Part shown: in pieces, positions 1 through 64,000 of the stretch | Layout of the letters: each line of letters starts with the position of its first letter | Position numbering within the stretch: position 1 is the first letter of the stretch | From: Escherichia phage vB_EcoM_CRJP21 | DNA: 64,000 nucleotides | Sequence record: OQ708376.1 | Direction: 5' to 3' (one strand) | Position numbers and translations under genes: made by a program | Notes under the pieces: generated by a model | Database searches by the model: none | What the model was told of the DNA's origin: nothing | What the model saw: the letters and a program-made list of their open reading frames with translations, nothing else

Positions 1-1059
1 AACAGTACACCAGCATCTGCTCGTTACACTTATGTTAAAAAGAATAAGAGTACTGAGATGCTTGTTTTGCGTGATGCTGATATTATACCAATGAAAGAGA
101 ACTATGACGGGACAACATATGAACCTGTTCATTTCTTGCCTATTATTCCATTATCATTGTTTGGTAATGATAGTATGTCAGTTGGTTATAAGAGTACAAT
201 TCTACCACATAAAATTGAAGATATTATTGATAATTGCATTCGTGCTATTGATAAAAAACCACTAAAAGAAATGACCCCATATTATGTTTCATGTGGTGCA
301 AGTGATGTTGTGACTAAGCTTGATGAAAATAAGTATGAATTCTATGGTAAAGCTGAGGTTATTGATGCAAGCACTGTTAAAGTAACAGGCTTACCACCTA
401 ATTACAGTATTGAGAAATTCATCGAAAAACTAATCAAAATGAGTGATGATGGTGAGATTCGTGATTATGACAATGATAGTACTGATGTAATTGATATTAC
501 CATTAAACTTCCACGTGGAACGTCAGCTAAATGGACAGAGATGGATGTTATTGAGTATTTTGGCATTAACAAAAAAATGACTCAACATTTAACTGTTCTA
601 GGTGAAAATGGCAAAGTGAAAGTTTACGATACTACGATGGATTTGATTAAAGACTTCGTTGATTTCCGTTTCAAATATTACATCAAGCGTTATGAAAAGA
701 AACTTGATGATTGTGCTGCTGAAGTTCGTTATAAAATTCTAATTAAAGAATGTTTCGATAATGATATGATTGCTAAGGTAAAAGGATTTGCAAACCGTGC
801 TGAAATGGTTGAATTCGTTAAATCGTTAAATACCGAAATTGAAGCAACGGAAGAGAATATTCAAAGCATTGTAAACTTCCCTTCATATCGCTGGACGCAA
901 GATAATTATCAATCAGTACTACAAGATATTCAAGATAATCTTGATTTGATGGATAAGTACAATGAACTGTTATCTAATCATGACTTAATTTGGGACATTT
1001 ATAAATCTGAACTAAAAGAACTAAGAAAGATTGACTTTACTCCTAAATCAGACAATTGA
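1..1059 (+). CDS. 52: DNA topoisomerase II, GyrA-like subunit (T4 gp52-like); 5'-truncated by window edge
   Basis: Frame 1 is open from nt 1 (no upstream stop), so the CDS starts outside the window. Segment PIIPLSLFGNDSMSVGYKSTILPHKIEDIIDNC matches the GyrA/ParC region around P-LLVNG..GIAVGMAT-IPPHNL-EV; downstream tower-like region follows. Confidence 0.75.
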   Translation, partial: NSTPASARYTYVKKNKSTEMLVLRDADIIPMKENYDGTTYEPVHFLPIIPLSLFGNDSMSVGYKSTILPHKIEDIIDNCIRAIDKKPLKEMTPYYVSCGASDVVTKLDENKYEFYGKAEVIDASTVKVTGLPPNYSIEKFIEKLIKMSDDGEIRDYDNDSTDVIDITIKLPRGTSAKWTEMDVIEYFGINKKMTQHLTVLGENGKVKVYDTTMDLIKDFVDFRFKYYIKRYEKKLDDCAAEVRYKILIKECFDNDMIAKVKGFANRAEMVEFVKSLNTEIEATEENIQSIVNFPSYRWTQDNYQSVLQDIQDNLDLMDKYNELLSNHDLIWDIYKSELKELRKIDFTPKSDN

Positions 1060-1069
1060 TATATTTAAT

Positions 1070-1100
1070 GGAAGACCTTATGGGTCTTCCTTGTCCTTTA
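1070..1100 (+). terminator. Putative intrinsic terminator after the topoisomerase gene
   Basis: Hairpin GGAAGACC-TTATG-GGTCTTCC followed by TTGTCCTTT; the U-tract is weak. Confidence 0.45.
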
Positions 1101-1108
1101 TATAAATA
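1101..1108 (+). promoter_or_regulatory. T4-type late promoter box TATAAATA
   Basis: Exact TATAAATA about 39 nt upstream of the ATG at 1147, consistent with gp55-dependent late promoter geometry in T4. Confidence 0.5.
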
Positions 1109-1146
1109 ATCTATAGATAATGGCAGCTTGGCTATGGAGAATTATA

Positions 1147-3540
1147 ATGACAACTTTTACCCCACGATGGGATATAAAAGCCGATGCTCGATATATACAA
1201 GAAGGACAAGACATTCTTGTGCGTTTGAGTATCAATAAAGAAAGCACAACGGATGATAGCTATGTATTAAATGAAGATGAATACTTAGAAATGATTCTTA
1301 ACATACAATGCTTGGATAGTTCAGGTGCTGTATTTGATCCAGAACCACATTATACTTTTTATGTTGGTAATGACGAAAATACTTTTGTTCCTATTTCAGA
1401 TGGTACAACTGGTAATAAATTAGTAAATGGTAAGCATAAGTGTAAAATCAGCAAAAATGAATTTAACTTATCTGCAAGTACTAATAGTGAAGATGTTTAT
1501 TTTATAAAAATTCATTGTAAAAATGATGGAACCTATAATAATACAGAAATTATAAATTTTTATTTACAAGCAGTAAATGTTATGTATTTTGGAAATATTT
1601 CACCAAGTGGTGTTCTAGGATTAACTGATACATCAATAACATATGATAGTCAAGAAGTTTGGGTTACACCAGGAGTTGAGATTGGTGATGACAAAAAGCT
1701 TTATTGTATTGGTGATGTTGAGTATGGCTCCAACAGTACATTGTTCGTTCAAGGATTTGGAAGAAGACGACCTTTCATTTTGGGTACTGACATGACTACT
1801 GATATTACACCTCGTGTCTTTTTTCCAGCATATCGTTTGATTGACATGGATATTTCTGAAGTTCCAGATAAACATATTACGAATGATTTCGCAGTATTCA
1901 AGCCAGCACAATCAACATGGCCTATTTCTGGTATAAACAAAGAAGTAAAAGTTAATATTCAAAATAGAAATGGTAATTTAATTGACACTGGAATGGTGTT
2001 CAACCCAAATGGGCAATTATTGCAAACATTTTTATATGACTCAGATGCTTGTGATGCATATTTTAAAGTTGAGATTGTTGATATATTAAGTACATACACC
2101 GAAGAAAGTGAAAGGTTTGCTATCAATCAACGATATAAAGCATATCAAATGTGGGTTTGTCCTGAAGACATAGATACTATATATTCTATTTCAGAAAAAC
2201 CACTACCCAATCATTTATATCAATTAAAAGATAATGTTGTGTATCCATACGTAATTAGTGGTGAATACGATAATGGAACAATTAAGCCCGTTTATGATAG
2301 TAGTGATTGGATTGATTTAGGATATTATGACTCTACTCTTGGTGATAATATCATTGGTATGCAAAAAATGTTCAGGGTTTTGATAAACGCAGAAGAAGGT
2401 AATAATATAAACTTTATTACTGATAGTGATTTAGGAACCATACATGTTGGTGAATATTTTGGAGACAGTATATATCCTAAAATTGAAACTGATAGCTCTA
2501 ATCAAGTTTCGTATGTTTTAGATGGTGGTGATGACATTAGAAAGTATGGGATAGATTTGACACCAGATGGATATCTTGTAGGAACTGCATATGCCAAAAG
2601 TATTGATTTTAGTGAAAATGATGATATTAAATTATCGTTTTATGTTAAAGCATTTAGTACTGAAGGTGGTGAAGCAAGAAAAATATTTAACCTTAAGATT
2701 GTAAGAGGATTCGGACAGAATTATTTGAGTGCACATGTATTACCTTCGGTTGCATTTGAGAGAGAATGGTTTAAATGTATAAGTACTTCATCATTCACTA
2801 ATCAACTATTTTTCCGACAATCTGACAATAGATATGGTCTTCAGAAAATACCGAAGATGTTATTGAAAGAAAACTTCCTAAGTCAAACGTATCCATATAC
2901 TAACCTTTCTGATATCAAGAAAGTATTGAGAAATAGTATAATTAACCCAAATGGAACTACTATTCCAAATGGAAAATTTAAAATGGTAATGGGTAATTAT
3001 AAAATAATATCAGCACTTGACAATCAAGGTAACTTACAATATGATCTATTATATAGAGAGGTTTTACCTGAAGGTTCTTTAGTATCTGTATCCAAAAATC
3101 CACGTCAATATACTCAAATCGACAACGGTCAGCTTGGTGAATTATTTGGTTTACGACAAAATATTTTTCAGGCTATTGGTGAAGACACAACCAACTTAGT
3201 AAAAGACCCAACCGATTTACAAAATCGTGGTCTATACGTTGATGCGATACCAAGTATCAGTGATGAAATGCTTGATACGGTCCCAAGATTTATGAATCAC
3301 CCATACATTGAAGATGGTATACAGAAAAAATTCATGCCTATCATTCCAGTTGCATATTGTCAACCAGGCAAAGGTGAAGCATTTTTCAACACTTTACTTC
3401 AGAACAATGAACATGGTACAATGGTAGGTGTAGAGTTCGAAATCACATCGGTTGAATTCGGATACTTTTCGCATGAATCAGTGAATTATGTTTCAGATAC
3501 ATTTTTGATTACATTGCAAAACAATAACATAGGAGGTTAA
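1147..3540 (+). CDS. Large hypothetical protein (about 797 aa), probably a late/structural gene
   Basis: Long ORF (track 1120..3540); start moved to ATG 1147, which has an upstream GGAG. Preceded by a TATAAATA late box. No catalytic motif recognised. Confidence 0.6.
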   Translation: MTTFTPRWDIKADARYIQEGQDILVRLSINKESTTDDSYVLNEDEYLEMILNIQCLDSSGAVFDPEPHYTFYVGNDENTFVPISDGTTGNKLVNGKHKCKISKNEFNLSASTNSEDVYFIKIHCKNDGTYNNTEIINFYLQAVNVMYFGNISPSGVLGLTDTSITYDSQEVWVTPGVEIGDDKKLYCIGDVEYGSNSTLFVQGFGRRRPFILGTDMTTDITPRVFFPAYRLIDMDISEVPDKHITNDFAVFKPAQSTWPISGINKEVKVNIQNRNGNLIDTGMVFNPNGQLLQTFLYDSDACDAYFKVEIVDILSTYTEESERFAINQRYKAYQMWVCPEDIDTIYSISEKPLPNHLYQLKDNVVYPYVISGEYDNGTIKPVYDSSDWIDLGYYDSTLGDNIIGMQKMFRVLINAEEGNNINFITDSDLGTIHVGEYFGDSIYPKIETDSSNQVSYVLDGGDDIRKYGIDLTPDGYLVGTAYAKSIDFSENDDIKLSFYVKAFSTEGGEARKIFNLKIVRGFGQNYLSAHVLPSVAFEREWFKCISTSSFTNQLFFRQSDNRYGLQKIPKMLLKENFLSQTYPYTNLSDIKKVLRNSIINPNGTTIPNGKFKMVMGNYKIISALDNQGNLQYDLLYREVLPEGSLVSVSKNPRQYTQIDNGQLGELFGLRQNIFQAIGEDTTNLVKDPTDLQNRGLYVDAIPSISDEMLDTVPRFMNHPYIEDGIQKKFMPIIPVAYCQPGKGEAFFNTLLQNNEHGTMVGVEFEITSVEFGYFSHESVNYVSDTFLITLQNNNIGG

Positions 3541-3541
3541 T

Positions 3542-3853
3542 ATGTTTAATCCGTTTTTTGACCCGTCTGGAATGACGGAAAAAGAACTACAGTTAAAAAT
3601 TAATGAACAGTCAATGCGTTTAACTTCTGCTCGTGCTGCTGGCCTAAGCGACATGATTATTGGTAATATGCAAACTGTCTTAAATCAATGTTATGCTGAA
3701 CTAGAACTTCGCCAAGGACAAAAAGAAAAAACTGTTTATGACGAAGAAGATCCATGTATCTTCGATATGGATTCATATCTAACTGACAACGAAGAGGCCC
3801 AGAAGAAGAAAAATGAAAGTACAAGGAAACAGATTTATAAGTCCCAATGGTGA
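3542..3853 (+). CDS. Hypothetical protein (103 aa)
   Basis: ORF with strong RBS (TAGGAGG, then ATG); start overlaps the upstream stop (TAATATG). Confidence 0.5.
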   Translation: MFNPFFDPSGMTEKELQLKINEQSMRLTSARAAGLSDMIIGNMQTVLNQCYAELELRQGQKEKTVYDEEDPCIFDMDSYLTDNEEAQKKKNESTRKQIYKSQW

Positions 3854-4331
3854 TGTGAAATGTAATCTTAACGCAGTTGTTTATGCAATCAATTGCGGTG
3901 CAGATATCCAGTACTTACAATTGCAGGAAATTGATGAACCTGAAAGGTTGAAATTCAATGATAACTGTAAAAAATTTGGCTTAGAACAACGTATGCTGGA
4001 TTATACAATTGAGCATGATAAAAATCATGAACTGTGGCGATATGATCCAGTATACGACAATATAAATCTGCGTGACTTTTTCTTACAAAAATGCACATCC
4101 GATGAAGCACGAAAACGTGTTGAGTATGAACTTGATTTATATGAATATTATAATATGACAAAGCTACTAAGATGTATGATATGGCTTGTTGATTATATGG
4201 AAGAAAATGAGATCTTTTGGGGTCTAGGTCGTGGAAGCTCTGTTGCATCATACTGTTTGTTTTTGATTGGACTACATATGGTAGATTCATTGAAGTATGA
4301 ACTTGATGTTAACGAATTTTTGAAATGGTAG
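3813..4331 (+). CDS. DnaE-like (Pol III alpha) fragment; non-catalytic PHP/palm-junction segment (start may be ATG 3753)
   Basis: C-terminal segment RVEYELDLYEYYNMTKLLRCMIWLVDYMEENEIFWGLGRGSSVASYCLFLIGLHMVDSLKYELDVNEFL resembles the DnaE region [55 protein letters not shown] (from memory). The ORF ends just before where the catalytic PDFD aspartates would lie. Confidence 0.45.
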   Translation: MKVQGNRFISPNGDVKCNLNAVVYAINCGADIQYLQLQEIDEPERLKFNDNCKKFGLEQRMLDYTIEHDKNHELWRYDPVYDNINLRDFFLQKCTSDEARKRVEYELDLYEYYNMTKLLRCMIWLVDYMEENEIFWGLGRGSSVASYCLFLIGLHMVDSLKYELDVNEFLKW

Positions 4332-4349
4332 AAAAACATGTGATATAAT
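4320..4349 (+). promoter_or_regulatory. Sigma-70-type early promoter
   Basis: TTGAAA, 18 bp spacer, TGTGATATAATGTTT (extended -10) upstream of the gene at 4395. Confidence 0.5.
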
Positions 4350-4394
4350 GTTTATTGTAGGCTTATATCACACATACAATAAAAGGATTTTGAT

Positions 4395-4739
4395 ATGTCT
4401 AAACATACAACTTATCGTGGTACAACAATTGACATGGATATGCTCAAGTACCAAAATCAACATCAGGTAGCATTAGGTAATGCTAATTTAAACGCACGTG
4501 GTGATAAAATCGGTTCAGGTGGAACAATTATTAAAACTCGTGAAGAGTTGATTCAAGAAAAAGAACGAGAAATGCAAATTCCTGATTATATCCCTGAACA
4601 TCAACTTCATAGTACTGAACATGGTACGGATGAAGTATGGGATGATGAGAGTTTTGAAGTTAAGCCCGAAGAACAAGAAGCTGAGGTTTCTGAAGAGAAG
4701 AAAGCACCACGTCGAGCTAGAACCAAAGATCAGGAGTAA
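4395..4739 (+). CDS. Hypothetical protein (114 aa), acidic C-terminus
   Basis: ORF with RBS AAAGGA upstream of the ATG. Confidence 0.55.
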   Translation: MSKHTTYRGTTIDMDMLKYQNQHQVALGNANLNARGDKIGSGGTIIKTREELIQEKEREMQIPDYIPEHQLHSTEHGTDEVWDDESFEVKPEEQEAEVSEEKKAPRRARTKDQE

Positions 4740-4747
4740 TATATTAA

Positions 4748-5074
4748 ATGACTAATAAAGTAATGACTGCATGTAAAGGTAAAGTACTGGTAACTGAACT
4801 GGAACATGGTGAACGCAAAACAGCAGGTGGTATCGTTTTAACAAACGATGACGGTAAAATTAGAGGTATTCGTTCTCGCTGGGCAAAAGTTTATTCTGTA
4901 GGCGAAGACATTACTGATATTAAAGAAGGTCAATGGATTTTAATTGATCATGGTCGATGGTCAAGAACTATTGAAGTTGATGGTATTGAATTAAACTTGG
5001 TTGATTATCCAGCCGCAGTTAGTTTAGTTTCAGATGAAGATCCACGAACTAAAATGCTAACCTTTGGTCGTTAA
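4748..5074 (+). CDS. GroES-like co-chaperonin (functional analogue of T4 gp31)
   Basis: 108 aa; KTAGGIVLT, VYSVGED and EGQWILIDHG segments match the GroES pattern (K.AGGIVLT, V.AVG.G, GD.V.F). Confidence 0.65.
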   Translation: MTNKVMTACKGKVLVTELEHGERKTAGGIVLTNDDGKIRGIRSRWAKVYSVGEDITDIKEGQWILIDHGRWSRTIEVDGIELNLVDYPAAVSLVSDEDPRTKMLTFGR

Positions 5075-5088
5075 TAAAATATAATTAA

Positions 5089-5120
5089 AGCTCGGATGAA
5101 TATCTGGGCTTTTTATTTGG
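5089..5120 (+). terminator. Weak putative terminator
   Basis: Imperfect hairpin CTCGGAT-GAAT-ATCTGGG followed by CTTTTTATTT. Confidence 0.35.
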
Positions 5121-5127
5121 ACAGATT

Positions 5128-5400
5128 TTGATGATAACTGATGATGGAAAATTTAGTTTCAAGGATGTAACATTAGTATCTAAAAACGGAAGATTCATGT
5201 TTGAAGATAGAAAAAATACCAAATATGTATATGAAGTTTCACATGATATGTTTAAAGTTTTATTAGTTGCATCGGCCCAAGCTGAAAGTACTGGGATTAA
5301 AAATAAGGCAAATTCTTTTAATTTTTTATTAAATCAATTGGAAATGACAGAAGAACTTTTCACGGCTTTATTATATAATTCAGCCGATTGGATTCTATAA
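5128..5400 (+). CDS. Hypothetical protein (90 aa)
   Basis: ORF in the gap between the GroES-like and clamp-loader genes. Confidence 0.45.
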   Translation: MMITDDGKFSFKDVTLVSKNGRFMFEDRKNTKYVYEVSHDMFKVLLVASAQAESTGIKNKANSFNFLLNQLEMTEELFTALLYNSADWIL

Positions 5401-5423
5401 CACGTACACATAAGGAAATAAAA

Positions 5424-6377
5424 ATGACCACACTATGGACTGAAAAATATCGCCCACAATCAATGGAAGATTATGTATCAAAAAATGATGCACTACGCCA
5501 GAAAATGGAAGAATGGATTAAAACTGGTGACATTCCACATATTGGGTTTTTTGGCCCAGCAGGAACTGGTAAAACATCTGCGATCAAAGTACTCATTAAT
5601 GGATTGGTACAGAATGGACACCTTGACCCAAGTGATGTGACTACGCTTAACATGTCGGATGAGGGTATTGATGCAGTTCGTGATAAAATCGATGCCGCAG
5701 CAAAGCTATCATGTTTTGGTAGGTATCGTATCTTTGTTCTTGAAGAAATGGAGCAGATGAACCATAAAGCACAAGGTAGTTTGAAACGTGTAATGGAAGA
5801 CTACCATGAAAACGCTCGCTTTATTTTAACAAGTAACGAACCACATAAAATTCAAAAACCTATCATTTCTCGTGTTCAAGTTATTACAATCGAAAAGCAT
5901 GATATGGAACAATTCATGACTCGAATTTATAATATTCTTCTAGCAGAAGGTGTTGATTTGAGTAGTGATGATAGTGTTGAACAAGTTCAAAAGTATATCA
6001 ATGCTTCCTATCCTGATTTCCGTAAAACACTAAACGTATTGCAAAGTTCAGTTGTTGATGGTAAGCTAGTAAAACTTGAAGATAGTATTGAAAATTCAGC
6101 AGGGTATCGTACTGCAATTGTTGAAGCATTAAAGGCAGGAAACATTCGCCAAATGCGTGAACAAATTGTACAAAATATCCCTGATGATGAGATGGATGCA
6201 TTCTTTTCTTATCTGTATCGTAATGCTGAAATGTTCAGTACTGATGAAATCACACTGATGAAGATTAAAGTTAAAATTCGTGATGCAGTTGTTAAGCAAG
6301 CAACAGTATCAGACCGTGAAATGAATCTTAGTGCTTTACTGTGTGAGATTGACCTAATTTGTTCGGGGAACATGTAA
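5424..6377 (+). CDS. 44: Clamp-loader ATPase subunit (T4 gp44-like, RFC/AAA+ family)
   Basis: Opens MTTLWTEKYRP; Walker A GPAGTGKTS; Walker B-like FVLEE; SRC-like IISRV; start moved to ATG 5424 behind RBS AAGGAA. Confidence 0.85.
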   Translation: MTTLWTEKYRPQSMEDYVSKNDALRQKMEEWIKTGDIPHIGFFGPAGTGKTSAIKVLINGLVQNGHLDPSDVTTLNMSDEGIDAVRDKIDAAAKLSCFGRYRIFVLEEMEQMNHKAQGSLKRVMEDYHENARFILTSNEPHKIQKPIISRVQVITIEKHDMEQFMTRIYNILLAEGVDLSSDDSVEQVQKYINASYPDFRKTLNVLQSSVVDGKLVKLEDSIENSAGYRTAIVEALKAGNIRQMREQIVQNIPDDEMDAFFSYLYRNAEMFSTDEITLMKIKVKIRDAVVKQATVSDREMNLSALLCEIDLICSGNM

Positions 6378-7003
6378 TGAAACCACGTTGTATAGTTTTT
6401 GATTGTGATGAAGTTCTATTGGACCATATGGGTATGCTTTCTGAGTTTGTAAAACAAACTTATAATATCACACCATCAACACCATACCCATTAGAATATG
6501 ATTTATCAGACTGGTTGGGTGTTCCTCAACCTGAAGTTAAAAAGATTCTTGAACAGTTCAACCAACAATCATATTTGTTTGGGTTGTTAAAGCCAGTCGA
6601 ACCAAATACAGTTGATATTGTACAAGAGCTACGTGATCGTTTTCATAAAGAAAAATTCGTAGTACTCACAAAATGTGGTAAAAAAGGCTATGGTGAAGTT
6701 TTACGAAATGTAAATCTAATGCGTGAATTTGGTGAAAACTGCTTTGATGAGATTATTATCATAGAAATGAATGAATCAAAGAAAGAAGCATTAGAGGATT
6801 TACAAACACGATATGATGTAAAACTAATGATTGATGATTATATCAATAATATTGAAACTGCTATGGGTCTTGGTATTCCATCAGTTATGATGGGATGTTC
6901 TCATAATACTATGTATAAGAATCATAGTGGTTTTGAATATATCGAAAACTGGACAGAACTTAGACTGAAAATTTATTCAGTACTAGGTAAATATTACAAA
7001 TAA
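6377..7003 (+). CDS. HAD-superfamily 5'(3')-deoxyribonucleotidase-like phosphatase
   Basis: N-terminal IVFDCDEVLLD (HAD motif I, DxDx[TV]) and C-terminal KLMIDDY (motif IV DD); start is coupled to the gp44-like stop (TAATG). Confidence 0.6.
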   Translation: MKPRCIVFDCDEVLLDHMGMLSEFVKQTYNITPSTPYPLEYDLSDWLGVPQPEVKKILEQFNQQSYLFGLLKPVEPNTVDIVQELRDRFHKEKFVVLTKCGKKGYGEVLRNVNLMREFGENCFDEIIIIEMNESKKEALEDLQTRYDVKLMIDDYINNIETAMGLGIPSVMMGCSHNTMYKNHSGFEYIENWTELRLKIYSVLGKYYK

Positions 7004-7015
7004 AACTTTTAAATT

Positions 7016-7045
7016 GGGGTTTGATTCAAACCCCTTTTGTTGTAT
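7016..7045 (+). terminator. Intrinsic terminator
   Basis: GGGGTTTG-ATT-CAAACCCC hairpin followed by TTTTGTTGTATTTT. Confidence 0.7.
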
Positions 7046-7099
7046 TTTAAAAGTAGTAAATAGTATTATATGTGCTAGTTTTTAAGGATAATATAAAAT

Positions 7100-7663
7100 A
7101 TGGACGATTTAGATTATACAGATAATGCTATTCAGCAGTTGTATGATAACAGTGGTATGTTAGATATACTTCTTGCTGTAGAGAAATATTTCGATGATAA
7201 TGATTTATATGCGTATAAAGGAATTATTGAGGGTGAGTTGGTAGAGGGGCCAATTGTAAGTAAGTATTGGTGTACTGTTACATTTAAATACTATCGTGAA
7301 AATTTTCCCGATCCTACCGCATTCTCTATTTTAGAGAAACATGGAACTAAAGTATATGTTAAAGCTGATTATGAAATAACTCCTATTAAAGAACCAAATC
7401 GTCAAGCTGACATGAAAAGTGTAGCGACACAATCTGGCTCTGTACGTATACCAAAAAATGAAAGAATCCCAGTACTATTGGTTAGAGTGCAGATTCCACG
7501 AAACTTGATTAATCCAGAAAGTTTTGATGAATATAAACTAATGGCAGCAGAATTCAATAGTAATCCAATGAATTCTCCTGAGAATATTGAAGAACCTGTA
7601 ACTGGTGATGATGTGGATTTAGATGTAGAAGTAACGGATGAGACACAAGAAGGTGGAATGTAA
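7100..7663 (+). CDS. Hypothetical protein (187 aa), acidic C-terminus
   Basis: ORF; same length as T4 gp62 and near the gp44-like gene, but no sequence motif supports that identity. Confidence 0.55.
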   Translation: MDDLDYTDNAIQQLYDNSGMLDILLAVEKYFDDNDLYAYKGIIEGELVEGPIVSKYWCTVTFKYYRENFPDPTAFSILEKHGTKVYVKADYEITPIKEPNRQADMKSVATQSGSVRIPKNERIPVLLVRVQIPRNLINPESFDEYKLMAAEFNSNPMNSPENIEEPVTGDDVDLDVEVTDETQEGGM

Positions 7664-8343
7664 TGAAAAAGAAATTAAATGAACAAGGCTTACGTCCGCA
7701 AGTTCTCAAAGATTTGATTCATCCTATCATTAGTGTTGATGAATATACTCCTAAAATTGAAGATAGTAATATTGTTATTATGTTTCAGGTACTTAACAAT
7801 TTTGATGCAGCATATGATTTATCTTCTTTTATTGAAAAATCACCTATTGATGTAGCTGATACAGAAGCAGCAGAAACACCAAATTTAGATGGTCGATATC
7901 AAGTTTATGTTGAAATGGAACGAAATGCCGAATTCCCTGAAAAACTTTTACGTTTAATTAAAACTATTGAAAATATTTGTCCAGACCCAGGTTGGAAAAT
8001 ACAACTATATGGTGTTAATGACCCAATCGATGTTGATTTTGAAGAAATACAGCAGAGAATTGATTTGGGTATTCCTAGTTCAATTAGTGAGTTCCTTGAT
8101 TATGCTGGTGTTTCAGTAATCAAAGAAGGAAACATGTTGACATTAAAAACAGCATATGGTAAATTACATTACAGTACTGGAAGCGGTTTTGTTTCAGAAA
8201 CATATGTGAAAAAGTTATTAAAGAATGATACACAATTAGACACTTCGCGTCTTAGTTCCATACTAGGGGAAAGCTATACAGTACTACGAAGTGGTGATCA
8301 ATATGTAATTGGAAGAAACGGGAAATATTTGGTGTTGCGATGA
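7663..8343 (+). CDS. Hypothetical protein (226 aa)
   Basis: ORF with start overlapping the upstream stop (TAATG). Confidence 0.55.
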   Translation: MKKKLNEQGLRPQVLKDLIHPIISVDEYTPKIEDSNIVIMFQVLNNFDAAYDLSSFIEKSPIDVADTEAAETPNLDGRYQVYVEMERNAEFPEKLLRLIKTIENICPDPGWKIQLYGVNDPIDVDFEEIQQRIDLGIPSSISEFLDYAGVSVIKEGNMLTLKTAYGKLHYSTGSGFVSETYVKKLLKNDTQLDTSRLSSILGESYTVLRSGDQYVIGRNGKYLVLR

Positions 8344-9158
8344 GAATTTTAAATATGCTTAAATCTCTTCACGAAACAACCAAATTACATCAGGATGAAA
8401 AGTATCGTCGCAGCCTTACTAAAGATTTAGCATGTCGTATGTATATGCGTAGATTTGAAATTTCAAGAATTGGTAAAGGCTGGGATGATGTAAATCGTGA
8501 AGACATTGATCCAGATGCAATTTTTAAAGCATACATGGCTAGAAAAGTTTTCATAAATGAAAAAACTTTTTATATTGATAGTGATAGAGAATTAGAAAAT
8601 AAATTTACAAAAGGTTTATGGAAGATATGGTGTGTTGAAGTATTCGGTGAAGTATTACCTGAGCCACCTGTTCCAGAAACTTATAAAGATTTAAAAAGTA
8701 TTTTTGATAATGAACATATACATTCAAATTTCTCATTATATGATACTGTGTCAGAAGCTGTATTTTATGGTGAGTTACATGGTCATAACAAATACTTTGA
8801 TAGTATGGTTAGTTTTGATTTGTTTTGTCACTTGCCTGGTGTATCAAGTTGGACATGTGACCAACACAGAGCAAGTAAGATTGATAAGCGAAAATTCTCG
8901 GCCCAAAGATTTATGCAAGTTGCTATGAGTATGTATAAACTTGATTATCTTGGTTGTCCAGAACCATATAAACATTTTTGGAAAGAAAGAGCACAAAAAT
9001 GTTTAAACTATTGTATAATCCGTTTAATGGACACATACATTCTTAAGTTTAGAAATGCAACTGTATACGACATGCCTGAACCACCAAAGAATGAAAAATA
9101 TCCACCTGTCAAGACATTTGTATGGTACAAGGATAAAAGTAACAAAAGGATGCACTAA
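8340..9158 (+). CDS. Hypothetical protein (272 aa)
   Basis: ORF overlapping the upstream stop by 4 nt. Confidence 0.55.
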   Translation: MRILNMLKSLHETTKLHQDEKYRRSLTKDLACRMYMRRFEISRIGKGWDDVNREDIDPDAIFKAYMARKVFINEKTFYIDSDRELENKFTKGLWKIWCVEVFGEVLPEPPVPETYKDLKSIFDNEHIHSNFSLYDTVSEAVFYGELHGHNKYFDSMVSFDLFCHLPGVSSWTCDQHRASKIDKRKFSAQRFMQVAMSMYKLDYLGCPEPYKHFWKERAQKCLNYCIIRLMDTYILKFRNATVYDMPEPPKNEKYPPVKTFVWYKDKSNKRMH

Positions 9159-9178
9159 GGTGCGTCCTTTTTTCTTTT
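9148..9178 (+). terminator. Intrinsic terminator
   Basis: GGATGCAC-TAAG-GTGCGTCC hairpin followed by TTTTTTCTTTT. Confidence 0.7.
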
Positions 9179-9184
9179 CAGGTG

Positions 9185-9213
9185 TTGACATGTGTAGTCG
9201 AAGTATGTACAAT
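9185..9213 (+). promoter_or_regulatory. Sigma-70-type early promoter
   Basis: TTGACA, 17 bp spacer, TACAAT. Confidence 0.5.
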
Positions 9214-9254
9214 ATCACCATAGCGTAAATTTTAATTGATTATGAGGTTTTATA

Positions 9255-10382
9255 ATGAAAGGTAAATATTTTTTCATTGAAAATGGCAAAGAAGTTGAGA
9301 TTCAAGAATTTAACTATAATTATGTACTGAACTCTTTATTGAAACAATATGACCGTTCATCAAACAAAAAATACATTTACAATGTAATTGTACGTCGCAC
9401 CTATGACTCGCTGGGTAATCCGTTATTTGATGTAAAAACTCTGTCATTAGATGAAATCTATTTTGATAATAAACGTCTGAAAGTTCTTGATTTAATGAAG
9501 GATAAAATTCATTTTAGTAATATTAGAATTGATCCTAACATGCCAGTACCGCCATTAGAGCGTGAATATCGTGAATGGAAAGAAGGTCGTGCCAAACCAC
9601 GTTTAGACTTGGTACAAACATCACCAGATGTACCTGCACCTATTGTTCTTAAGAAAAAACCTATCAACCCAGACGATAGCAGAATTGATGACATTGAAAG
9701 ATGGGTTGAATTCCCTAGTACTATTGAAAAGAATTCAGTAAAAGTACTAGACTGGTTTGTAAACTTACCAGTTTGTGCACAAGAAATTGGAACTAAGATT
9801 CAACAAATTTCAGAACGTCAATTGGATCTTAACTCAGCATTACAACAGCATAGTGATTATATTAGAATGCTTATGAATAACCTTACTGTTGCGTTGGAGA
9901 CGTTGTTCCCATTGAAGCCGACCTTTACACAGAAATTGTTTGGTAAAACTGATATCAAAGTGCAACCATCAGATTTGCCAAAAGTGATGAAAGCACTAAA
10001 TGAAGCAGTTAAGTATGACACTAATAAGTTTAGTGGTCTTAGTACGATGTTTTCAGAACTTAGAAACGAAGTTAATGAAATCAAAAATGAACTTGAATAT
10101 GGTAAGTTGGGTTGTGAATACGCACTACGTTGTGTGGATGATGCGTTTGAATATGAATTAACATTAGAACGTATTATGAAAATGGGAATCACCACCTCCA
10201 TGACTGAAACGAGCATTATTGCAACAAGTAAGCAATATCAAGTTGATATGAATCGTATGGTAGATATTCAAACTATTACTATTCCTTTGATTATCAATCG
10301 TTTACAATCACAGACAGGTAAAGCTGTGGATGAGAGTACTGTAGAAATTATTCGTAATCTGGCATATGGTAACAAAGAGTAA
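9255..10382 (+). CDS. Hypothetical protein (375 aa)
   Basis: Long ORF; no recognised motif. Confidence 0.6.
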   Translation: MKGKYFFIENGKEVEIQEFNYNYVLNSLLKQYDRSSNKKYIYNVIVRRTYDSLGNPLFDVKTLSLDEIYFDNKRLKVLDLMKDKIHFSNIRIDPNMPVPPLEREYREWKEGRAKPRLDLVQTSPDVPAPIVLKKKPINPDDSRIDDIERWVEFPSTIEKNSVKVLDWFVNLPVCAQEIGTKIQQISERQLDLNSALQQHSDYIRMLMNNLTVALETLFPLKPTFTQKLFGKTDIKVQPSDLPKVMKALNEAVKYDTNKFSGLSTMFSELRNEVNEIKNELEYGKLGCEYALRCVDDAFEYELTLERIMKMGITTSMTETSIIATSKQYQVDMNRMVDIQTITIPLIINRLQSQTGKAVDESTVEIIRNLAYGNKE

Positions 10383-10391
10383 AAAAAATAC

Positions 10392-10439
10392 TTGACTATC
10401 ATACGTGCTGCCCGTATAATGTTTATCACAGAGCAGCAC
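10392..10439 (+). promoter_or_regulatory. Sigma-70-type promoter flanked by an inverted repeat (candidate operator)
   Basis: TTGACT, 17 bp spacer, TATAAT; inverted repeat GTGCTGC ... GCAGCAC brackets the -10 box and the predicted start site. Confidence 0.55.
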
Positions 10440-10468
10440 ATCATATTAAATTAAACGAGGAATACTAA

Positions 10469-11605
10469 ATGTCCGAGAAAGAAATCAATCCTAAAAAAGC
10501 ATCCACCGCAGCTAAATCAGCAAAACGCACTACTAAAACTGCGTCTAAAGGTCATACAATTGATGCAAGTGATATTTTTAACCAAACTACAAAATCACTA
10601 CCAGTACTGAAAGATGTTAAGGGAAATACTATGTCTCTAACAGTTCAAAACATCAATACTGTTGGTACAACTGCTGGTGCTGCTGTTGGGCGTTTGGCTG
10701 ATGAAATTATGTCTAAAGTTAATGTAACGGATGACAATACCGAGTTTGGTAAATCAATCACCACAATTCTTACGTTGACTCGTGCAGTTGATATTGACAG
10801 TCTTCAAGAAGATAAATCAATTGTTGGTCGTATTAAGAAATTCTTTGTTAATGCTCAACAGAAAGTAGGTGATCAGTACAAAAACAGTAAAGAGCAAATT
10901 GACGAAATTATGAAAACTCTTCAAACTGGTATTAATCGCCAGCACGGAGAATGTGAATGGCTTGATAAAGCATATAATGAAAACAAAGAATATTTGTTTG
11001 AATTACGTGATACATTAGTTGGTTTAGAAGAAGTAACTAAAACACAAGATGCATTATTATTAGAAATGCAAGCAGACAAAAATGTAGACTCTTTTGCTAT
11101 TCAAGAGCAAAAGATGATTTGTGAAGCACTTTCTAAACAAGAAGATAAGATTCGTCGTCTTATCATGATGTGCGAGCTAAGTGGTCCACGTTTGATGAGT
11201 ATGAAAAAAGTAAACTTGAACACTGTTTCTAAGTTTGAAGATTTAAAATCTGTTGTTATTCCAGCATGGAAGTCTCAATTGGCTGAACAGTTAATTTCCG
11301 AGCGTCAACGTAAGGATAATGAACTAGGCAATCTAATTGATAATGAGACAAACCGTCTTTTGGAAACTAACTCTAAAATGGTTGCAGCAAATATGTTGGA
11401 CGCAGCAAAGGCAAACAACCGTGGTATTGTGGATATTAAAACCTTGCGTAATGTACATAAAACGATGATTGACAGTATTGAAGCAGTTATTGAAGAAGAG
11501 AAAAAAGGCAAATTGGAACGTGAACGTGCTAAACAGGAAATTGCACAACTTTCCTATGAACTGGAAGACACTCTTCGTGAAATTGCCGAAAAAGCTAACA
11601 AGTAA
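10469..11605 (+). CDS. Hypothetical coiled-coil protein (378 aa) with Lys/Ala/Thr-rich N-terminus
   Basis: ORF with RBS AACGAGGAA; low-complexity N-terminal region; no family assigned. Confidence 0.6.
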   Translation: MSEKEINPKKASTAAKSAKRTTKTASKGHTIDASDIFNQTTKSLPVLKDVKGNTMSLTVQNINTVGTTAGAAVGRLADEIMSKVNVTDDNTEFGKSITTILTLTRAVDIDSLQEDKSIVGRIKKFFVNAQQKVGDQYKNSKEQIDEIMKTLQTGINRQHGECEWLDKAYNENKEYLFELRDTLVGLEEVTKTQDALLLEMQADKNVDSFAIQEQKMICEALSKQEDKIRRLIMMCELSGPRLMSMKKVNLNTVSKFEDLKSVVIPAWKSQLAEQLISERQRKDNELGNLIDNETNRLLETNSKMVAANMLDAAKANNRGIVDIKTLRNVHKTMIDSIEAVIEEEKKGKLERERAKQEIAQLSYELEDTLREIAEKANK

Positions 11606-11608
11606 TAG

Positions 11609-11637
11609 TTGACATATGAGTGCGTTTTTAATATAAT
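11609..11637 (+). promoter_or_regulatory. Sigma-70-type early promoter embedded in the terminator hairpin
   Basis: TTGACA, 17 bp spacer, TATAAT; the -10 box lies in the loop of the upstream terminator. Confidence 0.6.
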
Positions 11638-11660
11638 CTTATTGAAAACGCACTCTTTTT
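11618..11660 (+). terminator. Intrinsic terminator
   Basis: GAGTGCGTTTT ... AAAACGCACTC 11 bp stem followed by TTTTT. Confidence 0.65.
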
Positions 11661-11684
11661 AATGTACAGATAAGGAACTAACTT

Positions 11685-12374
11685 ATGAAACGTCGTCATA
11701 TTAGTGTTGATATTGAAGCTCTTGGAACACCTGAACTTTCCGGTTATGATATTATTATCCCAAATTACGCAGCAGTAGTAGTTCCAAGTAAACCTGAAAA
11801 TGACATTCGTCAGTTCTTATATATTAAATTACCATACCAGGATCAAGTTGCTACTGGTTTAAAATCAGACGCAGGTGCAATGGATTTTTGGATGAATACA
11901 TGTCAGAAAGAATACCCTAATGCATATTATGAAGTTGCCAGTACTATGAAACTCAAAGCACCTGAACTGTATGGACCGAATGGTCAATCACGACGATTTT
12001 TTGCATACAGTAGTATTGTTGATTTCTGGAAAGAATTACGTTACAATGATTATGGTGAAGAAGTTCCTCATTCAGTATGGGGCAACGGATGTAACTTCGA
12101 TTGTAGTATTTTACAAGCAAACCATTTAAAACTAATGAACGCTGGTGAGTTGTGGAAGTATGATGCACCTGAAAATGCACGCACATTGAAACGTTTATTG
12201 AATGAAGAAGCTCGTATTGAAATGGATGAAATCGTTTCGGTACAGTTGGATAAATTTATCACATATGCAAATACGTGTGGGATTAATGGGTTGGAGTTAC
12301 ATCACCCACTGTTTGATGCAGCACGTGAAGCAATCCAGATTTCATTCTGTCTAAACAAGCTTAAAATGGATTAA
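11685..12374 (+). CDS. dexA: DnaQ-like 3'-5' exonuclease (T4 DexA-like)
   Basis: 229 aa; N-terminal ISVDIEALGT (Exo I DxE motif) and C-terminal HHPLFDAAREAI (Exo III-like H..D); size and motifs resemble T4 exonuclease A as I recall it. Confidence 0.55.
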   Translation: MKRRHISVDIEALGTPELSGYDIIIPNYAAVVVPSKPENDIRQFLYIKLPYQDQVATGLKSDAGAMDFWMNTCQKEYPNAYYEVASTMKLKAPELYGPNGQSRRFFAYSSIVDFWKELRYNDYGEEVPHSVWGNGCNFDCSILQANHLKLMNAGELWKYDAPENARTLKRLLNEEARIEMDEIVSVQLDKFITYANTCGINGLELHHPLFDAAREAIQISFCLNKLKMD

Positions 12375-12377
12375 TAC

Positions 12378-13472
12378 ATGAATTTCATTATTCTGTTAAT
12401 ACCTGCTCTTATCGTTGTATTCGTTATGAAATACATGTACGATAAGCATATCAGTACTAAAGAACTATTGATTCATATTGCTTGTTGTCTGGTTGGTGCG
12501 GCTCTTGTTCTTGGTATTTCATACGCAATCAACTATAGCCAGCTTTATGATGTTGAGATTCTGAATGGTCAAGTAACTTCAAAATACAGCCACAAAGAAT
12601 ATTGCACACAATCTAGTTCATGTAAGCACTATACATGGCATGAGAAGTGCCATACGCGATATGATAGTAAAGGTAAATCACATCGTGAGTGTGAATCATA
12701 TAAGGTTTTTGATTACTCATATGAAGTTGATTGGTATGTGAAAAGTACAGTAGGTGAGTTTGAGATTGAACGTGTGAACCGTCAAGGTACAATGACACCA
12801 CCACGTTGGCAGCAAGTTATTATTGGTGACTATGCCGCAGCAGAGAGTTCATATATCAACTATCTATTTGCTGATAAGAACTCATTGTTTAGTCCTGAAG
12901 AACTACACAACATGTATGATGAAAAGTATCTTAGTACTATTCCAGAATACCCAAGTGTAGTTGATTATTACAAAACACATCACGTAATTAACACTACAAA
13001 TTACAACGTTGATGGTTACGATGAATACCTTCGTAATGAGCTAAAAACGATGGGTGCACGAAAGCAGGTAAACATCCAAGTACTAGTTTATGATTACAAA
13101 GATGTTGATTTTGTTGATGCTACCCTTGCATCGTGGCGTGGTGGTAAGAAGAATGATGTTATTATGTTCTTTGGTATTGACAATGATGGTAACGTTGTAA
13201 AATTTTACAGTACATCATTTGCACAAGGAATGAAGAATGAAGAGTTACATGCAAAGATGCGTATTGATGCATTAAATGAAAAATTAACTCTTGACTTACT
13301 AGTTAAAGAAGTACATAATATTGACAAACATTTTGAGAGACTCTCTAATAAAGAGTTTGAGTACTTGTCAGTAAAAATGGAACCTAGAAAAGATGTTCTT
13401 ATCGGTGCTTCCATTGTGTTGTTGATTCTGTCTATTTTCATTGGCCTTTATATGAGGGATAACGATTTATGA
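12378..13472 (+). CDS. Membrane protein (364 aa) with Cys/His-rich soluble domain
   Basis: Hydrophobic helices at the N-terminus (IILLIPALIVVFV, CCLVGAALVLGISYAI) and C-terminus (VLIGASIVLLILSIFIGLYM); cluster CTQSSSCKHYTWHEKCH. Confidence 0.55.
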   Translation: MNFIILLIPALIVVFVMKYMYDKHISTKELLIHIACCLVGAALVLGISYAINYSQLYDVEILNGQVTSKYSHKEYCTQSSSCKHYTWHEKCHTRYDSKGKSHRECESYKVFDYSYEVDWYVKSTVGEFEIERVNRQGTMTPPRWQQVIIGDYAAAESSYINYLFADKNSLFSPEELHNMYDEKYLSTIPEYPSVVDYYKTHHVINTTNYNVDGYDEYLRNELKTMGARKQVNIQVLVYDYKDVDFVDATLASWRGGKKNDVIMFFGIDNDGNVVKFYSTSFAQGMKNEELHAKMRIDALNEKLTLDLLVKEVHNIDKHFERLSNKEFEYLSVKMEPRKDVLIGASIVLLILSIFIGLYMRDNDL

Positions 13473-14023
13473 ATGGTAAACTCCTTGCGTTAATTGGTAT
13501 TTTGGTAGTTATCGTACTAATGGTGTTTGGTTCTATTAGTATGTATGTTGGTGCACATGATCGTGCAGTTGAGTTTGAAGGAAACATTAAAAAGTACTAT
13601 GATGCATCAGAAAGTCAACTTAGCAATTATACTCTTACTATTCAAGATAAGGTTCAAGTAGCCGATAAGTATAAAGATGCGTTGAAAGAAACGATTGAAT
13701 CATACTTTAAAGGGCGTGAAGGTGTTGACCAGAAGTTTGTAATGTCACAGATTCAACAACAGGTTCCAAATCTTGATCCTAAAATTTATCAGGAATTGAT
13801 GGTGACAATTGAAACAGGACGTACAAAGTTCAACAATCTTCAGAAAATGAAAATTGACCAGTGTACTGATTATGCTAAGTTCCGCAAAGGCTTCTGGAAT
13901 TCCAAAATTCTTGATTCGAATACGTTTCCAAGTGAAAATATTGAACACCTTTGTACAGTAGTATCTGATACGCGTACCAAGAAAGCAATGGATACTGGTA
14001 TTCAAGAATCAATTAAACTATAA
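13469..14023 (+). CDS. Membrane-anchored protein (184 aa)
   Basis: N-terminal TM helix LLALIGILVVIVLMVFGSISMYV followed by a soluble domain; start overlaps the upstream stop. Confidence 0.55.
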   Translation: MNGKLLALIGILVVIVLMVFGSISMYVGAHDRAVEFEGNIKKYYDASESQLSNYTLTIQDKVQVADKYKDALKETIESYFKGREGVDQKFVMSQIQQQVPNLDPKIYQELMVTIETGRTKFNNLQKMKIDQCTDYAKFRKGFWNSKILDSNTFPSENIEHLCTVVSDTRTKKAMDTGIQESIKL

Positions 14024-14032
14024 TTAAATGTT

Positions 14033-14058
14033 GGGAGTACTTTGTACTCCCCTTTTCT
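14033..14058 (+). terminator. Intrinsic terminator
   Basis: GGGAGTAC-TTT-GTACTCCC hairpin followed by CTTTTCTAT. Confidence 0.65.
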
Positions 14059-14070
14059 ATGGGGTGTACT

Positions 14071-14658
14071 ATGTTTTTAAAAAATACTTATGAATTAATT
14101 AAAATGCTTCAAAATATGAATTCCGGCGGCTTGTTTCCCTATTACTCTGAGGATGAAACTCATCGTTTAGTCCTTAAATTGGATGAAACTGGACGTATTA
14201 TATCACTAAGAACAACAGTCCCCAGTGTAGAACCAGTAATTACCAAATCAACTCAAAATTCAGGAACTGCTGTTAAAACACCACAAACATACAACTCTAA
14301 TTACCAACAACCACAAATGTACACGATTAGCACTCCACCTATTAAACGAGTTGCTTGTATTGTGAATATAAAAGTATCTAAGGACTATCGCGACTTAATA
14401 TCAGTTGAATGGTCAGAACTAACATCATCATTAGCAACACATGGATTTGTAGTAACAAATACAGGTCTAGCACAAAATGTGAAAGAAGGACAACAGATCA
14501 TGAGTGCATTGTATCTTAGTAATGGTTGTGTTATCATCAATGGTAAGTTGTATAGCGATGCCGACCCCACTGCATTCACTGAAGATTTGATTGGTGATAA
14601 AGAATACAGCATTCTTGAAATTATGAATTTGAAAAAGGTATATGAAAACCATGACTAG
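14071..14658 (+). CDS. Hypothetical protein (about 195 aa)
   Basis: ORF (track 14059..14658); start moved to ATG 14071 because 14059 lies inside the terminator U-tract. Confidence 0.5.
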   Translation: MFLKNTYELIKMLQNMNSGGLFPYYSEDETHRLVLKLDETGRIISLRTTVPSVEPVITKSTQNSGTAVKTPQTYNSNYQQPQMYTISTPPIKRVACIVNIKVSKDYRDLISVEWSELTSSLATHGFVVTNTGLAQNVKEGQQIMSALYLSNGCVIINGKLYSDADPTAFTEDLIGDKEYSILEIMNLKKVYENHD

Positions 14659-15223
14659 ATTTCATCAAGATGATTTGCCATTTATACAAGAACTAGAAGA
14701 ACTGGTGATAAGTATTATGGATGAAATTAGTACTTGGGATATAACAGTTTTTCGAAATGTATATGATAAAGTGGTGAATTTTAAAAATGTTAATATTGAA
14801 GTAAAACATAATAATTTTTACTTAACAAAACAATTCATTCTAACTCGACCAGGATCAAAGCCAGTTAAACGTAATTTATCATTCGGACACCTGATTGGTG
14901 CAGAAAATGTACATGATGAATGGGTTGATTCAATCTATTCGTATACAAAAGAACTTATTCCTGATATTGAGAAAAAATATTATCTTAGTATCACATTAGA
15001 TGAAAACGGTAATCTTAATGCATATTCAATAAATTCTTCTTCAAATGTTCCATTACATTCAGTGACGATTGGTGATAAAAAAATGCTAATAAATTCTGAA
15101 ACATGGTATAATAGAGAAAATTTCGCAGCAGAATCATTTCAGTACTCAGTATCTGAACCAAAGTCACCTTTTGATTTAGTGTTTGTTAATAATATTATTT
15201 TACGTTTTGGTGTAGGAGTGTAA
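14642..15223 (+). CDS. Hypothetical protein (193 aa); weak resemblance to the FFQxS family (ESFQYSV)
   Basis: ORF overlapping the upstream gene end. Confidence 0.5.
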   Translation: MKTMTRFHQDDLPFIQELEELVISIMDEISTWDITVFRNVYDKVVNFKNVNIEVKHNNFYLTKQFILTRPGSKPVKRNLSFGHLIGAENVHDEWVDSIYSYTKELIPDIEKKYYLSITLDENGNLNAYSINSSSNVPLHSVTIGDKKMLINSETWYNRENFAAESFQYSVSEPKSPFDLVFVNNIILRFGVGV

Positions 15224-15226
15224 TTT

Positions 15227-15580
15227 ATGCTAATTTATTTAAGTGTTATTGTAATTTCATTACTGGTATCATTCGCTGTTCTTAAAATTGTTGCTATTTG
15301 TAGAAGTAAGATTGATAGTTCTGAAACTAGATCAGTACTTGACTTGATTATGGACCATCCTAAAATCTGTGGTATTATTGTATTATTCGTTGTACTGATT
15401 AATACATATATTGTCAGGGAACATTTATATAATATGTATGATTGTAGTGTGCGTTCTATTTCACAAGGTGTTGAAACAGACTATAGTTGGTACTATGAGA
15501 AATGTCGATTTAAAAACCAGCATGGTATTTGGGTTGATTTTGATAAACTACGTGGAACACCTTCAGGAGAAGAAGAATAA
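15227..15580 (+). CDS. Small membrane protein (117 aa)
   Basis: Two hydrophobic segments (LIYLSVIVISLLVSFAVL, ICGIIVLFVVLINTYIV). Confidence 0.5.
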   Translation: MLIYLSVIVISLLVSFAVLKIVAICRSKIDSSETRSVLDLIMDHPKICGIIVLFVVLINTYIVREHLYNMYDCSVRSISQGVETDYSWYYEKCRFKNQHGIWVDFDKLRGTPSGEEE

Positions 15581-15582
15581 TT

Positions 15583-16074
15583 ATGTTTGAATTCCCAGAA
15601 GAGTCATTTAACTTCATTGACCCTACTGATGATGGATACCGACATATTAACATTTATAGTAAAGCCAGAACGAAGTTAGGTAGAGATCTATCTAACTTTT
15701 CTTCGCATAGCTTCACACTTGAACCATATGGTTGGTTCCCTTCAGTTGAAACATTTTACTTTTGGTTTTTAACTGGGCAAAAACATGATGACCTTATAAA
15801 AGTATCTGGTGCAGCAGCAAAAGCAGCCGCTAACAAATATATGCATGATCGAATTGAAATGACGGATGATTGTATTTCTATTATTCAAGATGCTATTTGT
15901 GCTAAGATAATTCAAAATCCAGAGTTAGCCGAAAGATTAAGAAAAAGCAAGTTGCCTTTTTACCATTACTATGTATATGGTGGTAAAGTTGTAGATGTAT
16001 CCGACGAACATGATTGGTTTGTTAAAACATTCGAATATATAAGAACTGTGTTAAAGGAAAACTATGATGGGTAA
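15583..16074 (+). CDS. NADAR-domain (YbiA/DUF1768-like) protein
   Basis: INIYSKARTKLGRDLSNFS ... PSVETFYFWF and PELAERLRKS ... YVYGG segments resemble the NADAR pattern seen in E. coli YbiA (INFYS ... FSNF ... SEHYFQ ... ELRALL ... WGDGG). Confidence 0.55.
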   Translation: MFEFPEESFNFIDPTDDGYRHINIYSKARTKLGRDLSNFSSHSFTLEPYGWFPSVETFYFWFLTGQKHDDLIKVSGAAAKAAANKYMHDRIEMTDDCISIIQDAICAKIIQNPELAERLRKSKLPFYHYYVYGGKVVDVSDEHDWFVKTFEYIRTVLKENYDG

Positions 16075-16345
16075 ATGTTGGGTATGCTTCAAGGTGTTTG
16101 ATGAAGAATATGAAATAATATTAGATGTATTGCCACAGCAGTACATGGTATGTAATGGAAAATACAAATTGGACACCTACCCGACCCCCAAGTACATGGG
16201 AATATGTCCTTTGTGTGATGCAAATGGCGTGTCCAATAGTGAGATTTCATTCACTAACCAAGCCACAACTAACTGTGTATCTGGGTATATAAGAGAGAAT
16301 CGAGAATATTTTATTAGGAGATTATATGAACGACAAAATCTTTGA
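16064..16345 (+). CDS. Cys-rich zinc-ribbon-like protein (93 aa)
   Basis: CWVCF ... CNGKYK ... CPLCD cysteine pairs. Confidence 0.45.
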   Translation: MMGKCWVCFKVFDEEYEIILDVLPQQYMVCNGKYKLDTYPTPKYMGICPLCDANGVSNSEISFTNQATTNCVSGYIRENREYFIRRLYERQNL

Positions 16346-16556
16346 TACATATGACATCGATACTTTACTAACACCATCTGATAACAGTACTGTTAAAATG
16401 GACATGTACTGGATTGTCGTTGATAAAAAAGTATTTAGACATAAAATTACTAAAGTTTGGCAATGTAATAAAAACAAATCTATTGTTGAAGGATTGGCAC
16501 AATGCATTCCTAATGCAGAGGTTTTATTTTTACCATACGCATATACAAAGGAATAA
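16326..16556 (+). CDS. Hypothetical protein (76 aa)
   Basis: ORF with RBS AGGAG upstream. Confidence 0.45.
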   Translation: MNDKIFDTYDIDTLLTPSDNSTVKMDMYWIVVDKKVFRHKITKVWQCNKNKSIVEGLAQCIPNAEVLFLPYAYTKE

Positions 16557-16557
16557 A

Positions 16558-16719
16558 ATGAAAAAAACTTGGAAAATATTCACAATACCTGCTATAATGT
16601 TGTTATTGGCACTTTTCACACCGCAGAGTCATGTATTGTCTCTTAATATTGTGGAAATAATTCTTCTTGTAATTCACTGTGTCGTGTGTTATAATTATGT
16701 AAAAGGTGATAAAGAATGA
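16558..16719 (+). CDS. Small membrane peptide (53 aa)
   Basis: Start moved to ATG 16558 behind AAGGAA; hydrophobic IFTIPAIMLLLALF. Confidence 0.4.
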   Translation: MKKTWKIFTIPAIMLLLALFTPQSHVLSLNIVEIILLVIHCVVCYNYVKGDKE

Positions 16720-17138
16720 AGTTCTTTAAAATTCGAATTGGTGTAAGTTCTGGTTTATCTCATTGGGTATTTTATGATTTACCTGATAGTTATACTATTG
16801 ATGATGTAATTGATTTATATACCGAAGATCAACAATGGGTGTTAGATACAGAAACACATAGAATTGATTGTCAAGAGATTAGTGAAGAAGATTACAAGCA
16901 CGGAAAGCAAGCCATGAAGTATTTTGAAACAAATATCAAAATGCTGTCTGAAAACGTATTTCCTGTAAAAGAATGGGCAATTTTACTTGCTAATCCTAAA
17001 AAACCTGTTAGAATTGGTTATCCAAATTTTCATATGGTGTATCGTATGAATGATAAGCGAGAGCTTAACTATCAATACGATTACGATTCATCTAAGTTTG
17101 GAGTTCTTAAACAATTTTTAAAGGCTTATCCAGTATGA
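16716..17138 (+). CDS. Hypothetical protein (140 aa)
   Basis: ORF overlapping the upstream stop. Confidence 0.5.
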   Translation: MKFFKIRIGVSSGLSHWVFYDLPDSYTIDDVIDLYTEDQQWVLDTETHRIDCQEISEEDYKHGKQAMKYFETNIKMLSENVFPVKEWAILLANPKKPVRIGYPNFHMVYRMNDKRELNYQYDYDSSKFGVLKQFLKAYPV

Positions 17139-17470
17139 GTGAAGATAGTAAAGAGTATATTTTACGTTGTTCTTGTGGCGATAAAATGGAGCATTGCGTT
17201 CACATTGCACAATTTGACTTGACAGAGGAATATGGAGATGATAAACTTGGTCAATGTCTGATAAGTATGCGTTTAAATCCTTTTTTAAAATGGTATAACC
17301 GTGTATGGGTTGCAGTAAAGTATGTTTTTGGTGTAAACGACTATCAATATGTAGAAGCAACAATTGATGTTGACATTCTAAAAGAAGTTGTGTTACAATT
17401 AGAAGATACTAGAACTGATGAGGTTAAAAAAGAACAAAGAGAAAAACGTACTGATGTGAAGGTTTTATGA
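17135..17470 (+). CDS. Hypothetical protein (111 aa)
   Basis: ORF overlapping the upstream stop. Confidence 0.5.
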   Translation: MSEDSKEYILRCSCGDKMEHCVHIAQFDLTEEYGDDKLGQCLISMRLNPFLKWYNRVWVAVKYVFGVNDYQYVEATIDVDILKEVVLQLEDTRTDEVKKEQREKRTDVKVL

Positions 17471-17661
17471 GTACTGAACTTTATGAAAAAAAGTACTGTA
17501 CAAATTGCTCAACTGAGTATACAATACAAGGTATGTTGATTTGTACAATATGTCAGTCAAAGAAATCAGCAACTTTCATCGTTGATGATAGATTTGGTGA
17601 TTTGAAACAGTTTAAAGCAAACCGCAATCTTCGTATTTTTAGCAATCTAAATAAGGAATAA
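17467..17661 (+). CDS. Zinc-ribbon-like small protein (64 aa)
   Basis: CTNCS ... CTICQ CxxC pairs. Confidence 0.45.
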   Translation: MSTELYEKKYCTNCSTEYTIQGMLICTICQSKKSATFIVDDRFGDLKQFKANRNLRIFSNLNKE

Positions 17662-17664
17662 TAT

Positions 17665-18093
17665 ATGAATATCGAACAAACTATCCGTGAACATTCTTTC
17701 TTCGCTCCAGAAACTGGTCGTGTTATTGAGAGCGTCAAAATCGAAGAACTAATGGTCAATGTTAAATACAAAGAACCAAATGATGAGATTAGCAGTACTT
17801 TTTGTGCTCTACGTGCACCATTCCGTAATGAAAAAGCTAAGAAACCAGCATATGTTCTTGCCATTGCACTGGGTTGTGTTGTAAAACTTGCAGTTGATGA
17901 AAATCTTCTGAATATTAAAGTTGCACCAAGCAATGACGATGAAAACATTGATTTGAACTTTGATGGTTCTCTTGATGAAGATGTATTTTTCCAACAGTCA
18001 CTTGTTTACGACTTCCGTACAGTGACACATTCTCACATCAAGTTCATTAATGAAATGGTTGAGATTGTTGCTGAATACGAAGAATCTCTCTAA
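17665..18093 (+). CDS. FFQxS-motif paralog family member
   Basis: Motif instance DEDVFFQQSLVYD near the C-terminus; RBS AAGGAA. Confidence 0.6.
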   Translation: MNIEQTIREHSFFAPETGRVIESVKIEELMVNVKYKEPNDEISSTFCALRAPFRNEKAKKPAYVLAIALGCVVKLAVDENLLNIKVAPSNDDENIDLNFDGSLDEDVFFQQSLVYDFRTVTHSHIKFINEMVEIVAEYEESL

Positions 18094-18103
18094 GTAAATA
18101 CAA

Positions 18104-18128
18104 AAGCCTCCATTATGGAGGCTTTTAT
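18104..18128 (+). terminator. Intrinsic terminator
   Basis: AGCCTCC-ATTAT-GGAGGCT hairpin followed by TTTTAT. Confidence 0.5.
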
Positions 18129-18146
18129 CACATAAGGAAATGAAAT

Positions 18147-18698
18147 ATGATAGACCAAATTAAAATCCTTACAAAGCAAATCACTGATTTTCTTTCTGAT
18201 AAAGATGGATTTAATACAGAAGTAAAAATGCACGGTGTTAGTGTTGATGTAATTGCACCAAATGGTAATGTAACAAGTTACGACATGTATGAATTACTTC
18301 TTTATACTCTAGCAGTACGTAAACTAGGTAGTGATATTGAACTCAATATCAATACTGATGAAAGTGGGAATAAAATTTTTGCAATCAACACCAGTGCTAA
18401 ATTCGATATCAGTACTGAAATTAAAAAAATAAATGAAAGTTTTATTGGCTTTAAGCATGAATCAATTCAAAGTGTTTTTATTGGAAAGCAAACTTCTAAT
18501 AGTGAATGCCCATATTGTGTAATGACTTTATATAAAGATGGAAACTGGATGCGTCAAGATTTAGTATTTGCTGAACTTCTGTATGCATTTACACATGAAC
18601 TTAAAATCGAATTGGACGATAGTGTTTATTGCTTTAAGAAAATTCGAAATATAACTAAAGATATACAAACCCAACTTAAAGAATTAAATGATAAATAA
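18147..18698 (+). CDS. Hypothetical protein (183 aa)
   Basis: ORF with RBS AAGGAAA. Confidence 0.55.
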   Translation: MIDQIKILTKQITDFLSDKDGFNTEVKMHGVSVDVIAPNGNVTSYDMYELLLYTLAVRKLGSDIELNINTDESGNKIFAINTSAKFDISTEIKKINESFIGFKHESIQSVFIGKQTSNSECPYCVMTLYKDGNWMRQDLVFAELLYAFTHELKIELDDSVYCFKKIRNITKDIQTQLKELNDK

Positions 18699-18814
18699 AT
18701 ATACCAGAAATGGTTAACATATCATGTTACTTTCCTCCCTTACATAATAATGATGCGTTATTATATTTTCATTTTGTTCTTATTCCCCTTTTGGTACAAA
18801 ATCATTTTAGTACT

Positions 18815-18840
18815 GCCCCGATCTTCGGGGCATTTTTCTT
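18815..18840 (+). terminator. Intrinsic terminator
   Basis: GCCCCGA-TCT-TCGGGGC hairpin followed by ATTTTTCTT. Confidence 0.6.
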
Positions 18841-18858
18841 ATCTAAAATTGAGGATAT

Positions 18859-19254
18859 ATGAAGAACAATATTGGAACTTCAATAATTAAACCACTTTCT
18901 TATTACCTTGAAAAATTTAGAAGCACAAATGGTAATAAATTTAATAATATATTTCAGTTCTCTCATAAAGAATATATTACAATTGATCATTTTTCAAAGA
19001 AACTAATGTATGTAAATGATAATAGTCATATTATTAAATTATCATTCGATATTGAGTTAGATAAATTAACATTTACGGAATACATTAATCAAAAAACTTC
19101 TTTTTTATGTCAATACAATAGGAAAGTATATAGTAATATTTCTATGTATCTAAATGATGAATATCACTTTCAACAATCTACAATAGAAGAAGTATTGTTC
19201 AGTACTGAAGAATTAAAAGAACTATATTACTGGTATAATTATTTCACATCTTGA
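18859..19254 (+). CDS. FFQxS-motif paralog family member
   Basis: Motif instance NDEYHFQQSTIEE; first gene of a six-gene tandem array. Confidence 0.6.
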   Translation: MKNNIGTSIIKPLSYYLEKFRSTNGNKFNNIFQFSHKEYITIDHFSKKLMYVNDNSHIIKLSFDIELDKLTFTEYINQKTSFLCQYNRKVYSNISMYLNDEYHFQQSTIEEVLFSTEELKELYYWYNYFTS

Positions 19255-19309
19255 CATTATTGTGGGTTTATCCTACAATACATGATGATGCTGCATTGAG
19301 GATAAATTT

Positions 19310-19720
19310 ATGAGTTTAGATTTACACAATGAACTAAAATATTTTTTAGATTTGGACATATCAGAATTGAACCACCACGTCAATCATATGACTAGTACTG
19401 TATGGTGGTCTAATGATCAAGACGACCCAATTATCCAACTAAGTGATGAATCGTCAATTATGCGATTTTATAAGATTAATTATAAAAAGAACATCAAGAT
19501 CACATATGTACCATACAAAAACATACTACTAGTCGAAACACTTAATCCAAGTTCTTTATTAAAAATCACCGATTTAGATACATTACAAACAAGTGAATCT
19601 TTATTCCAACGTTCATTAGTTGATGATCTTGGTGGTATTACTTTTGAAGATATATTACAATTGAAGAATATGTATAGTGAATTGTTGGAGATTAAAAACA
19701 CTTTAGTAATGGGGAATTGA
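19310..19720 (+). CDS. FFQxS-motif paralog family member
   Basis: Motif instance TSESLFQRSLVDDLGGITFEDI. Confidence 0.6.
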   Translation: MSLDLHNELKYFLDLDISELNHHVNHMTSTVWWSNDQDDPIIQLSDESSIMRFYKINYKKNIKITYVPYKNILLVETLNPSSLLKITDLDTLQTSESLFQRSLVDDLGGITFEDILQLKNMYSELLEIKNTLVMGN

Positions 19721-19721
19721 T

Positions 19722-20126
19722 ATGGTAAGTTTACTAGATATTGATAATACCAGTTTAGTGCTGGTGAAAAAAGGTTTAATTCCAAATTCTAAAAAAATTG
19801 ATTATGCTGTTATTGAAACAAATATTGGAAATATCTGGTACGACTCTGAAAGGGATATTGTGTTTAGCTGTGTAGACAGTGATCGTTCTGAATGTTGTAG
19901 AGTCGGTCATGACGGACAATTTGTTTTTGAATTTCGTTATTGGAAGGACGCAAAATTTCACCAAGAACTGGTTGCTTTGTCAAATGAACTATATACAGAA
20001 GAATCGTTCTTCATGGCTAGTACTATTAATGATTTTGGTTCAGTTACATTTGAGTACTATAAAAAAATATACGCACTATCCAGAGAAGTTATGAAAATTA
20101 TCAGAACTGCTGAAGGTAAAGAATAA
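19722..20126 (+). CDS. FFQxS-motif paralog family member
   Basis: Motif instance TEESFFMASTINDFGSVTFE. Confidence 0.6.
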   Translation: MVSLLDIDNTSLVLVKKGLIPNSKKIDYAVIETNIGNIWYDSERDIVFSCVDSDRSECCRVGHDGQFVFEFRYWKDAKFHQELVALSNELYTEESFFMASTINDFGSVTFEYYKKIYALSREVMKIIRTAEGKE

Positions 20127-20127
20127 C

Positions 20128-20505
20128 ATGACTACTATATATGATATTTTGGGTGTTCTGAGTAGAAATATAGATGATGATTTTGTTATTGTTCAAGATA
20201 CTAGAAATACATTTCAACTACCAATAGGTTCACCAGATAGGTTAATTTTTAATAGATACTCAAATGAACTAACTTACATCCATGATGGGATTGCAATTGT
20301 ATCAGTTTCTATAAACGACTATACAATACGATATGTATATGACTTCAACGATTATTGTACAAGAATCCACAGTATTGATATTTCCGAAGAGGAACTATTC
20401 CAATTGTCATTGATTGAGAAAAATGTAATAGGAATTACAGAAATTGGTATTATTAAAAAAGCATTAAACTATACAAATATAAGAATTAATGGTGGGTGCA
20501 GATGA
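20128..20505 (+). CDS. FFQxS-motif paralog family member
   Basis: Motif instance SEEELFQLSLIEKNVIGITE. Confidence 0.6.
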   Translation: MTTIYDILGVLSRNIDDDFVIVQDTRNTFQLPIGSPDRLIFNRYSNELTYIHDGIAIVSVSINDYTIRYVYDFNDYCTRIHSIDISEEELFQLSLIEKNVIGITEIGIIKKALNYTNIRINGGCR

Positions 20506-20957
20506 ATGTTGACGAAATAAAAAATCATTTTGAAATTGCAATGTCATGTGAATTTGACACACAACGTGTTCATGACCCGAAAGAACATATACGCATTTGT
20601 TGTGAATTGTCAGATGATTGTAATATTTTTATTGGAAAAACCTATGACATGATCGATCTTTCATGTATAGATCCATTGGAAAGAAAAACAAAATATTTAT
20701 ATCTGTACAACACAACATCAGATACGATTGCAATACAACTAATATCAACCACAACATCCCACAGTTATTATAACATAACTGAGGTTAGTAGTTTAACGTT
20801 AACCGAAGAAGGATTCTTTCAACAATCGCTTATTCGTGAAATTGGTGTTAGTTATGATGAGTTAAATGTATTAGTAGATTGTTTCGAAAAATTGAGTACT
20901 TTTGTATTATCCCTTTTTAATATACAGTCGCAAAATCCAATGGTGGTGAAATGCTAA
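20496..20957 (+). CDS. FFQxS-motif paralog family member
   Basis: Motif instance TEEGFFQQSLIREIGVSYDEL. Confidence 0.6.
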   Translation: MQMNVDEIKNHFEIAMSCEFDTQRVHDPKEHIRICCELSDDCNIFIGKTYDMIDLSCIDPLERKTKYLYLYNTTSDTIAIQLISTTTSHSYYNITEVSSLTLTEEGFFQQSLIREIGVSYDELNVLVDCFEKLSTFVLSLFNIQSQNPMVVKC

Positions 20958-21391
20958 ATCCAAGTAAATTTCTCCACTTACTTTCGATAACATCAATACC
21001 GGATCTTACCAGTGAAACTAATGAATATCGTGAAGCTGGGGTGGTGTCTATGGAACTCGATACATTTGACCACAAATGCTATGTGACATATGACCCACCG
21101 CGTTATGGTAAAGAACATTCTTCTTTTATTTTTGTATTCGTATACACTGTATATGATAATACAACACTTGATGATGTTTGTATTGACACTTACGAAATTT
21201 GTGATAATATCATAACTGATGACAACAATAACTCATTTGATATGTCACTATATAACACAGAAGAATCGTTGTTTCAACTTAGTACTGTTATTGATGCACC
21301 ATCATTAGAAGATATAAAACAATTTCAAGAACATCTTGACGCAGTTCGTGAGATGTTCTATAATCATTATCCAGAAGTAGAGTTCAATTAA
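20951..21391 (+). CDS. FFQxS-motif paralog family member
   Basis: Motif instance TEESLFQLSTVIDAPSLEDI. Confidence 0.6.
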   Translation: MLNPSKFLHLLSITSIPDLTSETNEYREAGVVSMELDTFDHKCYVTYDPPRYGKEHSSFIFVFVYTVYDNTTLDDVCIDTYEICDNIITDDNNNSFDMSLYNTEESLFQLSTVIDAPSLEDIKQFQEHLDAVREMFYNHYPEVEFN

Positions 21392-21405
21392 CTAAAGGTA
21401 ATAAG

Positions 21406-21666
21406 ATGACTAAAGTAGTTCGTAAACGCCACATGATGAACATGGATGAATTTCGTACATTTGACAAATATCGTACTATGTTTCGTATGCTTTCACAGGG
21501 CCGTCCAATCGTCATTGTAACAGAGAATTACATGTCACCTGAGATTATGTTTGGTAATTATGAAAAGGTCTTCATGTTGTACGTGAAGCGTGGATTACTT
21601 ACAATCAAGACATTAGCTGAAGCAACTGATGAAGATATGGATGGTGATAATACCTTTACCATGTGA
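21406..21666 (+). CDS. Hypothetical protein (86 aa)
   Basis: ORF with RBS AAAGGTAA. Confidence 0.5.
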   Translation: MTKVVRKRHMMNMDEFRTFDKYRTMFRMLSQGRPIVIVTENYMSPEIMFGNYEKVFMLYVKRGLLTIKTLAEATDEDMDGDNTFTM

Positions 21667-21675
21667 GGAAATATA

Positions 21676-21753
21676 TGTCTGAAAAGCCAAAAGAACCATT
21701 AGATCGTGATGATGATTTTTATGACGAACGATATGGAGATGATGATGAGTGAA
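21676..21753 (+). CDS. Small acidic peptide (25 aa)
   Basis: Strong RBS GAGGAAA then ATG; MSEKPKEPLDRDDDFYDERYGDDDE; below the ORF-track length cut-off. Confidence 0.3.
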
Positions 21754-21996
21754 CATAGTGCTGTGCTTAAAAAGATTTTAAAGGAACTTGATGGTGAGTT
21801 TAATGTCACAGAAGAAGAATATCAGCATTGGAAGAAAGGTTTTGAACAACTAACCGAGTATGATAAAGTGTTCAATATGATTGGTGTAATTAGCCAGTAC
21901 TTACTTGGTGGAGGACGTGCAAGTGCTTCAATTCTGGCATCTGCAATCATCTGTACATCACGATGGTGTGATGAAAAAAGTTTGGAAGATTTCTAA
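21745..21996 (+). CDS. Hypothetical protein (about 83 aa)
   Basis: ORF (track 21706..21996); start placed at ATG 21745, coupled to the stop of the preceding small ORF. Confidence 0.4.
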   Translation: MSEHSAVLKKILKELDGEFNVTEEEYQHWKKGFEQLTEYDKVFNMIGVISQYLLGGGRASASILASAIICTSRWCDEKSLEDF

Positions 21997-22011
21997 ATAA
22001 GATGCTATAAT
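21982..22011 (+). promoter_or_regulatory. Putative sigma-70-type promoter
   Basis: TTGGAA, 18 bp spacer, TATAAT upstream of the methyltransferase gene. Confidence 0.4.
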
Positions 22012-22048
22012 ATATTATAGTACCTTAACAATATAAAAAGGATTTTAT

Positions 22049-22909
22049 ATGAAACCTATCCGAGTACTTTCTCTTTTTAATGGAATGAGTGTGGGATATA
22101 TGGCATTGCAAGATGCTGGTATCCCAGTTGAAAAATATTATTCATCCGAAATTGACAAGTACGCAATAGCTGAATCTCAAGCTAACTTTCCTGATATTAT
22201 CCAATTGGGTGATGTAACTAAGTGGAGAGAATGGGATATTGAGTGGGATAAAATAGATTTATTAATGGGTGGTTTCCCATGTCAAGCCTGGTCAGTTGCA
22301 GGTAAACAGGGTGGTTTAAATGATATACGTGGGCAGTTATTTTTAGTAATGGTTGAAATTTTTGATCATATCAAAAGTCTCAATCCTAACTTGAAATTTC
22401 TGTTTGAAAATGTTAAAATGAAGGAAGATTTCAAAGAATACATTAATAGTATTTTAGGAATCACGCCAGTACTGATAAACTCCCAGCATTATACGCCTCA
22501 CTTCAGGCAGAGATATTACTGGTACAGTACTGATAAGCTTTTTATACCACCTGCATTATCCAATGCACCTAAACTTCAAGATATTATTGAAGATGGTTGG
22601 TACACTGACAGAACCGCTTCGTACTGTATAGATGCTAACTATTTTAAAGGTGGTGATTGTAACCAGTACTTTAATAAATCCAGACGACAATTGGTGTTTC
22701 GTGACCCAGTGATCAGTCGTCAATATCTATTAGAGAATGGCAAAAGAAATATTGACTATAGACACTTAAGTGTAGTAGAATGTTGTAAATTACAGGGTGT
22801 TCCTGAAGATTTCTTTAAAGTGTCTAGTAAGACACAAGCATACAAAATGCTTGGGAATGGATGGACTATGCCAGTTATATCACATTTACTAAGAGAGATA
22901 TTCTTTTGA
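22049..22909 (+). CDS. DNA (cytosine-5)-methyltransferase
   Basis: Motif I LFNGMSVG, motif IV GFPCQAWS (catalytic PCQ), motif VI FENV, motif VIII FRQRYYW, motif X LGNGWTMPV; 286 aa. Confidence 0.8.
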   Translation: MKPIRVLSLFNGMSVGYMALQDAGIPVEKYYSSEIDKYAIAESQANFPDIIQLGDVTKWREWDIEWDKIDLLMGGFPCQAWSVAGKQGGLNDIRGQLFLVMVEIFDHIKSLNPNLKFLFENVKMKEDFKEYINSILGITPVLINSQHYTPHFRQRYYWYSTDKLFIPPALSNAPKLQDIIEDGWYTDRTASYCIDANYFKGGDCNQYFNKSRRQLVFRDPVISRQYLLENGKRNIDYRHLSVVECCKLQGVPEDFFKVSSKTQAYKMLGNGWTMPVISHLLREIFF

Positions 22910-23391
22910 ACATAAACAAATACCAAACTTATATAAAACGTACAGAAAGTTTCAAACGGCTGGCTGTAAAATCTGAATTAGAATTTAATTTGTATTATCC
23001 TAATATTGGTGATGAGGTATTTTATTGCTCTCATTCAAAGAATGGAACTTTACTTAAATCGGGTAAAGGAACTATTGTTGATATGACCGCAAATTTCAGA
23101 GGTAAACTTAATGTAATGTACAAAGTACAAGATTCAAGTACTGAGTGTATTCATGAAGTGATGCATAACATACCTGCATATCCAAAAGATTTTGTTCAGC
23201 TAATATCTCGAAGGGAGAAACCTATGTTTTATTGTGGTTATGACAAATTAACCAAACAAATTATTCCTAATACTATGGGAAAATTTAAAAGTGATGTGAA
23301 ATCTGAACTTGAAAAGAAATTTGGCACGTCATGGGAAACTGAAAACGAGTTTATCGAAATTCGTTTAATTGAAATTACTATACTTGAATAA
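22861..23391 (+). CDS. Hypothetical protein (176 aa)
   Basis: ORF overlapping the methyltransferase 3' end by 49 nt; start uncertain. Confidence 0.45.
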   Translation: MDYASYITFTKRDILLNINKYQTYIKRTESFKRLAVKSELEFNLYYPNIGDEVFYCSHSKNGTLLKSGKGTIVDMTANFRGKLNVMYKVQDSSTECIHEVMHNIPAYPKDFVQLISRREKPMFYCGYDKLTKQIIPNTMGKFKSDVKSELEKKFGTSWETENEFIEIRLIEITILE

Positions 23392-23397
23392 TTACAA

Positions 23398-23420
23398 ATC
23401 CACGCATTGCGTGGATTTTT
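23398..23420 (+). terminator. Intrinsic terminator
   Basis: ATCCACGC-ATT-GCGTGGAT hairpin followed by TTTT. Confidence 0.65.
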
Positions 23421-23433
23421 CATAGGTGCATAT

Positions 23434-23949
23434 ATGCCAATTCCTTATGTTAAAATTATTAATAATATTCTCGATTCATGGGAAGATGTTATTACTGGTA
23501 AAAAGCAACCATCACCAGTACATGCTTTATCTGGGAAACTTCAATTCAGAATGTCAAACCAAACTGAAACATTTAATAATCATGATATTTGCATTACATT
23601 AAAAACACCTATTAGTATTGTAATTAAAAAAAATAAAGATGATGAATTGACATTATCTATTGGTCGTGATAAAATCATTTTAAGTAATTTGTCTGAAGAA
23701 GAATTCTTTCAAAGAAGTACTATTATCGATATGAAAGATTTCACATATGAATCATTGGTTGAACTCAATACACGTTTTAACGATATTCAGGAACGATTGC
23801 GACCAATTCTTCGTATCGAAGAAGAAGCCTGGATTGAAAGTATTAGGAAGATGCAAGAAATGTTGAAAGAAAATATTAACAATCTGGGTAAAGCTACAAT
23901 GGAATTTGGTAAAACTTTTAAACTGAACTTTTCAAAGGATCGTAAATGA
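23434..23949 (+). CDS. FFQxS-motif paralog family member
   Basis: Motif instance SEEEFFQRSTIIDMKDFTYESL; track start 23407 is TTG inside the terminator, so ATG 23434 was used. Confidence 0.55.
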   Translation: MPIPYVKIINNILDSWEDVITGKKQPSPVHALSGKLQFRMSNQTETFNNHDICITLKTPISIVIKKNKDDELTLSIGRDKIILSNLSEEEFFQRSTIIDMKDFTYESLVELNTRFNDIQERLRPILRIEEEAWIESIRKMQEMLKENINNLGKATMEFGKTFKLNFSKDRK

Positions 23950-24401
23950 AAATTGATAATTTGATTCATGTTTTAGGATCTTTACATAAAATATTATCAC
24001 ATCTACATGAGATAAAGAAACTGGGATATAACATCTCAAATTCAATTGAAACTACATTTAAATATCAATCAATTACTGGTGATGGTTATTACATAATCGA
24101 ATATACCTATGAAACCGATCCAGACTTCTATCCTCTTACGTTGAGAATTTATCCAACAAATCCGAGAGGAATTCACGACATATCATCAATTTCACTTGAT
24201 CCAGATGGTGAAACGAGTATTGAATACAATAATGATTCAAAACCAGAATTTTACATTGATGATATTAAAATGATGTTCAACGATGAATATGTGTTCCAGC
24301 AAAGTACTGTGCATGATGTTGGAAGTACTAATGGACAATTTTGGAATACATGTTATTATCATATGATTGAAATTTGTAAATTACTAAAAGGCGATGATTA
24401 A
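23946..24401 (+). CDS. FFQxS-motif paralog family member
   Basis: Motif instance NDEYVFQQSTVHDVGST. Confidence 0.6.
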   Translation: MKIDNLIHVLGSLHKILSHLHEIKKLGYNISNSIETTFKYQSITGDGYYIIEYTYETDPDFYPLTLRIYPTNPRGIHDISSISLDPDGETSIEYNNDSKPEFYIDDIKMMFNDEYVFQQSTVHDVGSTNGQFWNTCYYHMIEICKLLKGDD

Positions 24402-24784
24402 TGAAATACAGCATTGAAGTACATTATACTACAGGGGACACTGAAAATTGTTATGACGTTCTTAATACAATTGATATTCAATGGTCTTCTAAAGAGGAAG
24501 CAGTTGCTGCTTTACAGTGCCTAAAAGAGCATTGGGTGTTTTATATGAAGCAAGATAATTGCTATACTAAAGAACACGAAACTATCGTTGAAAATGCTAA
24601 ACAAAAAGAGTGGTTTGACCCAATATCACCAGAATATTCATTCTTGGTTAAAGTTGGCGATGTGACAGTTCCATTACGAACACCGTGGAACGGCTACTTT
24701 GAAACTCTTCATAATGCACGAGTTGTCGCTGTTGATAATCCTGAGCAAATCGATTTCGATTCATTGGACTGGAAAAAACTATGA
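24401..24784 (+). CDS. Hypothetical protein (127 aa)
   Basis: ORF overlapping the upstream stop (TAATG). Confidence 0.5.
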   Translation: MKYSIEVHYTTGDTENCYDVLNTIDIQWSSKEEAVAALQCLKEHWVFYMKQDNCYTKEHETIVENAKQKEWFDPISPEYSFLVKVGDVTVPLRTPWNGYFETLHNARVVAVDNPEQIDFDSLDWKKL

Positions 24785-25224
24785 CAGTACTGCACCAATT
24801 GAAGAAGGTTAAGCATCCAGTTGTATACGAGGATTGGAAACGACAGAAGTTGATGGGTGATTTTTATTTCCCAAAATCTAAAGTTCTTGCGAATTCAAGA
24901 TGTACATATGTCACACATAATGATAAAGATACAGTATTTGTTGAAATGGGTTTCAATCCATCAAATACAATGTTCAGTACTAACCAGACATTTTACAAAT
25001 TTCATATCCAAAAAGATTCATTTTCTATCATGATTTTAAAACTTTTAGTTGAAGATCTGCTATACCGTGGTGAACGTGTTCCTTTATCATTAGTGGATAT
25101 TCCTTATGATAATTTAGAGGAAATGTACTTCCAACAGTTGACAGTACAAGAAAACTTTGGTATGATAGGACTTCAAGAGTTAGAGATGATTAAGCAAATT
25201 CGTGATATCTACTTTAAGGAGTAA
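24781..25224 (+). CDS. FFQxS-motif paralog family member
   Basis: Motif instance LEEMYFQQLTVQENFGMIGLQEL. Confidence 0.55.
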   Translation: MTVLHQLKKVKHPVVYEDWKRQKLMGDFYFPKSKVLANSRCTYVTHNDKDTVFVEMGFNPSNTMFSTNQTFYKFHIQKDSFSIMILKLLVEDLLYRGERVPLSLVDIPYDNLEEMYFQQLTVQENFGMIGLQELEMIKQIRDIYFKE

Positions 25225-25226
25225 CT

Positions 25227-25370
25227 ATGCCAGTACGTAACAGTACTTCACGCTTTACGCTTCAACAGAAAGCAGATCTTTTGAATATGGCTAACAAAGA
25301 TTCTAATTTTTACTATCTAGTACTCGGTGGGTCAGTAGAAAAGATTGACCTACGTGAGTGTATGAAATAA
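25227..25370 (+). CDS. Small hypothetical protein (47 aa)
   Basis: RBS AAGGAG then ATG 25227; not in the ORF track (below length cut-off). Confidence 0.4.
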   Translation: MPVRNSTSRFTLQQKADLLNMANKDSNFYYLVLGGSVEKIDLRECMK

Positions 25371-25387
25371 CAAAAAGGGGACTAAAA

Positions 25388-25558
25388 ATGAGTCTACGTG
25401 AATCATGGGAACAATTTAAAGAAGAGATTGGTTATCGTGGTGTTAAGATTGAAAAAATCAATCGAACCGAAAGCATCAAAGCCAGTACTAATGGCACTAC
25501 CTATGATCGTTATGATGAAAAGTATGGTTTGCATTCTAAACCGAAGGATACTGAATAA
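25388..25558 (+). CDS. Small hypothetical protein (56 aa)
   Basis: Track 25358..25558; start moved to ATG 25388 behind AAGGGGA. Confidence 0.4.
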   Translation: MSLRESWEQFKEEIGYRGVKIEKINRTESIKASTNGTTYDRYDEKYGLHSKPKDTE

Positions 25559-25701
25559 TGGTATACACTAACATTTTTACTGGTATTATGCGTAAATTTA
25601 TTAATGGTACTGGATACGTATCTAATGACAACGGTAGTACATGGGTAAAAAATAATACGTCTGAATCTTTAGTAAAAAGTCTTCCGTATTATAAAGCTTG
25701 A
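25558..25701 (+). CDS. Small hypothetical protein (47 aa)
   Basis: ATG overlaps the upstream stop (TAATG); not in the ORF track. Confidence 0.35.
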   Translation: MVYTNIFTGIMRKFINGTGYVSNDNGSTWVKNNTSESLVKSLPYYKA

Positions 25702-25726
25702 CACATGAAAATGGAGTATATATAAT
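25698..25726 (+). promoter_or_regulatory. Sigma-70-type early promoter
   Basis: TTGACA, 17 bp spacer, TATAAT. Confidence 0.55.
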
Positions 25727-25758
25727 ACTCCTATATTAATTAAACGAGGATATACGAA

Positions 25759-26331
25759 ATGGCTGGTGTTGATAAAATTTGTGAATTCAGTTCAGATTAT
25801 GAAGGTTACGAGATGTACAAGTCCAAGCGTAATCACATTCAAGTACTGTCAAAGTACCGTAAAGAATTCCGAGGCCACAAAGCAACATTGTATGTTTTTG
25901 AGAATGGATATTCTGAAGTTTTCACAAGTGGTGGGTACAGTACAGCTAACATGGCACATATCAACCCAAACCCAACTGAAGATGATTGGAATAGTGGTAA
26001 CGCTTTTCGTATTTCAATTTTGAATAAAATGAATCGTTACGACCGTTATTGTACATTCTTTGAAAATATTTCAGAATACAAGCAAGCATTAAAGAAATAT
26101 AATCAACGCTTACTAATGAATTATGATTACATTCTTCATGTGCCAACTGTTCCAGGTCAGGTTAATGGTCTGTATACGAATAGTACACATGATTTAACTG
26201 CGGTGAAGCGTCGCCTCAAACGTATGTTGGGTTGTCGTAATTTAACAATCAAGGTTATGCGTAATGAATCAATGTATAACTTTTTAGATGTACTACACTA
26301 CACACTGAAGGATAATAATGGAAACGATTAA
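25759..26331 (+). CDS. Hypothetical protein (190 aa)
   Basis: ORF with RBS AACGAGGA. Confidence 0.55.
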   Translation: MAGVDKICEFSSDYEGYEMYKSKRNHIQVLSKYRKEFRGHKATLYVFENGYSEVFTSGGYSTANMAHINPNPTEDDWNSGNAFRISILNKMNRYDRYCTFFENISEYKQALKKYNQRLLMNYDYILHVPTVPGQVNGLYTNSTHDLTAVKRRLKRMLGCRNLTIKVMRNESMYNFLDVLHYTLKDNNGND

Positions 26332-26515
26332 GTTTATGTTTGAGGTGTTTGTTGCATTCATCTTATGTGCTGTGTCTCTTACTATTGCTTTAATCCCAGT
26401 AATCGTTTACCAAGTTAATGGTGGGACAGATCCAACAATTGATATTTTACTTCGTTGTTTTGGCTTTTTTATATGGTTGGCGATGTTTATGTACTACATG
26501 CATCTTGAGGATTGA
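26318..26515 (+). CDS. Small membrane protein (65 aa)
   Basis: Two hydrophobic helices (FVAFILCAVSLTIALIPVIV, FGFFIWLAMFMYY). Confidence 0.5.
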   Translation: METIKFMFEVFVAFILCAVSLTIALIPVIVYQVNGGTDPTIDILLRCFGFFIWLAMFMYYMHLED

Positions 26516-27348
26516 TTATGTCATTAGAAAAAATAATCATTTCTGAATTCCGAAAGTATATCATGGATTGTGATAGAGATGTGCAGCGTAAGTTCAATGA
26601 GTACCTTGACAAATATCCGTATTTGATGTTTAATCCGTTTGAAACTGATGATGATTTATATCTTGGTTTTTACATAGGATTTACTCAACGAATTCTTCAT
26701 AAAGATGAAATGAAACAATCTGAGATTTGGGTAGAAACTGACTCATCAGAGTCTAATGTTTTTTATCTTTATACATATTATGCCGAAATTGTTAGAGATA
26801 CGACACCTGATGGTTGTCTATTTATACAATCGTCTGATATTGAAAGAATATATATCGAACCTGTATCTTTAGATATGGTTGCCCAGCTTCCAACTATCCA
26901 ACAGTTAGGTGCAGACGAATTAACTTATTCTGTATTTGAATATCTAGGTAGAGATGATTTGACTCAAGAAATTGATAAAATGGTTTCTAAATATACTTCA
27001 TCACTTATTTCAAATGGTAAACTTAAATTAGAATTAATTTTTGAAGATACTAGTATTAATCCAGTAAGAGGGGTAACAATTGGAAAAGTTACCATACGTG
27101 TTGTTTACGATAATGAAGTATTAGGATATATTTCAAAACGTGGACATGATTTATGTATAATTAGTACATTCGTTGTTTCTCGTAAAAAATGGAATGATTT
27201 AATGCAAAAAATCGTGGACGGTAGTAAAATTCGTGATATAATATGTAATGACATGGTAATTATTAATCCTGATGTTGACTGTGATGTATATTTTCCAGTT
27301 CCTGGATTTACACGAGAAAACTTTAGTAAATTGAAGGATAAGAAATGA
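26512..27348 (+). CDS. Hypothetical protein (278 aa)
   Basis: ORF overlapping the upstream stop. Confidence 0.55.
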   Translation: MIMSLEKIIISEFRKYIMDCDRDVQRKFNEYLDKYPYLMFNPFETDDDLYLGFYIGFTQRILHKDEMKQSEIWVETDSSESNVFYLYTYYAEIVRDTTPDGCLFIQSSDIERIYIEPVSLDMVAQLPTIQQLGADELTYSVFEYLGRDDLTQEIDKMVSKYTSSLISNGKLKLELIFEDTSINPVRGVTIGKVTIRVVYDNEVLGYISKRGHDLCIISTFVVSRKKWNDLMQKIVDGSKIRDIICNDMVIINPDVDCDVYFPVPGFTRENFSKLKDKK

Positions 27349-27635
27349 AAATTTTAGAAGTCTTGCTAGAAAAAGATGCATCTGGTACTCTTTATGTTGG
27401 TAATGAGTTCAGTCCAGATCCAATTGATATGTTACAGAGAATCCAAACACTGACTCAAAACATCTCGGTTAAAAAACCGTTTCAGAAAGAATTGGAAATC
27501 TTTTGTGATAAAGATATTGAACAGCATGATAATGTGATTTCAGATATTAAAAGTCTATTGACAAAAAATGGTTATGTAGAGTATAATCCTCCTATCGTAA
27601 TCGTTATTCCAGACTTCATGAAAGGAACAATTTAA
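27345..27635 (+). CDS. Hypothetical protein (96 aa)
   Basis: ORF overlapping the upstream stop. Confidence 0.5.
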   Translation: MKILEVLLEKDASGTLYVGNEFSPDPIDMLQRIQTLTQNISVKKPFQKELEIFCDKDIEQHDNVISDIKSLLTKNGYVEYNPPIVIVIPDFMKGTI

Positions 27636-27904
27636 TGACTAAAGAAGAAATGAAATCTCGCTTAAGCGAACTGAAGAAAGAACGTAAACTAGTACGTTTA
27701 GACTGGGATATCCTTAACAGGAAAGATGAGCAATCATATGCTAACTGGAGTTCTGATAAAGTACGAAATGACCGTTCTAAAGAAGATGCAAAGCAATTCA
27801 TGGCATTATCGAAGCGACTATCATCTTTGAACAGTGAAATTACTGGCCTTCAGAAAGAGATTATTTCCATTCTTAAAGCGGAGATTGAATCACTCTATGA
27901 ATAA
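27635..27904 (+). CDS. Hypothetical coiled-coil protein (89 aa)
   Basis: ORF with start overlapping the upstream stop (TAATG). Confidence 0.5.
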   Translation: MTKEEMKSRLSELKKERKLVRLDWDILNRKDEQSYANWSSDKVRNDRSKEDAKQFMALSKRLSSLNSEITGLQKEIISILKAEIESLYE

Positions 27905-28193
27905 ACATGAAGTAATTCATTTTGATGATAAGATCTATATTCCAAATATTGATAGTACTGAAACATATTACCTAATCAATAAGATTATGGCTGAAACAAA
28001 TACGTGTTGTCGTCAACAGCCAGGAAAATATGAGTTCAGTCAGACTATTGGTTATTACCGATATGATATGTTAGAATCATTTACAATTGATAAGTCTAAA
28101 GTTATTGACATTCTTGTACAGAATGGATATAATGAACAACGTGTAAATAATACAGATTTACCAGTTTCAAAAATTGTTCTTTCTAATAATTAA
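27897..28193 (+). CDS. Hypothetical protein (98 aa)
   Basis: Track 27834..28193; start moved to ATG 27897, coupled to the upstream stop. Confidence 0.45.
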   Translation: MNKHEVIHFDDKIYIPNIDSTETYYLINKIMAETNTCCRQQPGKYEFSQTIGYYRYDMLESFTIDKSKVIDILVQNGYNEQRVNNTDLPVSKIVLSNN

Positions 28194-28196
28194 AAA

Positions 28197-28225
28197 TTGG
28201 ACAAGAACAGATATTGTGATATAAT
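28197..28225 (+). promoter_or_regulatory. Sigma-70-type early promoter
   Basis: TTGGAC, 17 bp spacer, TGTGATATAATGTTT. Confidence 0.5.
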
Positions 28226-28308
28226 GTTTGTTATCGGCAGATATTAAAATGCAAACCATTCCTCAATGATGAGGGTTTTTCATAAAAAAGAAATAAAAGG
28301 GTATTAAA

Positions 28309-28518
28309 ATGGCTAAAGAAACTAACGCACAAGTACTAGATATCACCGACTTCGACCGCACTGTGAACTACATTCAATTCCAGATTCATCAAGCAGAAGA
28401 AGCTCTAGCAGTATTCCACGGTACTGGTGCAAGGCCAATCCGTTTTGCTCACTTGATTGCATGGAAGAAAAGTCTTCAAGAAGAACTATCTGAACTGCGT
28501 AAAGCAAATCGTAAGTAA
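28309..28518 (+). CDS. Hypothetical protein (69 aa)
   Basis: ORF with RBS AAAGGG. Confidence 0.5.
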   Translation: MAKETNAQVLDITDFDRTVNYIQFQIHQAEEALAVFHGTGARPIRFAHLIAWKKSLQEELSELRKANRK

Positions 28519-28529
28519 TTTATCTTACC

Positions 28530-28558
28530 GCCTCATCATTTTTGATGGGGCATTTTAA
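28530..28558 (+). terminator. Intrinsic terminator
   Basis: GCCTCATCA-TTTT-TGATGGGGC hairpin followed by ATTTTAAT. Confidence 0.55.
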
Positions 28559-28583
28559 TCATATAAAGTAAGAGGATTTATAA

Positions 28584-29090
28584 ATGAGTGTTGAATATTG
28601 GTTTTTGTTTGTGTGTATTGGTACACTTGCATTAATCACCATTGGATTGATTTTCAATACCATGATTAGTGGAAGTAAGTACTTTAAGACATTCCAACTT
28701 TTAATGTCTGCTATGCCATATAGTGCTGATGCCGAAAAAACAATTTCTCTAATTTTAGATAAGTTCGATGCAAATCTTTTGGTGGCTAAAATTTCAGCAT
28801 GTGATACAAATATTTCATTTTACACTGTAGAGACAGAACAGAATGGGATTGATACACAATACTCAAATCCAGTAGTTGCTGAAATTTTCATTGGTTCAAA
28901 ATATTATGCCTATGGATATGTAAGAAAATATTATTCAGAAGCAAAAGCTGAGTTGACGAAGAAGCGACCATCAATAAAAACTTTAAAACGCATCATTGCG
29001 TTGGAAAAATCACTTCGTGGTCAAACAAGCGTTAATGAGCCACCATCAGTGATTAAATCCAAAAAAAGTAATGTTGTGGAGTTGGAGTAA
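28584..29090 (+). CDS. Membrane-anchored protein (168 aa)
   Basis: N-terminal TM helix WFLFVCIGTLALITIGLIF; RBS AAGAGGA. Confidence 0.55.
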   Translation: MSVEYWFLFVCIGTLALITIGLIFNTMISGSKYFKTFQLLMSAMPYSADAEKTISLILDKFDANLLVAKISACDTNISFYTVETEQNGIDTQYSNPVVAEIFIGSKYYAYGYVRKYYSEAKAELTKKRPSIKTLKRIIALEKSLRGQTSVNEPPSVIKSKKSNVVELE

Positions 29091-29380
29091 TGGAACCAGA
29101 AAAATCAAGAAAAATTCTTATTGATGTCCAAACTAAATTACTAGATATTATGGAAATCATCAATGAGTTACCACAGGGTTATCAGTACAAAGTTCGTGAA
29201 ATGTTATCTTGTGCCGAAACCGTTGTTTCTATGTACGATGATATTCAACATGGTATTATCCCTGATATTCTCAAAGATGACGTAAATATTAACACTGAGG
29301 TAAAAGAAACTAAATTAGAATCAGAAACAGTATCTAATAAAAAAGTTCTAGACCTTAGTGGTATAAAAATTAATATCTAA
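29090..29380 (+). CDS. Hypothetical protein (96 aa)
   Basis: ORF overlapping the upstream stop (TAATG). Confidence 0.5.
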   Translation: MEPEKSRKILIDVQTKLLDIMEIINELPQGYQYKVREMLSCAETVVSMYDDIQHGIIPDILKDDVNINTEVKETKLESETVSNKKVLDLSGIKINI

Positions 29381-29402
29381 AAAACATCCAATAGGAGAAG
29401 TA

Positions 29403-29552
29403 ATGAGTAATCAAAAAATCGACTTAGTAGTAAAACTTCAAGAGATTCAAGCACTAGCTAAAGACCTTGATAACACACGTGCATCAGTAGTTGATTCACT
29501 ATGTGCAACAATCCTGACTGTTTTTACAGATTACGAAAAGAAATCTGATTAA
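29403..29552 (+). CDS. Small hypothetical protein (49 aa)
   Basis: RBS TAGGAGAAG then ATG; followed by a terminator; not in the ORF track. Confidence 0.4.
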   Translation: MSNQKIDLVVKLQEIQALAKDLDNTRASVVDSLCATILTVFTDYEKKSD

Positions 29553-29564
29553 ACGTTACTTTGT

Positions 29565-29597
29565 AAATACCCAGTCAAGTACTGGGTATTTTTTTAA
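29565..29597 (+). terminator. Intrinsic terminator
   Basis: AAATACCCAGT-CAAGT-ACTGGGTATTT hairpin followed by TTTTT. Confidence 0.7.
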
Positions 29598-29606
29598 GGA
29601 AATAAA

Positions 29607-29999
29607 ATGACTGAATCTGAACTACGTGAAATGATAGATTTCATTTATGAAATGGTACAAGATAAAAATAACATCAATACAATTGCATCTGGTCCAAGAC
29701 AAATTGGTAACCAAATAACATATTCTTTGTCCTTATGGTTACACCCGTGCATTAAGGTTGATTGTTTGTATTTCCGTCCTGATATTGATGCTTATTATTT
29801 TGTCAATCATGATGCATTAATGAAACCACATAATCGTCCAGTTGATGATAACTTTGTGACGCACCCATTTTACCTTGCTGATTCCGAAGAGGATGAGTTT
29901 CAAAAGAACACAACGTTAAGCCCAGGTGAAATTTGCATCCCTTACACACTAAAAGATAAAATGATTTACATCACAGAAGTTATGAAAACATGCTGGTAA
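29607..29999 (+). CDS. Hypothetical protein (130 aa); possible divergent FFQxS-family member (SEEDEFQKNTTL)
   Basis: ORF with RBS TAAGGAAA. Confidence 0.5.
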   Translation: MTESELREMIDFIYEMVQDKNNINTIASGPRQIGNQITYSLSLWLHPCIKVDCLYFRPDIDAYYFVNHDALMKPHNRPVDDNFVTHPFYLADSEEDEFQKNTTLSPGEICIPYTLKDKMIYITEVMKTCW

Positions 30000-30046
30000 G
30001 TGCAATGAAACTCTGATATAATACTATGACTTACTAAGGAGAACAT

Positions 30047-30616
30047 ATGAACTTTATTAAATTCAACACATATGAGTCAGAAGCATACTTTAATACAAAT
30101 AATAAATTTAATATTATTCTTAAAGACGGAACGGTTGTTATCGGAGTATCATTGCTTTCATTTGATGGCGAAAAACTCAAAACTGTTTATAAATTCACCA
30201 ATCTTGATGGTGATTACTGGGATACGTCAGATGTATCTAAAATTTGCACACATTATGTATTTGAATCTATTGAAGTTGGTGATGGCTGGGCATTGACCTG
30301 TAATGGTAATAAAGTATTTTCTGGTAACATATTTGGAGTAATTTCCAGTAAAGAAATCGTAGACCATCATCTTCATGTTCTCAATAATAACGCCAACACT
30401 TATACACCTGATAATATCAAAATTCACGATATTGTAACATATACTGATTATAATGGTTTCAGACATAAAGCAATCGTAACTGAAGTTAAAAAACCAAAAA
30501 ATTATTTAGACCACGGTTTAATTGAAGTATATATGGTAGGTGGCGAAAAACAATACTTTGATCATTTCACTTATACTGGTTGGGATAGATTCCTAACCGT
30601 TATTGAGGAATACTAA
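30047..30616 (+). CDS. Hypothetical protein (189 aa)
   Basis: ORF with RBS AAGGAGAA. Confidence 0.55.
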   Translation: MNFIKFNTYESEAYFNTNNKFNIILKDGTVVIGVSLLSFDGEKLKTVYKFTNLDGDYWDTSDVSKICTHYVFESIEVGDGWALTCNGNKVFSGNIFGVISSKEIVDHHLHVLNNNANTYTPDNIKIHDIVTYTDYNGFRHKAIVTEVKKPKNYLDHGLIEVYMVGGEKQYFDHFTYTGWDRFLTVIEEY

Positions 30617-30617
30617 C

Positions 30618-31106
30618 ATGCCGATTCGTGGTGTCCCAGAACCATTAATGGAAGTTATTAAGCATGTTCGCATTGGAGATCGAGAAGTTAATCTTCGCCG
30701 TAATAACATTTATTACTTTAAAACTTCAGAAATGAGTTCTGTGCAGATTGTCATTGGTACATCTATTAAGATTACTCGTGTACTTGATGGTAGTACTGAC
30801 TTCGTTGAATATAATGTACTTACTAATAAAGTAACGCATATATATAAATGGAGTGGGTATAAAACTATTAAGTATGAATTTGACTTAGCTAGAACTGAAG
30901 AAGAACGATTTATGCTGAGTACTATCAATCCAGCAAACTATCCCGATCTTGATGCATTTTTGCTAATTTTAAAATTGTATAATGAAGCAAATCAGAAAGC
31001 TAAAGAGTATGATAGAATCATGTATGAACGCCGAAAAGAACGTGCACAAAAAAGTTATGATCTGTATGATAGCCCATACGTGAAATATAGTAAGGGGTCG
31101 AAATGA
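30618..31106 (+). CDS. FFQxS-motif paralog family member (divergent)
   Basis: Motif instance TEEERFMLSTINPANYPDLDAF; start moved to ATG 30618 behind GAGGAA. Confidence 0.5.
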   Translation: MPIRGVPEPLMEVIKHVRIGDREVNLRRNNIYYFKTSEMSSVQIVIGTSIKITRVLDGSTDFVEYNVLTNKVTHIYKWSGYKTIKYEFDLARTEEERFMLSTINPANYPDLDAFLLILKLYNEANQKAKEYDRIMYERRKERAQKSYDLYDSPYVKYSKGSK

Positions 31107-31507
31107 ATAAAGAAGTTCAAATTATCATAACTCCACCTATACAAAGTCTGGATGTATCCATTAGTGATTTTTTGGAAAAATACTATGAATGGTTTAATGA
31201 AGATTCAGTAATTTATAACCATTCATTACCAGATGGTTTCGTGGAGCTTATCGAATTAAATTCAAAATCACTATACTTCTGTGTTGAATACAATGATTAT
31301 ATGACAGATGAAGCTTATCGCTTTCGTTGTACATTGTATCCGAATTATTTTTCAATAGGTTATAAAGATTACCAGTACTGTACCACTAACTATAGTGTTG
31401 AGGAAGAATTTCAGTACAATTTACTTTATCCTGATTTAGATTATACGATTGCAGTACTGTTGACTAAAATCATGGATTTTTATAAAGATAAATATAATGC
31501 AGCCTAA
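31103..31507 (+). CDS. FFQxS-motif paralog family member (divergent)
   Basis: Motif instance VEEEFQYNLLYPDLD. Confidence 0.5.
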   Translation: MNKEVQIIITPPIQSLDVSISDFLEKYYEWFNEDSVIYNHSLPDGFVELIELNSKSLYFCVEYNDYMTDEAYRFRCTLYPNYFSIGYKDYQYCTTNYSVEEEFQYNLLYPDLDYTIAVLLTKIMDFYKDKYNAA

Positions 31508-31682
31508 GACATTTGATGAGTGGTTTAATCTACACTATAATATAAATGCAGCAGATATATACTATTTTAAGCTTGAATTGTATATATCATTGCGTAACCC
31601 AATTGAGTACTATAACAACATTATCAATTGTGATGATTTTGGTACATATTTTAGTATAGCCGTTATGGATATTAAGAGATGA
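31497..31682 (+). CDS. Hypothetical protein (61 aa)
   Basis: ORF overlapping the upstream gene by 11 nt. Confidence 0.4.
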   Translation: MQPKTFDEWFNLHYNINAADIYYFKLELYISLRNPIEYYNNIINCDDFGTYFSIAVMDIKR

Positions 31683-31858
31683 CACATGAAGAATGGATGG
31701 CAATGATGAAAAAACGTTATGACCAGTTTGGAAATGGATTTATTGATGGTCATTTCGATATTTTACGAGACAAATATAAGTTCGAATCATATGTACTAGA
31801 TGAGAATGGAAATCGTTGGTTCATCTATGAGCTTGCGGTTAGAGACAAAAAAATATAA
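31679..31858 (+). CDS. MTHEEW mini-protein family, copy 1 (59 aa)
   Basis: MTHEEWMAMMKKRYDQFGNGFIDGHFDILRDKYKFESYVLDENGNRWFIYELAVRDKKI; not in the ORF track (below length cut-off). Confidence 0.5.
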   Translation: MTHEEWMAMMKKRYDQFGNGFIDGHFDILRDKYKFESYVLDENGNRWFIYELAVRDKKI

Positions 31859-31884
31859 TAACCTTTTCCATTGTCCATTGCAAT

Positions 31885-31955
31885 GCTTTCTTTACAGAAG
31901 AATAAATGAAACACTTAATTGAACTGGATACATAAAATGACACACAAAGAATGGA
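31885..31955 (+). repeat. About 71 bp direct repeat, copy A (degenerate upstream module plus start of MTHEEW gene)
   Basis: GCTTTCTTTACAGAAGAATAAATGAAACACTTAATTGAACTGGATACATAAAATGACACACAAAGAATGGAT is about 90% identical to 32404..32474. Confidence 0.7.
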
Positions 31956-32113
31956 TAGAGTCACTAAAATATAAACATGATCATTTTGGATTTGGTATAC
32001 GCCAAGGCCATTATGATGTTTTGAACGATAAAAAAACGTTCGAATCATTGGTTTTGGACGAAGATTCCAACCACTGGTTCATCTACGAGCTTGCTATTAG
32101 AGATAAAAAATAG
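31937..32113 (+). CDS. MTHEEW mini-protein family, copy 2 (58 aa)
   Basis: MTHKEWIESLKYKHDHFGFGIRQGHYDVLNDKKTFESLVLDEDSNHWFIYELAIRDKK; track 31919 start trimmed to the conserved ATG. Confidence 0.5.
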   Translation: MTHKEWIESLKYKHDHFGFGIRQGHYDVLNDKKTFESLVLDEDSNHWFIYELAIRDKK

Positions 32114-32118
32114 TAAGA

Positions 32119-32454
<336 letters not shown>

Positions 32455-32455
32455 A

Positions 32456-32638
32456 ATGACACACGAAGAATGGATGTCCAAACAGCATAAAGAACATGAC
32501 TGCTTTGGGAATGGCATTCGTCAGGTACATTATGATATATTAAGAGATGAAAATCTTTTCAGGTCATATGTTTTGGATACCAGAAAACCCTGGTTTATAT
32601 GCGAACTGGCATTTAGAAAGTCAAATAATCAAAACTAA
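32456..32638 (+). CDS. MTHEEW mini-protein family, copy 3 (60 aa)
   Basis: MTHEEWMSKQHKEHDCFGNGIRQVHYDILRDENLFRSYVLDTRKPWFICELAFRK; track 32438 start trimmed to the conserved ATG. Confidence 0.5.
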   Translation: MTHEEWMSKQHKEHDCFGNGIRQVHYDILRDENLFRSYVLDTRKPWFICELAFRKSNNQN

Positions 32639-32654
32639 ACAAGGAATACAAAAA

Positions 32655-32873
32655 ATGGAAACAACTTTATTAGAAGTTATTCAATCATTAAAACCTGAAG
32701 ATGAGGTTCAAGTACTACTACATGGTTATCGTGTAAAAGGTACTGTGGTTTTAGTCAATGATACAACATTGGTTATTACAGAAACAAACCCATATGATAG
32801 TAATCAACTTGCCAATATCCATATCGATATCACTGGAATTATTGGTGTCGGTGTATCTAAAACACTTGCATAA
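32655..32873 (+). CDS. Hypothetical protein (72 aa)
   Basis: Track 32547..32873; start moved to ATG 32655 behind AAGGAA, since the upstream part overlaps copy 3. Confidence 0.45.
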   Translation: METTLLEVIQSLKPEDEVQVLLHGYRVKGTVVLVNDTTLVITETNPYDSNQLANIHIDITGIIGVGVSKTLA

Positions 32874-32893
32874 ATCATTAATTCATTATATAA

Positions 32894-33022
<129 letters not shown>

Positions 33023-33026
33023 AATA

Positions 33027-33103
33027 CGGGGTATAGCACAATTGGATAGTGCAAGAGAATTCTAATCTCTAGGTTGGGGGTTCAAGTCCCTCTACCTCGG
33101 CCA
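33027..33103 (+). tRNA. tRNA-Arg (anticodon TCT)
   Basis: Acceptor CGGGGTA / TACCTCG; D-stem GCAC/GTGC; anticodon stem-loop AGAGA-ATTCTAA-TCTCT; T-loop TTCAAGT; CCA encoded. Confidence 0.8.
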
Positions 33104-33126
33104 ATTTTAATTAAAGGTTAAAAACC

Positions 33127-33453
<327 letters not shown>

Positions 33454-33461
33454 AAAAAAAG

Positions 33462-33875
<414 letters not shown>

Positions 33876-33935
33876 CTAAATAATTCAGTACTGAGGATAT
33901 TAATATGTTTAAAGATGAACGTCCAGATTTGTAAA

Positions 33936-34066
<131 letters not shown>

Positions 34067-34069
34067 TAC

Positions 34070-34229
<160 letters not shown>

Positions 34230-34244
34230 CAATGCGAGGTATAA

Positions 34245-34502
<258 letters not shown>

Positions 34503-34510
34503 GAATTTAA

Positions 34511-34912
34511 ATGAAAAAGAATGACTTGATCAAAATGCTTCAAGAAATTGACGGCAATCCAGAGATTGTTATTTGGAATGGATACGTCGATGATTATATG
34601 AACATCGAAAAAGGCTTGACTAAAATCACTCTAGTCAAAGAAACCGAACAGTTTCTTCAGGGTGCATTAGAGCACGAATGGTGTGAACGTAACAATACAT
34701 TCGACATTCCAGAAGACCAACGAACCAAGATTGCAGAACGTGCTAAAGAACTGCATAAGAAACGCGAATACGATTTCCAGAACCCATATGTCACTGAAGA
34801 CGAATTCAATCGCTGGTACGGTAAAAAGAAATTGACAAAGTATGTCCTTTCACCTAAACTACGTGGTAAGACTTCACTTGGTGTATTCAACGCCGCAGAC
34901 TTAAACTACTAG
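34511..34912 (+). CDS. Hypothetical protein (133 aa); paralog of 34925..35140 at the N-terminus
   Basis: N-terminal MKKNDLIKMLQEIDGNPEIVIW matches MKAKDLIKILQNNPEADILIH in the next gene. Confidence 0.5.
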   Translation: MKKNDLIKMLQEIDGNPEIVIWNGYVDDYMNIEKGLTKITLVKETEQFLQGALEHEWCERNNTFDIPEDQRTKIAERAKELHKKREYDFQNPYVTEDEFNRWYGKKKLTKYVLSPKLRGKTSLGVFNAADLNY

Positions 34913-34921
34913 CGGGTATTA

Positions 34922-35471
<550 letters not shown>

Positions 35472-35531
35472 TACAACCGACAATGACGAAAGAACAGTTA
35501 TCAACATTTATCAACGCAGCATTAGATAAAA

Positions 35532-35563
<32 letters not shown>

Positions 35564-35615
35564 TACCAAGCAGCTTGAAGAACTTTGTAGTGCTGCACCT
35601 ATGCCGACTCTTGGC

Positions 35616-35716
<101 letters not shown>

Positions 35717-35728
35717 TATCTTACTTCT

Positions 35729-35818
<90 letters not shown>

Positions 35819-35824
35819 TACACT

Positions 35825-36250
35825 ATGACATACAACATTGTTAAAATGGTGAACTATGTATTAAAAAACAACGCATGGTCACTGCATGATGTACAATTAG
35901 AAGATATTGGTGAAGTTAGAGTATTTTGCTATGATCCAGATTTGAATCAAACCACAGATTTGAGTAAATGTTTTAATATTTTTCTTGGTTATGAATTCAA
36001 TAATCATTTTTATTCATTTGATGTGTATTTTGAAAAAGTTATATTCAGAAGTTATGAATGTGATAATGAAGATTATGATTATGATGATGAATCAATTGAA
36101 TTGAATGTTAACGATATTGATACTGAAGAAAAATTCTTCCAGTACTGCCTCCTTAACGACACATTAGGATTAACATTTGAGGACATTAAAGCTATACTTA
36201 AAGTTCAAAAGTTGATTCCAGAAGAGGTACTAAATCCATTAAATGACTAG
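35825..36250 (+). CDS. FFQxS-motif paralog family member
   Basis: Motif instance TEEKFFQYCLLNDTLGLTFEDI. Confidence 0.6.
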   Translation: MTYNIVKMVNYVLKNNAWSLHDVQLEDIGEVRVFCYDPDLNQTTDLSKCFNIFLGYEFNNHFYSFDVYFEKVIFRSYECDNEDYDYDDESIELNVNDIDTEEKFFQYCLLNDTLGLTFEDIKAILKVQKLIPEEVLNPLND

Positions 36251-36608
36251 TCTAATAGTACGTATAATGCAAGATGTTTGTAATAACCTTTATACAGGCA
36301 ATTTTGACGATCCGAACATAAAAATATTATGTTATGATGGTTTTACAATGGTACATCCATCCTATTCAAATAATATCTACGTAGCATATACAGGTGAAAA
36401 TCTATTGTATCAATTTGATATATATAGTACAATGACAAAGATAATTTTGGATGCCTCTAAACCAGCAATCTTTATTGCTTCTCATGATTACCATTACACT
36501 GAAGAATCACTATTTCAGTACTCAATGATTAATGACATTGGTGGGTTGACATTGGATGAGGTTAATGCTATACTAGCTGTCTCACGTTTGGTTAAAACCC
36601 ACAATTAG
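36243..36608 (+). CDS. FFQxS-motif paralog family member
   Basis: Motif instance TEESLFQYSMINDIGGLTLDEV. Confidence 0.6.
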   Translation: MTSLIVRIMQDVCNNLYTGNFDDPNIKILCYDGFTMVHPSYSNNIYVAYTGENLLYQFDIYSTMTKIILDASKPAIFIASHDYHYTEESLFQYSMINDIGGLTLDEVNAILAVSRLVKTHN

Positions 36609-36617
36609 GAGATTCAT

Positions 36618-36809
36618 ATGTTCTGGAATTTATTATGCTTGTTTGGTCGTACATTGGTTCTTGCTATTATTCATACACCTGGTATTCGTAATTATGTTTC
36701 TTATGAATTTAAGAAAAATTATCACAACAATACTGAAGTTCGTACAACTAAGATGTGCAAAGACTTCAAGGTAGATGTTCCACCATTCAAGAAGTACGAG
36801 GATGAATAA
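36618..36809 (+). CDS. Small membrane protein (63 aa)
   Basis: Hydrophobic N-terminus FWNLLCLFGRTLVLAII; RBS TAGGAGA. Confidence 0.5.
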   Translation: MFWNLLCLFGRTLVLAIIHTPGIRNYVSYEFKKNYHNNTEVRTTKMCKDFKVDVPPFKKYEDE

Positions 36810-37093
36810 TGGAATTCATTGTTGCACCTGATGAACTTAAAACATTCACGTTCAGAGATAATAACAATTATCCTTATACAAATCATTCATTGAATTCATT
36901 ACATGTTATTGCAATCATTGCATCTGAATACAGGGATAATCCATGTATTGATTTTAAAACCACTGATGGCGAATATACATGGGTGATCCCAAAAGATAAA
37001 TATAGTTATCAAGGGGCAGTAGAAATTCGTGACTCGATTCTAAAACAAATCGAAGATGGAAATACTCATCCTAAACTAAACACTCAGTACTGA
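36809..37093 (+). CDS. Hypothetical protein (94 aa)
   Basis: ORF with start overlapping the upstream stop (TAATG). Confidence 0.5.
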   Translation: MEFIVAPDELKTFTFRDNNNYPYTNHSLNSLHVIAIIASEYRDNPCIDFKTTDGEYTWVIPKDKYSYQGAVEIRDSILKQIEDGNTHPKLNTQY

Positions 37094-37106
37094 AATCGTT
37101 TAACCC

Positions 37107-37160
37107 GATAGCTTCTAGTCAGTACTGATTCCTCCTTATGTATAGAAGCTATCACTTTTT
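37107..37160 (+). terminator. Intrinsic terminator (long hairpin)
   Basis: GATAGCTTCTA ... TAGAAGCTATC 11 bp stem with a 25 nt loop, followed by ACTTTTTT. Confidence 0.6.
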
Positions 37161-37249
37161 TACGTATAATGATATTACCCTCAAATTCATTATATTCGTT
37201 ACCCTCTAACAGTATCTTTTTATTCCTCTTGGATGCTGTAATTTAGAAG

Positions 37250-37309
37250 TTGACTTTTTAACTTCTACTGTGTTATACTTAAGGCTGATTCGATGAATCG
37301 GCCTTTTTT
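37250..37309 (+). promoter_or_regulatory. Promoter followed immediately by a terminator-like hairpin
   Basis: TTGACT, 18 bp spacer, TATACT; then GGCTGATTC-GAT-GAATCGGCC hairpin plus TTTTTT directly upstream of the gene start at 37328. Confidence 0.45.
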
Positions 37310-37327
37310 CTTATATAGGTGAATGCA

Positions 37328-37747
37328 ATGAGTTATTTGTTTACTTTAATTGATAAGTATGTTGACATTGTATACCGTCAAGTTTGTAGTGATACGTTTG
37401 AAACAAAAAACCCAATTAGAGATGGCATTTTTGATGTTGTCGTTGGATCATTTTTGAATGGATACACCGAGACATTATACAACAGTAATAATATTTTTAT
37501 TTCAGTTCAATCCAGACATACATCAGACTATGCTGTTAGCATTGATATTTGGGAAAATAATATAGAAATAGATATAACGGAACATACTAACATTCATGTT
37601 GATGATACATTTAATCAATTAACTGAAGAAATGTACTTGCAGTTGAATTTTGTACATAATCTTACAAATATCAGTTATGATACATTAAGGAAAATATGTT
37701 TTCTTAGTGGGGTGATCCGTAGTAATATGAGTAAGGATGGGAAGTGA
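37328..37747 (+). CDS. FFQxS-motif paralog family member (divergent)
   Basis: Motif instance TEEMYLQLNFVHNLTNISYDTL; track start 37319 is GTG, so ATG 37328 behind AGGTGA was used. Confidence 0.5.
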   Translation: MSYLFTLIDKYVDIVYRQVCSDTFETKNPIRDGIFDVVVGSFLNGYTETLYNSNNIFISVQSRHTSDYAVSIDIWENNIEIDITEHTNIHVDDTFNQLTEEMYLQLNFVHNLTNISYDTLRKICFLSGVIRSNMSKDGK

Positions 37748-37748
37748 A

Positions 37749-38165
37749 ATGTTAAAAATTCCACCTAAGTCGTTAACACATCTTATTGAATGTGGTGTAA
37801 TATTTTCCGAAGGTGATACCTCATCATACACATTGGTCGATGAGCCTTATAATTTTTCATACCAATCTTATAAAAATAATTCTAAAATTTCTTGTAGATA
37901 TGCTGAAAACATATTAATAGATGTTTCGTTACATAATGTTCCGAAATTTTACATTGATATCTTTGGTGATTCTTTGACAATTCGAACATATGATTATTTT
38001 ATTAATAAAGACCTCTTGAGTCTTCCAATTGAACATGATACTATAGATTCAGAGATGTTCTTTCAACTATCAACAGTTTACGATTTACAGGGTTTAACTG
38101 TTGAGCAGTTGAATGGAATATTTGAGATTTCACGAAACATACGAAGCAGGAATAAAAATGTCTAA
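37749..38165 (+). CDS. FFQxS-motif paralog family member
   Basis: Motif instance DSEMFFQLSTVYDLQGLTVEQL; start ATG 37749 coupled to the upstream stop. Confidence 0.55.
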   Translation: MLKIPPKSLTHLIECGVIFSEGDTSSYTLVDEPYNFSYQSYKNNSKISCRYAENILIDVSLHNVPKFYIDIFGDSLTIRTYDYFINKDLLSLPIEHDTIDSEMFFQLSTVYDLQGLTVEQLNGIFEISRNIRSRNKNV

Positions 38166-38568
38166 TATTTTAAATGAAAAAACAGTTGATGTTGTTATTG
38201 GTGTTCTTAACACCGCAACTTCATTTCAGAAGAAACACAGTGTTGTATACTTTGGTGAAGATTGTTGGCTGAACTATACTAATAATTCGTTTATAATTCG
38301 TGTAGAGGCTGATGATATTGGATTAACCGTTCAGGTAGGATGTGCCAAAACTGACAAACAAATCACTGTCATTGTTGATAAACTTACGTCTTCTTTTTAT
38401 GATAGTATAGATGATTGTGAACACTATAGTTCAACATTTTATGATACAGAAGAAGAACATTTTATGGAAAGTACTGTTCAAGAGTTAGCTATTCCATATA
38501 AGCTAATGAAAGCAGTGAGTGATTTAATTTTAAAATATAAAAAAATAGGAGTTACTAATGCAATTTAA
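38158..38568 (+). CDS. FFQxS-motif paralog family member (divergent)
   Basis: Motif instance TEEEHFMESTVQELAIPY; start moved to ATG 38158 behind AGGAA. Confidence 0.5.
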   Translation: MSNILNEKTVDVVIGVLNTATSFQKKHSVVYFGEDCWLNYTNNSFIIRVEADDIGLTVQVGCAKTDKQITVIVDKLTSSFYDSIDDCEHYSSTFYDTEEEHFMESTVQELAIPYKLMKAVSDLILKYKKIGVTNAI

Positions 38569-39004
38569 TGGTAAAGTTTCCAAAGTAGGTTTGGTTTTTG
38601 AAAACTGTGAATTTGTTGATATTGATGTAAAGAATGTTTTATGGATGCATATTGCTGATGAGAAGACTCTTTGTAGCCGTTTTTCAAACGGTCTGACAAT
38701 TAGTACTGTTATCGGTGAGTTCGGTATTGCATTACGCAGCAATACACCATCGGATTTCATGGACAACTCTACACTGTTAGACCGTTTAAAAATGCGTGAC
38801 GTTACACACGTTTATCTATATGATACTAACGGTGTTGAACAGCGTTATGTAGTTGAATGGGCTAATTATAACCTTAGTGATCAATATTCAGTAAACCAGC
38901 GTGTTCAAATCACCCCTGGTGGTAATATTGTGTTTGTTAGTTCAACTGGTAAATTAATCAGTGTAGATGATAAAAACATTGACCTATTCACAGCATATAA
39001 CTAA
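38558..39004 (+). CDS. Hypothetical protein (148 aa)
   Basis: ORF with RBS ATAGGAG. Confidence 0.55.
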   Translation: MQFNGKVSKVGLVFENCEFVDIDVKNVLWMHIADEKTLCSRFSNGLTISTVIGEFGIALRSNTPSDFMDNSTLLDRLKMRDVTHVYLYDTNGVEQRYVVEWANYNLSDQYSVNQRVQITPGGNIVFVSSTGKLISVDDKNIDLFTAYN

Positions 39005-39015
39005 TACGAGCTTCC

Positions 39016-39435
39016 ATGAAAACAATCAAAATTCATTTCAAAGACACTTGGACAGAAGTAAGTACTGGTAATATTCAGGATATTTTATATAGTACTGAAA
39101 CTATTCATGTTTATGATGAAGAGACTGCTTCCGAGCAGTTAAAAGTTTTGCATCGTAGTGTTGGTGTGCACACTGAATATGGCATTAAACATACTCGTGA
39201 ATTACTTAATACTAATCACATTGAAACCCGTAAAGCAAACTTATCAAAAGAAGAAATGTTCGATTTCATCCTGAACCATAAAGTTCATATTGAGCCTGAT
39301 GGGTCTATATGGGAGAACACTGCTGGACAAAAAGTGCTGAAAAAATATCATGTTTCAATTGATAATGTAAAAATGTCAGGGTATGATTTGGAAGATGCAA
39401 TTAATGAATATGTATCTAGGCAGAGGGCAAATTGA
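39016..39435 (+). CDS. Hypothetical protein (139 aa)
   Basis: ORF following the upstream gene by 12 nt. Confidence 0.55.
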   Translation: MKTIKIHFKDTWTEVSTGNIQDILYSTETIHVYDEETASEQLKVLHRSVGVHTEYGIKHTRELLNTNHIETRKANLSKEEMFDFILNHKVHIEPDGSIWENTAGQKVLKKYHVSIDNVKMSGYDLEDAINEYVSRQRAN

Positions 39436-39806
39436 TGAGCTTGATAACATTTACAATTATTTGTTGCATTACTATTGTACTTTGTCGCCTGATTCATGTA
39501 TACTCATATCATAAAGCGTTGCGAATCGAACAAGAGATTTACAACGAAAACCGAGAACCAGAACCAGTCAAGAAGCCACCATCACCTTATGGGTTGAAAC
39601 GTGAGATGCATTCTCAAAGTAAAAAGTGGGGTTATGCAATTACTAAAAATGGCTACATCTATACTGCAAGTAATGGTTATTTTCAAATTCACCACGAATT
39701 AGAAGTGGCAGTTCAAATTTTGTGGGAGATGGAGGACATTGGTGGTTATGAGCGTACTAAGTTTGAATTCATATCAAATGATCCAGGAACTTCACGAGAA
39801 ACATGA
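39432..39806 (+). CDS. Membrane-anchored protein (124 aa)
   Basis: N-terminal TM helix LITFTIICCITIVLC. Confidence 0.5.
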   Translation: MMSLITFTIICCITIVLCRLIHVYSYHKALRIEQEIYNENREPEPVKKPPSPYGLKREMHSQSKKWGYAITKNGYIYTASNGYFQIHHELEVAVQILWEMEDIGGYERTKFEFISNDPGTSRET

Positions 39807-39840
39807 TATAATTGTTGATGTGGAGAAGAAGGAAGTCGTT

Positions 39841-39951
39841 ATGAAAAAGCAAGCATATAGAATTTTAGAAGACTTCCATCTAAAAGCATTTATAATGAAG
39901 TTCTGTACAGATGAACATCTTACCGGACGAGTAATACGTAAGGAGTTGTAA
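39841..39951 (+). CDS. Small hypothetical protein (36 aa)
   Basis: Track 39739..39951 overlaps the upstream gene; ATG 39841 behind GGAGAAGAAGGAAG is the most plausible start. Confidence 0.3.
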   Translation: MKKQAYRILEDFHLKAFIMKFCTDEHLTGRVIRKEL

Positions 39952-40293
39952 ATGAACTTAAGTTCAACAATTCAGTACTTGAGCAGTAACTTCGAGAAAA
40001 TTATTTCTCGCGGTGGGATGATTGTACACCCAGAAACAGAGGAAATGTACATCATTGGATTTGATAAAAATTCTTATGATCAAGTACTTGTAATTTCCAA
40101 GTTAGAAAGTTATAATGAAGTTGTTCAGTTTTGCTGTACCGAATTTGGTATCTATATTAAAGACGCTGAAACTAATACAATTTCGCATTATTTTTACCAC
40201 ACACTGATGGGTACTAAAGACTTCGGCTTGAAGTTCGATGATTTAGTACAATGTCACTATATGTTTAAAACCTTCCCAGCTAGTGGGCATTAA
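39952..40293 (+). CDS. Hypothetical protein (113 aa)
   Basis: ORF with start overlapping the upstream stop (TAAATG). Confidence 0.5.
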   Translation: MNLSSTIQYLSSNFEKIISRGGMIVHPETEEMYIIGFDKNSYDQVLVISKLESYNEVVQFCCTEFGIYIKDAETNTISHYFYHTLMGTKDFGLKFDDLVQCHYMFKTFPASGH

Positions 40294-40306
40294 GGAGTAT
40301 ATCAAT

Positions 40307-41095
40307 ATGAGCAACATTTTCTTCAAAACTATTTCTTTCAAAAAAGCATCTTACTCCTACGCCTACGTTGATGGTAAAGTGCTTAATATTGTACTGGATG
40401 GTGTTGACGTACCAGTTGAATTTAAAACACATGAAGAAGCAGTTGAAGGTGCTAAAGAATTGAATTCAATTCTTAATGGTGAAGTAAGTCAAAAACAACA
40501 TGTAAAATCTGATTTAGATGTACTTTTGGAAAAAATCAAAACTGGTGAAGTATTAGAAATTTTAGACAACTGTAATGAAAAACTTCGTAATGTAGTTAAT
40601 AATGTTCGTGACCAGATTCAAGAAAAAGCACTAGAGCAAGCATTCAAACATGTATCCAAGAATGCTGAATCTCGTATTGACGGTATGGTTAAAAATCTTG
40701 ATGATGTACTATCTCATCTCTTTACTAAAGAATACGAACAAGAAGTTGAAGAAGAACCAGTAAAAGAAACTAAAAAAGAAAAACGTAGCTTTGGCTCAGG
40801 TGATGATGTGTTTGGTTTTACGAATGTCCGAACAAGTGCAGATGAACCAAAAGAAATTAGTGAGATGCTCATTGGTGACATGACAACTAAGCAGCTTCGT
40901 AATGAAATTGACAAGTTTGTAACTAGTTGTATCAAATCAGAACGTGCACAAAGTATGTTTAAAAGCATTAGTGAGAACTTTGGTCCAGAAGCAACTGAGC
41001 AGGCACTAACTGCATTTAAAGAATTGATTTATAATGTAGCCATTAGCAATCCAGATAAAACACTTGAAGAAGTTCTACGTGACAATTTCAAATAA
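40307..41095 (+). CDS. Hypothetical acidic protein (about 262 aa)
   Basis: Track 40283..41095; start moved to ATG 40307 behind TAAGGAG. Confidence 0.55.
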   Translation: MSNIFFKTISFKKASYSYAYVDGKVLNIVLDGVDVPVEFKTHEEAVEGAKELNSILNGEVSQKQHVKSDLDVLLEKIKTGEVLEILDNCNEKLRNVVNNVRDQIQEKALEQAFKHVSKNAESRIDGMVKNLDDVLSHLFTKEYEQEVEEEPVKETKKEKRSFGSGDDVFGFTNVRTSADEPKEISEMLIGDMTTKQLRNEIDKFVTSCIKSERAQSMFKSISENFGPEATEQALTAFKELIYNVAISNPDKTLEEVLRDNFK

Positions 41096-41110
41096 TTAGA
41101 TAAAATTAAA

Positions 41111-41137
41111 GCCACTACAATGTAGTGGCTTTTTTTA
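41111..41137. terminator. Bidirectional intrinsic terminator between convergent genes
   Basis: GCCACTA-CAATG-TAGTGGC hairpin with T-run on the plus strand and A-run upstream, so it is U-rich on both strands. Confidence 0.65.
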
Positions 41138-42292
41138 TTATGCGTTGTAACCAACTATTACGACTGAGCAGTCAAGCGGTTCTACTACTTTAAGAATTAC
41201 ATTATCATCTTCATCCACTTGTATTTCACTATGAACTACATGATTGTCTGAAGAATATAATTGAACTTGTGGTAGTGCTTTACCATGTTCAGTTACTGGA
41301 ACTGAGATAGAGTACATAGAGTCTTCACCGAGAACCCACTCACTTAAAGTATATTCTTTATGGAAAGGAGTAGTATGCAGTGTTTTTCCGATTATACTCA
41401 AAGAAACAGGTAAATTATCAGTTTGATACACAGTAATATTACCTTCTGCGTCTACAGAAAGATCTACACCAACTTGATATAAGTCACCACTGTATGCTTG
41501 AAGTGCTAAGTACTGTCCACGATCATGAACATCAAATGGAACAACCGCAGAAAATACACCTTCCGAAACAGGTTCAAATTGGGATAGAAGAACTGATGTA
41601 ACAAAATCAATATCCTCACCACTTTCAAGAACATCAAATTCCACCACTTTAGTGTTATAATATGGAGAAGTGAGCGTAGCAGTACCTTTCCCTGATTGTG
41701 TGATAACATCAACTGGAATTGTAAATGCATCATTAACAAATTGGGTAGTAAAGTATTCTGTCCCGTCTGGTAATACGATTGTTATTACCATACCGTTAGT
41801 ATCAATTTCTGAACCAGTGTTGAATAATTTACCACTAATTGAGTCATTACCAACAAATACTGGTGAAATGAGAATATTATCTATATCACGATCTATAATA
41901 CCACATTCAGGTGTATACATATGATACAAGGTTTGTGAACTACCTAAAATTGTTTTATGTAGCATAAATTTATATACAAATCCAGTATCAGTTTCTTGTG
42001 GCTCTTCAGAATATCCACGAACAAAGAAACAATTTTTATTAATTTCACTTAATAGTTGGTCATTAGTTTTATTGTAATTTAATAGATAACCTTTATTATC
42101 TTTAGTTGTTATTTGTACTTTACGATATATTATATTAGTTCTTGGATCAACTAAATCATATAATCTATGGCTTCTTTGGCGATAGATTCTAATATTTTTT
42201 AGTCTAGTTCCATCGTTGAGGATTGCACCATCAACAACATAACCACATTCACCAAACTTATAGCGTCCAGCCGCAGCAATTGACCTTGACAT
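41138..42292 (-). CDS. Hypothetical beta-rich protein (384 aa); the only clear minus-strand gene in the window
   Basis: Long minus-strand ORF not overlapped by any plus-strand gene; convergent with the upstream gene across the bidirectional terminator; candidate divergent promoter on the minus strand around 42300..42345. Confidence 0.6.
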   Translation of the reverse strand: MSRSIAAAGRYKFGECGYVVDGAILNDGTRLKNIRIYRQRSHRLYDLVDPRTNIIYRKVQITTKDNKGYLLNYNKTNDQLLSEINKNCFFVRGYSEEPQETDTGFVYKFMLHKTILGSSQTLYHMYTPECGIIDRDIDNILISPVFVGNDSISGKLFNTGSEIDTNGMVITIVLPDGTEYFTTQFVNDAFTIPVDVITQSGKGTATLTSPYYNTKVVEFDVLESGEDIDFVTSVLLSQFEPVSEGVFSAVVPFDVHDRGQYLALQAYSGDLYQVGVDLSVDAEGNITVYQTDNLPVSLSIIGKTLHTTPFHKEYTLSEWVLGEDSMYSISVPVTEHGKALPQVQLYSSDNHVVHSEIQVDEDDNVILKVVEPLDCSVVIVGYNA

Positions 42293-42352
42293 TTATCCCT
42301 CCATTGGTATAATTATTATAACGTATTTATTATGCATATCCAAAAAATGAGC

Positions 42353-42381
42353 TTGACTGGTGTATGATTTGGTGTTATCAT
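42353..42381 (+). promoter_or_regulatory. Sigma-70-type promoter
   Basis: TTGACT, 17 bp spacer, TATCAT. Confidence 0.5.
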
Positions 42382-42408
42382 GTAGTGAATGAATAATGAG
42401 GTGTTTTT

Positions 42409-42993
42409 ATGAATGTTATTGATAATAGATTAGTACTGAAAAATGGAAAAATGACTGTTAAGTTATATAAAGATGAAGCTGATTCTTTTATGGCAAAAGC
42501 GATTGAAAAATCAGAACGATATAAACTTTTGGCTCCAGCAAGTAAATCGCCATATGGTTTTAATCATGCACATAGTCATTTTGTTGGTATGGTGTGTGAG
42601 CACGCATCTTTAGTACTTTTTAATGAAATTGAAAACAATACTGGTATTAAACTTAATATCGATCCAGCATTCCAAAATGAAGCACGTGACGGTGAATGTG
42701 ATATTAAGGTAAACAACCTTCGTATTGAAGTAAAAGGTATCAAGTATAAATCATGGACTGACTTTGGACCATGTGTTAGTACTCGACAGTTAAAAAATAT
42801 CCAGAAAAAAGCTGACGTAATACTATGGGTATTGTATAATGAGAAAAAACAAGAGTTCACGTTTGAGGGATTCAACTATGTAAAAGATATTAGTTCTATC
42901 CCAGTTATCCTCACTGGTGTACCAGGGCGACCAATGATTGAAAATCACCCAGTACTCGGTATTATGAAACCACTACAGGAGTTACCATTGTGA
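42409..42993 (+). CDS. Hypothetical protein (194 aa), possible PD-(D/E)xK nuclease fold
   Basis: Segment ARDGECDIKVNNLRIEVKG fits a D ... ExK arrangement; weak. Confidence 0.5.
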   Translation: MNVIDNRLVLKNGKMTVKLYKDEADSFMAKAIEKSERYKLLAPASKSPYGFNHAHSHFVGMVCEHASLVLFNEIENNTGIKLNIDPAFQNEARDGECDIKVNNLRIEVKGIKYKSWTDFGPCVSTRQLKNIQKKADVILWVLYNEKKQEFTFEGFNYVKDISSIPVILTGVPGRPMIENHPVLGIMKPLQELPL

Positions 42994-43217
42994 TTACTGC
43001 AACTGTATATCAAGATATCAATGAAGAATTTCATTCTAAAATTGCGTTCTTATCATTTCCTGTACTCCCAGCAGTTGGGTCAACGTTGAATCTTACCATT
43101 TGTGGTTTTGAGAAATATTATAAAGTACTAGATATTGAGTACTGTGCTGATGTATATTCATGTAATAGTGAAATTGCAATTCCAGTATCAATCGATATTA
43201 TTGTAAAAGAGGTTTGA
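42990..43217 (+). CDS. Hypothetical protein (75 aa)
   Basis: ORF overlapping the upstream stop. Confidence 0.45.
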   Translation: MITATVYQDINEEFHSKIAFLSFPVLPAVGSTLNLTICGFEKYYKVLDIEYCADVYSCNSEIAIPVSIDIIVKEV

Positions 43218-43675
43218 TTATGTTTAAGAATTTTATGGTTATCGTAGCAGTACTGTTTGGTACATCATGTTTCATTTCCCCAGTACACGCAGAAGAACAA
43301 CGTCAAACTATTAAAACTATTGGGACTGGTAAAACTCCCCCTAAACGTACTGCTGAAGAATACATGCCTGAAATGCGTGAACGTTATCGTCAGACATACA
43401 GGGAAAAACATGCTAATGATAAACCCATCAAGAAGCATAAATGGGAAGTTGTTAAATCTCCTTCATTTTGTGCTGGATATGCTAAAGTAAAGATTGAGCA
43501 GCACAAAAACCAGTACTATAAAGATATGTATTCCTTCTATGACTCCAGAATTTCTGACACAGATATGATGGCAGGGAAGGTTGATAAAGAAGAATTTCTA
43601 CAAGGCTATGATATGATGGACGATGACAAAATCATGGAATGCGTTGAAGTGTATGAAAAATACAGAGGCTTCTGA
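43214..43675 (+). CDS. Secreted/periplasmic protein (153 aa)
   Basis: Signal-peptide-like N-terminus MIMFKNFMVIVAVLFGTSCFISPVHA. Confidence 0.55.
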   Translation: MIMFKNFMVIVAVLFGTSCFISPVHAEEQRQTIKTIGTGKTPPKRTAEEYMPEMRERYRQTYREKHANDKPIKKHKWEVVKSPSFCAGYAKVKIEQHKNQYYKDMYSFYDSRISDTDMMAGKVDKEEFLQGYDMMDDDKIMECVEVYEKYRGF

Positions 43676-44151
43676 TGTTAACAATAGTGTTGTTGGTTAG
43701 TCCATTTGTGTATTTTGTGCTGTATAATATTTTTAGTAATGCTAATCATTTTAAATATGCACAAACAATTGCAAAGCATGAAGGTTTTTGGAATTTTTTC
43801 CCAGCATTACTATGCTCATATCTATACCATGAACGCTATTTCATTTTTCCTGAATATAAAAATTATGGTTATGATTCTAAAGTAAATGGTATAATTGAGT
43901 ACTGTATAAGAAATTATATTAATAATAATGATAACGTCCAAGTAAGAATAGGAAATGGTAATATATCAAGAATAGTTTTCATACCTGATATACAAGACCC
44001 AATATACTTATATCCATATGATTATAGTATTAGTGTAGGTTGTTCGATACATGGTAGTAAATCTATGTACGATTATTTTATCTTACCACCAACACAAATT
44101 AGATTAATAGAAAAATATTTGAGGGAAAAGTTTGACAACAAAGATTCTTAG
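43675..44151 (+). CDS. Membrane-anchored protein (158 aa)
   Basis: N-terminal TM helix LTIVLLVSPFVYFVLYNIF. Confidence 0.5.
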   Translation: MLTIVLLVSPFVYFVLYNIFSNANHFKYAQTIAKHEGFWNFFPALLCSYLYHERYFIFPEYKNYGYDSKVNGIIEYCIRNYINNNDNVQVRIGNGNISRIVFIPDIQDPIYLYPYDYSISVGCSIHGSKSMYDYFILPPTQIRLIEKYLREKFDNKDS

Positions 44152-44192
44152 TATTATAATTAACACACCAAGTAACCCAAGGGGGATGGAAA

Positions 44193-44651
44193 ATGGATGT
44201 ATTAGCTACAAATTTCAAACGTAACACAGAAGAGCGTGAAGGTTATTTGAGTATTAGTGAAGTTGTCGATGACAATTTTAAACAATACATTTTTAATAGT
44301 GCAATTAAATTAAAATGCACAAAAGATTCACCTGATCGTAGCTTTACTAAATGGATTGCGTATTGGGAAGATTCACCAGTTGCAATTGAAATGACTGTGA
44401 TTACAACAGTACTTGAAACAGGTTACATCAAAGCCATTATAGTTGATAAGAAAGTCCGTACTCTTGATGAAATTAATCCATATCCAGCCCGAAATTCTAA
44501 AGTTTTTGGTGTGTTGGTTGATGGTAAATTTATGATAGAAAAAGATGCAAAGGAATATGTAATTAATAAACTTCAAACTACATCAGAAAAAAAGGAAGTA
44601 GTGGACCAAAACTCTGTTGATGCAATCAAAAAAGCATGGGGACTAAAGTAA
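44193..44651 (+). CDS. Hypothetical protein (152 aa)
   Basis: ORF with RBS AAGGGGGA. Confidence 0.55.
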   Translation: MDVLATNFKRNTEEREGYLSISEVVDDNFKQYIFNSAIKLKCTKDSPDRSFTKWIAYWEDSPVAIEMTVITTVLETGYIKAIIVDKKVRTLDEINPYPARNSKVFGVLVDGKFMIEKDAKEYVINKLQTTSEKKEVVDQNSVDAIKKAWGLK

Positions 44652-44652
44652 T

Positions 44653-45075
44653 ATGTTCACACTAAGTAATGCAAAATATCTTTTTCTTATTAGTATTATT
44701 GGTTGGGTTATGGCTCCAGTGCTAAATGCACTGGGGTTTTCCGATGAACATAAACTTTTAAATGTTTCAGGTTTAATTCAGGGTATTTCATGGTATACAT
44801 TAATTATATTTTCAGTGTGCATCAATACATTTGCCCGTGATTATCGACGTTTGTTATATCTGAAAGTATTTGGAACTACACGATATAGTTTTGTTTACAC
44901 TTTCATTTTAGTACCGTGTATGTTATATGCATTTGTATTTGATTACTATACATATCTATGGGTATGTGGAACTATGTTTGTTATGTTGGAATACATCAGA
45001 ACTGTTCAAAACTCATATGCCGATGAGTTTCATGATCTAGAAGTTAAACGAAAATTAACGGAGCTAAACAAATGA
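44653..45075 (+). CDS. Multi-pass membrane protein (140 aa)
   Basis: Several hydrophobic helices (LFLISIIGWVMAPVL, WYTLIIFSVCI, FVYTFILVPCMLYAFVF). Confidence 0.55.
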   Translation: MFTLSNAKYLFLISIIGWVMAPVLNALGFSDEHKLLNVSGLIQGISWYTLIIFSVCINTFARDYRRLLYLKVFGTTRYSFVYTFILVPCMLYAFVFDYYTYLWVCGTMFVMLEYIRTVQNSYADEFHDLEVKRKLTELNK

Positions 45076-45497
45076 GAGGCTATAATAAGATTTGTATTTT
45101 TGTATTTTTAGTTTGTGCATTCAATTCGTTTGGTTACTACTGTACAGAAAATAATATTTCATATGGTTTAAATCCTTTGTGGTTTACAATTTCCAATGTA
45201 GCACAAATTGGTATTGCTCTTATGTCTGCACTTATGTTCTGTCCAATTGTCACTATGGATACTGATCATGAAAGGCTTGGATTTCTCCGTGATACTGGAG
45301 ACGAACCTTACAGTAGATTGATTGTGTTGTATCCATTTATTGTTATTTTAGGTACTAACATCCAACTTGGGTCATTATCTAATAGTGTTACATCAGCAGC
45401 TATTGCTATATTTGCATTCACATTTTTTATGGTACACAAATCAGTACTTAATTGGTATATCACAAAAATGGCAGAAGAAGGTACTAAAAATACTTGA
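45072..45497 (+). CDS. Multi-pass membrane protein (141 aa)
   Basis: Several hydrophobic helices (ICIFVFLVCAF, IGIALMSALMFCPIV, LIVLYPFIVILG, AAIAIFAFTFFMV). Confidence 0.55.
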   Translation: MRGYNKICIFVFLVCAFNSFGYYCTENNISYGLNPLWFTISNVAQIGIALMSALMFCPIVTMDTDHERLGFLRDTGDEPYSRLIVLYPFIVILGTNIQLGSLSNSVTSAAIAIFAFTFFMVHKSVLNWYITKMAEEGTKNT

Positions 45498-45523
45498 CAT
45501 AATTTAGTATGTTATATATAATT
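45494..45523 (+). promoter_or_regulatory. Sigma-70-type promoter
   Basis: TTGACA, 18 bp spacer, TATAAT. Confidence 0.5.
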
Positions 45524-45556
45524 ATTTTGTTAAAAACAAATTAGAGTAAGGAACTT

Positions 45557-45808
45557 ATGAACATCGATAAGGTCAAAGAACTTAGTGCTGCACTAATTAA
45601 GAATGAAGAAGTTTGTGAAGAACTTCGCAGTACTATCAAAGTTGAGTACGCACGACTCCAAGGTATGCTTCAAGAATCAGAATGGGTAGTAACTAAATCT
45701 ATCGAAGCAATCTATAAGGATATCGAATCCCTTTTCAACAAGAAAAGTAAGATTGAATCTGATTCATATAACAAACGTAAAGAGTTATCTACTGCACTTG
45801 GTATCTAA
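45557..45808 (+). CDS. Hypothetical protein (83 aa)
   Basis: ORF with RBS TAAGGAA. Confidence 0.5.
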   Translation: MNIDKVKELSAALIKNEEVCEELRSTIKVEYARLQGMLQESEWVVTKSIEAIYKDIESLFNKKSKIESDSYNKRKELSTALGI

Positions 45809-45814
45809 AAGTAT

Positions 45815-45843
45815 TTGACATAACAAATAATATGGAGTACAAT
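45815..45843 (+). promoter_or_regulatory. Sigma-70-type promoter
   Basis: TTGACA, 17 bp spacer, TACAAT. Confidence 0.55.
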
Positions 45844-45882
45844 GTGCTCCTAATTTAATTATCAGCTAAAAAGGAAAACATT

Positions 45883-46143
45883 ATGAAATCTATTCTCGTT
45901 GCAGTTAACCTGGTTGCTTCCCCATCTTTCAACTTCAAACAAGTTGTTGCTGATAATCTGAAGAAGATCTGTCCAAACGCTGAATTGACTTTCTGTGTAT
46001 TTGATTCAGAAAAAGTAACTAAAGTTGATCTAAACTATCTTTTGAACGAAGTACAAAGCGTTTCTGGTGAAAGTAACTTAAAAGTTCTTCATGAGATTGC
46101 AGAAGATTATGATGACACTCTAGTAATTTCGGAGAAATTCTAA
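45883..46143 (+). CDS. Hypothetical protein (86 aa)
   Basis: ORF with RBS AAAGGAAA. Confidence 0.5.
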   Translation: MKSILVAVNLVASPSFNFKQVVADNLKKICPNAELTFCVFDSEKVTKVDLNYLLNEVQSVSGESNLKVLHEIAEDYDDTLVISEKF

Positions 46144-46148
46144 ATCAA

Positions 46149-46568
46149 ATGATTACATTCATTCAGTACTTAATCATTAAATTTTTTGGCTATTATACGA
46201 TTGAGGGCAAAGCTACGCTTGCACATAAAATCTTTGTAGCATTATGTACGGGTGATTATGACGTATTGAATAAGTACTGTAAATCTAAAGAATGTATTGA
46301 TATAATGGCACTTCGTATCTATGAGTGCCGATCCAATAGATACAATTTTTACCAGTACAGATTTGATAAAGAAGAATTTGATAGCATCAAAATGCTAAAG
46401 AATTTATGTAACAATAAAAAGAATATGCATATATCAGAATTTGTTGCTTTGTATTTTTATTTAAAAAGTTCATTGTATATGAACACGATGCAAAGATTCG
46501 ATACTAGAATTAATGTATTCACCGATAAAGAATTTTATATATACGATAAATTCTTAGATAAGGTTTAA
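46149..46568 (+). CDS. Hypothetical protein (139 aa)
   Basis: ORF 5 nt after the upstream stop. Confidence 0.5.
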   Translation: MITFIQYLIIKFFGYYTIEGKATLAHKIFVALCTGDYDVLNKYCKSKECIDIMALRIYECRSNRYNFYQYRFDKEEFDSIKMLKNLCNNKKNMHISEFVALYFYLKSSLYMNTMQRFDTRINVFTDKEFYIYDKFLDKV

Positions 46569-46569
46569 T

Positions 46570-47067
46570 ATGACAACTGTTTATATTGATAAACGATTAA
46601 ATTTATTGATTACCGATTCTAGAGTTACGTCAACTATACCACGAAACTTATTTGGTTTTTTCCCACTAAGACCAAAATATCAATATGGAGTTGTTAATCA
46701 AAAAACTTTATATGTACATGACCGTTTATTCAGTGCTAGTGGGTCAGTAAGTGAAATTGATAAAGTACTGGATTGGTTAATTAATAAAGTACCAGTTATA
46801 CCTGACAGAAAGTTAAGTTGCCATTGTGTGCTTCTTTCTAAAGATTATGTTATTCATATGATTTTAACTAAAGGAAAGTTTATTAAAAAACTTGAATATC
46901 TACATGAAGACTACACTTTCTTTATGGGAAGTGGTGGAGAATACATGGTAGATGCTGCTATTCATGAAGAACATACAACTTTATATGATAAAGTGTTTAG
47001 TACTTTCATGGATGTGCATAACCATGATTGCTTCACAGATGATAATATTAATGTATATCGATTTTGA
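46570..47067 (+). CDS. Hypothetical protein (165 aa)
   Basis: ORF with start overlapping the upstream stop (TAATATG). Confidence 0.5.
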   Translation: MTTVYIDKRLNLLITDSRVTSTIPRNLFGFFPLRPKYQYGVVNQKTLYVHDRLFSASGSVSEIDKVLDWLINKVPVIPDRKLSCHCVLLSKDYVIHMILTKGKFIKKLEYLHEDYTFFMGSGGEYMVDAAIHEEHTTLYDKVFSTFMDVHNHDCFTDDNINVYRF

Positions 47068-47088
47068 TTTCGTCATTAGGAGATGTAA

Positions 47089-48054
47089 GTGAAAAAGCTT
47101 GATTTAAATACAATTGCCGAAGAAGTTCTGGATGAATGTTTTTCTAATGAAGAAGTCAACACACTAGAAGCCTTAGATTTCGTTGAAGATAAAGATGAAA
47201 ATGAAGGTAAAGTACAAAGCAGTTTCAAATATAATATTACACTTAAGCGACCACCAAATGTTTCCAATGAAGATCTAATTCGTGATATTCAAGCTGGTAT
47301 CAATGTAAAGAAAAACACTGAACTGTTAGTTCGTTACAATTATGGACTTATTATTGATGTAGCAAGTAAATGTACTTGTTATATCCCATTTGAAGATAAG
47401 ATTTCATATGGTGTTGAGGGGTTCATGAGAGCACTAAAAACCTTTGATCTTAATAAGAATGTGAAGTTCATTACCTATGCTTCTTCTAGTATTTACATGA
47501 CAGTTTATAACGAAAGTTCTGACGCTAACTATATGGTACACTTCCCACGTTATATGAGTGTTCATAAGATCAAAGTAAAAAGATTCTGTCAGGAATATAT
47601 GCGTAAACATGGTGTTCGCCCAACTCCTGAAATAATCTCAGAGGGTACTGGGATTGAGATTCAGCATGTTAATAACTGTTTGTTATTTCAAAGCGAATAC
47701 ACTTCTCTGGATGCACCATTAGACGGTGTTACCGATGGTACACTAGGTGACATTATTCATTCACCTGCTTCTGATTTTAACCTCAATGTTGATAGTATTC
47801 GTGCACCTTTACGTTATGCTATCAATGAACTGACTAACGAATTGAGTACTAAAGAACGTGAGATTATCCAGCGTGTTCATGGTCTAGGTGAATATGAACC
47901 TGAAACGCTTCGTGAGATTGCTGATAATGGTTTTGTTGATGATAATGGAAAATATGTTAAATCCCGTTCATCAATACACCGAAAGTACAGTGAAGCTATG
48001 CAAAAGCTTAAGAAGTTAGTACTTGCAAAAGGGTACGAATACGAAGATTTCTAA
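47089..48054 (+). CDS. Sigma-70-family RNA polymerase sigma factor
   Basis: Region 2-like LLVRYNYGLIIDVASK ... FEDKISYGVEGFMRALKTFD ... FITYASSSI and region 4-like LSTKEREIIQRVHGLGEYEPETLREIA ... SRSSIHRKYSEAMQKLKKL; GTG start behind AGGAG. Confidence 0.75.
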   Translation: MKKLDLNTIAEEVLDECFSNEEVNTLEALDFVEDKDENEGKVQSSFKYNITLKRPPNVSNEDLIRDIQAGINVKKNTELLVRYNYGLIIDVASKCTCYIPFEDKISYGVEGFMRALKTFDLNKNVKFITYASSSIYMTVYNESSDANYMVHFPRYMSVHKIKVKRFCQEYMRKHGVRPTPEIISEGTGIEIQHVNNCLLFQSEYTSLDAPLDGVTDGTLGDIIHSPASDFNLNVDSIRAPLRYAINELTNELSTKEREIIQRVHGLGEYEPETLREIADNGFVDDNGKYVKSRSSIHRKYSEAMQKLKKLVLAKGYEYEDF

Positions 48055-48063
48055 AGAACAAGG

Positions 48064-48090
48064 GTTGGCTTATGCCAACCTTTTTTTTAT
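48064..48090 (+). terminator. Intrinsic terminator
   Basis: GGTTGGC-TTAT-GCCAACC hairpin followed by TTTTTTTT. Confidence 0.75.
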
Positions 48091-48118
48091 GGGATGAAGT
48101 AAAAGTTTGTGATATAAT
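48090..48118 (+). promoter_or_regulatory. Promoter with extended -10
   Basis: TGTGATATAAT with a weak -35; would transcribe into the ORF-free GC-rich segment downstream. Confidence 0.45.
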
Positions 48119-48129
48119 TATCTTGTACA

Positions 48130-48600
48130 ATTCTGTTGGCATGATATTCATGTACCTGATCCACTCGAAAACGTAGAGGGCAGTTGAGCAGTCCGACAGT
48201 GCGAACAGCAAAAGAAACCCGTTAGATGTGGGCATAGTTTGAACCCCTCACGGCAATGCGGCTGTATAAAGAACCACGTTAGGATAGCTGGTGGTTCCTT
48301 GATAGACATATAAGGATAACACCTTACGAATTATCTAAGGGAGAGTTATCGAATTTTGTACAGGAAAGTTGCGTCCAAAATTTGAGTACTCACATTAAGT
48401 ATTTGATTGCATAGATACTTAATGAAGATACACTATGTTTAAAAGTGTAGACCGTCATATGAAACTGAAGTAGAGAGAAACAGGATGACCCGCTTTCGCA
48501 CTCGTTATGAGTAATCTTCAATGCAATAGCTCTGATACCATCAGCGTCAAATTTCCCTCCTTGTGGGGGGAAGAAAAATCCCTTCCTCAAATCCCGTCAA
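48130..48600 (+). ncRNA. Candidate structured noncoding RNA (GC-rich, ORF-free segment)
   Basis: About 470 nt with no plus-strand ORF; local GC around 47-52% (hand count on two 60-nt lines) against about a third genome-wide; hairpins such as GAACCAC ... GTGGTTC, TTAAGTAT ... ATACTTAA and TTCCCTCC-TTGT-GGGGGGAA; own promoter upstream and a separate promoter downstream. Confidence 0.35.
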
Positions 48601-48611
48601 TATTAAAAGTC

Positions 48612-48640
48612 CTTGACAGTTATTAATCATTCGCGTAGAA
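48612..48640 (+). promoter_or_regulatory. Sigma-70-type promoter
   Basis: TTGACA, 17 bp spacer, TAGAAT. Confidence 0.5.
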
Positions 48641-48705
48641 TACGTAGTATTAGAAGCGAACAGACATCTCGAAGAGATGGATGATTAACCATTAAGGAAT
48701 ATCAA

Positions 48706-48915
48706 ATGAATTCAGTAATCTTTTTAGTAGTCGCTTTCTCTGTTAATTCCGGTGTACAAATAACCCCAATGAATTCCATGAATCAATGCATAGCAGTACG
48801 TGATAGTACATACGAACAAGTAAACAAAGATATTTGGATTACAGTTAGTAAAGAACAAATGTGGTGTTACAATAGTAATACTAACACAAAGCTTATTGTA
48901 GGACAAACTCAATGA
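48706..48915 (+). CDS. Small secreted/membrane protein (69 aa)
   Basis: Hydrophobic N-terminus MNSVIFLVVAFSVNSGV; RBS TAAGGAA. Confidence 0.5.
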   Translation: MNSVIFLVVAFSVNSGVQITPMNSMNQCIAVRDSTYEQVNKDIWITVSKEQMWCYNSNTNTKLIVGQTQ

Positions 48916-49142
48916 GTTATGGCGTTCGTTTTGAGATTCGTTCTATTGTCATCAATGCAGAGAAACAAGTATCGTTGGATGGTGATATACGTGAAATTTA
49001 TCTATCATGTATCCGTGCGAAATCTGAAGCAGATGCCTTAGTACAAATGTATAGTTTTAACTTTTCAAATGGATTCTATTTGGTACGAGTTATTGAAGTG
49101 AAAAAAGTACTTATTGGTTGTAGCATAGAAGGATTAATGTAA
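48912..49142 (+). CDS. Hypothetical protein (76 aa)
   Basis: ORF overlapping the upstream stop. Confidence 0.45.
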   Translation: MSYGVRFEIRSIVINAEKQVSLDGDIREIYLSCIRAKSEADALVQMYSFNFSNGFYLVRVIEVKKVLIGCSIEGLM

Positions 49143-49143
49143 A

Positions 49144-49932
49144 ATGAGCACTATAGATGAACTGATTCGACGGAATTCAAAATATTACCAACCATCAGAA
49201 ATTGTAGGTAACATTACCAAATCAGAGTTTGGTCCAAATACTCGAAAACTCATTCATGTAATGTCACGTGATGGCTTTAAATGTGATTGTTGCGGTGAAT
49301 CTAATGTAGTATTCACTTTACACAAGCACAGTACTAAAGATCGTTATAAATTCAGACCTTATGTACTTAAAGGGAAACGCCTTGTACGCATGACGTTAGA
49401 CCATAATGTACTGGACTGTCTTCAGGGCGGTAATGATAAAGAGAACATGACTGCACTGTGTGAAGATTGTAACGCATTACGCCAGCATAAGTTTGCTGAA
49501 TACAGTGAGTTTAAACACTGGTATAATAACGCGGATCGTTCAATCGAGCCTGACGTTAACTACTGCTTCATTGAGTACATTAAGAATGCCAAAGATACAT
49601 ACATTCTTAAATCAATGTCACCTATTACCGTGTTTCCTGAGAACCTATTCACTACATTAAAGAATAGTTTTATTGTAGGTGATATTGATGCATTCAAGTA
49701 TTTTGACAAAGGTGCAAAACATTTTGAAATTCAATGTCTTAGTACTGCACTATGTGAACTCATTAAAATTTACATAAAAGAGTATTTGGGTATTGACAAT
49801 GTACGTGTACCAGAGTATACTTTTTCTATTGAATTCGATTGTGAATCAATCAAAGAGTTTGGAATTCTTTTCAATAAACAAATAGAACTTGCAATTCAAA
49901 ACGAAATCAAGTACTATACTACTAACATTTAA
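49144..49932 (+). CDS. HNH-family endonuclease (homing-endonuclease-like)
   Basis: FKCDCCGES ... TLDHNVLDCLQGGNDKENMTALCEDCNALRQH: paired CxxC with His/Asn core typical of HNH. Confidence 0.6.
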   Translation: MSTIDELIRRNSKYYQPSEIVGNITKSEFGPNTRKLIHVMSRDGFKCDCCGESNVVFTLHKHSTKDRYKFRPYVLKGKRLVRMTLDHNVLDCLQGGNDKENMTALCEDCNALRQHKFAEYSEFKHWYNNADRSIEPDVNYCFIEYIKNAKDTYILKSMSPITVFPENLFTTLKNSFIVGDIDAFKYFDKGAKHFEIQCLSTALCELIKIYIKEYLGIDNVRVPEYTFSIEFDCESIKEFGILFNKQIELAIQNEIKYYTTNI

Positions 49933-49947
49933 TCAGAGGAAATTATC

Positions 49948-50130
49948 ATGCAAATTATCATTCTTATCGTTGGCATCATGCTGGGTGTTTACGGTCACTC
50001 CTGGATGAACGAGAAGTTTCCTAATACGCGTCCTGAGTATTGCAGTTCTAATGTATTCCAGAATGGTGAGAAACCAAAGGAAAGCATTGGTAAAAAGCTG
50101 GATAAAGTACTTGATGTGATCAATGAATAA
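49948..50130 (+). CDS. Small membrane protein (60 aa)
   Basis: Hydrophobic N-terminus MQIIILIVGIMLGVYG; RBS AGAGGAAA. Confidence 0.5.
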   Translation: MQIIILIVGIMLGVYGHSWMNEKFPNTRPEYCSSNVFQNGEKPKESIGKKLDKVLDVINE

Positions 50131-50341
50131 GGGCCATAAAATGTTTAAACCGAATTCCAATGTTGGTAAGAAAGTTCAATTACTTGAAGATGTATCCACC
50201 ATGAGTGGAATTTTCCCAAGAGGTCACATCATGACTATTATTGCCGAAACATCCCGTGGGTGGGATTTGGAAGATGCTGATGGTAATCGCATCCTTGAGG
50301 CTGGATTCTATGGTCATCGTGAATATAAAATCGTTGATTAA
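50123..50341 (+). CDS. Hypothetical protein (72 aa)
   Basis: ORF overlapping the upstream stop. Confidence 0.45.
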   Translation: MNKGHKMFKPNSNVGKKVQLLEDVSTMSGIFPRGHIMTIIAETSRGWDLEDADGNRILEAGFYGHREYKIVD

Positions 50342-50350
50342 GGATACAAC

Positions 50351-50434
50351 ATGACTTTAGAGATTGTCTTTGGTATTGTTAGCTTAGTCGTCTGTGTGGG
50401 TTGGTTTGGGTATCTGATGATTTTTAGTGATTAA
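50351..50434 (+). CDS. Small hydrophobic peptide (27 aa)
   Basis: RBS TAAGGATA then ATG; MTLEIVFGIVSLVVCVGWFGYLMIFSD; not in the ORF track. Confidence 0.3.
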   Translation: MTLEIVFGIVSLVVCVGWFGYLMIFSD

Positions 50435-50437
50435 TAC

Positions 50438-50465
50438 TTGACATAAGATATCAGTACTGTATAAT
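50438..50465 (+). promoter_or_regulatory. Sigma-70-type early promoter with CAGTACTG spacer palindrome
   Basis: TTGACA-TAAGATATCAGTACTG-TATAAT-GTTT. Confidence 0.6.
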
Positions 50466-50510
50466 GTTTATATCAAACGAAATCCACTTTAACAAATGAT
50501 AGGAAATATT

Positions 50511-50789
50511 ATGTCTTTTTCTAAAGAAGAACGTGACCTTATTAAAAAAGCAATCTGGTTTTATGCTAATGAAGGGAAGTGCGATGAAGAAAAAGCACGT
50601 GAACTGTGTAATATCTTTGAGAAGAAACAAGATCTAAAAGTGTATCGTATCCGTGATTTGGATGAAGGGGATCGTATTGTCCTAGCTGAAACAAAAGAAG
50701 AAGCAGAACAAATCTTCACTGATAAAAACGAAAATCCACATTGGATGGAAGAAGTCTGTGATGTTAAAAAAGGTACTTATATCGATTGA
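50511..50789 (+). CDS. Hypothetical acidic protein (92 aa)
   Basis: Track 50496..50789; start moved to ATG 50511 behind TAGGAAA. Confidence 0.5.
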   Translation: MSFSKEERDLIKKAIWFYANEGKCDEEKARELCNIFEKKQDLKVYRIRDLDEGDRIVLAETKEEAEQIFTDKNENPHWMEEVCDVKKGTYID

Positions 50790-50814
50790 CAGTACTGAAT
50801 AATAGCAGTATTAT
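50786..50814 (+). promoter_or_regulatory. Sigma-70-type promoter
   Basis: TTGACA-GTACTGAATAATAGCAG-TATTAT. Confidence 0.5.
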
Positions 50815-50827
50815 GTTTTATATAAAA

Positions 50828-50887
50828 GGGAATGCAGTGAAAGGAAAGACAGCATAATCGTACTCGTCACTGCGTTCCCGCCCTTTT
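50828..50887 (+). promoter_or_regulatory. Long leader hairpin (5'-UTR structure or attenuator)
   Basis: GGGAATGCAGTGA ... TCACTGCGTTCCC (13 bp, one mismatch) then GCCCTTTT, between the promoter and the RBS of the gene at 50909. Confidence 0.45.
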
Positions 50888-50908
50888 AAATTAAATGAGG
50901 AATTAACT

Positions 50909-51217
50909 ATGTTTCAAACTAACACTCAAGGTTTTGTAATCATCGATTTGAATCAAAACAGCGGTCATTGGATGAAACCTACTGACGCATGTATGCAGTT
51001 TGATTTCTTAGGTTACAAAATTAGTGTAAGTACTGGTGCTTCTGTACTGAGAGGTGGTTGTATCGTTGAACATCTGGTAACTGATCCAGAAGGTCGTGAG
51101 TATGAAATCGCAGGTTCAGTACAAGATGCCATTATGTTTGTATGTCAGCGTGAAATGAATGGTTCGAATTCAAATGCACTGACTCATGCTCTTTCTCAAG
51201 AAGTGGAGGTTCGTTAA
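50909..51217 (+). CDS. Hypothetical protein (102 aa)
   Basis: ORF with RBS ATGAGGAA. Confidence 0.55.
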   Translation: MFQTNTQGFVIIDLNQNSGHWMKPTDACMQFDFLGYKISVSTGASVLRGGCIVEHLVTDPEGREYEIAGSVQDAIMFVCQREMNGSNSNALTHALSQEVEVR

Positions 51218-51462
51218 TGAAATACATTGTAGCAGTACTCGTCGCATTTCTACTCACTGCATGTGATGCTTCTACCAAAGAACGTACAAGTGATTTTGTT
51301 CTACCTGCTGAATTAAAAGAAGCAGGGTGTAAGATTTATCGTATGCAACAAGATGGTGCTGGTGCGACTTTATACACTGTGTACTGTCCTAATGCAAATA
51401 CAAGTACTGGATACACTAGCGGTAAAACACGAATCAACACTTCCGTAATTCATGGAGAATAA
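51217..51462 (+). CDS. Putative lipoprotein (81 aa)
   Basis: Signal peptide with lipobox MKYIVAVLVAFLLTAC. Confidence 0.55.
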   Translation: MKYIVAVLVAFLLTACDASTKERTSDFVLPAELKEAGCKIYRMQQDGAGATLYTVYCPNANTSTGYTSGKTRINTSVIHGE

Positions 51463-51464
51463 CA

Positions 51465-51833
51465 ATGAGCCTTGATACAACACGTGCAGCAGATTTATTA
51501 ACTCGTCTGAATGATGAAGAATATCTTGCTGAGATAAAGTACAAGCTTGACAAACTTGTTCGAAGTGCTGAAGTAATTGAAGTTGAAGGTCACTTACCGA
51601 TGGATCAATACCATAGGTTCAAGGAAGATATGGTTTATTATCCTAATGAAATTTGGATTGAGTGGCAACATTGGACTAACAAAACTCTTCGCATTGAAGG
51701 GTATTGTGTGAAGTATGAAAGTTCACCTGGTGATGTTACAAAAACTCTATCAATTTGGTGTACAAAAACAAATGAACTCGTTGAGGTGAATTTGAATTAT
51801 ATGAATGGATTCCGTTGGGGTGATGTTAAATGA
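51465..51833 (+). CDS. Hypothetical protein (122 aa)
   Basis: ORF 2 nt after the upstream stop. Confidence 0.5.
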   Translation: MSLDTTRAADLLTRLNDEEYLAEIKYKLDKLVRSAEVIEVEGHLPMDQYHRFKEDMVYYPNEIWIEWQHWTNKTLRIEGYCVKYESSPGDVTKTLSIWCTKTNELVEVNLNYMNGFRWGDVK

Positions 51834-52105
51834 TTAAAAAACTCTTGACTGGAATCATTGTGTGCAGTACAATGTTTCTTACAGCATGTAATGATGACGG
51901 CAGGTTTAGTGCAAAAGACTTAGTTCGTCAGGATTGTACATTCACAGGTAAGTCTTTTATTAACGAGTATGAAATATGTACACAATCAGGTCGTATCTGT
52001 GGTGGTTGGGAAAAACGTCAGGAGCGATTGTATGTATATGAATGCCCTGGACATCACAACAAAGTACTAAGCACACACAAACTTGTTTATGATAAGGTTG
52101 AATAA
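51830..52105 (+). CDS. Putative lipoprotein (91 aa)
   Basis: Signal peptide with lipobox MIKKLLTGIIVCSTMFLTAC; several Cys residues. Confidence 0.55.
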   Translation: MIKKLLTGIIVCSTMFLTACNDDGRFSAKDLVRQDCTFTGKSFINEYEICTQSGRICGGWEKRQERLYVYECPGHHNKVLSTHKLVYDKVE

Positions 52106-52320
52106 TGACTACCAATGAAATGATGCAGGTTATTTGGGATAAAGGTTGTGATATTAAAATCACTAGTACTGATGTTCGTGTATTCAAAACTGAATATATG
52201 GAGTACTTGGACCTTGATACTTATAATAATATTGTATCAATTGAACACAAAGGTGCAGTACTGGAAACCATTGACGTAGTACTCAAGAAAGCTACCGACC
52301 TATTAGGAGTGGCAGTGTGA
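52105..52320 (+). CDS. Hypothetical protein (71 aa)
   Basis: ORF with start overlapping the upstream stop (TAATG). Confidence 0.5.
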   Translation: MTTNEMMQVIWDKGCDIKITSTDVRVFKTEYMEYLDLDTYNNIVSIEHKGAVLETIDVVLKKATDLLGVAV

Positions 52321-52463
52321 ATAACAAAGAGTGGGAAGATTACCGCAAGAAGTGCAGGGAGTTTGATAAAGAACTTACTGGTACAGTGAATGCAGTAATG
52401 TGGGTATCTGTAATTATTGCAGTTCTTGCGTTGGGTGCTATTATTATTAATAAATTATTCTAA
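52317..52463 (+). CDS. Small membrane protein (48 aa), GTG start
   Basis: RBS TAGGAG 7 nt upstream of GTG; C-terminal TM helix VMWVSVIIAVLALGAIII; not in the ORF track. Confidence 0.3.
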   Translation: MNNKEWEDYRKKCREFDKELTGTVNAVMWVSVIIAVLALGAIIINKLF

Positions 52464-52473
52464 GGCGAATATC

Positions 52474-52674
52474 ATGTTTACTTTATATCTCGCAGTAGTT
52501 CTCACCAATGGTGAAATCACTCGTACTATTGGTGAAGGTGTATATAAAACACCAGACCAGTGCTACTCTGCCACTCATTGGCCTCGCGATAGTGGGGATG
52601 AAACTCGCACTGAATTCAAATGCATGAAAGTAAAAGGTGATTTTGTTAACCTTAAGGTTATCGAGGCGAAATAA
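52474..52674 (+). CDS. Small protein with hydrophobic N-terminus (66 aa)
   Basis: Track 52417..52674; start moved to ATG 52474 behind TAAGGCGAA. Confidence 0.45.
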   Translation: MFTLYLAVVLTNGEITRTIGEGVYKTPDQCYSATHWPRDSGDETRTEFKCMKVKGDFVNLKVIEAK

Positions 52675-53192
52675 TGGATATTAATGAGTTGTTGAAATTA
52701 GTGTTTAATCGTGAACGCCGCGATACAAGACCAATTGAATATCAAGATGTGATACGCATTGAAACTGATTTCTGTTATGGTAAAACAACTCATGACCTTT
52801 TGAATCTCTCTGGAAAACGCTATGCTGATGTTTGTTTTTCAGAGAGAAGTGATGGTTCAGAAATAACGAGTACTGATATTGTTTGTTACGCACGCAGTGC
52901 TGATAAATCTTATGAAATAGAACTTATATATTCCCCTAGTTCTAAAACAAATCATCACCGCCATATTTTATATGATGTTTACACACCACCTGGTATTGCT
53001 GAATATTTTGTTATTGATTATAGTACTGAAGAAAATGTGTTTCAACAAAGTTTGATTCATAACTTTGAGGTGAATGATCCATTAGTACCAAAGTTGTTCA
53101 AACTACTTGACACCATCGATGTTGATTTTGAATTTGTTATGTGCATTAGAACTTCTTTATTCAATGAATTCATGGAACTTTTTAATATATGA
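52674..53192 (+). CDS. FFQxS-motif paralog family member
   Basis: Motif instance TEENVFQQSLIHNFEVNDPL. Confidence 0.55.
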   Translation: MDINELLKLVFNRERRDTRPIEYQDVIRIETDFCYGKTTHDLLNLSGKRYADVCFSERSDGSEITSTDIVCYARSADKSYEIELIYSPSSKTNHHRHILYDVYTPPGIAEYFVIDYSTEENVFQQSLIHNFEVNDPLVPKLFKLLDTIDVDFEFVMCIRTSLFNEFMELFNI

Positions 53193-53410
53193 ATAGATAC
53201 TATGTTGTGTATGAACACGTCTCTGAATTTAATAACATACGCGGGTTTTCCAGAGTAGTCACCAAGATGGATGTATTCATTCGTGCTCTTAGTGAAGTAG
53301 ATGCACTGTTTAAATTGTTTGATGAAATTACAAAGTATAACACACCTAAAACACACCGCTATGTGGAAACTGTACATAGCATTATGCTAACTGAAAGTGA
53401 TGAGGAATGA
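53189..53410 (+). CDS. Hypothetical protein (73 aa)
   Basis: ORF overlapping the upstream stop. Confidence 0.45.
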   Translation: MNRYYVVYEHVSEFNNIRGFSRVVTKMDVFIRALSEVDALFKLFDEITKYNTPKTHRYVETVHSIMLTESDEE

Positions 53411-53413
53411 TAA

Positions 53414-53632
53414 ATGAATTTATATCTAGTTGAAGGTTTAGTACAAGTCTATAAACCAGAAGGTGAAGGTCAACGTTTTTCACACGTAGAAGAATTTAAG
53501 TACGTTGTACAGGCTGATGGTCAGTACGATGCGGAAATTCAAGTAGATGAATCATTCCGTAAGAAAAATGAAATTGGTAAATTTCAATACCAGAACTTAC
53601 AATATAAAGTATGGCCTAGTATAAATGACTAA
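53414..53632 (+). CDS. Hypothetical protein (72 aa)
   Basis: ORF 3 nt after the upstream stop. Confidence 0.45.
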   Translation: MNLYLVEGLVQVYKPEGEGQRFSHVEEFKYVVQADGQYDAEIQVDESFRKKNEIGKFQYQNLQYKVWPSIND

Positions 53633-53840
53633 GATGTGGTGGTGTCATGGTGTATATAACGTGTATGTAAATGGTAGATATAAAATGTCTAGTACCTATG
53701 CAAGACGTGTTAATGCGAACAACCAAGTTGATGCTGCTTGTGAGATCATTGAGTGGTATGCTGAGTTCAATGCACCTGACTATATGTACGAAATAGTTAC
53801 AATAAATGTTGTACAAATCGATACATCTTTGATACAATAA
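53625..53840 (+). CDS. Hypothetical protein (71 aa)
   Basis: ORF overlapping the upstream gene by 8 nt. Confidence 0.45.
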   Translation: MTKMWWCHGVYNVYVNGRYKMSSTYARRVNANNQVDAACEIIEWYAEFNAPDYMYEIVTINVVQIDTSLIQ

Positions 53841-53872
53841 CCACATCAAAAAAATTGCATCTGAGGATACTT

Positions 53873-54535
53873 ATGTTAGTTAATCTTAATTTCATCACTT
53901 CACCTGACTGGGCATTACGTGGAGTTTCTTTAAACTTCAAGGAAACTATGTTTGACTACATTGGTGAGTGTACATTGGTAAATGCAACTTTTGATCCAAA
54001 TCATCCGTTTTGGGCTGAAATTCATGATCCAAATGTAAACAACAATACATCTGTTATGACTATTGTCCAGACTAAACATGCAGGTATCCTTGCAGGTTAT
54101 CGACCTGCACATGCAATTGAACACTTCACTGATTACGATGTCGTGGATGAATACCCAATGATCCATGAAGATGGAAGTCTATACACATCTGAAGACTTCC
54201 GTGCTATCTTTAATAGTACTGATGATATTCTACCAAGTGGACGTCCACGTCCTGAGTCTTATCTTATGCATCCATCTTATGGTGTAGCAGATACGCTTGA
54301 ACAGATTATGAATAAGTACAAGAACCTAATTGAAGGTCCAGAAGAAATTGTCCTGTGCTATCACCCAGTACTGAAGTCTGAACAACCAAAGGATGGTGGA
54401 TGGCGTTGGCATAAGAATGGTGAGTATATCGGTACTAAACGAAGTAAAGAACGTTTTGAGTACTTGTATGATGAGCCAGATGTTGATGTGGTTTTGTGTT
54501 ATAATTTTATTAAGGTGAAAAAGAAATGTATCTAG
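53873..54535 (+). CDS. Hypothetical protein (about 220 aa)
   Basis: Track 53855..54535 begins at TTG; start moved to ATG 53873 behind TGAGGATA. Confidence 0.5.
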   Translation: MLVNLNFITSPDWALRGVSLNFKETMFDYIGECTLVNATFDPNHPFWAEIHDPNVNNNTSVMTIVQTKHAGILAGYRPAHAIEHFTDYDVVDEYPMIHEDGSLYTSEDFRAIFNSTDDILPSGRPRPESYLMHPSYGVADTLEQIMNKYKNLIEGPEEIVLCYHPVLKSEQPKDGGWRWHKNGEYIGTKRSKERFEYLYDEPDVDVVLCYNFIKVKKKCI

Positions 54536-54768
54536 TACTAAGTTTTGTTGTTGCACTATTGTTTATGTTCTATCCTACACTAGTGGCATTAGCCACTAGA
54601 CGAACGATGGTAGATCTCACTACTGTATTCTTGCTAAACGTGGCATTAGTACTGGTGTCTATTATCATTCCAGTGAGCTTTACAGTTATTGATATTATTT
54701 CGGTATTACTCTTCGTGTTAAGTTATCTTATGCTTATTGAAGAAACAAATGTTGACAAACGTTCGTAG
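54526..54768 (+). CDS. Small membrane protein (80 aa)
   Basis: Two TM helices (LVLSFVVALLFMFYPTLVALA, LLNVALVLVSIIIPVSFTVIDIISVLLFVL). Confidence 0.5.
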   Translation: MYLVLSFVVALLFMFYPTLVALATRRTMVDLTTVFLLNVALVLVSIIIPVSFTVIDIISVLLFVLSYLMLIEETNVDKRS

Positions 54769-54779
54769 TACTGTATAAT
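54752..54779 (+). promoter_or_regulatory. Sigma-70-type early promoter with GTACTG spacer motif
   Basis: TTGACA-AACGTTCGTAGTACTG-TATAAT-GGTT. Confidence 0.6.
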
Positions 54780-54825
54780 GGTTCCTGTAGTCTGAAACTT
54801 AACACTTAAACTTGAGGTAAAAAAT

Positions 54826-55152
54826 ATGCTATCAGTACTAATTTCAATTCCGTCTTTAATTCTGATTTGGCTTCTGGTTTACGAATGCTTTATTACTGAT
54901 GATAATGATAAAAAAGAGTTCTCTGAGTTGTTTATGCTTGATTCACCGATTGTGCGTATTTTCTATACAGTAGTTGTGGTTTCAGTAATTGTATGGGTTT
55001 TGAGTTTTATCTTCCCACTCGGTGCAGTAGTTAAAACTTTGGATTTAGTTGAGAACTTTGTTGCAATTATGTGGCTAATCAAAGCACTATTTGCAGGAAA
55101 TGTTAAAATTTGGATTGATATTATCAAATTCAAGTTCACGAATAAGATGTAA
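54826..55152 (+). CDS. Membrane protein (108 aa)
   Basis: Multiple hydrophobic helices (VLISIPSLILIWLLV, FYTVVVVSVIVWVLSFIF). Confidence 0.5.
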   Translation: MLSVLISIPSLILIWLLVYECFITDDNDKKEFSELFMLDSPIVRIFYTVVVVSVIVWVLSFIFPLGAVVKTLDLVENFVAIMWLIKALFAGNVKIWIDIIKFKFTNKM

Positions 55153-55230
55153 CAGTGAAAATATCTCTATAGTATTAAATACTTCTGTACATATATATAG
55201 TACAGAAGTATTTCTCGTTAGAGGTTTGTT

Positions 55231-55590
55231 ATGAAGAGTTATATAAAATTAATAGCACTTGTGTGTGCATTATTTTCATGTTTTAGTTATGGTGCAGCAG
55301 CAGAAACATATTGTCGTAGTACTAAGGGAACGTGGCATGTATTGACTAACGACCCTAGAAATGGTAAAAATATAGTTGTTGATGGTGTGATTTATCGTTT
55401 TAAAGTAGAAAGTATTATCGGTAATAAAAAAATCTCGACTTATAGAGATGATTCTGGTACATTAGCAAACGTAATATTAATTGTAGACCCAAGAACTGGT
55501 AATGGTGATATCTATATAGTAATTTACTTGGACTCATCGGTACGCCGTGACCTAGATATAGATAAATTGAACTTACACTGTGAAATATAG
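55231..55590 (+). CDS. Secreted protein (119 aa)
   Basis: Signal peptide MKSYIKLIALVCALFSCFSYGAAAE. Confidence 0.55.
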   Translation: MKSYIKLIALVCALFSCFSYGAAAETYCRSTKGTWHVLTNDPRNGKNIVVDGVIYRFKVESIIGNKKISTYRDDSGTLANVILIVDPRTGNGDIYIVIYLDSSVRRDLDIDKLNLHCEI

Positions 55591-55601
55591 GACTTAAAAA
55601 A

Positions 55602-55979
55602 ATGGTAAACACTATTTTACTTTTGTTGTTGAATATTCCAATTATTCTGTCTTTTTTAATTTCTATTTTTATGGCAGGATATTGTTTAGTTGCAGTAATT
55701 CATTTCATTTTAACAAACAAATATGTCCTAATTTCTAAGCTTGATTCTATTTTTGCTTGCGATTCGATTGCTTATAACTTGTGGTTAATTTGTTCTTGCA
55801 TTATGGGAGTAACTTTCCTTCTGTATGTATTTGATGTCCTTGACCAAAAGTTCGTATACATCAGTACTGGATTGGCTCTTTATCCTGCTACGTGGTACTT
55901 GATTTACGTTGGTGATATATGGTATAGTACTTATAAAGAATATCAGTACAAGAAATCACTTAACGTTGGAGGAAAATAA
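55602..55979 (+). CDS. Membrane protein (125 aa)
   Basis: Hydrophobic helices (ILLLLLNIPIILSFLISIFMAGYCLVAVI, LWLICSCIMGVTFLLYVF). Confidence 0.5.
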   Translation: MVNTILLLLLNIPIILSFLISIFMAGYCLVAVIHFILTNKYVLISKLDSIFACDSIAYNLWLICSCIMGVTFLLYVFDVLDQKFVYISTGLALYPATWYLIYVGDIWYSTYKEYQYKKSLNVGGK

Positions 55980-55981
55980 TC

Positions 55982-56332
55982 ATGAAAATTATTTTATTTT
56001 TTGTATGTATGTTAATGTGTGGATTGTCATATGCTGAACCATTGGAAGGTTTAGTTTGTACAGATGGTAATATTAAACATATCTATCAAGGTGATAGTGA
56101 CGATCGAGATATTGTATATATTGATGGACAATCATATACGTTTGTTAAAGAGCATACAGTAGGCGACATTAGCTTCACTGAGTTTTCTAACGACACAGAC
56201 CCTAACTTCTTAGCGTTTATTGAAGTAGATGTATATGAAGATAGTAATGGCACACAATATGCTAAATTAGTTATGATGCGTCGTGGTGCTAAAGAAACTA
56301 GTTTTGGTGGCTTGTGTAAATATAAGGATTGA
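55982..56332 (+). CDS. Secreted protein (116 aa)
   Basis: Signal peptide MKIILFFVCMLMCGLSYA. Confidence 0.55.
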   Translation: MKIILFFVCMLMCGLSYAEPLEGLVCTDGNIKHIYQGDSDDRDIVYIDGQSYTFVKEHTVGDISFTEFSNDTDPNFLAFIEVDVYEDSNGTQYAKLVMMRRGAKETSFGGLCKYKD

Positions 56333-56336
56333 TATT

Positions 56337-56528
56337 ATGTTGATTTATCAAAGTGATAATATTCGTGTTATGCAGCATCCCTACTTACAAATCTTTGATG
56401 TGCAGCAGTATATGGAAGGTGATGACCCAAGAACCTATGGTCGTAAGTATGATTACTTCACTGTAAAGCAGTGTAAAAATATTAACGAAGTACGACAATT
56501 AGTTCAAGAACTTCAAAACAAAGGTTGA
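56337..56528 (+). CDS. Hypothetical protein (63 aa)
   Basis: Track 56283..56528; start moved to ATG 56337 behind TAAGGATTGA. Confidence 0.45.
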   Translation: MLIYQSDNIRVMQHPYLQIFDVQQYMEGDDPRTYGRKYDYFTVKQCKNINEVRQLVQELQNKG

Positions 56529-56554
56529 CTTCGGTCAGCCTTTTTTGTTATAAT
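56523..56554 (+). terminator. UUCG-tetraloop terminator that also carries a -35 box (composite terminator-promoter module)
   Basis: GGTTGAC-TTCG-GTCAGCC then TTTTTT; embedded TTGACT followed 18 bp later by TATAAT. Confidence 0.7.
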
Positions 56555-56582
56555 TCTCTTAATAAATTAGAGGATTTTAATT

Positions 56583-57023
56583 ATGTATGTATATCGTTTT
56601 GAACTTAAATTCAGTTACATTGAACCTAACTTAGAACCTGCACGAACTGTAGGTCCGTTTGCACGGTATTCAACCAGATACAGTACTAAAAATGGATTTG
56701 ACCGTTTGCTTATGACTACACCTTCTCAATTCCAACCTGAACCAACTGAGGATGGGATCTATTCAATCAAAAGTGGATGGGTATTTGGCTGTCAAAGTTT
56801 GAAAGATTTGTTCAGATTCTTCACTATGGACTTGGGTAAATTGCATCGTGCTGGGTTTGCTATATCTGTATATGAAGTTCCAGACCACCATGTAGACATT
56901 GGTCGTAATCAGGTTCAGTACTATTGCGGTAGTGCTAAATTAGTTCGTATCATGTCAGTTAAGGAAGCAAAGGATGAGTTCCGACAAAGTAAAAGAGAAA
57001 CACATGAGGTAATATATGGATAA
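56583..57023 (+). CDS. Hypothetical protein (146 aa)
   Basis: ORF with RBS AGAGGATT. Confidence 0.55.
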   Translation: MYVYRFELKFSYIEPNLEPARTVGPFARYSTRYSTKNGFDRLLMTTPSQFQPEPTEDGIYSIKSGWVFGCQSLKDLFRFFTMDLGKLHRAGFAISVYEVPDHHVDIGRNQVQYYCGSAKLVRIMSVKEAKDEFRQSKRETHEVIYG

Positions 57024-57360
57024 AACTCAAATAGAATTAAAGAAATTTGTTTCATTCTATCTTCCTGATGACCCACGTAATTCACAAAAAGATATTGAAT
57101 ATTATAATATCCTATCTAAACAGTTAATGAGAAAGTTTCAACAGTGTTTAACTATATTCAATACAGATGGAAGACGTAGATACCGAATCGTTTCAATGAA
57201 TGATGAAAACGCAAATTTCTTTGATTACGATGTAGTTTTTAGAGCATATAATGATGATCGTATAAAATTAAATTATGATCAAATTATACTTGACCTGAAT
57301 GTTATATGTGTTATAATCACTCACGTAGCCGAACTTAATGGTTTTAAAGAATGGTATTGA
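57016..57360 (+). CDS. Hypothetical protein (114 aa)
   Basis: ORF overlapping the upstream stop. Confidence 0.5.
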   Translation: MDKTQIELKKFVSFYLPDDPRNSQKDIEYYNILSKQLMRKFQQCLTIFNTDGRRRYRIVSMNDENANFFDYDVVFRAYNDDRIKLNYDQIILDLNVICVIITHVAELNGFKEWY

Positions 57361-57374
57361 ATAGAGGATAACAT

Positions 57375-57641
57375 ATGAAGCTTAAATTACAATATAATGG
57401 ATTTACTTTACGTAATGATACTGAATTTATTAATCGTTCTCCTGGTGCTGAACTGTTTTTACGAGAGATGAACATTCCTTTCATCATTACTACAGTGGGC
57501 GACCGTGAAGTTCTACAATATGCAGAGCATCCGATTATTGATGTTCCTTGGTACTCTGAGCATATGTACATGGATATGGCACGTCGCTACAACTGTAAGT
57601 TCGTAGTTGAAGGTGATAAAATTACAGTCGAATTTAAATAA
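57375..57641 (+). CDS. Hypothetical protein (88 aa)
   Basis: ORF with RBS AGAGGATAA. Confidence 0.5.
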   Translation: MKLKLQYNGFTLRNDTEFINRSPGAELFLREMNIPFIITTVGDREVLQYAEHPIIDVPWYSEHMYMDMARRYNCKFVVEGDKITVEFK

Positions 57642-57653
57642 GGTAAATTAAAA

Positions 57654-57947
57654 ATGATCAGTACTTCAGTTAATGAAAGCATCGTCGCTGACGTAGAAAT
57701 GGTTAAAGAATGTGCAGATGAAACTCTTCGTGATATGTACATTAATGATTTAATTACTGAATACGGTAGTCGTGGTGTACACGAATTTATTCGTTTAAGT
57801 GGAGAGTTGATGAAAAATCGAATTCGTATGAAGCTTAACGTACATCCAAAAGCATGGGCATTTACATTAAAATACGCAGAAGATATTGTTAATTTGCGTC
57901 GAACTGAAGTATATGAACGTTTGCACAATGGTATGTTAGATAAATGA
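57654..57947 (+). CDS. Hypothetical protein (97 aa)
   Basis: ORF with RBS AAGGTAAA. Confidence 0.5.
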   Translation: MISTSVNESIVADVEMVKECADETLRDMYINDLITEYGSRGVHEFIRLSGELMKNRIRMKLNVHPKAWAFTLKYAEDIVNLRRTEVYERLHNGMLDK

Positions 57948-57999
57948 TTGTAAAATAGGAATTCTTAAATGAATTCCTTTTTGTTTATAAGGTATAGTA

Positions 58000-58221
58000 A
58001 TGAAATATATAGTACTTGTACTGATATTATTCAGTACTGTTGTAAGTGCTAAACAAAAAGAATATGTTAAATGTATAAATTATGAAGAGAAATATGTTGA
58101 AACATATAAAAAAAGTATAATTAAAAACGTTTCGATTACTAACAGAGCAACAATCATTGTACTTAAAAATGGGTTAATTATGCTATATAAACCACACGTT
58201 AAATGTGAAATTATTAATTGA
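58000..58221 (+). CDS. Small secreted protein (73 aa)
   Basis: Signal peptide MKYIVLVLILFSTVVSA. Confidence 0.5.
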   Translation: MKYIVLVLILFSTVVSAKQKEYVKCINYEEKYVETYKKSIIKNVSITNRATIIVLKNGLIMLYKPHVKCEIIN

Positions 58222-58228
58222 GGAAATT

Positions 58229-58801
58229 ATGAATCGTAAAGGTCGTTTTAAAGTATCAAAAAAGAACAAAAGTTCTAGGTTTAAACCTATTGTTTTAACA
58301 GTTAAATCTAACAAAGATTTAACTGCACTTAGTAAAAAGATAATTTCATCTAAGATTGAAGTATCATACGTAAATTCATTAAAATATATGAATGTCAAAC
58401 CACTGGACCAACTCATTTCACTTATATTTGAACGTAATGATTTTGAGATATCAGTAGATGATTATAGAGCCTATAATGCTGGTTTCATTAATGTTACTTG
58501 TAATAAAAAACTAACTGAGTTGGAAAATTTGTCATGTATAATAAATCTAGATAAAGGTGTTGTGAAGTACCATTTTGTACATTTCACTAATATCAATAAT
58601 GGAATGGGTGTACAATCCAGACCTATAGTGCCTACGTGTGATGTTACTAAATTAGCAAAGCTCAATGATGAAGAATATTTTCAAGAAAGCATTGTAACTG
58701 AGCATTTAGATGATATAATAGCTACTTACAAAGAATGCATATGGGTGTTGAATGCTATAAAACCTAAATTGTGTTTAATGAATATTGTTCGTGATTTATG
58801 A
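58229..58801 (+). CDS. FFQxS-motif paralog family member (divergent)
   Basis: Motif instance NDEEYFQESIVTEHLDDI; start moved to ATG 58229 behind TGAGGAAA. Confidence 0.5.
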   Translation: MNRKGRFKVSKKNKSSRFKPIVLTVKSNKDLTALSKKIISSKIEVSYVNSLKYMNVKPLDQLISLIFERNDFEISVDDYRAYNAGFINVTCNKKLTELENLSCIINLDKGVVKYHFVHFTNINNGMGVQSRPIVPTCDVTKLAKLNDEEYFQESIVTEHLDDIIATYKECIWVLNAIKPKLCLMNIVRDL

Positions 58802-58814
58802 ATGGGGAATCGTA

Positions 58815-59258
58815 ATGAGTTGGGTAAATGTTAATAGTATTGAACTTAACGAACAAGATATTTTTGCATTTGTAAATTTAACTAATAACACAGTACTAAA
58901 AGGGCGTTTGTTCAGTGCTAGTGATGGGTACAAATGGATCTCTTTGATGGATGATAGTGGTGTGATTTATAATGTAATGCAATTACCCCAATGGGTATAT
59001 AGTAACACTGCTGACGATGTTCTTACCGCAGTTATGCGTGAGTTTGAAAAACTCCCAGGTGGTGATATCAAAAACAAAGTTTTTAATGCAGAACGTAAAA
59101 ATTATACAGCACAGCAATTGGAATCCCTTGCCATTGCTGCTTATCAAGCTGCTATTAAGAAGCCAGAGTGCGTTATTCTTAAGTATGTACCAGACTTAAA
59201 ACTTACGTTGGAAGACATGGATGCATTCATTTTTACATCTGAACTTGAACAGTACTAA
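58815..59258 (+). CDS. Hypothetical protein (147 aa)
   Basis: Track 58785..59258; start moved to ATG 58815 behind GGGGAA. Confidence 0.5.
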   Translation: MSWVNVNSIELNEQDIFAFVNLTNNTVLKGRLFSASDGYKWISLMDDSGVIYNVMQLPQWVYSNTADDVLTAVMREFEKLPGGDIKNKVFNAERKNYTAQQLESLAIAAYQAAIKKPECVILKYVPDLKLTLEDMDAFIFTSELEQY

Positions 59259-59266
59259 TTTAACTT

Positions 59267-59337
59267 TGGGACAACCATTCTTATTATGATATAATGTTTT
59301 ATGTCATTCGATATAAATGACAACGGAACTATAAATA
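59267..59337 (+). promoter_or_regulatory. Tandem early (sigma-70-type) and T4-type late (TATAAATA) promoters
   Basis: TGGGAC, 17 bp spacer, TGATATAATGTTTT; then exact TATAAATA at 59330..59337, about 37 nt before the ATG at 59374. Confidence 0.5.
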
Positions 59338-59373
59338 TTATAGTAAAATTTATCTCTTATAGGAGTTATAAAA

Positions 59374-59757
59374 ATGGTTGATAAATGGAATAAGAAAGAT
59401 CCATCACATGATGTTGATATTTCTGGTCTAGACAATGCACATAAGCACAAGTATCTAGATTCACTAGGTCTTCTAAAACCAGACCAAAGTCTTGCACATG
59501 ATCGTCCATCCCGTGAAAAAGCATTTAGCCTAGAATCACTAGGTCATGAGCTTAATCGTGTGTTTGAGGATCACCCAATCTATGTACGTGATATTATCGA
59601 GAAACTTAAAGTAACTCCTAAAGAGCACTTTAAAGCAACTGTACACTCTGCATTCCGTGCATTGCATGATTCTCTAAAGAAAACTCACAATCTTCGTAAA
59701 ATTCATGATGAAATCGTGAATGCAATCGAAAGTGAAAAACATAAGTTCAAGAAGTAA
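59374..59757 (+). CDS. Hypothetical protein (127 aa) with SLGLL module; probable late gene
   Basis: KHKYLDSLGLLKPDQ resembles KLRYVNSLGLLNATQ in the 60028 gene; TATAAATA box upstream. Confidence 0.55.
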   Translation: MVDKWNKKDPSHDVDISGLDNAHKHKYLDSLGLLKPDQSLAHDRPSREKAFSLESLGHELNRVFEDHPIYVRDIIEKLKVTPKEHFKATVHSAFRALHDSLKKTHNLRKIHDEIVNAIESEKHKFKK

Positions 59758-59762
59758 TAAAA

Positions 59763-59796
59763 AGGGGTTGACTAAGGTCAGCCCTTTGTTGTATCA
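59763..59796 (+). terminator. Terminator hairpin with embedded -35 (composite module)
   Basis: GGGGTTGAC-TAAG-GTCAGCCC then TTTGTTGT; embedded TTGACT followed 18 bp later by TATCAT. Confidence 0.6.
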
Positions 59797-59826
59797 TAAC
59801 TTCTCAATATAACTGAGGTATCATAT

Positions 59827-59940
59827 ATGCAAGGTTTGAAATTTGTAGTTGCTGCACTCATCGCCGCAGTTCTGGTTGGTGGTGTATTCTATGTAGTGGA
59901 TCAAAAAGTAAATCCACCTGCACAAGAACAATCTAAGTAA
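59827..59940 (+). CDS. Small membrane peptide (37 aa)
   Basis: RBS TGAGGTA then ATG; MQGLKFVVAALIAAVLVGGVFYVV; flanked by terminators; not in the ORF track. Confidence 0.4.
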   Translation: MQGLKFVVAALIAAVLVGGVFYVVDQKVNPPAQEQSK

Positions 59941-59948
59941 CAAAATAA

Positions 59949-59986
59949 GGTTGACTTCGGTCAGCCTTTTCTTTATACTATAAATA
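59949..59986 (+). terminator. UUCG-tetraloop terminator fused to an early promoter and a T4-type late promoter box
   Basis: GGTTGAC-TTCG-GTCAGCC then TTTTCTTT; embedded TTGACT, 17 bp spacer, TATACT; exact TATAAATA at 59979..59986. Confidence 0.65.
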
Positions 59987-60027
59987 TAGTCATAGAGAAA
60001 AAAATGAAATCTATGGAGAGAAATCAA

Positions 60028-61515
60028 ATGCCAAGTAATTTTACTGATAAAAATGGTGGTAACATGGCTGGTCACTCTGATAAATGGAGTGAACGCAACC
60101 GCCGTCCAAATAGTTATCAAGCAGGTCAAGGTTCACGTGGGTCACGTAACCAAGGAACTGGTCTAGCTGGTAAAGCAAACGCAGAAGCAGGTGAAGTTAA
60201 GAGTACTGAGAACATGACTGAGCTAGAAAAGCTACGTTATGTTAACTCATTAGGTCTTCTTAACGCAACACAAAAACAACGCCTTGCTGATATGGAACGT
60301 GCTGAGAAAGAACAAGCAGTTCCTAAAGAAGAACCAAAAGCAGAAGTACCTAAAGCTGCTAACCCTGTTAAAGAGTTATCAGATAACTTAGGTAAGATCT
60401 TTGCTAACAAACCACAGTTGATTCAGGGTATTGTCAAAGCACTACAGGCAGTTCCTAAAGAAGAACTCAAAGGTAAAGCACAAGCTGTACTTGATGTAAT
60501 GAAAGGTAATAAGAGCACTGAACCAACTGAAGTATTCAGTACTATCATGCGTGCACTTGAAGGTACACACAAAGAAGATTCCAAAGAACCTGAACAGGGT
60601 GAAGCAAGTCTTGATGGTATTCTTAAAACTTTTGATAATATTGGTAAAGCAGACCGTGCTAATGCCCAGCAAGTCAAGAATGTACTGGCTAAACTTGAAA
60701 ACCGTTTAGAAGGTAAAGACAATAAGGTTAAGCTCGTATCAGATGCAGTTAACAGTGCACTTAAATCTTATGTACAAGGTGAGAAAAGTCGCTTCGTAAC
60801 AGCTATGGATGCTGCATTCAACACTATGAAAAAGTATGAAGCAGAACATGGTGAGAAGGTAACACCAGATGGTTATCTAAAGCGTGCAGATGAAGAGGGT
60901 GCAGTTGAACAGAAAGATGTTGAGCCTGAGCAAGAAGAAATACCTGATACCGTTGATATGGATGGATACATTCATCGTCCTGAGATGGAAGAGTTTGGGT
61001 CAGATAAAGAAGGTTTTGAACATGCAATGGCAGTATATAAAGCATTAGTTAAAAATCCAGATTATGCTAACCGTTTTGTTGACGAGTTTGATAGTGCATG
61101 GAATAACTACAAAGAGAAAGGTTATGACTTCCCTGCTGAAGCTGCATTCTTTGAACTTGGTAAACTATTAGCTAAACATGGAATTGACGTTGGTTCATCT
61201 GATTCCGAAGGTATGGAAGAAGAACATCTTGAAATGACCGATAAATCAATTCATGAACTTCAAAAGCTAATGATGTGGATATCCGAGATTGGCAAAAAAG
61301 CAGGTGCTGATCGTAAAAGTATCAACAAAAACATTAGTTGGATTAAAGATAATGTTGGTAACAATGCTCGTAAACTTCAAAAGGCGTGGGCTGATTTAGT
61401 AAATGGTGCAGATGATGTTGACATTGAATCACCAGAAGCATATGAGTATGCACTAACTACACTTGATAACTCATTCAAAGAGTACGACAGTGGTGTTGGA
61501 AAGGATAAAAAATAA
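60028..61515 (+). CDS. Large charged hypothetical protein (about 495 aa) with SLGLL module; probable late gene
   Basis: Track 60004..61515; start moved to ATG 60028 behind GGAGAGAAA; Lys/Glu-rich; visibly higher GC than its neighbours; TATAAATA late box about 42 nt upstream. Confidence 0.6.
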   Translation: MPSNFTDKNGGNMAGHSDKWSERNRRPNSYQAGQGSRGSRNQGTGLAGKANAEAGEVKSTENMTELEKLRYVNSLGLLNATQKQRLADMERAEKEQAVPKEEPKAEVPKAANPVKELSDNLGKIFANKPQLIQGIVKALQAVPKEELKGKAQAVLDVMKGNKSTEPTEVFSTIMRALEGTHKEDSKEPEQGEASLDGILKTFDNIGKADRANAQQVKNVLAKLENRLEGKDNKVKLVSDAVNSALKSYVQGEKSRFVTAMDAAFNTMKKYEAEHGEKVTPDGYLKRADEEGAVEQKDVEPEQEEIPDTVDMDGYIHRPEMEEFGSDKEGFEHAMAVYKALVKNPDYANRFVDEFDSAWNNYKEKGYDFPAEAAFFELGKLLAKHGIDVGSSDSEGMEEEHLEMTDKSIHELQKLMMWISEIGKKAGADRKSINKNISWIKDNVGNNARKLQKAWADLVNGADDVDIESPEAYEYALTTLDNSFKEYDSGVGKDKK

Positions 61516-61525
61516 ACATTTAAAA

Positions 61526-61550
61526 GGTTGACTTCGGTCAACCTTTTTTT
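61526..61550 (+). terminator. UUCG-tetraloop terminator
   Basis: GGTTGAC-TTCG-GTCAACC followed by TTTTTTT. Confidence 0.75.
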
Positions 61551-61586
61551 GTAAATATAAAAGAGGAATTAAGAAGAGGGATTACA

Positions 61587-61838
61587 ATGAAAAAATATAT
61601 TATATTTGGAATTGTATTATTTTCCAGTACTAGTTATGGTGCAGATTATCATTGCTCCGTAGCAAGACAGGATTTCAGAAATGGGGATTTCTATACCACT
61701 TCATACACAAAAGGAATAATACACGACATCGACACAACTATTGGATTTAATGCATTTGATAACAAAGATTCATATACTTCAGGTATACTATCTGAGCGTA
61801 AGACTGATGTAATGGGAATAGAAAAAGAGTTCCGGTGA
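61587..61838 (+). CDS. Small secreted protein (83 aa)
   Basis: Signal peptide MKKYIIFGIVLFSSTSYGA. Confidence 0.5.
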   Translation: MKKYIIFGIVLFSSTSYGADYHCSVARQDFRNGDFYTTSYTKGIIHDIDTTIGFNAFDNKDSYTSGILSERKTDVMGIEKEFR

Positions 61839-61848
61839 TTCAGTAGCA

Positions 61849-62172
61849 ATGTGCAATGACATTGAAAGTACTAAAACAATTTATTATAATAATGAACGTA
61901 ATTATCGTTTTCATAATTTAACCACAAATAAAAGTTTACTATTTTACAATTGTAAAGAAGTAAAACTCCCACCCGACAATAGCTGTAACCCGACGAACCC
62001 ATCACCAGCACAATGTAATACTCAATCTGAACCTGATAACAATAAAAAAGACAAAGATAAAGATAAAAAAGAAGACAAAAAACCTTTAAAAGATAAAAAG
62101 AAAGATAAAAAACCTAATCCGTTTAAAAATAATAAACCAGCACAACCCGATATGACGTGTAAAATAAAATAA
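61849..62172 (+). CDS. Cys- and Lys-rich low-complexity protein (107 aa)
   Basis: KDKDKDKKEDKKPLKDKKKDKKPNP repeat tract; several Cys residues. Confidence 0.4.
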   Translation: MCNDIESTKTIYYNNERNYRFHNLTTNKSLLFYNCKEVKLPPDNSCNPTNPSPAQCNTQSEPDNNKKDKDKDKKEDKKPLKDKKKDKKPNPFKNNKPAQPDMTCKIK

Positions 62173-62181
62173 GGATATATA

Positions 62182-62601
62182 ATGAAAAAGATTTTTTTAA
62201 GTATTATTTTAGTACTTTTTAGTTTTAATGTATATGCAGCAGATGCTAAACAGGTTGCAAATACAGTAAAAGATGTTATAGTAGATAATGCTCCTACATT
62301 AGAGGAAATTGGGGTAAAAACTTGTGATATAGTAATATATAATTTAGTTAATGATGAACGAGTTATGTTGAATACGTATGAACAAGTAGTCCCATTGGTT
62401 GAATCTGGTGATGCTTTTAGCTTTACATATAAAGTTAAATTAACAGGAGGGGTTGAAGTTAATCTTGACATTGATACCGCTTCAGTACTAAAAGATAAAC
62501 TAGGATATGTGTTCAATCGTATTCGTGAAGAAGGTCATCTTAAGTATGTTTATGAAAGTAAAATACTAAAACGTGCAATAGTTATAGAAAACTGTAAATG
62601 A
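62182..62601 (+). CDS. Secreted protein (139 aa)
   Basis: Signal peptide MKKIFLSIILVLFSFNVYAADA; RBS TAAGGATA. Confidence 0.55.
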   Translation: MKKIFLSIILVLFSFNVYAADAKQVANTVKDVIVDNAPTLEEIGVKTCDIVIYNLVNDERVMLNTYEQVVPLVESGDAFSFTYKVKLTGGVEVNLDIDTASVLKDKLGYVFNRIREEGHLKYVYESKILKRAIVIENCK

Positions 62602-62609
62602 TAATAAAA

Positions 62610-62642
62610 GGGTTGACTTCGGTCAGCCTTTTTTGTTATGAT
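62610..62642 (+). terminator. UUCG-tetraloop terminator with embedded -35 (composite module)
   Basis: GGGTTGAC-TTCG-GTCAGCC then TTTTTT; embedded TTGACT followed 18 bp later by TATGAT. Confidence 0.7.
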
Positions 62643-62670
62643 GTTGATATTAACTACAGAGGATAAAGTA

Positions 62671-63312
62671 ATGACTAAGCAAGAAATATTCAAAACTTTA
62701 ATTGACATTTTGCGTCCATCAAAAACTCGTTGTGCGATGGAGTTTGATATTCCTTATGCTGAACGCGTAATCTTTCCACAAGTTAAAGCTGCTGGACTTA
62801 CTTTGCTTGGAATGGGGATGTACTCTGTAGTAGTTGAACATAAAAACTATCCTGGACGAGCATTTAAAGTAACCACTTCACGCTGGGATGGTTTTCGTGC
62901 TTATGCAAAGTACTGCATTGAAAACGCAGGAACCAAGTTTCTTCCAGTGATCTACAGTGCCAACGAACAAGGAAACTTTGGATGGTATGAGATGGACAAG
63001 TACTATCCTATAATTAAACAAAAAAATAATTATGATGACTTTGTTAGTACTAAAATTGGAGATTTGTATTCGTATGCACATGCTGGTCAGTACGCAACTT
63101 CAGTGAATGATATGCGTGGAAATTCTGAAGAGATTGCTATTGCAACGGTCGCTGCTAACATCATGAAAGAGTTTCACGGGCGTTTTGTACCAGACATTCA
63201 TTCAAGTAATGTGATGATGGATAAAGATGGGAATGTATTCATTACTGATCCTCTTTCGTGTGATGTGCGTAGAGAAATACCAATTACTGAAGAAGATCCA
63301 GTTTTTTATTGA
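62671..63312 (+). CDS. Putative atypical protein-kinase-like protein
   Basis: AFKV (VAIK-like lysine), DIHSSNVMMD (HxDxxxxN-like catalytic loop) and FITDP (DFG-like); track start 62638 lies in the terminator U-tract, so ATG 62671 behind AGAGGATAA was used. Confidence 0.45.
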   Translation: MTKQEIFKTLIDILRPSKTRCAMEFDIPYAERVIFPQVKAAGLTLLGMGMYSVVVEHKNYPGRAFKVTTSRWDGFRAYAKYCIENAGTKFLPVIYSANEQGNFGWYEMDKYYPIIKQKNNYDDFVSTKIGDLYSYAHAGQYATSVNDMRGNSEEIAIATVAANIMKEFHGRFVPDIHSSNVMMDKDGNVFITDPLSCDVRREIPITEEDPVFY

Positions 63313-63373
63313 CAGAACTGATGTTCTGATGTATTCTTAATAAACCATAAAAATTGCGGTAAAGGATAAAATC

Positions 63374-63655
63374 ATGCGTTCATTTGAAAACTTAATAGGT
63401 AAGCATCTTTTATCTGAAATTGATGCAGACGTTAAAGAATTATCCAAATCAAAAAGTTACATTCATTTGGATGAACTGTTTGTTAAGTACGGTGAGATTG
63501 GTTTTAAGTCATTATTTGTTTTTACTATGAAAGTACATAGTTTAAAGTACTTCGATTTGAGTGCTAAAGATGGTGAACCGAATCTATATTACATGTATTA
63601 CCTTAAGAACAAAGATGAAGCTAATACATTACTCTCTGAATATATATTGGGGTAA
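63374..63655 (+). CDS. Hypothetical protein (93 aa)
   Basis: ORF with RBS AAAGGATAA. Confidence 0.5.
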   Translation: MRSFENLIGKHLLSEIDADVKELSKSKSYIHLDELFVKYGEIGFKSLFVFTMKVHSLKYFDLSAKDGEPNLYYMYYLKNKDEANTLLSEYILG

Positions 63656-63657
63656 AA

Positions 63658-63996
63658 ATGGAACAATATTTTGAATTAATAAACAAAGTATCATTTTATG
63701 TAGTATCTTTGGTTTGGGTGTATTATATGTTTTGCTATATTATTGCATTCTTCCGATACACTACTTTATATGAACGTATCTACTATGATGCCCCAATTTC
63801 ATTCTTGATGTTTTGTGCCTGTACGTGGGGAATATTAGAAGTACTGATATGTGGGTATAGTACTGATGAATTAAATCTGGTATCGGTGTTGACTGGGTTT
63901 TCATTTGTTGTTATGATAGCTGCCGTTCCAGTATGGTTGTTCTTTGGACTAGTTCATCGCATTGATATATGGCGTTCTAATATCCCTGAAAAGTAA
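63658..63996 (+). CDS. Multi-pass membrane protein (112 aa)
   Basis: Hydrophobic helices (FYVVSLVWVYYMFCYIIAFF, FLMFCACTWGILEVLICGY, VSVLTGFSFVVMIAAVPVWLFFGLV). Confidence 0.5.
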   Translation: MEQYFELINKVSFYVVSLVWVYYMFCYIIAFFRYTTLYERIYYDAPISFLMFCACTWGILEVLICGYSTDELNLVSVLTGFSFVVMIAAVPVWLFFGLVHRIDIWRSNIPEK

Positions 63997-64000
63997 GGAT

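Follow-up and report, generated by a model that had tools for sequence, protein, structure and literature searches.

Promoter-early stem-loops (PeSLs) have been described in T4-like phages, in RB49/phi1 (Arbiol et al. 2010, PMC2839356) and also in T4/PST and KVP40/nt-1 (Comeau et al. 2014, PMC4122927), and for those of RB49/phi1 both promoter and terminator activities have been shown experimentally with reporter fusions (PMC2839356). The elements studied here resemble them in being repeated intergenic cassettes of ~50 bp that unite a predicted early promoter of the sigma70 type with a predicted terminator stem-loop, an AT-rich sequence upstream and an SD and ATG downstream; they are likewise concentrated in plastic early regions, among small ORFans. 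PeSLs are also found at the borders of indels and replacements, as some of the copies considered here may be. One published PeSL locus, KVP40 ORF231|232, comes especially close: it reads GGGTTGAC-TACG-GTCAACCC, followed at 18 bp by TATTAT, and has the same layout with the -35 box in the stem (PMC4122927); its identity to the 121Q cassette is 80% over 46 nt. The cassette thus adds a member to a class of element that is already in the literature.

Our window was a 64,000-nt stretch of Escherichia phage vB_EcoM_CRJP21 (OQ708376.1), a 121Q-like jumbo coliphage; gene numbers and genome-wide counts are those of 121Q, a RaK2-like jumbo myovirus (Asteriusvirus) of ~348 kb. Searching the whole 64 kb for the 18-mer GGTTGACTTCGGTCAGCC with at most three mismatches gave five matches, all on the + strand: those at 56523, 59949 and 62611 are exact, that at 61526 has one mismatch (GTCAACC) and that at 59766 has two (a TAAG loop). 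Shuffled sequences contained 0.01 matches on average and none of 100 reached five, while TTGACNNNNGTCA is absent from the 64 kb outside these sites; the five near-identical hairpins with a U-tract reported in the earlier note are thus confirmed, its positions 59763 and 62610 differing from 59766 and 62611 only because its count began at the additional G's that lengthen the stem. All five hairpins, of the GGTTGAC-TTCG-GTCAGCC type, are intergenic and lie on the coding strand, directly after stop codons. As RNA, they fold at -12.4 to -17.0 kcal/mol (z -4.8 to -6.0), a stability that none of 200 shuffles attained for any copy. Chance was ruled out as their origin by the shuffles and by matched nulls made of other hairpins and of bacterial occurrences; a known RNA family was rejected as their identity, as an Rfam scan of the window returned six tRNAs only and no family at the hairpins.

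The GC-rich stem, the C(UUCG)G loop and the U-tract (at least five U in the eight nucleotides of the tail), together with the fold and the position after stop codons, suggest that the hairpins act as terminators, as had been claimed, and the depositors of phage G17 independently marked the same five as ARNold terminators; ARNold also predicts these hairpins as terminators in the CBB supplement. The quality of the U-tract is uneven among the copies, cassette 2 having the weakest, and because the tracts are broken early, e.g., by CUUUGUUGU in cassette 2, termination may be partial. In cassettes 1 to 5, the tracts occupy 56541–56548, 59784–59791, 59967–59973, 61544–61551 and 62629–62636, respectively. 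A-tracts lie 5' of every stem, and in cassettes 1, 2 and 5, an SD of the GAGG(A) type and an ATG follow 29–34 nt past the -10 box.

All features of the cassettes are on the + strand. In cassette 1, the hairpin AAAGGTTGAC-TTCG-GTCAGCCTTT (56520–56543; -13.9 kcal/mol, z -5.0) carries within its stem and -35 box the TGA stop of the upstream gene (56526–56528; 121Q gene 191). The sigma70-type promoter predicted there (56525–56554) consists of TTGACT at 56525–56530, an 18-bp spacer that includes the U-tract, TG at 56546–56547 and TATAAT at 56549–56554, with 11 of 12 positions matching, and is followed by the SD GAGGA (56570–56574) and the ATG of gene 192 at 56583. Cassette 2, the TAAG-loop variant (59762–59787; -17.0 kcal/mol, z -5.2), lies 3' of the virion-structural gene 199, and its predicted promoter (59768–59797; TTGACT-18-TATCAT, without TG) stands ahead of gene 200, of 37 aa, with its ATG at 59827. 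Cassette 3 has a UUCG-loop hairpin (59947–59968; -12.4 kcal/mol, z -4.8) and a predicted sigma70-type promoter (59951–59979; TTGACT-17-TATACT), again without TG, so that two of the four promoters in the window have weak -10 hexamers lacking that dinucleotide. Cassette 5, 3' of gene 204, combines a UUCG-loop hairpin (62606–62631; -14.8 kcal/mol, z -5.4) with a predicted promoter (62613–62642; TTGACT-18-TATGAT, TG at 62634–62635) ahead of a T7 gp0.7-like protein kinase gene; the SD at 62659–62664 and the probable ATG at 62671, the start site given for G17, indicate that this gene most likely starts at 62671 and not at 62638. The hairpin of cassette 4 (61522–61547) has a U-tract and is a perfect palindrome owing to its GTCAACC arm, because of which it is equally stable on both strands (-14.2 kcal/mol on the + strand and -13.8 kcal/mol on the - strand, where it is also flagged). 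The best hexamer after this copy is TAAATA, with three of six matches, and no acceptable -10 box was found; cassette 4 is probably a terminator only, possibly a bidirectional one. The earlier description of TTGACT in the stem, with TATAAT, TATCAT, TATACT or TATGAT at 17–18 bp in four of the five copies, accordingly holds, cassette 4 being the copy for which it implied no -10 box. Measured against the PeSL design, promoter spacing, stem-loop, AT-rich 5' tract with SD and ATG, and clustering of copies are all found here by prediction, with cassette 4 failing on the promoter.

Cassette 3 is also followed by the T4-type late-promoter box TATAAATA, which lies at 59979–59986, shares one base with the TATACT hexamer (the final T of the latter) and stands 5' of the virion-structural gene 201 (ATG at 60004 or 60028). 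The box is rarer in the window than expected (5 observed, against an expectation of 12.6). Another copy on the + strand, at 59330–59337, lies 5' of the structural gene 199; of the three copies on that strand, two thereby stand ahead of genes 199 and 201, which are the region's sole genes annotated as virion-structural. A gp55-like late sigma factor is encoded by 121Q gene 591. The depletion and the structural genes downstream favour the late box proposed after this module as a candidate promoter.

We consider it likely that each element is a compact PeSL-type cassette of terminator, promoter and leader in the early (host-takeover) region. A simpler explanation is that the hairpins are ordinary intrinsic terminators, with the in-stem TTGACT incidental and the -10-like hexamers thrown up by chance in AT-rich intergenic sequence: published annotations list them as terminators only, sigma70-like sites are no more common across the region than in shuffles (65 versus 67.8), cassette 4 has no -10 box and bacteria employ this hairpin simply to terminate transcription. 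We regard this as improbable, however, since the promoter elements are coupled specifically to the TTGAC hairpins. A -10 box with at least five of six matches stands 17–18 bp past the in-stem TTGACT in 11 of the 13 TTGAC-stem hairpins of the 121Q genome; among the 206 terminator-like hairpins of other kinds, only 28 have one (Fisher p=9e-8), and an extended -10 TG in 9 of the 13 versus 1 of the 206 (p=2.6e-12). The same holds across unrelated phages: in an IMG/VR scan with a pattern comprising the hairpin core only, the -10 box being left out, 82 of 100 unique instances had the -10 at exactly 17–18 bp and 63 had the TG. Of 50 sites in bacteria with exactly this hairpin, in contrast, ~20 are plain terminators and just 3 pass the combined test of U-tract and -10. 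A TSS-like 'CAT' is, furthermore, conserved in the cross-phage comparison ~7 nt past the -10 box and is followed by SD and ATG. With the coupling seen in 121Q and IMG/VR and not in bacteria, the computations argue for the proposal that the cassette would terminate upstream transcription and reinitiate it downstream.

A second alternative is that the inverted repeat is a DNA operator, on which a dimeric phage or host protein would bind over the -35 box and switch the early promoters, the RNA hairpin being secondary. A palindrome centred on the -35 is indeed the classical operator layout, the other class of early promoters carries a second palindromic motif (AGTACT), and a stem-loop-binding protein was speculated on by the authors of the PeSL studies (PMC2839356). 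The pattern of conservation, however, makes an operator quite improbable. Stem position T3.G16 is a T.G wobble in 114 cross-phage stems and a T-A pair in 43, spoiling the symmetry of the DNA while the RNA pairing is kept. The outer stem covaries rather than holding a fixed sequence: at positions left free in the search, pair 3 is G-C, A-T or T-A, GGG/CCC changes to GTAC/GTAC and GATTGAC/GTCAGTC is also found, with 89% of the positions in the free stem paired versus 64–71% in slid controls. UNCG loops, a signature of RNA stability, occur in 71 of the 100 IMG/VR instances; A-tract and U-tract flanks and a place right after stop codons suit terminators, and no candidate binding protein was found in this analysis.

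The repeats may also serve recombination, as the earlier note had proposed on the grounds of their sequence identity. Cassette copies share 20–75 nt of identity, those at 109277, 110559 and 112727 of 121Q 47–48 nt, and would therefore be occasional points of crossover and gene conversion. Among the relatives, phage UB has a hybrid cassette with the crossover inside the hairpin, and in WPEC3, swapped modules have cassettes at their borders (variable segments at 59807|59942 and 109270–112721) and gene conversion has taken place between cassette copies, including the leader of cassette 1. These junctions support the proposal in part; on the other hand, exact identity among the copies in the window extends over only 8–29 nt, and many indels lie away from the cassettes, others of the region falling inside gene 201 and being unrelated to them. 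Breakpoints coincide with cassettes at ~4 of 13 endpoints versus ~2.6 expected if all were intergenic, an estimate from few events, and a firm enrichment was dropped as it is not significant against the intergenic-only null. That the repeats are primarily sites of recombination or mobility (for instance MITE-like elements, or sites where a homing endonuclease or a site-specific recombinase acts), with incidental transcription signals, is very improbable: the swaps, the UB hybrid and the HNH endonuclease gene inserted directly upstream of one WPEC3 cassette speak for it, but the copies have a single orientation relative to genes and fixed spacing to SD and ATG, target-site duplications and terminal repeats are absent, conservation coincides exactly with the boxes of terminator and promoter and collapses after the TSS, and many regional indels do not involve a cassette.

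The 121Q genome has 13 such hairpins, every one of them on the + strand and in the early-gene region, from 98.7 to 153.8 kb, where the cassettes sit among short hypothetical ORFs and none in structural or replication blocks. A near-identical design of ~40 nt, AAAAAGGGTTGACTTCGGTCAGCCCTTTTTGyTATTAT, recurs in large phages that are otherwise unrelated: jumbo phages resembling RaK2, GAP32 and CBB, KVP40-like phages and Aeromonas T4-likes, CR3-like phages and Brochothrix phage A9. This recurrence across unrelated lineages, among them a phage of a Gram-positive host (A9), was the one mildly surprising result. Wholesale horizontal transfer of a longer segment was ruled out, as conservation between lineages ends just past the -10 box and the 'CAT' of the TSS, and A9 and RaK2 have only a ~50-nt island in common. 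A host origin was likewise ruled out: 596 Gb of bacterial genomes held only 50 single exact matches to the hairpin, of the order of the ~17 expected under a rough uniform composition, and none of the 50 records came from Escherichia. Tentatively, and with considerable doubt, the recurrence could reflect a convergent optimum that couples termination to reinitiation, the released polymerase perhaps being recaptured at the promoter where it has just dropped off, or a small cassette moving horizontally between phage families; transfer of the cassette itself is no more likely than convergence imposed by functional constraint.

From the computed structure, statistics, conservation and junctions we infer actual termination, initiation and timing as follows. 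In the incoming RNA, the C(UUCG)G-capped stem and the U-tract would release the RNA polymerase and leave a nuclease-resistant 3' end. In the DNA, the 5' arm and the first base of the loop would spell the -35 box TTGACT and the U-tract would make up most of the 17- to 18-bp spacer, often ending in the extended -10 TG before the -10 hexamer. The host sigma70 holoenzyme, or possibly one with the sigma70-like factor that the phage itself encodes (121Q gene 167), would then start a new transcript ~7 nt downstream of the -10 box, with a leader of ~20 nt, an SD and the next gene, and every gene or small gene group would be insulated from transcription upstream and have a promoter of its own. The conserved U.G wobble at T3.G16 would keep the RNA stem while the TTGAC of the opposite strand is lost (it reads CTGACC) and the antisense hairpin is weakened, and because of it both functions would be unidirectional. 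In cassette 3, the added late box may allow the structural gene 201 to be expressed late as well; in cassette 4, the -10 may have been lost or never been present, leaving a terminator only. The activity ascribed to the 121Q cassette is extrapolated from the RB49/phi1 reporter assays, made on different PeSL sequences; our literature search found no transcript-end or transcriptomic data for any Asteriusvirus and no report of PeSLs in jumbo phages.

While the result opens no new field, annotations of RaK2-, 121Q- and CBB-like jumbo phages list the hairpins as terminators only, and an embedded promoter would redraw the transcription units of host takeover; at least one start codon, that of the kinase gene, would be corrected as well. 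The idea of modular shuffling at PeSLs is extended past the Straboviridae, with the UB hybrid and the WPEC3 swaps as concrete junctions. For engineering, the consensus would offer a ready-made insulator-plus-promoter part of ~45 bp that appears usable by primary sigma factors in Gram-negative as well as Gram-positive hosts.

Like canonical Rho-independent terminators, the cassette has a GC-rich stem (7–11 bp) that is closed by a loop of 4 nt and followed by a U-rich tail, but the tail is cut by G or TG and runs into the -10 box, which bacterial terminators with an identical stem almost always lack. C(UUCG)G tetraloop hairpins in the intercistronic regions of T4 were reportedly described by Tuerk and colleagues in PNAS in 1988, together with their RNA stability and the reverse-transcriptase stops they cause; the extra-stable, C-G-closed UUCG loop recurring between phage genes is common to both, whereas the promoter embedded in the stem is a feature of the 121Q-type cassette. 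The gp55-dependent late promoters of T4 are matched by the exact TATAAATA 5' of genes 199 and 201 and by the gp55-like gene in 121Q, the difference being that the box at 59979 is stacked directly on a predicted sigma70-type -10 inside a PeSL-like cassette. Differences from the PeSLs themselves lie in the arrangement and in the carrier: the stem-loop of RB49/phi1 mostly covers the -10 or sits in the spacer that separates it from the -35, that of PST is described just upstream of the promoter, whereas here the -35 is within the stem-loop, formed by the 5' arm and loop, and the carrier is an Asteriusvirus, a RaK2-like jumbo phage outside the Straboviridae.

The five near-identical hairpins that the earlier note had described in the window were recovered by a search for the 18-mer GGTTGACTTCGGTCAGCC with up to three mismatches, which gave exactly five hits, all on the + strand, against a mean of 0.01 in shuffled sequences. 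They lie at 56523, 59766 (with a TAAG loop), 59949, 61526 (with the 3' arm GTCAACC) and 62611, and are called cassettes 1 to 5 here; the looser core TTGACNNNNGTCA has no further copy in the 64 kb. All are intergenic with a + strand gene on either side, the stem of cassette 1 including the TGA stop of the preceding gene. Folded as RNA, the + strand hairpins reach -12.4 to -17.0 kcal/mol (z -4.8 to -6.0) and their antisense versions are far less stable, at -7.7 to -9.7 kcal/mol, except for the 61526 copy, a perfect palindrome. Another terminator-like hairpin at 57957-57978, AGGAATTC-TTAAAT-GAATTCCT, is unrelated to the cassettes and has two EcoRI sites inside; just 3' of it, at 58058|58225, the related phage WPEC3 carries an inserted 237-nt ORF.

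A consensus scan reproduced the claimed -10-like hexamers 17-18 bp after four of the hairpins, as TTGACT-18-TATAAT, TTGACT-18-TATCAT, TTGACT-17-TATACT and TTGACT-18-TATGAT; the extended -10 TG is present in two of these four, and no acceptable -10 was found after the 61526 hairpin. The protein kinase gene starts at ATG 62638 in the 121Q and PBECO4 records, overlapping the -10 hexamer and lacking an SD. The start at 62671 in the G17 record has an AGAGGA SD and suits the cassette geometry, and is therefore probably the true one.

The alternative, that an AT-rich genome offers these -10 hexamers by chance, fails in three independent controls. The window shares 99.6% identity with Escherichia phage 121Q (Asteriusvirus; genome of 348,532 bp), corresponding to ~42-106 kb of that record, and we used the whole 121Q genome for family-wide counts. 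A -10 with at least five of six matches in the right place follows 11 of its 13 terminator-like hairpins with a TTGAC stem and 28 of 206 others on both strands (Fisher p = 9e-8), and TG is found in 9/13 and 1/206, respectively (p = 2.6e-12). Scanning IMG/VR with the hairpin core GGTTGACTNNGGTCARCC alone, a pattern that includes neither tail nor -10, gave 100 unique instances, 82 with a -10 at 17-18 bp (17 bp in 41, 18 bp in 40) and 63 with TG; most of those without a -10 are GC-rich, have no A/T-tract flanks and resemble fortuitous hits within coding regions. In bacteria, 596 Gb of genome sequence contain 50 exact copies of the hairpin. About 20 of them are obvious terminators flanked by A-tract and U-tract, and only three of the 50 pass the combined U-tract and -10 test. 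It is thus specifically in phages that the -10 is coupled to the TTGAC hairpin, and it is no by-product of the U-tract; with the folding results this supports in silico the proposal that a single cassette would terminate upstream transcription and reinitiate it downstream.

The stem itself appears to be maintained at the RNA level. The loop is UNCG in 71 of the 100 IMG/VR instances, and stem positions left free in the search are paired in 89%, against 64-71% in slid controls, with covariation at pair 3 (G-C, A-T, T-A) and in the outer stem, where GGG/CCC is swapped for GTAC/GTAC, and in 121Q as GATTGAC/GTCAGTC. The first T of TTGAC is paired as T.G in 114 cases vs T-A in 43; with this wobble the RNA stem stays paired, the antisense strand folds less stably and its hexamer reads CTGACC, from which we infer that both terminator and promoter are made unidirectional.

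The 13 cassettes of 121Q are all on the + strand and within 98.7-153.8 kb, a block made up of short hypothetical ORFs together with genes typical of early expression (a T7 gp0.7-like kinase, denV, a sigma factor). The same region holds a second, larger class of early promoters without a hairpin, TTGACA-N16-(AGTACTG)TATAAT, with the consensus aaaaagtaTTGACA-N16/17-TATAAT, found in the window at 50438-50465, 50786-50814 and 54752-54779 and at ~30 sites over 74-155 kb of 121Q. Its conserved palindromic AGTACT(G), directly upstream of the -10 or sometimes beside the -35, may be bound by a regulator or may be favoured by the phage sigma factor. Four cassettes outside the window, at 121Q 144.9-154.0 kb (L005:44923-45140, L005:48617-48922, L006:1915-2120 and L006:3839-4042, L005 and L006 being stretches of 121Q), have a conserved element CTAGCCCAYAGGGTGC ~25 nt past the -10, seen in other jumbo phages as well (records L018, L051, L061 and L066). 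Gene-free spacers of 220-320 nt surround at least three of these cassettes (144923, 148617 and 153839), which may drive non-coding RNAs; for L005 44500-50000, the part with the 144923 and 148617 sites, Rfam gave no match up to E = 0.1. Elsewhere in the window, six tRNA genes cluster at 32933-35807 at the Rfam gathering score, and 121Q annotates more tRNAs there.

Within this early block, the late box noted after cassette 3 is a reasonable reading, since TATAAATA is rarer than expected in the window (5 on both strands vs 12.6 ± 3.3), two of its three + strand copies (1101, 59330 and 59979) lie directly 5' of genes 199 and 201, the only annotated virion structural proteins in that stretch, and a gp55-like late sigma factor is among the products of 121Q. 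With hairpins on either side, these late genes would be insulated from the early block around them, and the depletion would fit a selective pressure to keep stray late promoters out of an early region.

The suggestion that the copies promote recombination and gene shuffling held in part. The homology between phage UB and the window stops within the 3' arm of cassette 2, the 3' half in UB (GTCAACC-T7...GTAAATATA) resembles that of cassette 4, and gene 200 and cassette 3 have given way to a 774-nt ORF. WPEC3 carries two extra ORFs in a variable segment with its limits at 59807 and 59942, that is, at cassettes 2 and 3; a cassette copy is kept while the kinase module is swapped out; and the -10-to-SD block of the cassette 1 ortholog is that of other copies, a case of gene conversion. 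The next cluster, 121Q 109741-112720, has nothing in common with WPEC3 but the cassettes, homology ending or restarting 6-7 nt 5' of the hairpins. An HNH endonuclease gene lies directly 5' of one WPEC3 cassette; this free-standing gene (53650-54063 of the WPEC3 record, L094; the orthologous locus is at 121Q ~109270) sits exactly between the gene 216 stop and the hairpin, and homing beside the conserved cassette sequence is possible. On the other hand, ~4 of 13 endpoints are at cassettes, with no established excess over other intergenic DNA, the window copies have no more than 8-29 nt of exact identity, compared with 47-48 and 75 nt in other clusters of 121Q, and several indels fall inside gene 201. 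Over 60312-61522, gene 201 has several internal deletions or replacements that look in-frame, seen in SP27, UB and the Salmonella SD-series phages; its product is a plastic, low-complexity virion structural protein, and assembly artefacts could account for some of these differences.

Somewhat surprisingly, nearly the same cassette recurs over many lineages, in RaK2, GAP32, CBB, Serratia BF, KVP40, VH7D, Aeromonas phages 65, CC2 and AS-zj, Cronobacter phage CR3, a Xanthomonas jumbo phage and even Brochothrix phage A9, which has a Gram-positive host. Between lineages, conservation is confined to the A-tract, stem, loop, U-tract, TG, -10 and a 'CAT' at the expected start, and collapses beyond; A9 and RaK2 have only a ~50-nt island in common. 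Judged from these alignments, convergence on a tightly constrained design would fit at least as well as horizontal spread.

The closest known elements are the promoter-early stem-loops (PeSLs), defined in RB49/phi1 and later in T4/PST and KVP40/nt-1, which combine a strong sigma70-like early promoter with a terminator stem-loop, cluster in hyperplastic regions and at indel borders, and have promoter and terminator activity in lacZ fusions and mini-circles detected by inverse PCR (PMC2839356, PMC4122927). Our literature search found no paper applying the concept to Asteriusvirus or RaK2-like phages, and identical hairpins are labelled, as terminators only, in the G17 record and the CBB supplement. 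A promoter-like TTGACA-17-TATTCT at 63309-63337, 3' of the kinase gene, has the RB49-style arrangement, a small hairpin (CAGAAC-TGAT-GTTCTG, 63313-63328) sitting between -35 and -10; a similar site is found at 121Q 33871, and the WPEC3 homology breakpoint at 63362 is nearby. With a 47-nt 121Q cassette as a query, 325 phage records matched, one match lying between KVP40 ORF231 and ORF232, the locus of Fig. 6B in Comeau 2014 (PMC4122927). As that PeSL, AAAAGGGTTGAC-TACG-GTCAACCCTTTCTTG-TATTAT, has the same layout as the 121Q cassette, the window elements qualify as PeSLs at the level of sequence, and we regard them as putative PeSL-type cassettes in a jumbo-phage genus, a reading supported in silico for termination and reinitiation and in part for recombination.

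Follow-up and report, generated by a model that had tools for sequence, protein, structure and literature searches.

Paralogous late virion proteins gp199 and gp201 of a 121Q-like jumbo phage and their possible place inside the head

Organization of the gp199-gp201 locus

Two virion protein genes were analyzed in a window of 64,000 nt (the whole stretch of DNA under study), which is 99.7% identical at the nucleotide level to Escherichia phage 121Q, a RaK2-like jumbo phage of the genus Asteriusvirus. The preliminary description of this DNA had started from a T4 premise, which was therefore wrong, although both plus-strand ORFs that it listed do exist. They are orthologues of 121Q gp199 and gp201, both annotated as 'virion structural protein' (Table 1), and the 121Q locus has essentially the same genes, order, promoter boxes and terminators, and nothing substantive differs between the two loci. 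The gene order is gp199, a 37-aa ORF, and gp201, and small early-type genes surround gp199 and gp201. The 37-aa ORF, an orthologue of gp200, is conserved (the copy in phage G17 is 100% identical) and is absent from the virion list of phage phAPEC6. A Pfam scan of gp199, gp201 and the 37-aa ORF returned sub-threshold noise alone, and an Rfam scan of 58.5-62.7 kb gave no match.

The mechanically called ORF of gp201 begins at 60004; the start at 60028 was adopted because all homologues begin with MPxxF and a GGAGAG ribosome-binding site is located at 60015-60020, before this ATG. As described earlier, the gp201 protein is rich in charged residues (33%; 72 K+R and 90 D+E) and its gene has a higher GC content than the window (0.389 vs 0.332). 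The first 60 residues of gp201 are highly conserved (MPxxFTDKNGGNMAGHSDKW...RGSRNQGTG) and have no counterpart in gp199. The predicted layout of gp199 includes a disordered N-terminus, a motif helix (aa 21-30, KHKYLDSLGLL) and a four-helix bundle (aa 53-126), whereas gp201 is predicted to consist of small helical bundles arranged in series and connected by disordered linkers. The modules of the gp201 C-terminal array vary in presence and order among related phages, and gp201 is 85.5% identical to its G17 orthologue, compared with 93.5-100% for 15 neighbouring genes.

Strong terminators had been noted on either side of the genes, and three hairpins followed by U-runs were found, with folding energies from -12.4 to -18.3 kcal/mol and z <= -5 relative to shuffled sequences. 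Equivalent terminator sites are present in the ARNOLD annotation of phage G17. The stem of the gp199 terminator contains a TTGACT -35-like hexamer (TTGACT-18-TATCAT). By sequence, gp199 and gp201 are separate transcription units, each with its own late promoter box and intrinsic terminator, and the terminator-plus-promoter hairpin cassettes of this locus may be of use as compact regulatory parts.

Table 1. Features of the gp199-gp201 locus (positions in the 64,000-nt window)
Feature	Position	Strand	Evidence or score
Possible extended -10 sigma70-like promoter TGATATAAT, upstream of gp199	59284..59295	+	consensus match only
Exact TATAAATA box, T4-type (gp55-dependent) late promoter of gp199, 37 nt before ATG	59330..59337	+	
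gp199 orthologue, 127 aa, 14.8 kDa, pI 9.05	59374..59757	+	phrog_16530, E = 6e-56
gp199 conserved motif helix, aa 21-34	59434..59475	+	
Terminator after gp199, GGGGTTGAC-TAAG-GTCAGCCCC stem, then U-run	59762..59792	+	-18.3 kcal/mol, z = -6.1
gp200 orthologue, 37-aa hydrophobic, single transmembrane-like peptide between the paralogues	59827..59940	+	phrog_35037
Terminator after gp200, AAGGTTGAC-TTCG-GTCAGCCTT, then T-run	59947..59975	+	-12.4 kcal/mol
Possible sigma70-like promoter TTGACT-17-TATACT	59951..59979	+	consensus match only
Exact TATAAATA box, late promoter of gp201, 42 nt before ATG	59979..59986	+	
gp201 orthologue, 495 aa, 55 kDa, pI 5.2, no Cys	60028..61515	+	phrog_20398, E = 5e-250
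gp201 aa 1-60, basic (pI 10.2), Gly/Ser/Asn-rich N-terminus, predicted disordered	60028..60207	+	
gp201 motif helix ELEKLRYVNSLGLL, aa 64-78	60217..60261	+	
gp201 four-helix bundle, aa 113-177, homologous to gp199 aa 53-126	60364..60558	+	
gp201 aa 190-495, acidic (pI 4.8) array of helical modules	60595..61512	+	
Terminator after gp201, AAAAGGTTGAC-TTCG-GTCAACCTTTT, then T-run	61522..61551	+	-15.6 kcal/mol

Late promoter boxes

Each gene is preceded by an exact TATAAATA box, in agreement with the initial reading. On the plus strand of the window this box occurs only three times, against about 10.8 occurrences expected from base composition, and the third copy, at position 1101, is located 39 nt before another virion-protein gene; the two minus-strand copies in the window are both antisense within plus-strand ORFs. 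A similar scarcity is observed in phAPEC6, with 15 copies in 350 kb vs about 43 expected per strand. Of these copies, 11 are located 17-57 nt before a ribosome-binding site and ATG, and seven precede virion proteins detected by mass spectrometry (MS), with a spacing of 35-48 nt; the virion genes with a box include those for the major capsid protein, the scaffold protein (gp226c) and gp037c. The phAPEC6 protein gp237c matches phrog_234, 'late sigma transcription factor' (E = 8e-18), and phrog_12791 (E = 3e-154); the gene for this gp55-like sigma factor lies outside the 64-kb window. The proposed late-promoter drive is therefore supported by the presence of the same rare box before the capsid and scaffold genes of phAPEC6 and by a gp55-like sigma factor encoded in the genus. 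As judged from sequence, the TATAAATA boxes would be read by a phage sigma factor of the gp55 type.

The late units described here share with those of T4 the exact TATAAATA box, the gp55-like sigma factor, the location of the box before head and virion genes, and its strong counter-selection elsewhere in the genome. They differ in that the phage is just distantly related to T4 and that homologues of gp33 and gp45 were reported as not detected in CBB. An ATAAATA late motif was previously reported for CBB and GAP32, and the flanks of RaK2 gp275 carry a AATAAATA box as well as the same hairpin terminator.

Sigma70-like promoters were also identified by consensus. The putative promoter upstream of gp199 has the form TTGGGA-18-TATAAT with a TG element, the one upstream of gp201 overlaps both the stem of the preceding terminator and the late promoter box, and the CBB homologue is preceded by a sigma70 consensus promoter rather than by TATAAATA. 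Since such promoters occur upstream of both genes and of the CBB homologue, expression of gp199 and gp201 may not be exclusively late. In the literature, transcriptome, RNA-seq or 5'-end data were not found for any Asteriusvirus, nor was N-terminal sequencing or localisation of the gp199 and gp201 proteins.

Paralogy of gp199 and gp201 and the RaK2-like family

The motif reported as common to both proteins is present as K24-HK-Y-L-D-SLGLL34 in gp199 and as K68-LR-Y-V-N-SLGLL78 in gp201. However, the resemblance goes well past SLGLL. In a BLASTP comparison the two proteins align over about 110 aa with E = 5e-8, residues 1-180 of gp201 match the gp199 family profile phrog_16530 with E = 5e-38, and the profiles phrog_16530 and phrog_20398 cross-match each other. 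The family alignment contains 13 invariant columns scattered over the whole module, which is composed of an amphipathic helix, a Pro/Lys/Glu linker and a four-helix bundle, the SLGLL motif being its most conserved helix. Sequence comparison thus identifies gp199 and gp201 as paralogues over about 110 aa, and the similarity runs through the folded domain, which argues for common descent. The two copies of the module stem from a duplication; gp201 retains, in addition, the conserved basic disordered N-terminus and carries the variable acidic array. When every ORF of 30 aa or more in phAPEC6 and in the window was searched with an HMM of the module, these two paralogues alone were retrieved, with no third carrier; a regular-expression match in a Dam methylase was taken as chance.

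The family is confined to RaK2-like jumbo phages and is present in every RaK2-like genus, in several of which the protein has just about 160 aa. The N-terminal module is conserved across the family, while the C-terminal part ranges from 0 to about 450 aa. About 86 aa of the C-terminal array of gp201 are missing from its phAPEC6 orthologue gp035c; RaK2 possesses only the long form (gp275), and CBB only a short form of 172 aa (CBB_38). The neighbour of gp275 in RaK2, gp276, was considered as a gp199 homologue and rejected. A Foldseek search against viral structures produced matches solely within the family.

An exhaustive profile search yielded 34 members; most are the family's short and long forms, and three (P0104, P0098 and P0101) are repeat proteins that match the profile only in part. 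P0104 is encoded on a 3-kb contig, and its relative in Pseudoalteromonas phage vB_Pun_Y3 has a tail-fibre gene on one side and an acetyltransferase gene on the other, a neighbourhood that is suggestive of a virion protein and uninformative on function. A metagenomic 2048-aa fibre-like protein contains a similar motif, 'DxDxLxYINSLGV', eight times.

Place of the proteins in the virion

Orthologues of both types were detected by MS in purified virions, which bears out the suggested virion association. For the gp199 type, phAPEC6 gp037c was covered to 48% by 5 peptides (PMC7247149); for the gp201 type, phAPEC6 gp035c was covered to 28.8% by 8 peptides (PMC7247149) and RaK2 gp275 to 34.3% by 20 peptides (PMC3622015 Table S3). 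CBB_38 was detected with 9 peptides and 56.6% coverage (PMC5259590). The proteins gp199 and gp201 are late virion proteins, whose presence in particles is known through their orthologues.

The explanation that we favour, and regard as on balance probable, is that these paralogous late virion proteins are uncleaved and most likely head-internal. They would most likely be packaged with the DNA inside the head, and are possibly candidates for the inner body that 121Q and phAPEC6 possess, a structure resembling that of phiKZ; against this, the phAPEC6 authors preferred RCC1-like proteins for it (PMC7247149). Anchoring or incorporation would fall to the conserved N-terminal part, as an uncleaved module, with the variable C-terminal part as the payload. 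Trimming by a prohead protease of the T4 gp21 type would not occur, and the gp201 family markedly avoids the L/I-x-E motif of this enzyme. The indirect clues counted for a head-internal location are the inner body, the L/I-x-E depletion, the conserved N-terminus combined with a variable C-terminus, and the divergence of gp201 from its G17 orthologue. A more specific version is possible, though doubtful: the family would comprise inner-body or other DNA-embedded internal proteins, protease-resistant and incorporated uncleaved through the basic tail and the KLxYxxSLGLL helix, with the C-terminal array delivered with the DNA for host takeover or counter-defence. Such proteins would be functional analogues of T4 internal or phiKZ inner-body proteins, unrelated to them in sequence and devoid of a cleavable signal.

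The protease-site clue was evaluated in the virion proteome. The prohead protease of the genus belongs to Pfam Peptidase_S77, and cleavage of the major capsid protein at LTE|S gives a product of 37.2 kDa, agreeing with the published mature size of 37 kDa. In the gp201 family, whose sequences are not independent, the observed/expected ratios are 0.24 for [LI]xE, 1.25 for [LI]xD, 1.87 for [LI]xK and 0.98 for [VM]xE. Among 60 virion proteins, gp035c is the most depleted in L/I-x-E and the scaffold protein the most enriched (24 sites vs 6.9 expected); a phAPEC6 tail-fibre protein is also depleted, and the gp199-type paralogues are not (26 observed vs 21.7 expected). In T4, used as a control, the scaffold gp22 is enriched as expected, but the packaged protein Alt has a ratio of 1.02. 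The avoidance of L/I-x-E therefore failed as a test of residence in the head interior and was kept just as a weak clue.

Several other readings of the locus were weighed. The SLGLL stretch had been proposed as a common targeting signal, which finds no support, given the paralogy over the full common length and the lack of the module in the other roughly 58 MS-detected virion proteins, as follows from the profile search among phage ORFs. In its strict form, this reading takes SLGLL as a shared signal on internal proteins, similar to the cleavable T4 capsid-targeting sequence (CTS) and removed by the prohead protease. It could draw on the T4-type protease of the genus, on the N-terminal region being the conserved part of the family and on the single L/I-x-E that ends the CTS in each of T4 IPI-III, yet its chances are very slim. 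No L/I-x-E site occurs within or near the motif, so that a cleavable T4-type signal is unsupported: gp201 has two sites, at aa 408 and 418, both far C-terminal, the single site of gp199 is IIE at aa 74-76, and phAPEC6 gp035c lacks such sites. The motif is also located at aa 24-34 and 68-78 and not at the extreme N-terminus, it is found in no other virion protein, and the similarity spanning a folded domain reflects common descent. The chance that the SLGLL motif and the promoter boxes are random matches in AT-rich DNA, where short motifs and AT-rich octamers can recur, is negligible; this origin was ruled out by the pairwise and profile E values given above, by the 4- to 6-fold under-representation of TATAAATA and by the location of all its coding-strand copies in the window 37-42 nt before virion-protein genes.

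An external or peripheral location, for instance in the 'hairs' of capsid or tail, whether as anchors or as components, as a decoration protein or as a neck or tail accessory, with the C-terminal array exposed to the environment, is rather unlikely. Hairs and decoration densities are indeed carried by 121Q, phAPEC6 and CBB, the mosaic and fast-evolving gp201 C-terminus is typical of exposed proteins, and the 2048-aa fibre-like protein repeats a similar motif. However, the family members of about 160 aa, which occur in several of the RaK2-like genera, are not long enough for hairs of 30 nm, the models show only helices joined by disordered linkers and contain no beta-rich fibre or Ig-like fold, the MS coverage is below that of the likely decoration proteins, and the avoidance of L/I-x-E would be left unexplained. 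It is still less probable that gp199 and gp201 are scaffold- or chaperone-like assembly factors, or abundant late proteins trapped in or co-purifying with virions, that lack a function once the particle is mature. The proteomes of virions in this phage group do include 'unexpected' proteins such as SSB, RecA, topoisomerase and thymidylate synthase, and helical, highly charged proteins resemble scaffolds; but homologues were recovered at 29-57% coverage from three independent virion preparations, each of a different genus, and the genuine scaffold has many protease sites, the opposite of gp201.

The finding is real but largely known, since the proteins were annotated as virion proteins and the late motif was already described for this phage group; therefore, it changes little. 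The questions that it touches are the make-up of the 121Q-type inner body and the loading of proteins into jumbo-phage heads. If gp199 and gp201 are head-internal, they would offer a way into the composition of the inner body in a lineage related to T4 and would exemplify the packaging of proteins that carry no cleaved targeting peptide, and the N-terminal module could be used as a cargo-loading tag for jumbo-phage capsids.

With the T4 proteins IPI, IPII, IPIII and Alt, gp199 and gp201 share the status of virion proteins encoded outside the head-gene cluster, among early genes, as well as a conserved N-terminal part followed by a remainder that varies across relatives, and both phages possess an S77 prohead protease. 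A loose synteny with T4, in which ip genes are located upstream of denV in both phages, was judged too weak for use. In contrast to the T4 internal proteins, to which they have no sequence similarity, gp199 and gp201 carry an internal motif and no CTS-like decapeptide ending in L/I-x-E (in T4 IPI-III the sites are IAE|A or ITE|A, between aa 8 and 19); the T4 ip genes, unlike gp199 and gp201, have no TATAAATA within 110 nt before the start codon. Neither Pfam nor Foldseek against viral structures gave a match in sequence or fold to the internal proteins of T4 or to the phiKZ proteins of the inner body (gp89, gp90, gp93, gp95, gp97 and gp162), and the phAPEC6 authors saw no resemblance between any phAPEC6 protein and the latter (PMC7247149). 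The phiKZ inner-body proteins, among which gp93, gp95 and gp97 are paralogues, are likewise paralogous, virion-associated and of a fold class that is not known. The 121Q-type phage has an inner body of 91 x 18 nm that, as in phiKZ, is defined by bubblegrams, and in which the membership of gp199 and gp201 is putative. The phiKZ inner-body proteins are extensively cleaved by gp175 at S/A/G-x-E, whereas gp201 seems built to escape cleavage.

Identity of the two genes and their presence in virions

The 2.4 kb around the locus matched Escherichia phage 121Q, a RaK2-like jumbo myovirus (348 kb, genus Asteriusvirus), at 99.7% identity, so the phage is not T4; identity was 99.1-99.2% to PBECO4, ECO103 4-12-1 and EC22.5-2, and 84-93% to most other Asteriusvirus isolates found. 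T4-like head genes are nonetheless shared by this group. Both open reading frames (ORFs) of the preliminary description were found in the window. They are the same genes as 121Q genes 199 (127 aa) and 201 (495 aa). RefSeq names both products "virion structural protein", and gene 200, a 37-aa ORF, separates the two. The encoded gp199 and gp201 belong to phrog_16530 and phrog_20398, respectively, and residues 1-180 of gp201 also match phrog_16530 (E = 5e-38). The mechanical start of the gp201 ORF is 60004; the start at 60028 proposed earlier is backed by an MPxxF start in every homologue and an upstream GGAGAG ribosome-binding site. The charged, GC-rich character ascribed to gp201 was likewise borne out, with 33% charged residues and a GC content of 38.9% vs 33.2% for the window, which falls among the values for abundant virion genes in its sister phage phAPEC6 (major capsid protein, 43%; sheath, 38%). 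The phAPEC6 orthologue gp035c (locus L003, 2328-3581) carries the GenBank name "chromosome segregation protein (SMC)", which derives from a weak match of coiled-coil type; in gp201, no SMC domain was detected with Pfam.

Virion association, suggested for the two proteins in the preliminary description, has already been published for orthologues and homologues. The 62 proteins of purified phAPEC6 particles (ESI-MS/MS) include the orthologues of gp199 (gp037c, 14.83 kDa; 5 peptides, 48% coverage) and gp201 (gp035c, 46.4 kDa; 8 peptides, 28.8% coverage) (PMC7247149). The long homologue gp275 was found in RaK2 virions (20 peptides, 34.3% coverage; PMC3622015 Table S3), and the 172-aa single-copy homologue CBB_38 in virions of CBB (9 peptides, 56.6% coverage; PMC5259590). 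Absence from virions, named earlier as the outcome that would count against packaging, is contradicted by these detections in three genera. The locus is real but unremarkable, and for the most part already known. Added here are the paralogy of gp199 and gp201 with a defined module architecture, genome-wide promoter-box statistics and, for gp201, mosaic evolution and avoidance of a protease motif; these additions leave the classification unchanged.

Features of the gp199/gp201 locus and related sites in the window
Feature	Position	Strand	Description
Third TATAAATA box with its gene	1101..3540	coding	box 39 nt upstream of 797-aa gene (121Q gp54 / phAPEC6 gp158c, 90 kDa)
Terminator hairpins	56523, 59766, 59949, 61526, 62611	+	GGTTGAC-TTCG-GTCAGCC, then T-run
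Small ORF	58000..58221		signal-peptide-like N-terminus
Candidate sigma70-like promoter, gp199	59287-59295		TGATATAAT
Predicted late promoter box, gp199	59330-59337	coding	exact TATAAATA, 37 nt from ATG
gp199	59374..59757	+	127 aa
gp200	59827..59940	+	37 aa, phrog_35037
Candidate sigma70-like promoter, gp201	59951-59979		TTGACT-17-TATACT
Predicted late promoter box, gp201	59979-59986	coding	exact TATAAATA, 42 nt from ATG
gp201	60028..61515	+	495 aa
Small ORF	61587..61838		signal-peptide-like N-terminus
Lys/Asp-repeat ORF	61849..62172		KKDKDKDKKEDKK...
Small ORF	62182..62601		signal-peptide-like N-terminus
Protein kinase ORF	62638..63312		annotated T7 gp0.7-like

Shared module and mosaic structure

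The motif K-x-x-Y-[LV]-x-S-L-G-L-L noticed in both proteins occupies residues 24-34 of gp199 and 68-78 of gp201, and is the tip of a wider paralogy: BLASTP aligned the two proteins across ~110 residues (E = 5e-8). The family alignment comprises a helix with (D/T)TSKMxxxEKLKYFxSLGLL, a variable Pro/Lys/Glu linker downstream of it and a four-helix bundle with an invariant L..F...P.....I...L pattern. The AlphaFold models agree with this alignment: that of gp199 has a disordered N-terminus, the motif helix at residues 21-30 and the bundle at 53-126, and that of gp201 shows a series of small helical bundles with disordered linkers between them. The N-terminus of gp201 and of single-copy homologues in other genera is basic (pI 10.2), rich in Gly, Ser and Asn, predicted to be disordered and highly conserved. 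This N-terminus has been lost from gp199, which retains only a DKW remnant; hence the different motif positions in the two paralogues. The metagenomic protein P0078 (171 aa) has a gp201-type N-terminus fused to a gp199-type body.

All members of the family found by tblastn and two protein searches were in RaK2-like jumbo phages, namely Asteriusvirus, Alcyoneusvirus, Mimasvirus, the group of Serratia BF, Yersinia fHe-Yen9 and Erwinia phages, Salmonella Munch/7t3 and one Xanthomonas phage. An exhaustive profile search of 1.84 billion representatives yielded 34 proteins, mostly short (107-270 aa) or long (410-600 aa) forms. The N-terminal 85-180 residues are constant and are followed by 0 to ~450 residues of helical modules, the presence and order of which vary among phages. 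Compared with phage G17, gp201 is 85.5% identical, with indels, vs 93.5-100% for gp199, gp200 and 13 more neighbours; compared with phAPEC6, an indel of ~260 nt inside gp201 is the sole break within the locus, the DNA being otherwise 98% collinear.

Tandem repeats of module pieces also occur in unrelated metagenomic and phage proteins (P0104, P0098 and P0101; L015, 6545-8104): ELEKLRYQNSLGLLDAEGQQRM six times in P0104 (L014, 283-2208), DxDxLxYINSLGV eight times in a 2048-aa fibre-like protein, and a bundle-like unit seven times in a 1135-aa protein. Pseudoalteromonas phage vB_Pun_Y3 has a relative of P0104 that is flanked by a tail-fibre gene and an acetyltransferase, with a giant ParB-domain protein downstream.

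Predicted late promoters and terminator hairpins

The exact TATAAATA boxes described before both genes are present, and the predicted late-promoter drive is well supported by their position and conservation. The box is strongly avoided in these genomes, with 3 copies vs ~10.8 expected on the coding strand of the window, and 15 on both strands together vs ~43 expected per strand in the first 350 kb of phAPEC6. All three coding-strand copies are intergenic, 37-42 nt upstream of a gene (gp54, gp199 or gp201) with an orthologue in the phAPEC6 virion proteome; the two on the minus strand run antisense within ORFs. Of the 15 phAPEC6 boxes, 11 precede a ribosome-binding site and ATG, and seven lie 35-48 nt before MS-detected virion proteins, including the major capsid and scaffold proteins, vs a chance expectation of ~0.03 (15 boxes, ~61 such gene starts). 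Its endonuclease VII gene also has an upstream box, and a gp55-family late sigma factor is encoded. The RaK2 gp275 gene has AATAAATA 33 nt from its ATG and the same terminator hairpin downstream. Late promoters of the T4 class had already been inferred for this phage group; the CBB authors likened an ATAAATA motif before structural genes of CBB and GAP32 to the T4 late promoter. The product of gp54/gp158c is an MS-detected virion protein encoded amid replication genes (topoisomerase, clamp loader).

Some additional early expression of gp199 and gp201 may also occur from the candidate sigma70-like promoters. The CBB homologue has a consensus TTGACA-18-TATAAT upstream (L005, 1410-1500) instead of a late box. 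CBB_38 lies in the 22-kb terminal repeat and is a virion-proteome protein despite its sigma70 promoter.

Strong terminators do flank the genes: U-run hairpins follow gp199 (-18.3 kcal/mol), the 37-aa ORF (-12.4) and gp201 (-15.6), each with an energy lower than that of shuffled sequence by 5 sd or more. Five near-identical hairpins lie within 6 kb, and the same hairpin occurs only eight times genome-wide in phAPEC6. Its 5' stem contains TTGACT, followed 17-18 nt on by a -10-like hexamer at four of the five copies (TATAAT, TATCAT, TATACT, TATGAT), so each hairpin could be both a terminator and the -35 element of the next sigma70-type promoter. The gp200 gene, with its own hairpins on either side, encodes a hydrophobic peptide that is 100% conserved in G17 and absent from the phAPEC6 virion list.

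Targeting signal and location in the virion

The proposal that SLGLL is a common targeting signal was not supported. Among all ORFs of 30 aa or longer in phAPEC6 and the window, a profile of the module matched only the gp199 and gp201 genes, so the module is not a tag common to many virion proteins, and the likeness reflects common descent. A cleavable prohead-protease signal also found no support. T4 IPI-III each have a sole L/I-x-E, where the N-terminal targeting peptide ends; gp201 lacks the site for 300 residues around its motif, gp035c lacks it altogether, the single IIE of gp199 is inside the folded bundle, and the SLGLL motif lies away from the extreme N-terminus. Any role of the conserved N-terminal part in incorporation would most likely not involve its removal.

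The prohead protease belongs to the T4 gp21 family (Pfam Peptidase_S77, E = 1e-20), and a T4-like L/I-x-E specificity would fit two observations: cleavage of the major capsid protein at LTE|S (residues 41-43) predicts 37.2 kDa vs 37 kDa on gels, and the phAPEC6 scaffold protein has 24 sites vs 6.9 expected (~3.5-fold over). Across 20 homologues, the gp201 family has 22 [LI]xE sites vs an expectation of 92 (observed/expected 0.24, ~4-fold under), compared with 1.25 for [LI]xD, 1.87 for [LI]xK and 0.98 for [VM]xE. The avoidance extends to the variable C-terminal part (0.33), and gp035c is the most strongly depleted among 60 phAPEC6 virion proteins. Such avoidance would be expected of a flexible, exposed protein surviving beside an active prohead protease. 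Depletion fails as a general rule for packaged proteins in T4, where the scaffold gp22 is enriched 2.8-fold, packaged Alt is not depleted (1.02) and the small internal proteins are uninformative. The gp199-type proteins are also undepleted and a phAPEC6 tail-fibre protein is depleted, and the clue is therefore weak. Together with the conserved, basic, disordered N-terminus, the constant-head/variable-tail layout and the lack of a fibre-like or shell-like fold, it makes a location inside the head a tentative reading, somewhat short of an even chance.

Bubblegrams of 121Q and phAPEC6 revealed a phiKZ-like inner body of 91 x 18 nm, for which the phAPEC6 authors proposed RCC1-like proteins. Neither gp199 nor gp201 resembles the T4 internal proteins in sequence, fold or signal, or the phiKZ inner-body proteins in sequence or fold, which places them outside both families; a functional analogy with either is possible. 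In T4 and 121Q alike, denV (endonuclease V) follows co-oriented internal-protein genes (candidates in 121Q), directly in T4 (L016, 65416..66415) and after ~5.6 kb in 121Q (window 59374..63312; 121Q gene 217); this common order is probably a coincidence.

Follow-up and report, generated by a model that had tools for sequence, protein, structure and literature searches.

Sequence comparisons and a predicted structure place an open reading frame of an Asteriusvirus jumbo coliphage in the T7 gp0.7 kinase family

The locus described here raises the question of whether a short open reading frame (ORF) with kinase-like motifs encodes a genuine protein kinase and, if so, of which family and to what end. 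The ORF lies in a 64,000-nt stretch of phage DNA, which we analyzed as a whole and refer to as the window. The source of the window is an Asteriusvirus jumbo coliphage of the 121Q/G17 type: positions 62000 to 64000 share 99.4% identity with Escherichia phage 121Q (an Asteriusvirus of 348.5 kb) and 98.6 to 99.2% with other relatives listed, among them slurp01, G17, SP27, Sharanji, PBECO4, and phAPEC6. The coordinates of the ORF, its motifs, and the features around it are collected in Table 1.

The initial annotation had called the ORF an atypical protein kinase from three motifs, AFKV, DIHSSNVMMD, and FITDP, and all three were present in the 213-aa ORF in the order claimed. The DFG-like reading of FITDP also held, with D193-P194-L195 as the DFG equivalent. 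The catalytic-loop motif was present as well, but its pattern is D-x-H-x-x-N (D175, H177, and N180) and not the HxDxxxxN that had been assigned to it; the residue two positions before the catalytic D175 is V173, not His. Similarly, the ORF had been placed at the end of the window, and it does lie near the end, but two further small ORFs follow it (63374-63655 and 63658-63996). One element was absent from the original list: a glycine-rich stretch, GMGMYS (residues 47 to 52), upstream of AFKV. When a six-frame translation of the whole window was scanned for the ordered signature GxGxx[SGA] ... [AVI]xK ... Dx[HK]xxN ... D[FPL][GVL], the kinase ORF was the sole match. Shuffling the residues of all 109 open segments of ≥100 aa 200 times produced 0 matches to the four-element signature.

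Sequence searches tied the protein to one family in particular. It matched PHROG 15752 along its entire length (E=4.7e-92) and PHROG 2828, of which T7 gp0.7 is a member, with an E value of 8.1e-17. BLASTP against T7 gp0.7 itself gave an E value of 6e-9 at ~27% identity, aligning residues 41 to 196 with residues 68 to 216 of the T7 kinase (T7K). In a tblastn search of a phage collection, 728 records were matched, about 700 of them at <60% identity; nearly all of the latter were ~40-kb T7-like phages, mostly Autographiviridae, in which the matching gene is annotated as a Ser/Thr kinase, and the T3 kinase was among the matches (6e-8). A hidden Markov model (HMM) built from the jumbo-phage clade only scored 54 to 65 bits against the kinases of T7, T3, K74, and Vp670, with T7 at 54 bits. 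A large-database search returned 27 relatives with 38 to 99% identity, most of them 211 to 237 aa long, and the precomputed domain PF27024, “Phage_T7_kinase,” was assigned to all 27, including the 99%-identical P0001. The 60 to 66%-identical relatives of 213 aa are carried on contigs of 330 to 366 kb. Local Pfam and NCBIfam scans of the kinase protein gave no meaningful match; this result carries no information, because the same libraries likewise miss T7 gp0.7. A sequence search of the PDB gave only matches with E values of ~1 (PAK4 and GRK2) around the catalytic loop, which are too weak to use, and turned up no experimental structure of a T7K-family member. Taken at the level of sequence, the ORF is a true homologue of the kinase domain of T7 gp0.7 (UniProt P00513; PF27024; PHROG 2828; CDD PHA00451).

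We then considered whether the residues needed for catalysis have been kept. Two alignments were used, one of 25 jumbo-clade sequences (A1) and one in which the four Autographiviridae kinases from T7, T3, K74, and Vp670 were added (A2). Nine positions were invariant in both: G47, G49, K66, D73, D175, H177, N180, D193, and P194. The background identity is 38 to 66% within the jumbo clade and about 23 to 27% to the Autographiviridae. The spacing from D175 to N180 is the canonical one, with the Mg-binding Asn five residues after the catalytic Asp. H177 occupies the place of PKA Lys168, the catalytic-loop Lys of Ser/Thr kinases. That the catalytic positions are invariant despite identities of 23 to 66% speaks against a pseudokinase and in favor of an active enzyme, and the ORF probably encodes a real, active protein kinase.

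Position by position, the likeness to T7K takes in the Gly-rich loop (G49/G76), the beta3 Lys (K66/K93), the Asp just before the alphaC helix (D73/D100), the D-x-H-x-x-N loop, the proline-containing DFG substitute, and the Ser that follows it (S196/S216). In T7K, a G76F mutation leaves the enzyme catalytically dead (PMC13645617). The DFG substitute of T7K is DPV (residues 213 to 215), and it is followed by Ser216, an inhibitory autophosphorylation site (PMC13645617). The window kinase differs here in having DPL in place of DPV; within the jumbo clade, the L195 that replaces the T7K Val is at least 90% conserved. Ser216 has been described as conserved in all variants (PMC13645617). Its equivalent, S196 (63256-63258), is a Ser in the window phage, but most of the 24 jumbo-clade relatives have Gly or Ala instead (DPLG or DPLA); thus, inhibition by autophosphorylation at this residue may not extend across the jumbo clade.

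Structure prediction had been proposed in the initial annotation as a check, with a non-kinase fold named as the outcome that would count against the call. The AlphaFold2 model made from the 25-sequence alignment (mean pLDDT, 93.6; pTM, 0.89) instead shows a kinase-like fold. It begins with three helices in residues 3 to 40, which are followed by beta1 to beta3 (residues 44 to 68), an alphaC helix (residues 75 to 84), beta4 and beta5, and a small hairpin, so that the N-lobe is five stranded. The part of the C-lobe that is present consists of helices at residues 127 to 139 and 152 to 168 followed by the catalytic and Mg-binding loops with their short strands. As the chain stops 20 residues past D193, it has no activation segment, APE motif, or alphaF to alphaI helices. 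Foldseek returned 284 PDB matches at an E value of ≤1e-3; the best 50 of the 284 were protein kinases or APH(3'), with TMq values of 0.35 to 0.45. Against BFVD, the top match was a 213-aa, 62%-identical jumbo-phage homologue (TM 0.91), and the next were protein kinases of Autographiviridae (E values of 1e-14 to 1e-12; TMq 0.64 to 0.76). The best agreement overall was with T7-family phage kinases, at TM values of 0.70 to 0.76. The predicted fold is the T7K version of the protein-kinase-like fold, and T7K has the same truncated C-lobe. Eukaryotic-like Ser/Thr kinases (PF00069; PknB and PKA) and aminoglycoside phosphotransferases (APH) share with the window kinase the bilobal protein-kinase-like ATP-binding core, the Gly-rich loop, the beta3 Lys, the Asp with an Asn at +5, and the Mg-binding Asp. 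The protein does not belong to Pkinase PF00069 (no Pfam match; no HRD, DFG, APE, or full C-lobe) or to APH PF01636 (no Pfam match; no C-terminal helical substrate-binding subdomain). With HRD, DFG, APE, and most of the C-lobe missing, “atypical” was a fair description. The kinase call itself, made from motifs, is borne out by the T7K homology, the kinase-like fold, and the invariant catalytic positions, and T7 gp0.7, which had been offered only as an analogy, turns out to be a homologue through its kinase domain.

Table 1. Positions of the kinase ORF, its sequence motifs, and the features immediately upstream
Feature	Position (nt)	Strand	Basis or remark
Predicted CDS of a T7K (gp0.7)-family protein kinase, kinase domain only, 213 aa plus stop (ATG at 62671; TGA at 63310-63312)	62671..63312	+	ORF list, PHROG, BLASTP, AlphaFold2 model
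Glycine-rich ATP-binding loop, G47-M-G49-M-Y-S52	62809..62826	+	G47 and G49 invariant; G49 aligns with T7K G76
AFKV, residues 64-67	62860-62871	+	
K66, predicted beta3 ATP-anchoring lysine in AFKV	62866..62868	+	Aligns with T7K K93; invariant; in model strand E63-68
Catalytic loop, D175-I-H177-S-S-N180	63193..63210	+	Invariant D, H, and N; aligns with T7K FDMHSGN
DIHSSNVMMD, residues 175-184	63193-63222	+	
FITDP, residues 190-194	63238-63252	+	
D193-P194-L195-S196, DFG-equivalent “DPV-like” motif	63247..63258	+	Alignment with T7K DPV and Ser216
Intrinsic-terminator hairpin, GGGTTGAC-TTCG-GTCAGCC plus T6	62610..62634	+	Fold of -19.1 kcal/mol, z = -5.8; ends the upstream transcription unit
Putative sigma-70-like promoter, TTGACT, 18-nt spacer, (TG)TATGAT	62613..62642	+	Consensus scan, 10/12 matches plus TG extension
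Shine-Dalgarno GAGG, 8 nt upstream of ATG 62671	62659..62662	+	Read from sequence
Three small ORFs directly upstream of the kinase gene	61587-61838, 61849-62172, 62182-62601	+	“Hypothetical” in 121Q

The gene has been annotated before, with two different start codons. It corresponds to gene 205 of 121Q, for which the GenBank product is “protein kinase” and the RefSeq product is [quoted passage not shown] The G17 counterpart, QBO61604.1, is recorded as “putative protein kinase” with a conserved-domain note to PHA00451, and the window protein is identical to it at 212 of 213 positions, the sole difference being R63 versus S63. The RefSeq and GenBank entries for 121Q give a 224-aa protein that would start at ATG 62638. 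We rejected this reading: the upstream ATG, which has no ribosome-binding site, lies within the tail of the terminator and the -10 box, and the predicted transcription start, near 62649, lies downstream of it. The 213-aa start is preferred because it has the GAGG site, because it was the choice of the G17 annotators, because of the lengths of the homologues (21 of the 27 are 211 to 213 aa long or align from the Met of ATG 62671), and because 62638 is without a ribosome-binding site. It is also the start given in the initial annotation.

The stop codon of the upstream ORF is at 62601, the terminator that follows is also annotated in the G17 record, and the -35 box of the putative promoter, TTGACT, sits in the 5' arm of the terminator hairpin. 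Promoter matches overall were no more numerous in the window than in shuffled sequences. The hairpin GGTTGAC-TTCG-GTCAGCC plus T-run, by contrast with its chance expectation of 0.00 to 0.02, occurs in five + strand copies (56523-56544, 59766-59787, 59949-59970, 61526-61547, and 62611-62632), all of them within the final 8 kb of the window. After every copy come a T-run, a TATAAT-like -10 element ~17 to 18 nt after the stem TTGAC, a ribosome-binding site, and an ATG. The same cassette stands before the kinase gene of the metagenomic phage L007 (4944-4975), and its retention there, where the kinase is only 49% identical, is an argument for a functional cassette. There is a resemblance to the composite PeSL promoter-terminator cassettes of T4-type phages (PMC2839356 and PMC4122927). 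Possession of its own hairpin/sigma-70-like cassette suggests that the kinase gene is transcribed early by host RNA polymerase. It would resemble T7 gene 0.7 in apparently being driven by a host-type promoter.

Several neighbors of the kinase gene have features of their own. Among the three small ORFs directly upstream, two have signal-peptide-like N termini, MKKYIIFGIVLFSSTSYGA and MKKIFLSIILVLFSFNVYA, and the middle one (61849-62172) has a lysine/aspartate-rich low-complexity tail, KKDKDKDKKEDKKPLKDKKKDKKP. Further upstream, a 503-aa Glu/Lys-rich ORF (60004-61515, + strand) corresponds to gene 201 of 121Q, a “virion structural protein”; its neighbors are small, probably early ORFs, and the hairpin/promoter cassettes at 59766 and 59949 lie ahead of it. 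Elsewhere in the window, ARAGORN identified seven tRNA genes on the + strand (32141-35808): Gly-tcc, Ser-tga, Arg-tct, Ser-gct, Met-cat, Asn-gtt, and Thr-tgt. For 121Q, the record lists tRNA-Leu(taa) and tRNA-Ser(act) instead of Arg-tct and Ser-gct, which reflects either a difference between the phages or a disagreement in annotation.

One departure from T7 gp0.7 is at the C terminus. The T7 protein is 359 aa long, with a kinase domain in residues 1 to 242 and a C-terminal shut-off (SO) domain in residues 243 to 359; the SO domain binds DNA and steers T7K toward nucleic-acid-binding proteins (PMC13645617). The window kinase, at 213 aa, is without this shut-off/DNA-binding domain and ends at the equivalent of about T7K residue 233 in the alignment. 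A tblastn search with T7K residues 243 to 359 found nothing in the window, in the 6 kb of 121Q DNA downstream, or in the loci of two relatives (best E=2.6). In place of the SO domain, the jumbo clade has a C-terminal tail, RREIPxTExDPxF, in which I203, P204, and E207 are at least 90% conserved; compared with T7K, this tail is specific to the jumbo clade. At the other end, the N-terminal extension is shorter, ~40 residues as opposed to ~67 in T7K. The two proteins also come from different phages, T7K from a 40-kb podovirus and the window kinase from a ~350-kb myovirus. Given that the shut-off domain is missing, kinase-independent shut-off of host transcription is not expected, and the targets of the window kinase need not favor nucleic-acid-binding proteins. 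Separately, in a metagenomic subclade (P0015 to P0027; 226 to 237 aa and 38 to 46% identical), the segment joining the two C-lobe helices is longer owing to an insertion of ~20 residues (A1 columns ~150 to 170). The insertion is basic in most members, e.g., NTRGMRKPKRDKYL, and is missing from the Asteriusvirus proteins.

The analysis established the homology, the fold, the conservation of catalytic residues, the lack of a shut-off domain, and the presence of the cassette; activity, substrates, timing of expression, and role are inferred. We are confident, if short of certain, that the protein is a catalytically competent minimal kinase of the T7K family, acting on Ser/Thr and possibly also Tyr, which likely serves early host takeover and/or the disarming of host defenses. 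In such an enzyme, Mg-ATP would be bound between the lobes by the G-loop, K66, N180, and D193, and D175 would act as the catalytic base, with the gamma-phosphate being passed to hydroxyl side chains of many host, and possibly phage, proteins. The proline-containing DFG substitute may hold the active site permanently in a “DFG-in-like” state, and the kinase would probably be constitutively active. If made early, as proposed above, it would phosphorylate host proteins in the service of takeover and/or defense disarming, by analogy with T7K and four Autographiviridae homologues; T7K phosphorylates nearly the whole host proteome and disarms several defense systems (PMC13645617).

The number of targets is the point on which a different reading has the most to offer. 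The protein could be an active T7K-family enzyme that acts as a regulatory kinase on one or a few host or phage targets. The shut-off domain that directs T7K to nucleic-acid-binding proteins is absent, the DPV valine has become a clade-conserved leucine, the conserved RREIPxTExDPxF tail could be a docking element, and the promiscuity of the jumbophage homologues was left open in the study of T7K (PMC13645617). However, the T7 protein with its shut-off domain deleted (residues 1 to 242) was built as a kinase-domain-only enzyme, indicating that the catalytic domain is self-contained (PMC13645617); the window kinase has no substrate-binding lobe (alphaF to alphaI), and the resulting open active site favors low specificity; and all four T7K homologues assayed so far, each from Autographiviridae, are hyperpromiscuous (PMC13645617). 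We regard narrow specificity as plausible but less likely than not; it is the most probable of the alternatives. A related proposal concerns the clade as a whole. The jumbo-phage proteins might form a functionally distinct branch of T7K, characterized by a free-standing minimal kinase, the DPL motif, a conserved acidic tail, targets of its own, and a jumbo-specific purpose. If this were true, the targets would differ from the nucleic-acid-binding bias of T7K, and the purpose would be something other than general anti-defense. We hold this proposal only tentatively and, on balance, doubt it.

A broader equivalence to gp0.7, as implied by the RefSeq name, would have the protein inhibit transcription, upregulate RNase III, and downregulate RNase E. 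The product name of 121Q gene 205 and that of PHROG 15752 speak for this, and part of it could transfer, since the activation of RNase III by T7K is kinase dependent (PMC4858673). The name was itself transferred by homology, however, and the shut-off activity maps to T7K residues 243 to 359 (PMC13645617), which are absent from the window kinase and are not encoded nearby. With the shut-off domain absent, the RefSeq name over-transfers transcription shut-off, and we find full equivalence improbable.

A substrate other than protein is less probable still. The enzyme could in principle phosphorylate a small molecule, an antibiotic-like compound, a nucleotide signal, or RNA, in the manner of APH or the RNA kinase Ark1, and both APH and Ark1 were among the fold matches. 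Against this, T7K, to which the homology specifically points, has been proven by experiment to be a protein kinase; the TM values to the T7-family kinases (0.70 to 0.76) are far above the TMq to APH (0.40); and there is neither a Pfam APH match nor an APH-type C-terminal helical subdomain. We consider this very improbable. Least credible of all is a pseudokinase or scaffold, i.e., a T7K relic that has degenerated and binds host proteins but catalyzes nothing: its 213 aa, its lack of HRD, DFG, and APE, and its lack of a match in local Pfam would suit such a relic, but the invariance of the G-loop, K66, D175, N180, and D193 across such divergent sequences points to selection on catalysis, and the Pfam result, which T7 gp0.7 shares, is uninformative.

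The preferred reading remains that of a minimal, catalytically competent T7K-family kinase. A search with the clade HMM, covering every open segment of ≥60 aa in the window, recovered this ORF and no paralogue. Two observations concern other possible kinases in phages of this size. The 194-aa uncharacterized protein H6X4G3 of Klebsiella phage vB_KleM_RaK2 was a weak BFVD match (E=7.5e-5; TM 0.51; 12% identity), and a second protein kinase, WNN14351.1, is mentioned for phage Sharanji (PMC11895373). Together, these suggest that additional divergent minimal kinases may be encoded by RaK2-like and 121Q-like jumbo phages.

The kinase described here is already known and brings no new kind of biology; it is annotated in public records and named in a 2026 paper. 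Bartolec et al. (Nature 2026, PMC13645617) sought T7K homologues with PHROG 2828 HMMs and listed jumbophage homologues from Escherichia phage G17 and Salmonella phage Munch, noting that in the jumbophage proteins the shut-off domain is lost and the DPV valine is missing or more weakly conserved. The copy in phage Sharanji was identified as a T7 kinase homologue, and an anti-defense role was suggested for it (PMC11895373). The window kinase is essentially the same protein as these jumbophage T7K homologues (those of G17 and Munch, 121Q gp205, and Sharanji WNN14432.1). The main text of the paper on the phAPEC6 virion proteome does not mention the kinase, and so nothing there suggests that it is packaged. 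The value of the present result is that a call made from motifs proved correct. Two annotation corrections come with it: the start codon should be placed at 62671 and not at 62638, and the shut-off, RNase III, and RNase E functions in the RefSeq product name are over-transferred. Finally, since T7K phosphorylates broadly and disarms defenses, the kinase-domain-only homologues are reasonable candidates for broad anti-defense factors, and such candidates are carried by jumbo coliphages that are themselves candidates for therapeutic use (121Q, PBECO4, G17, phAPEC6, and Sharanji).
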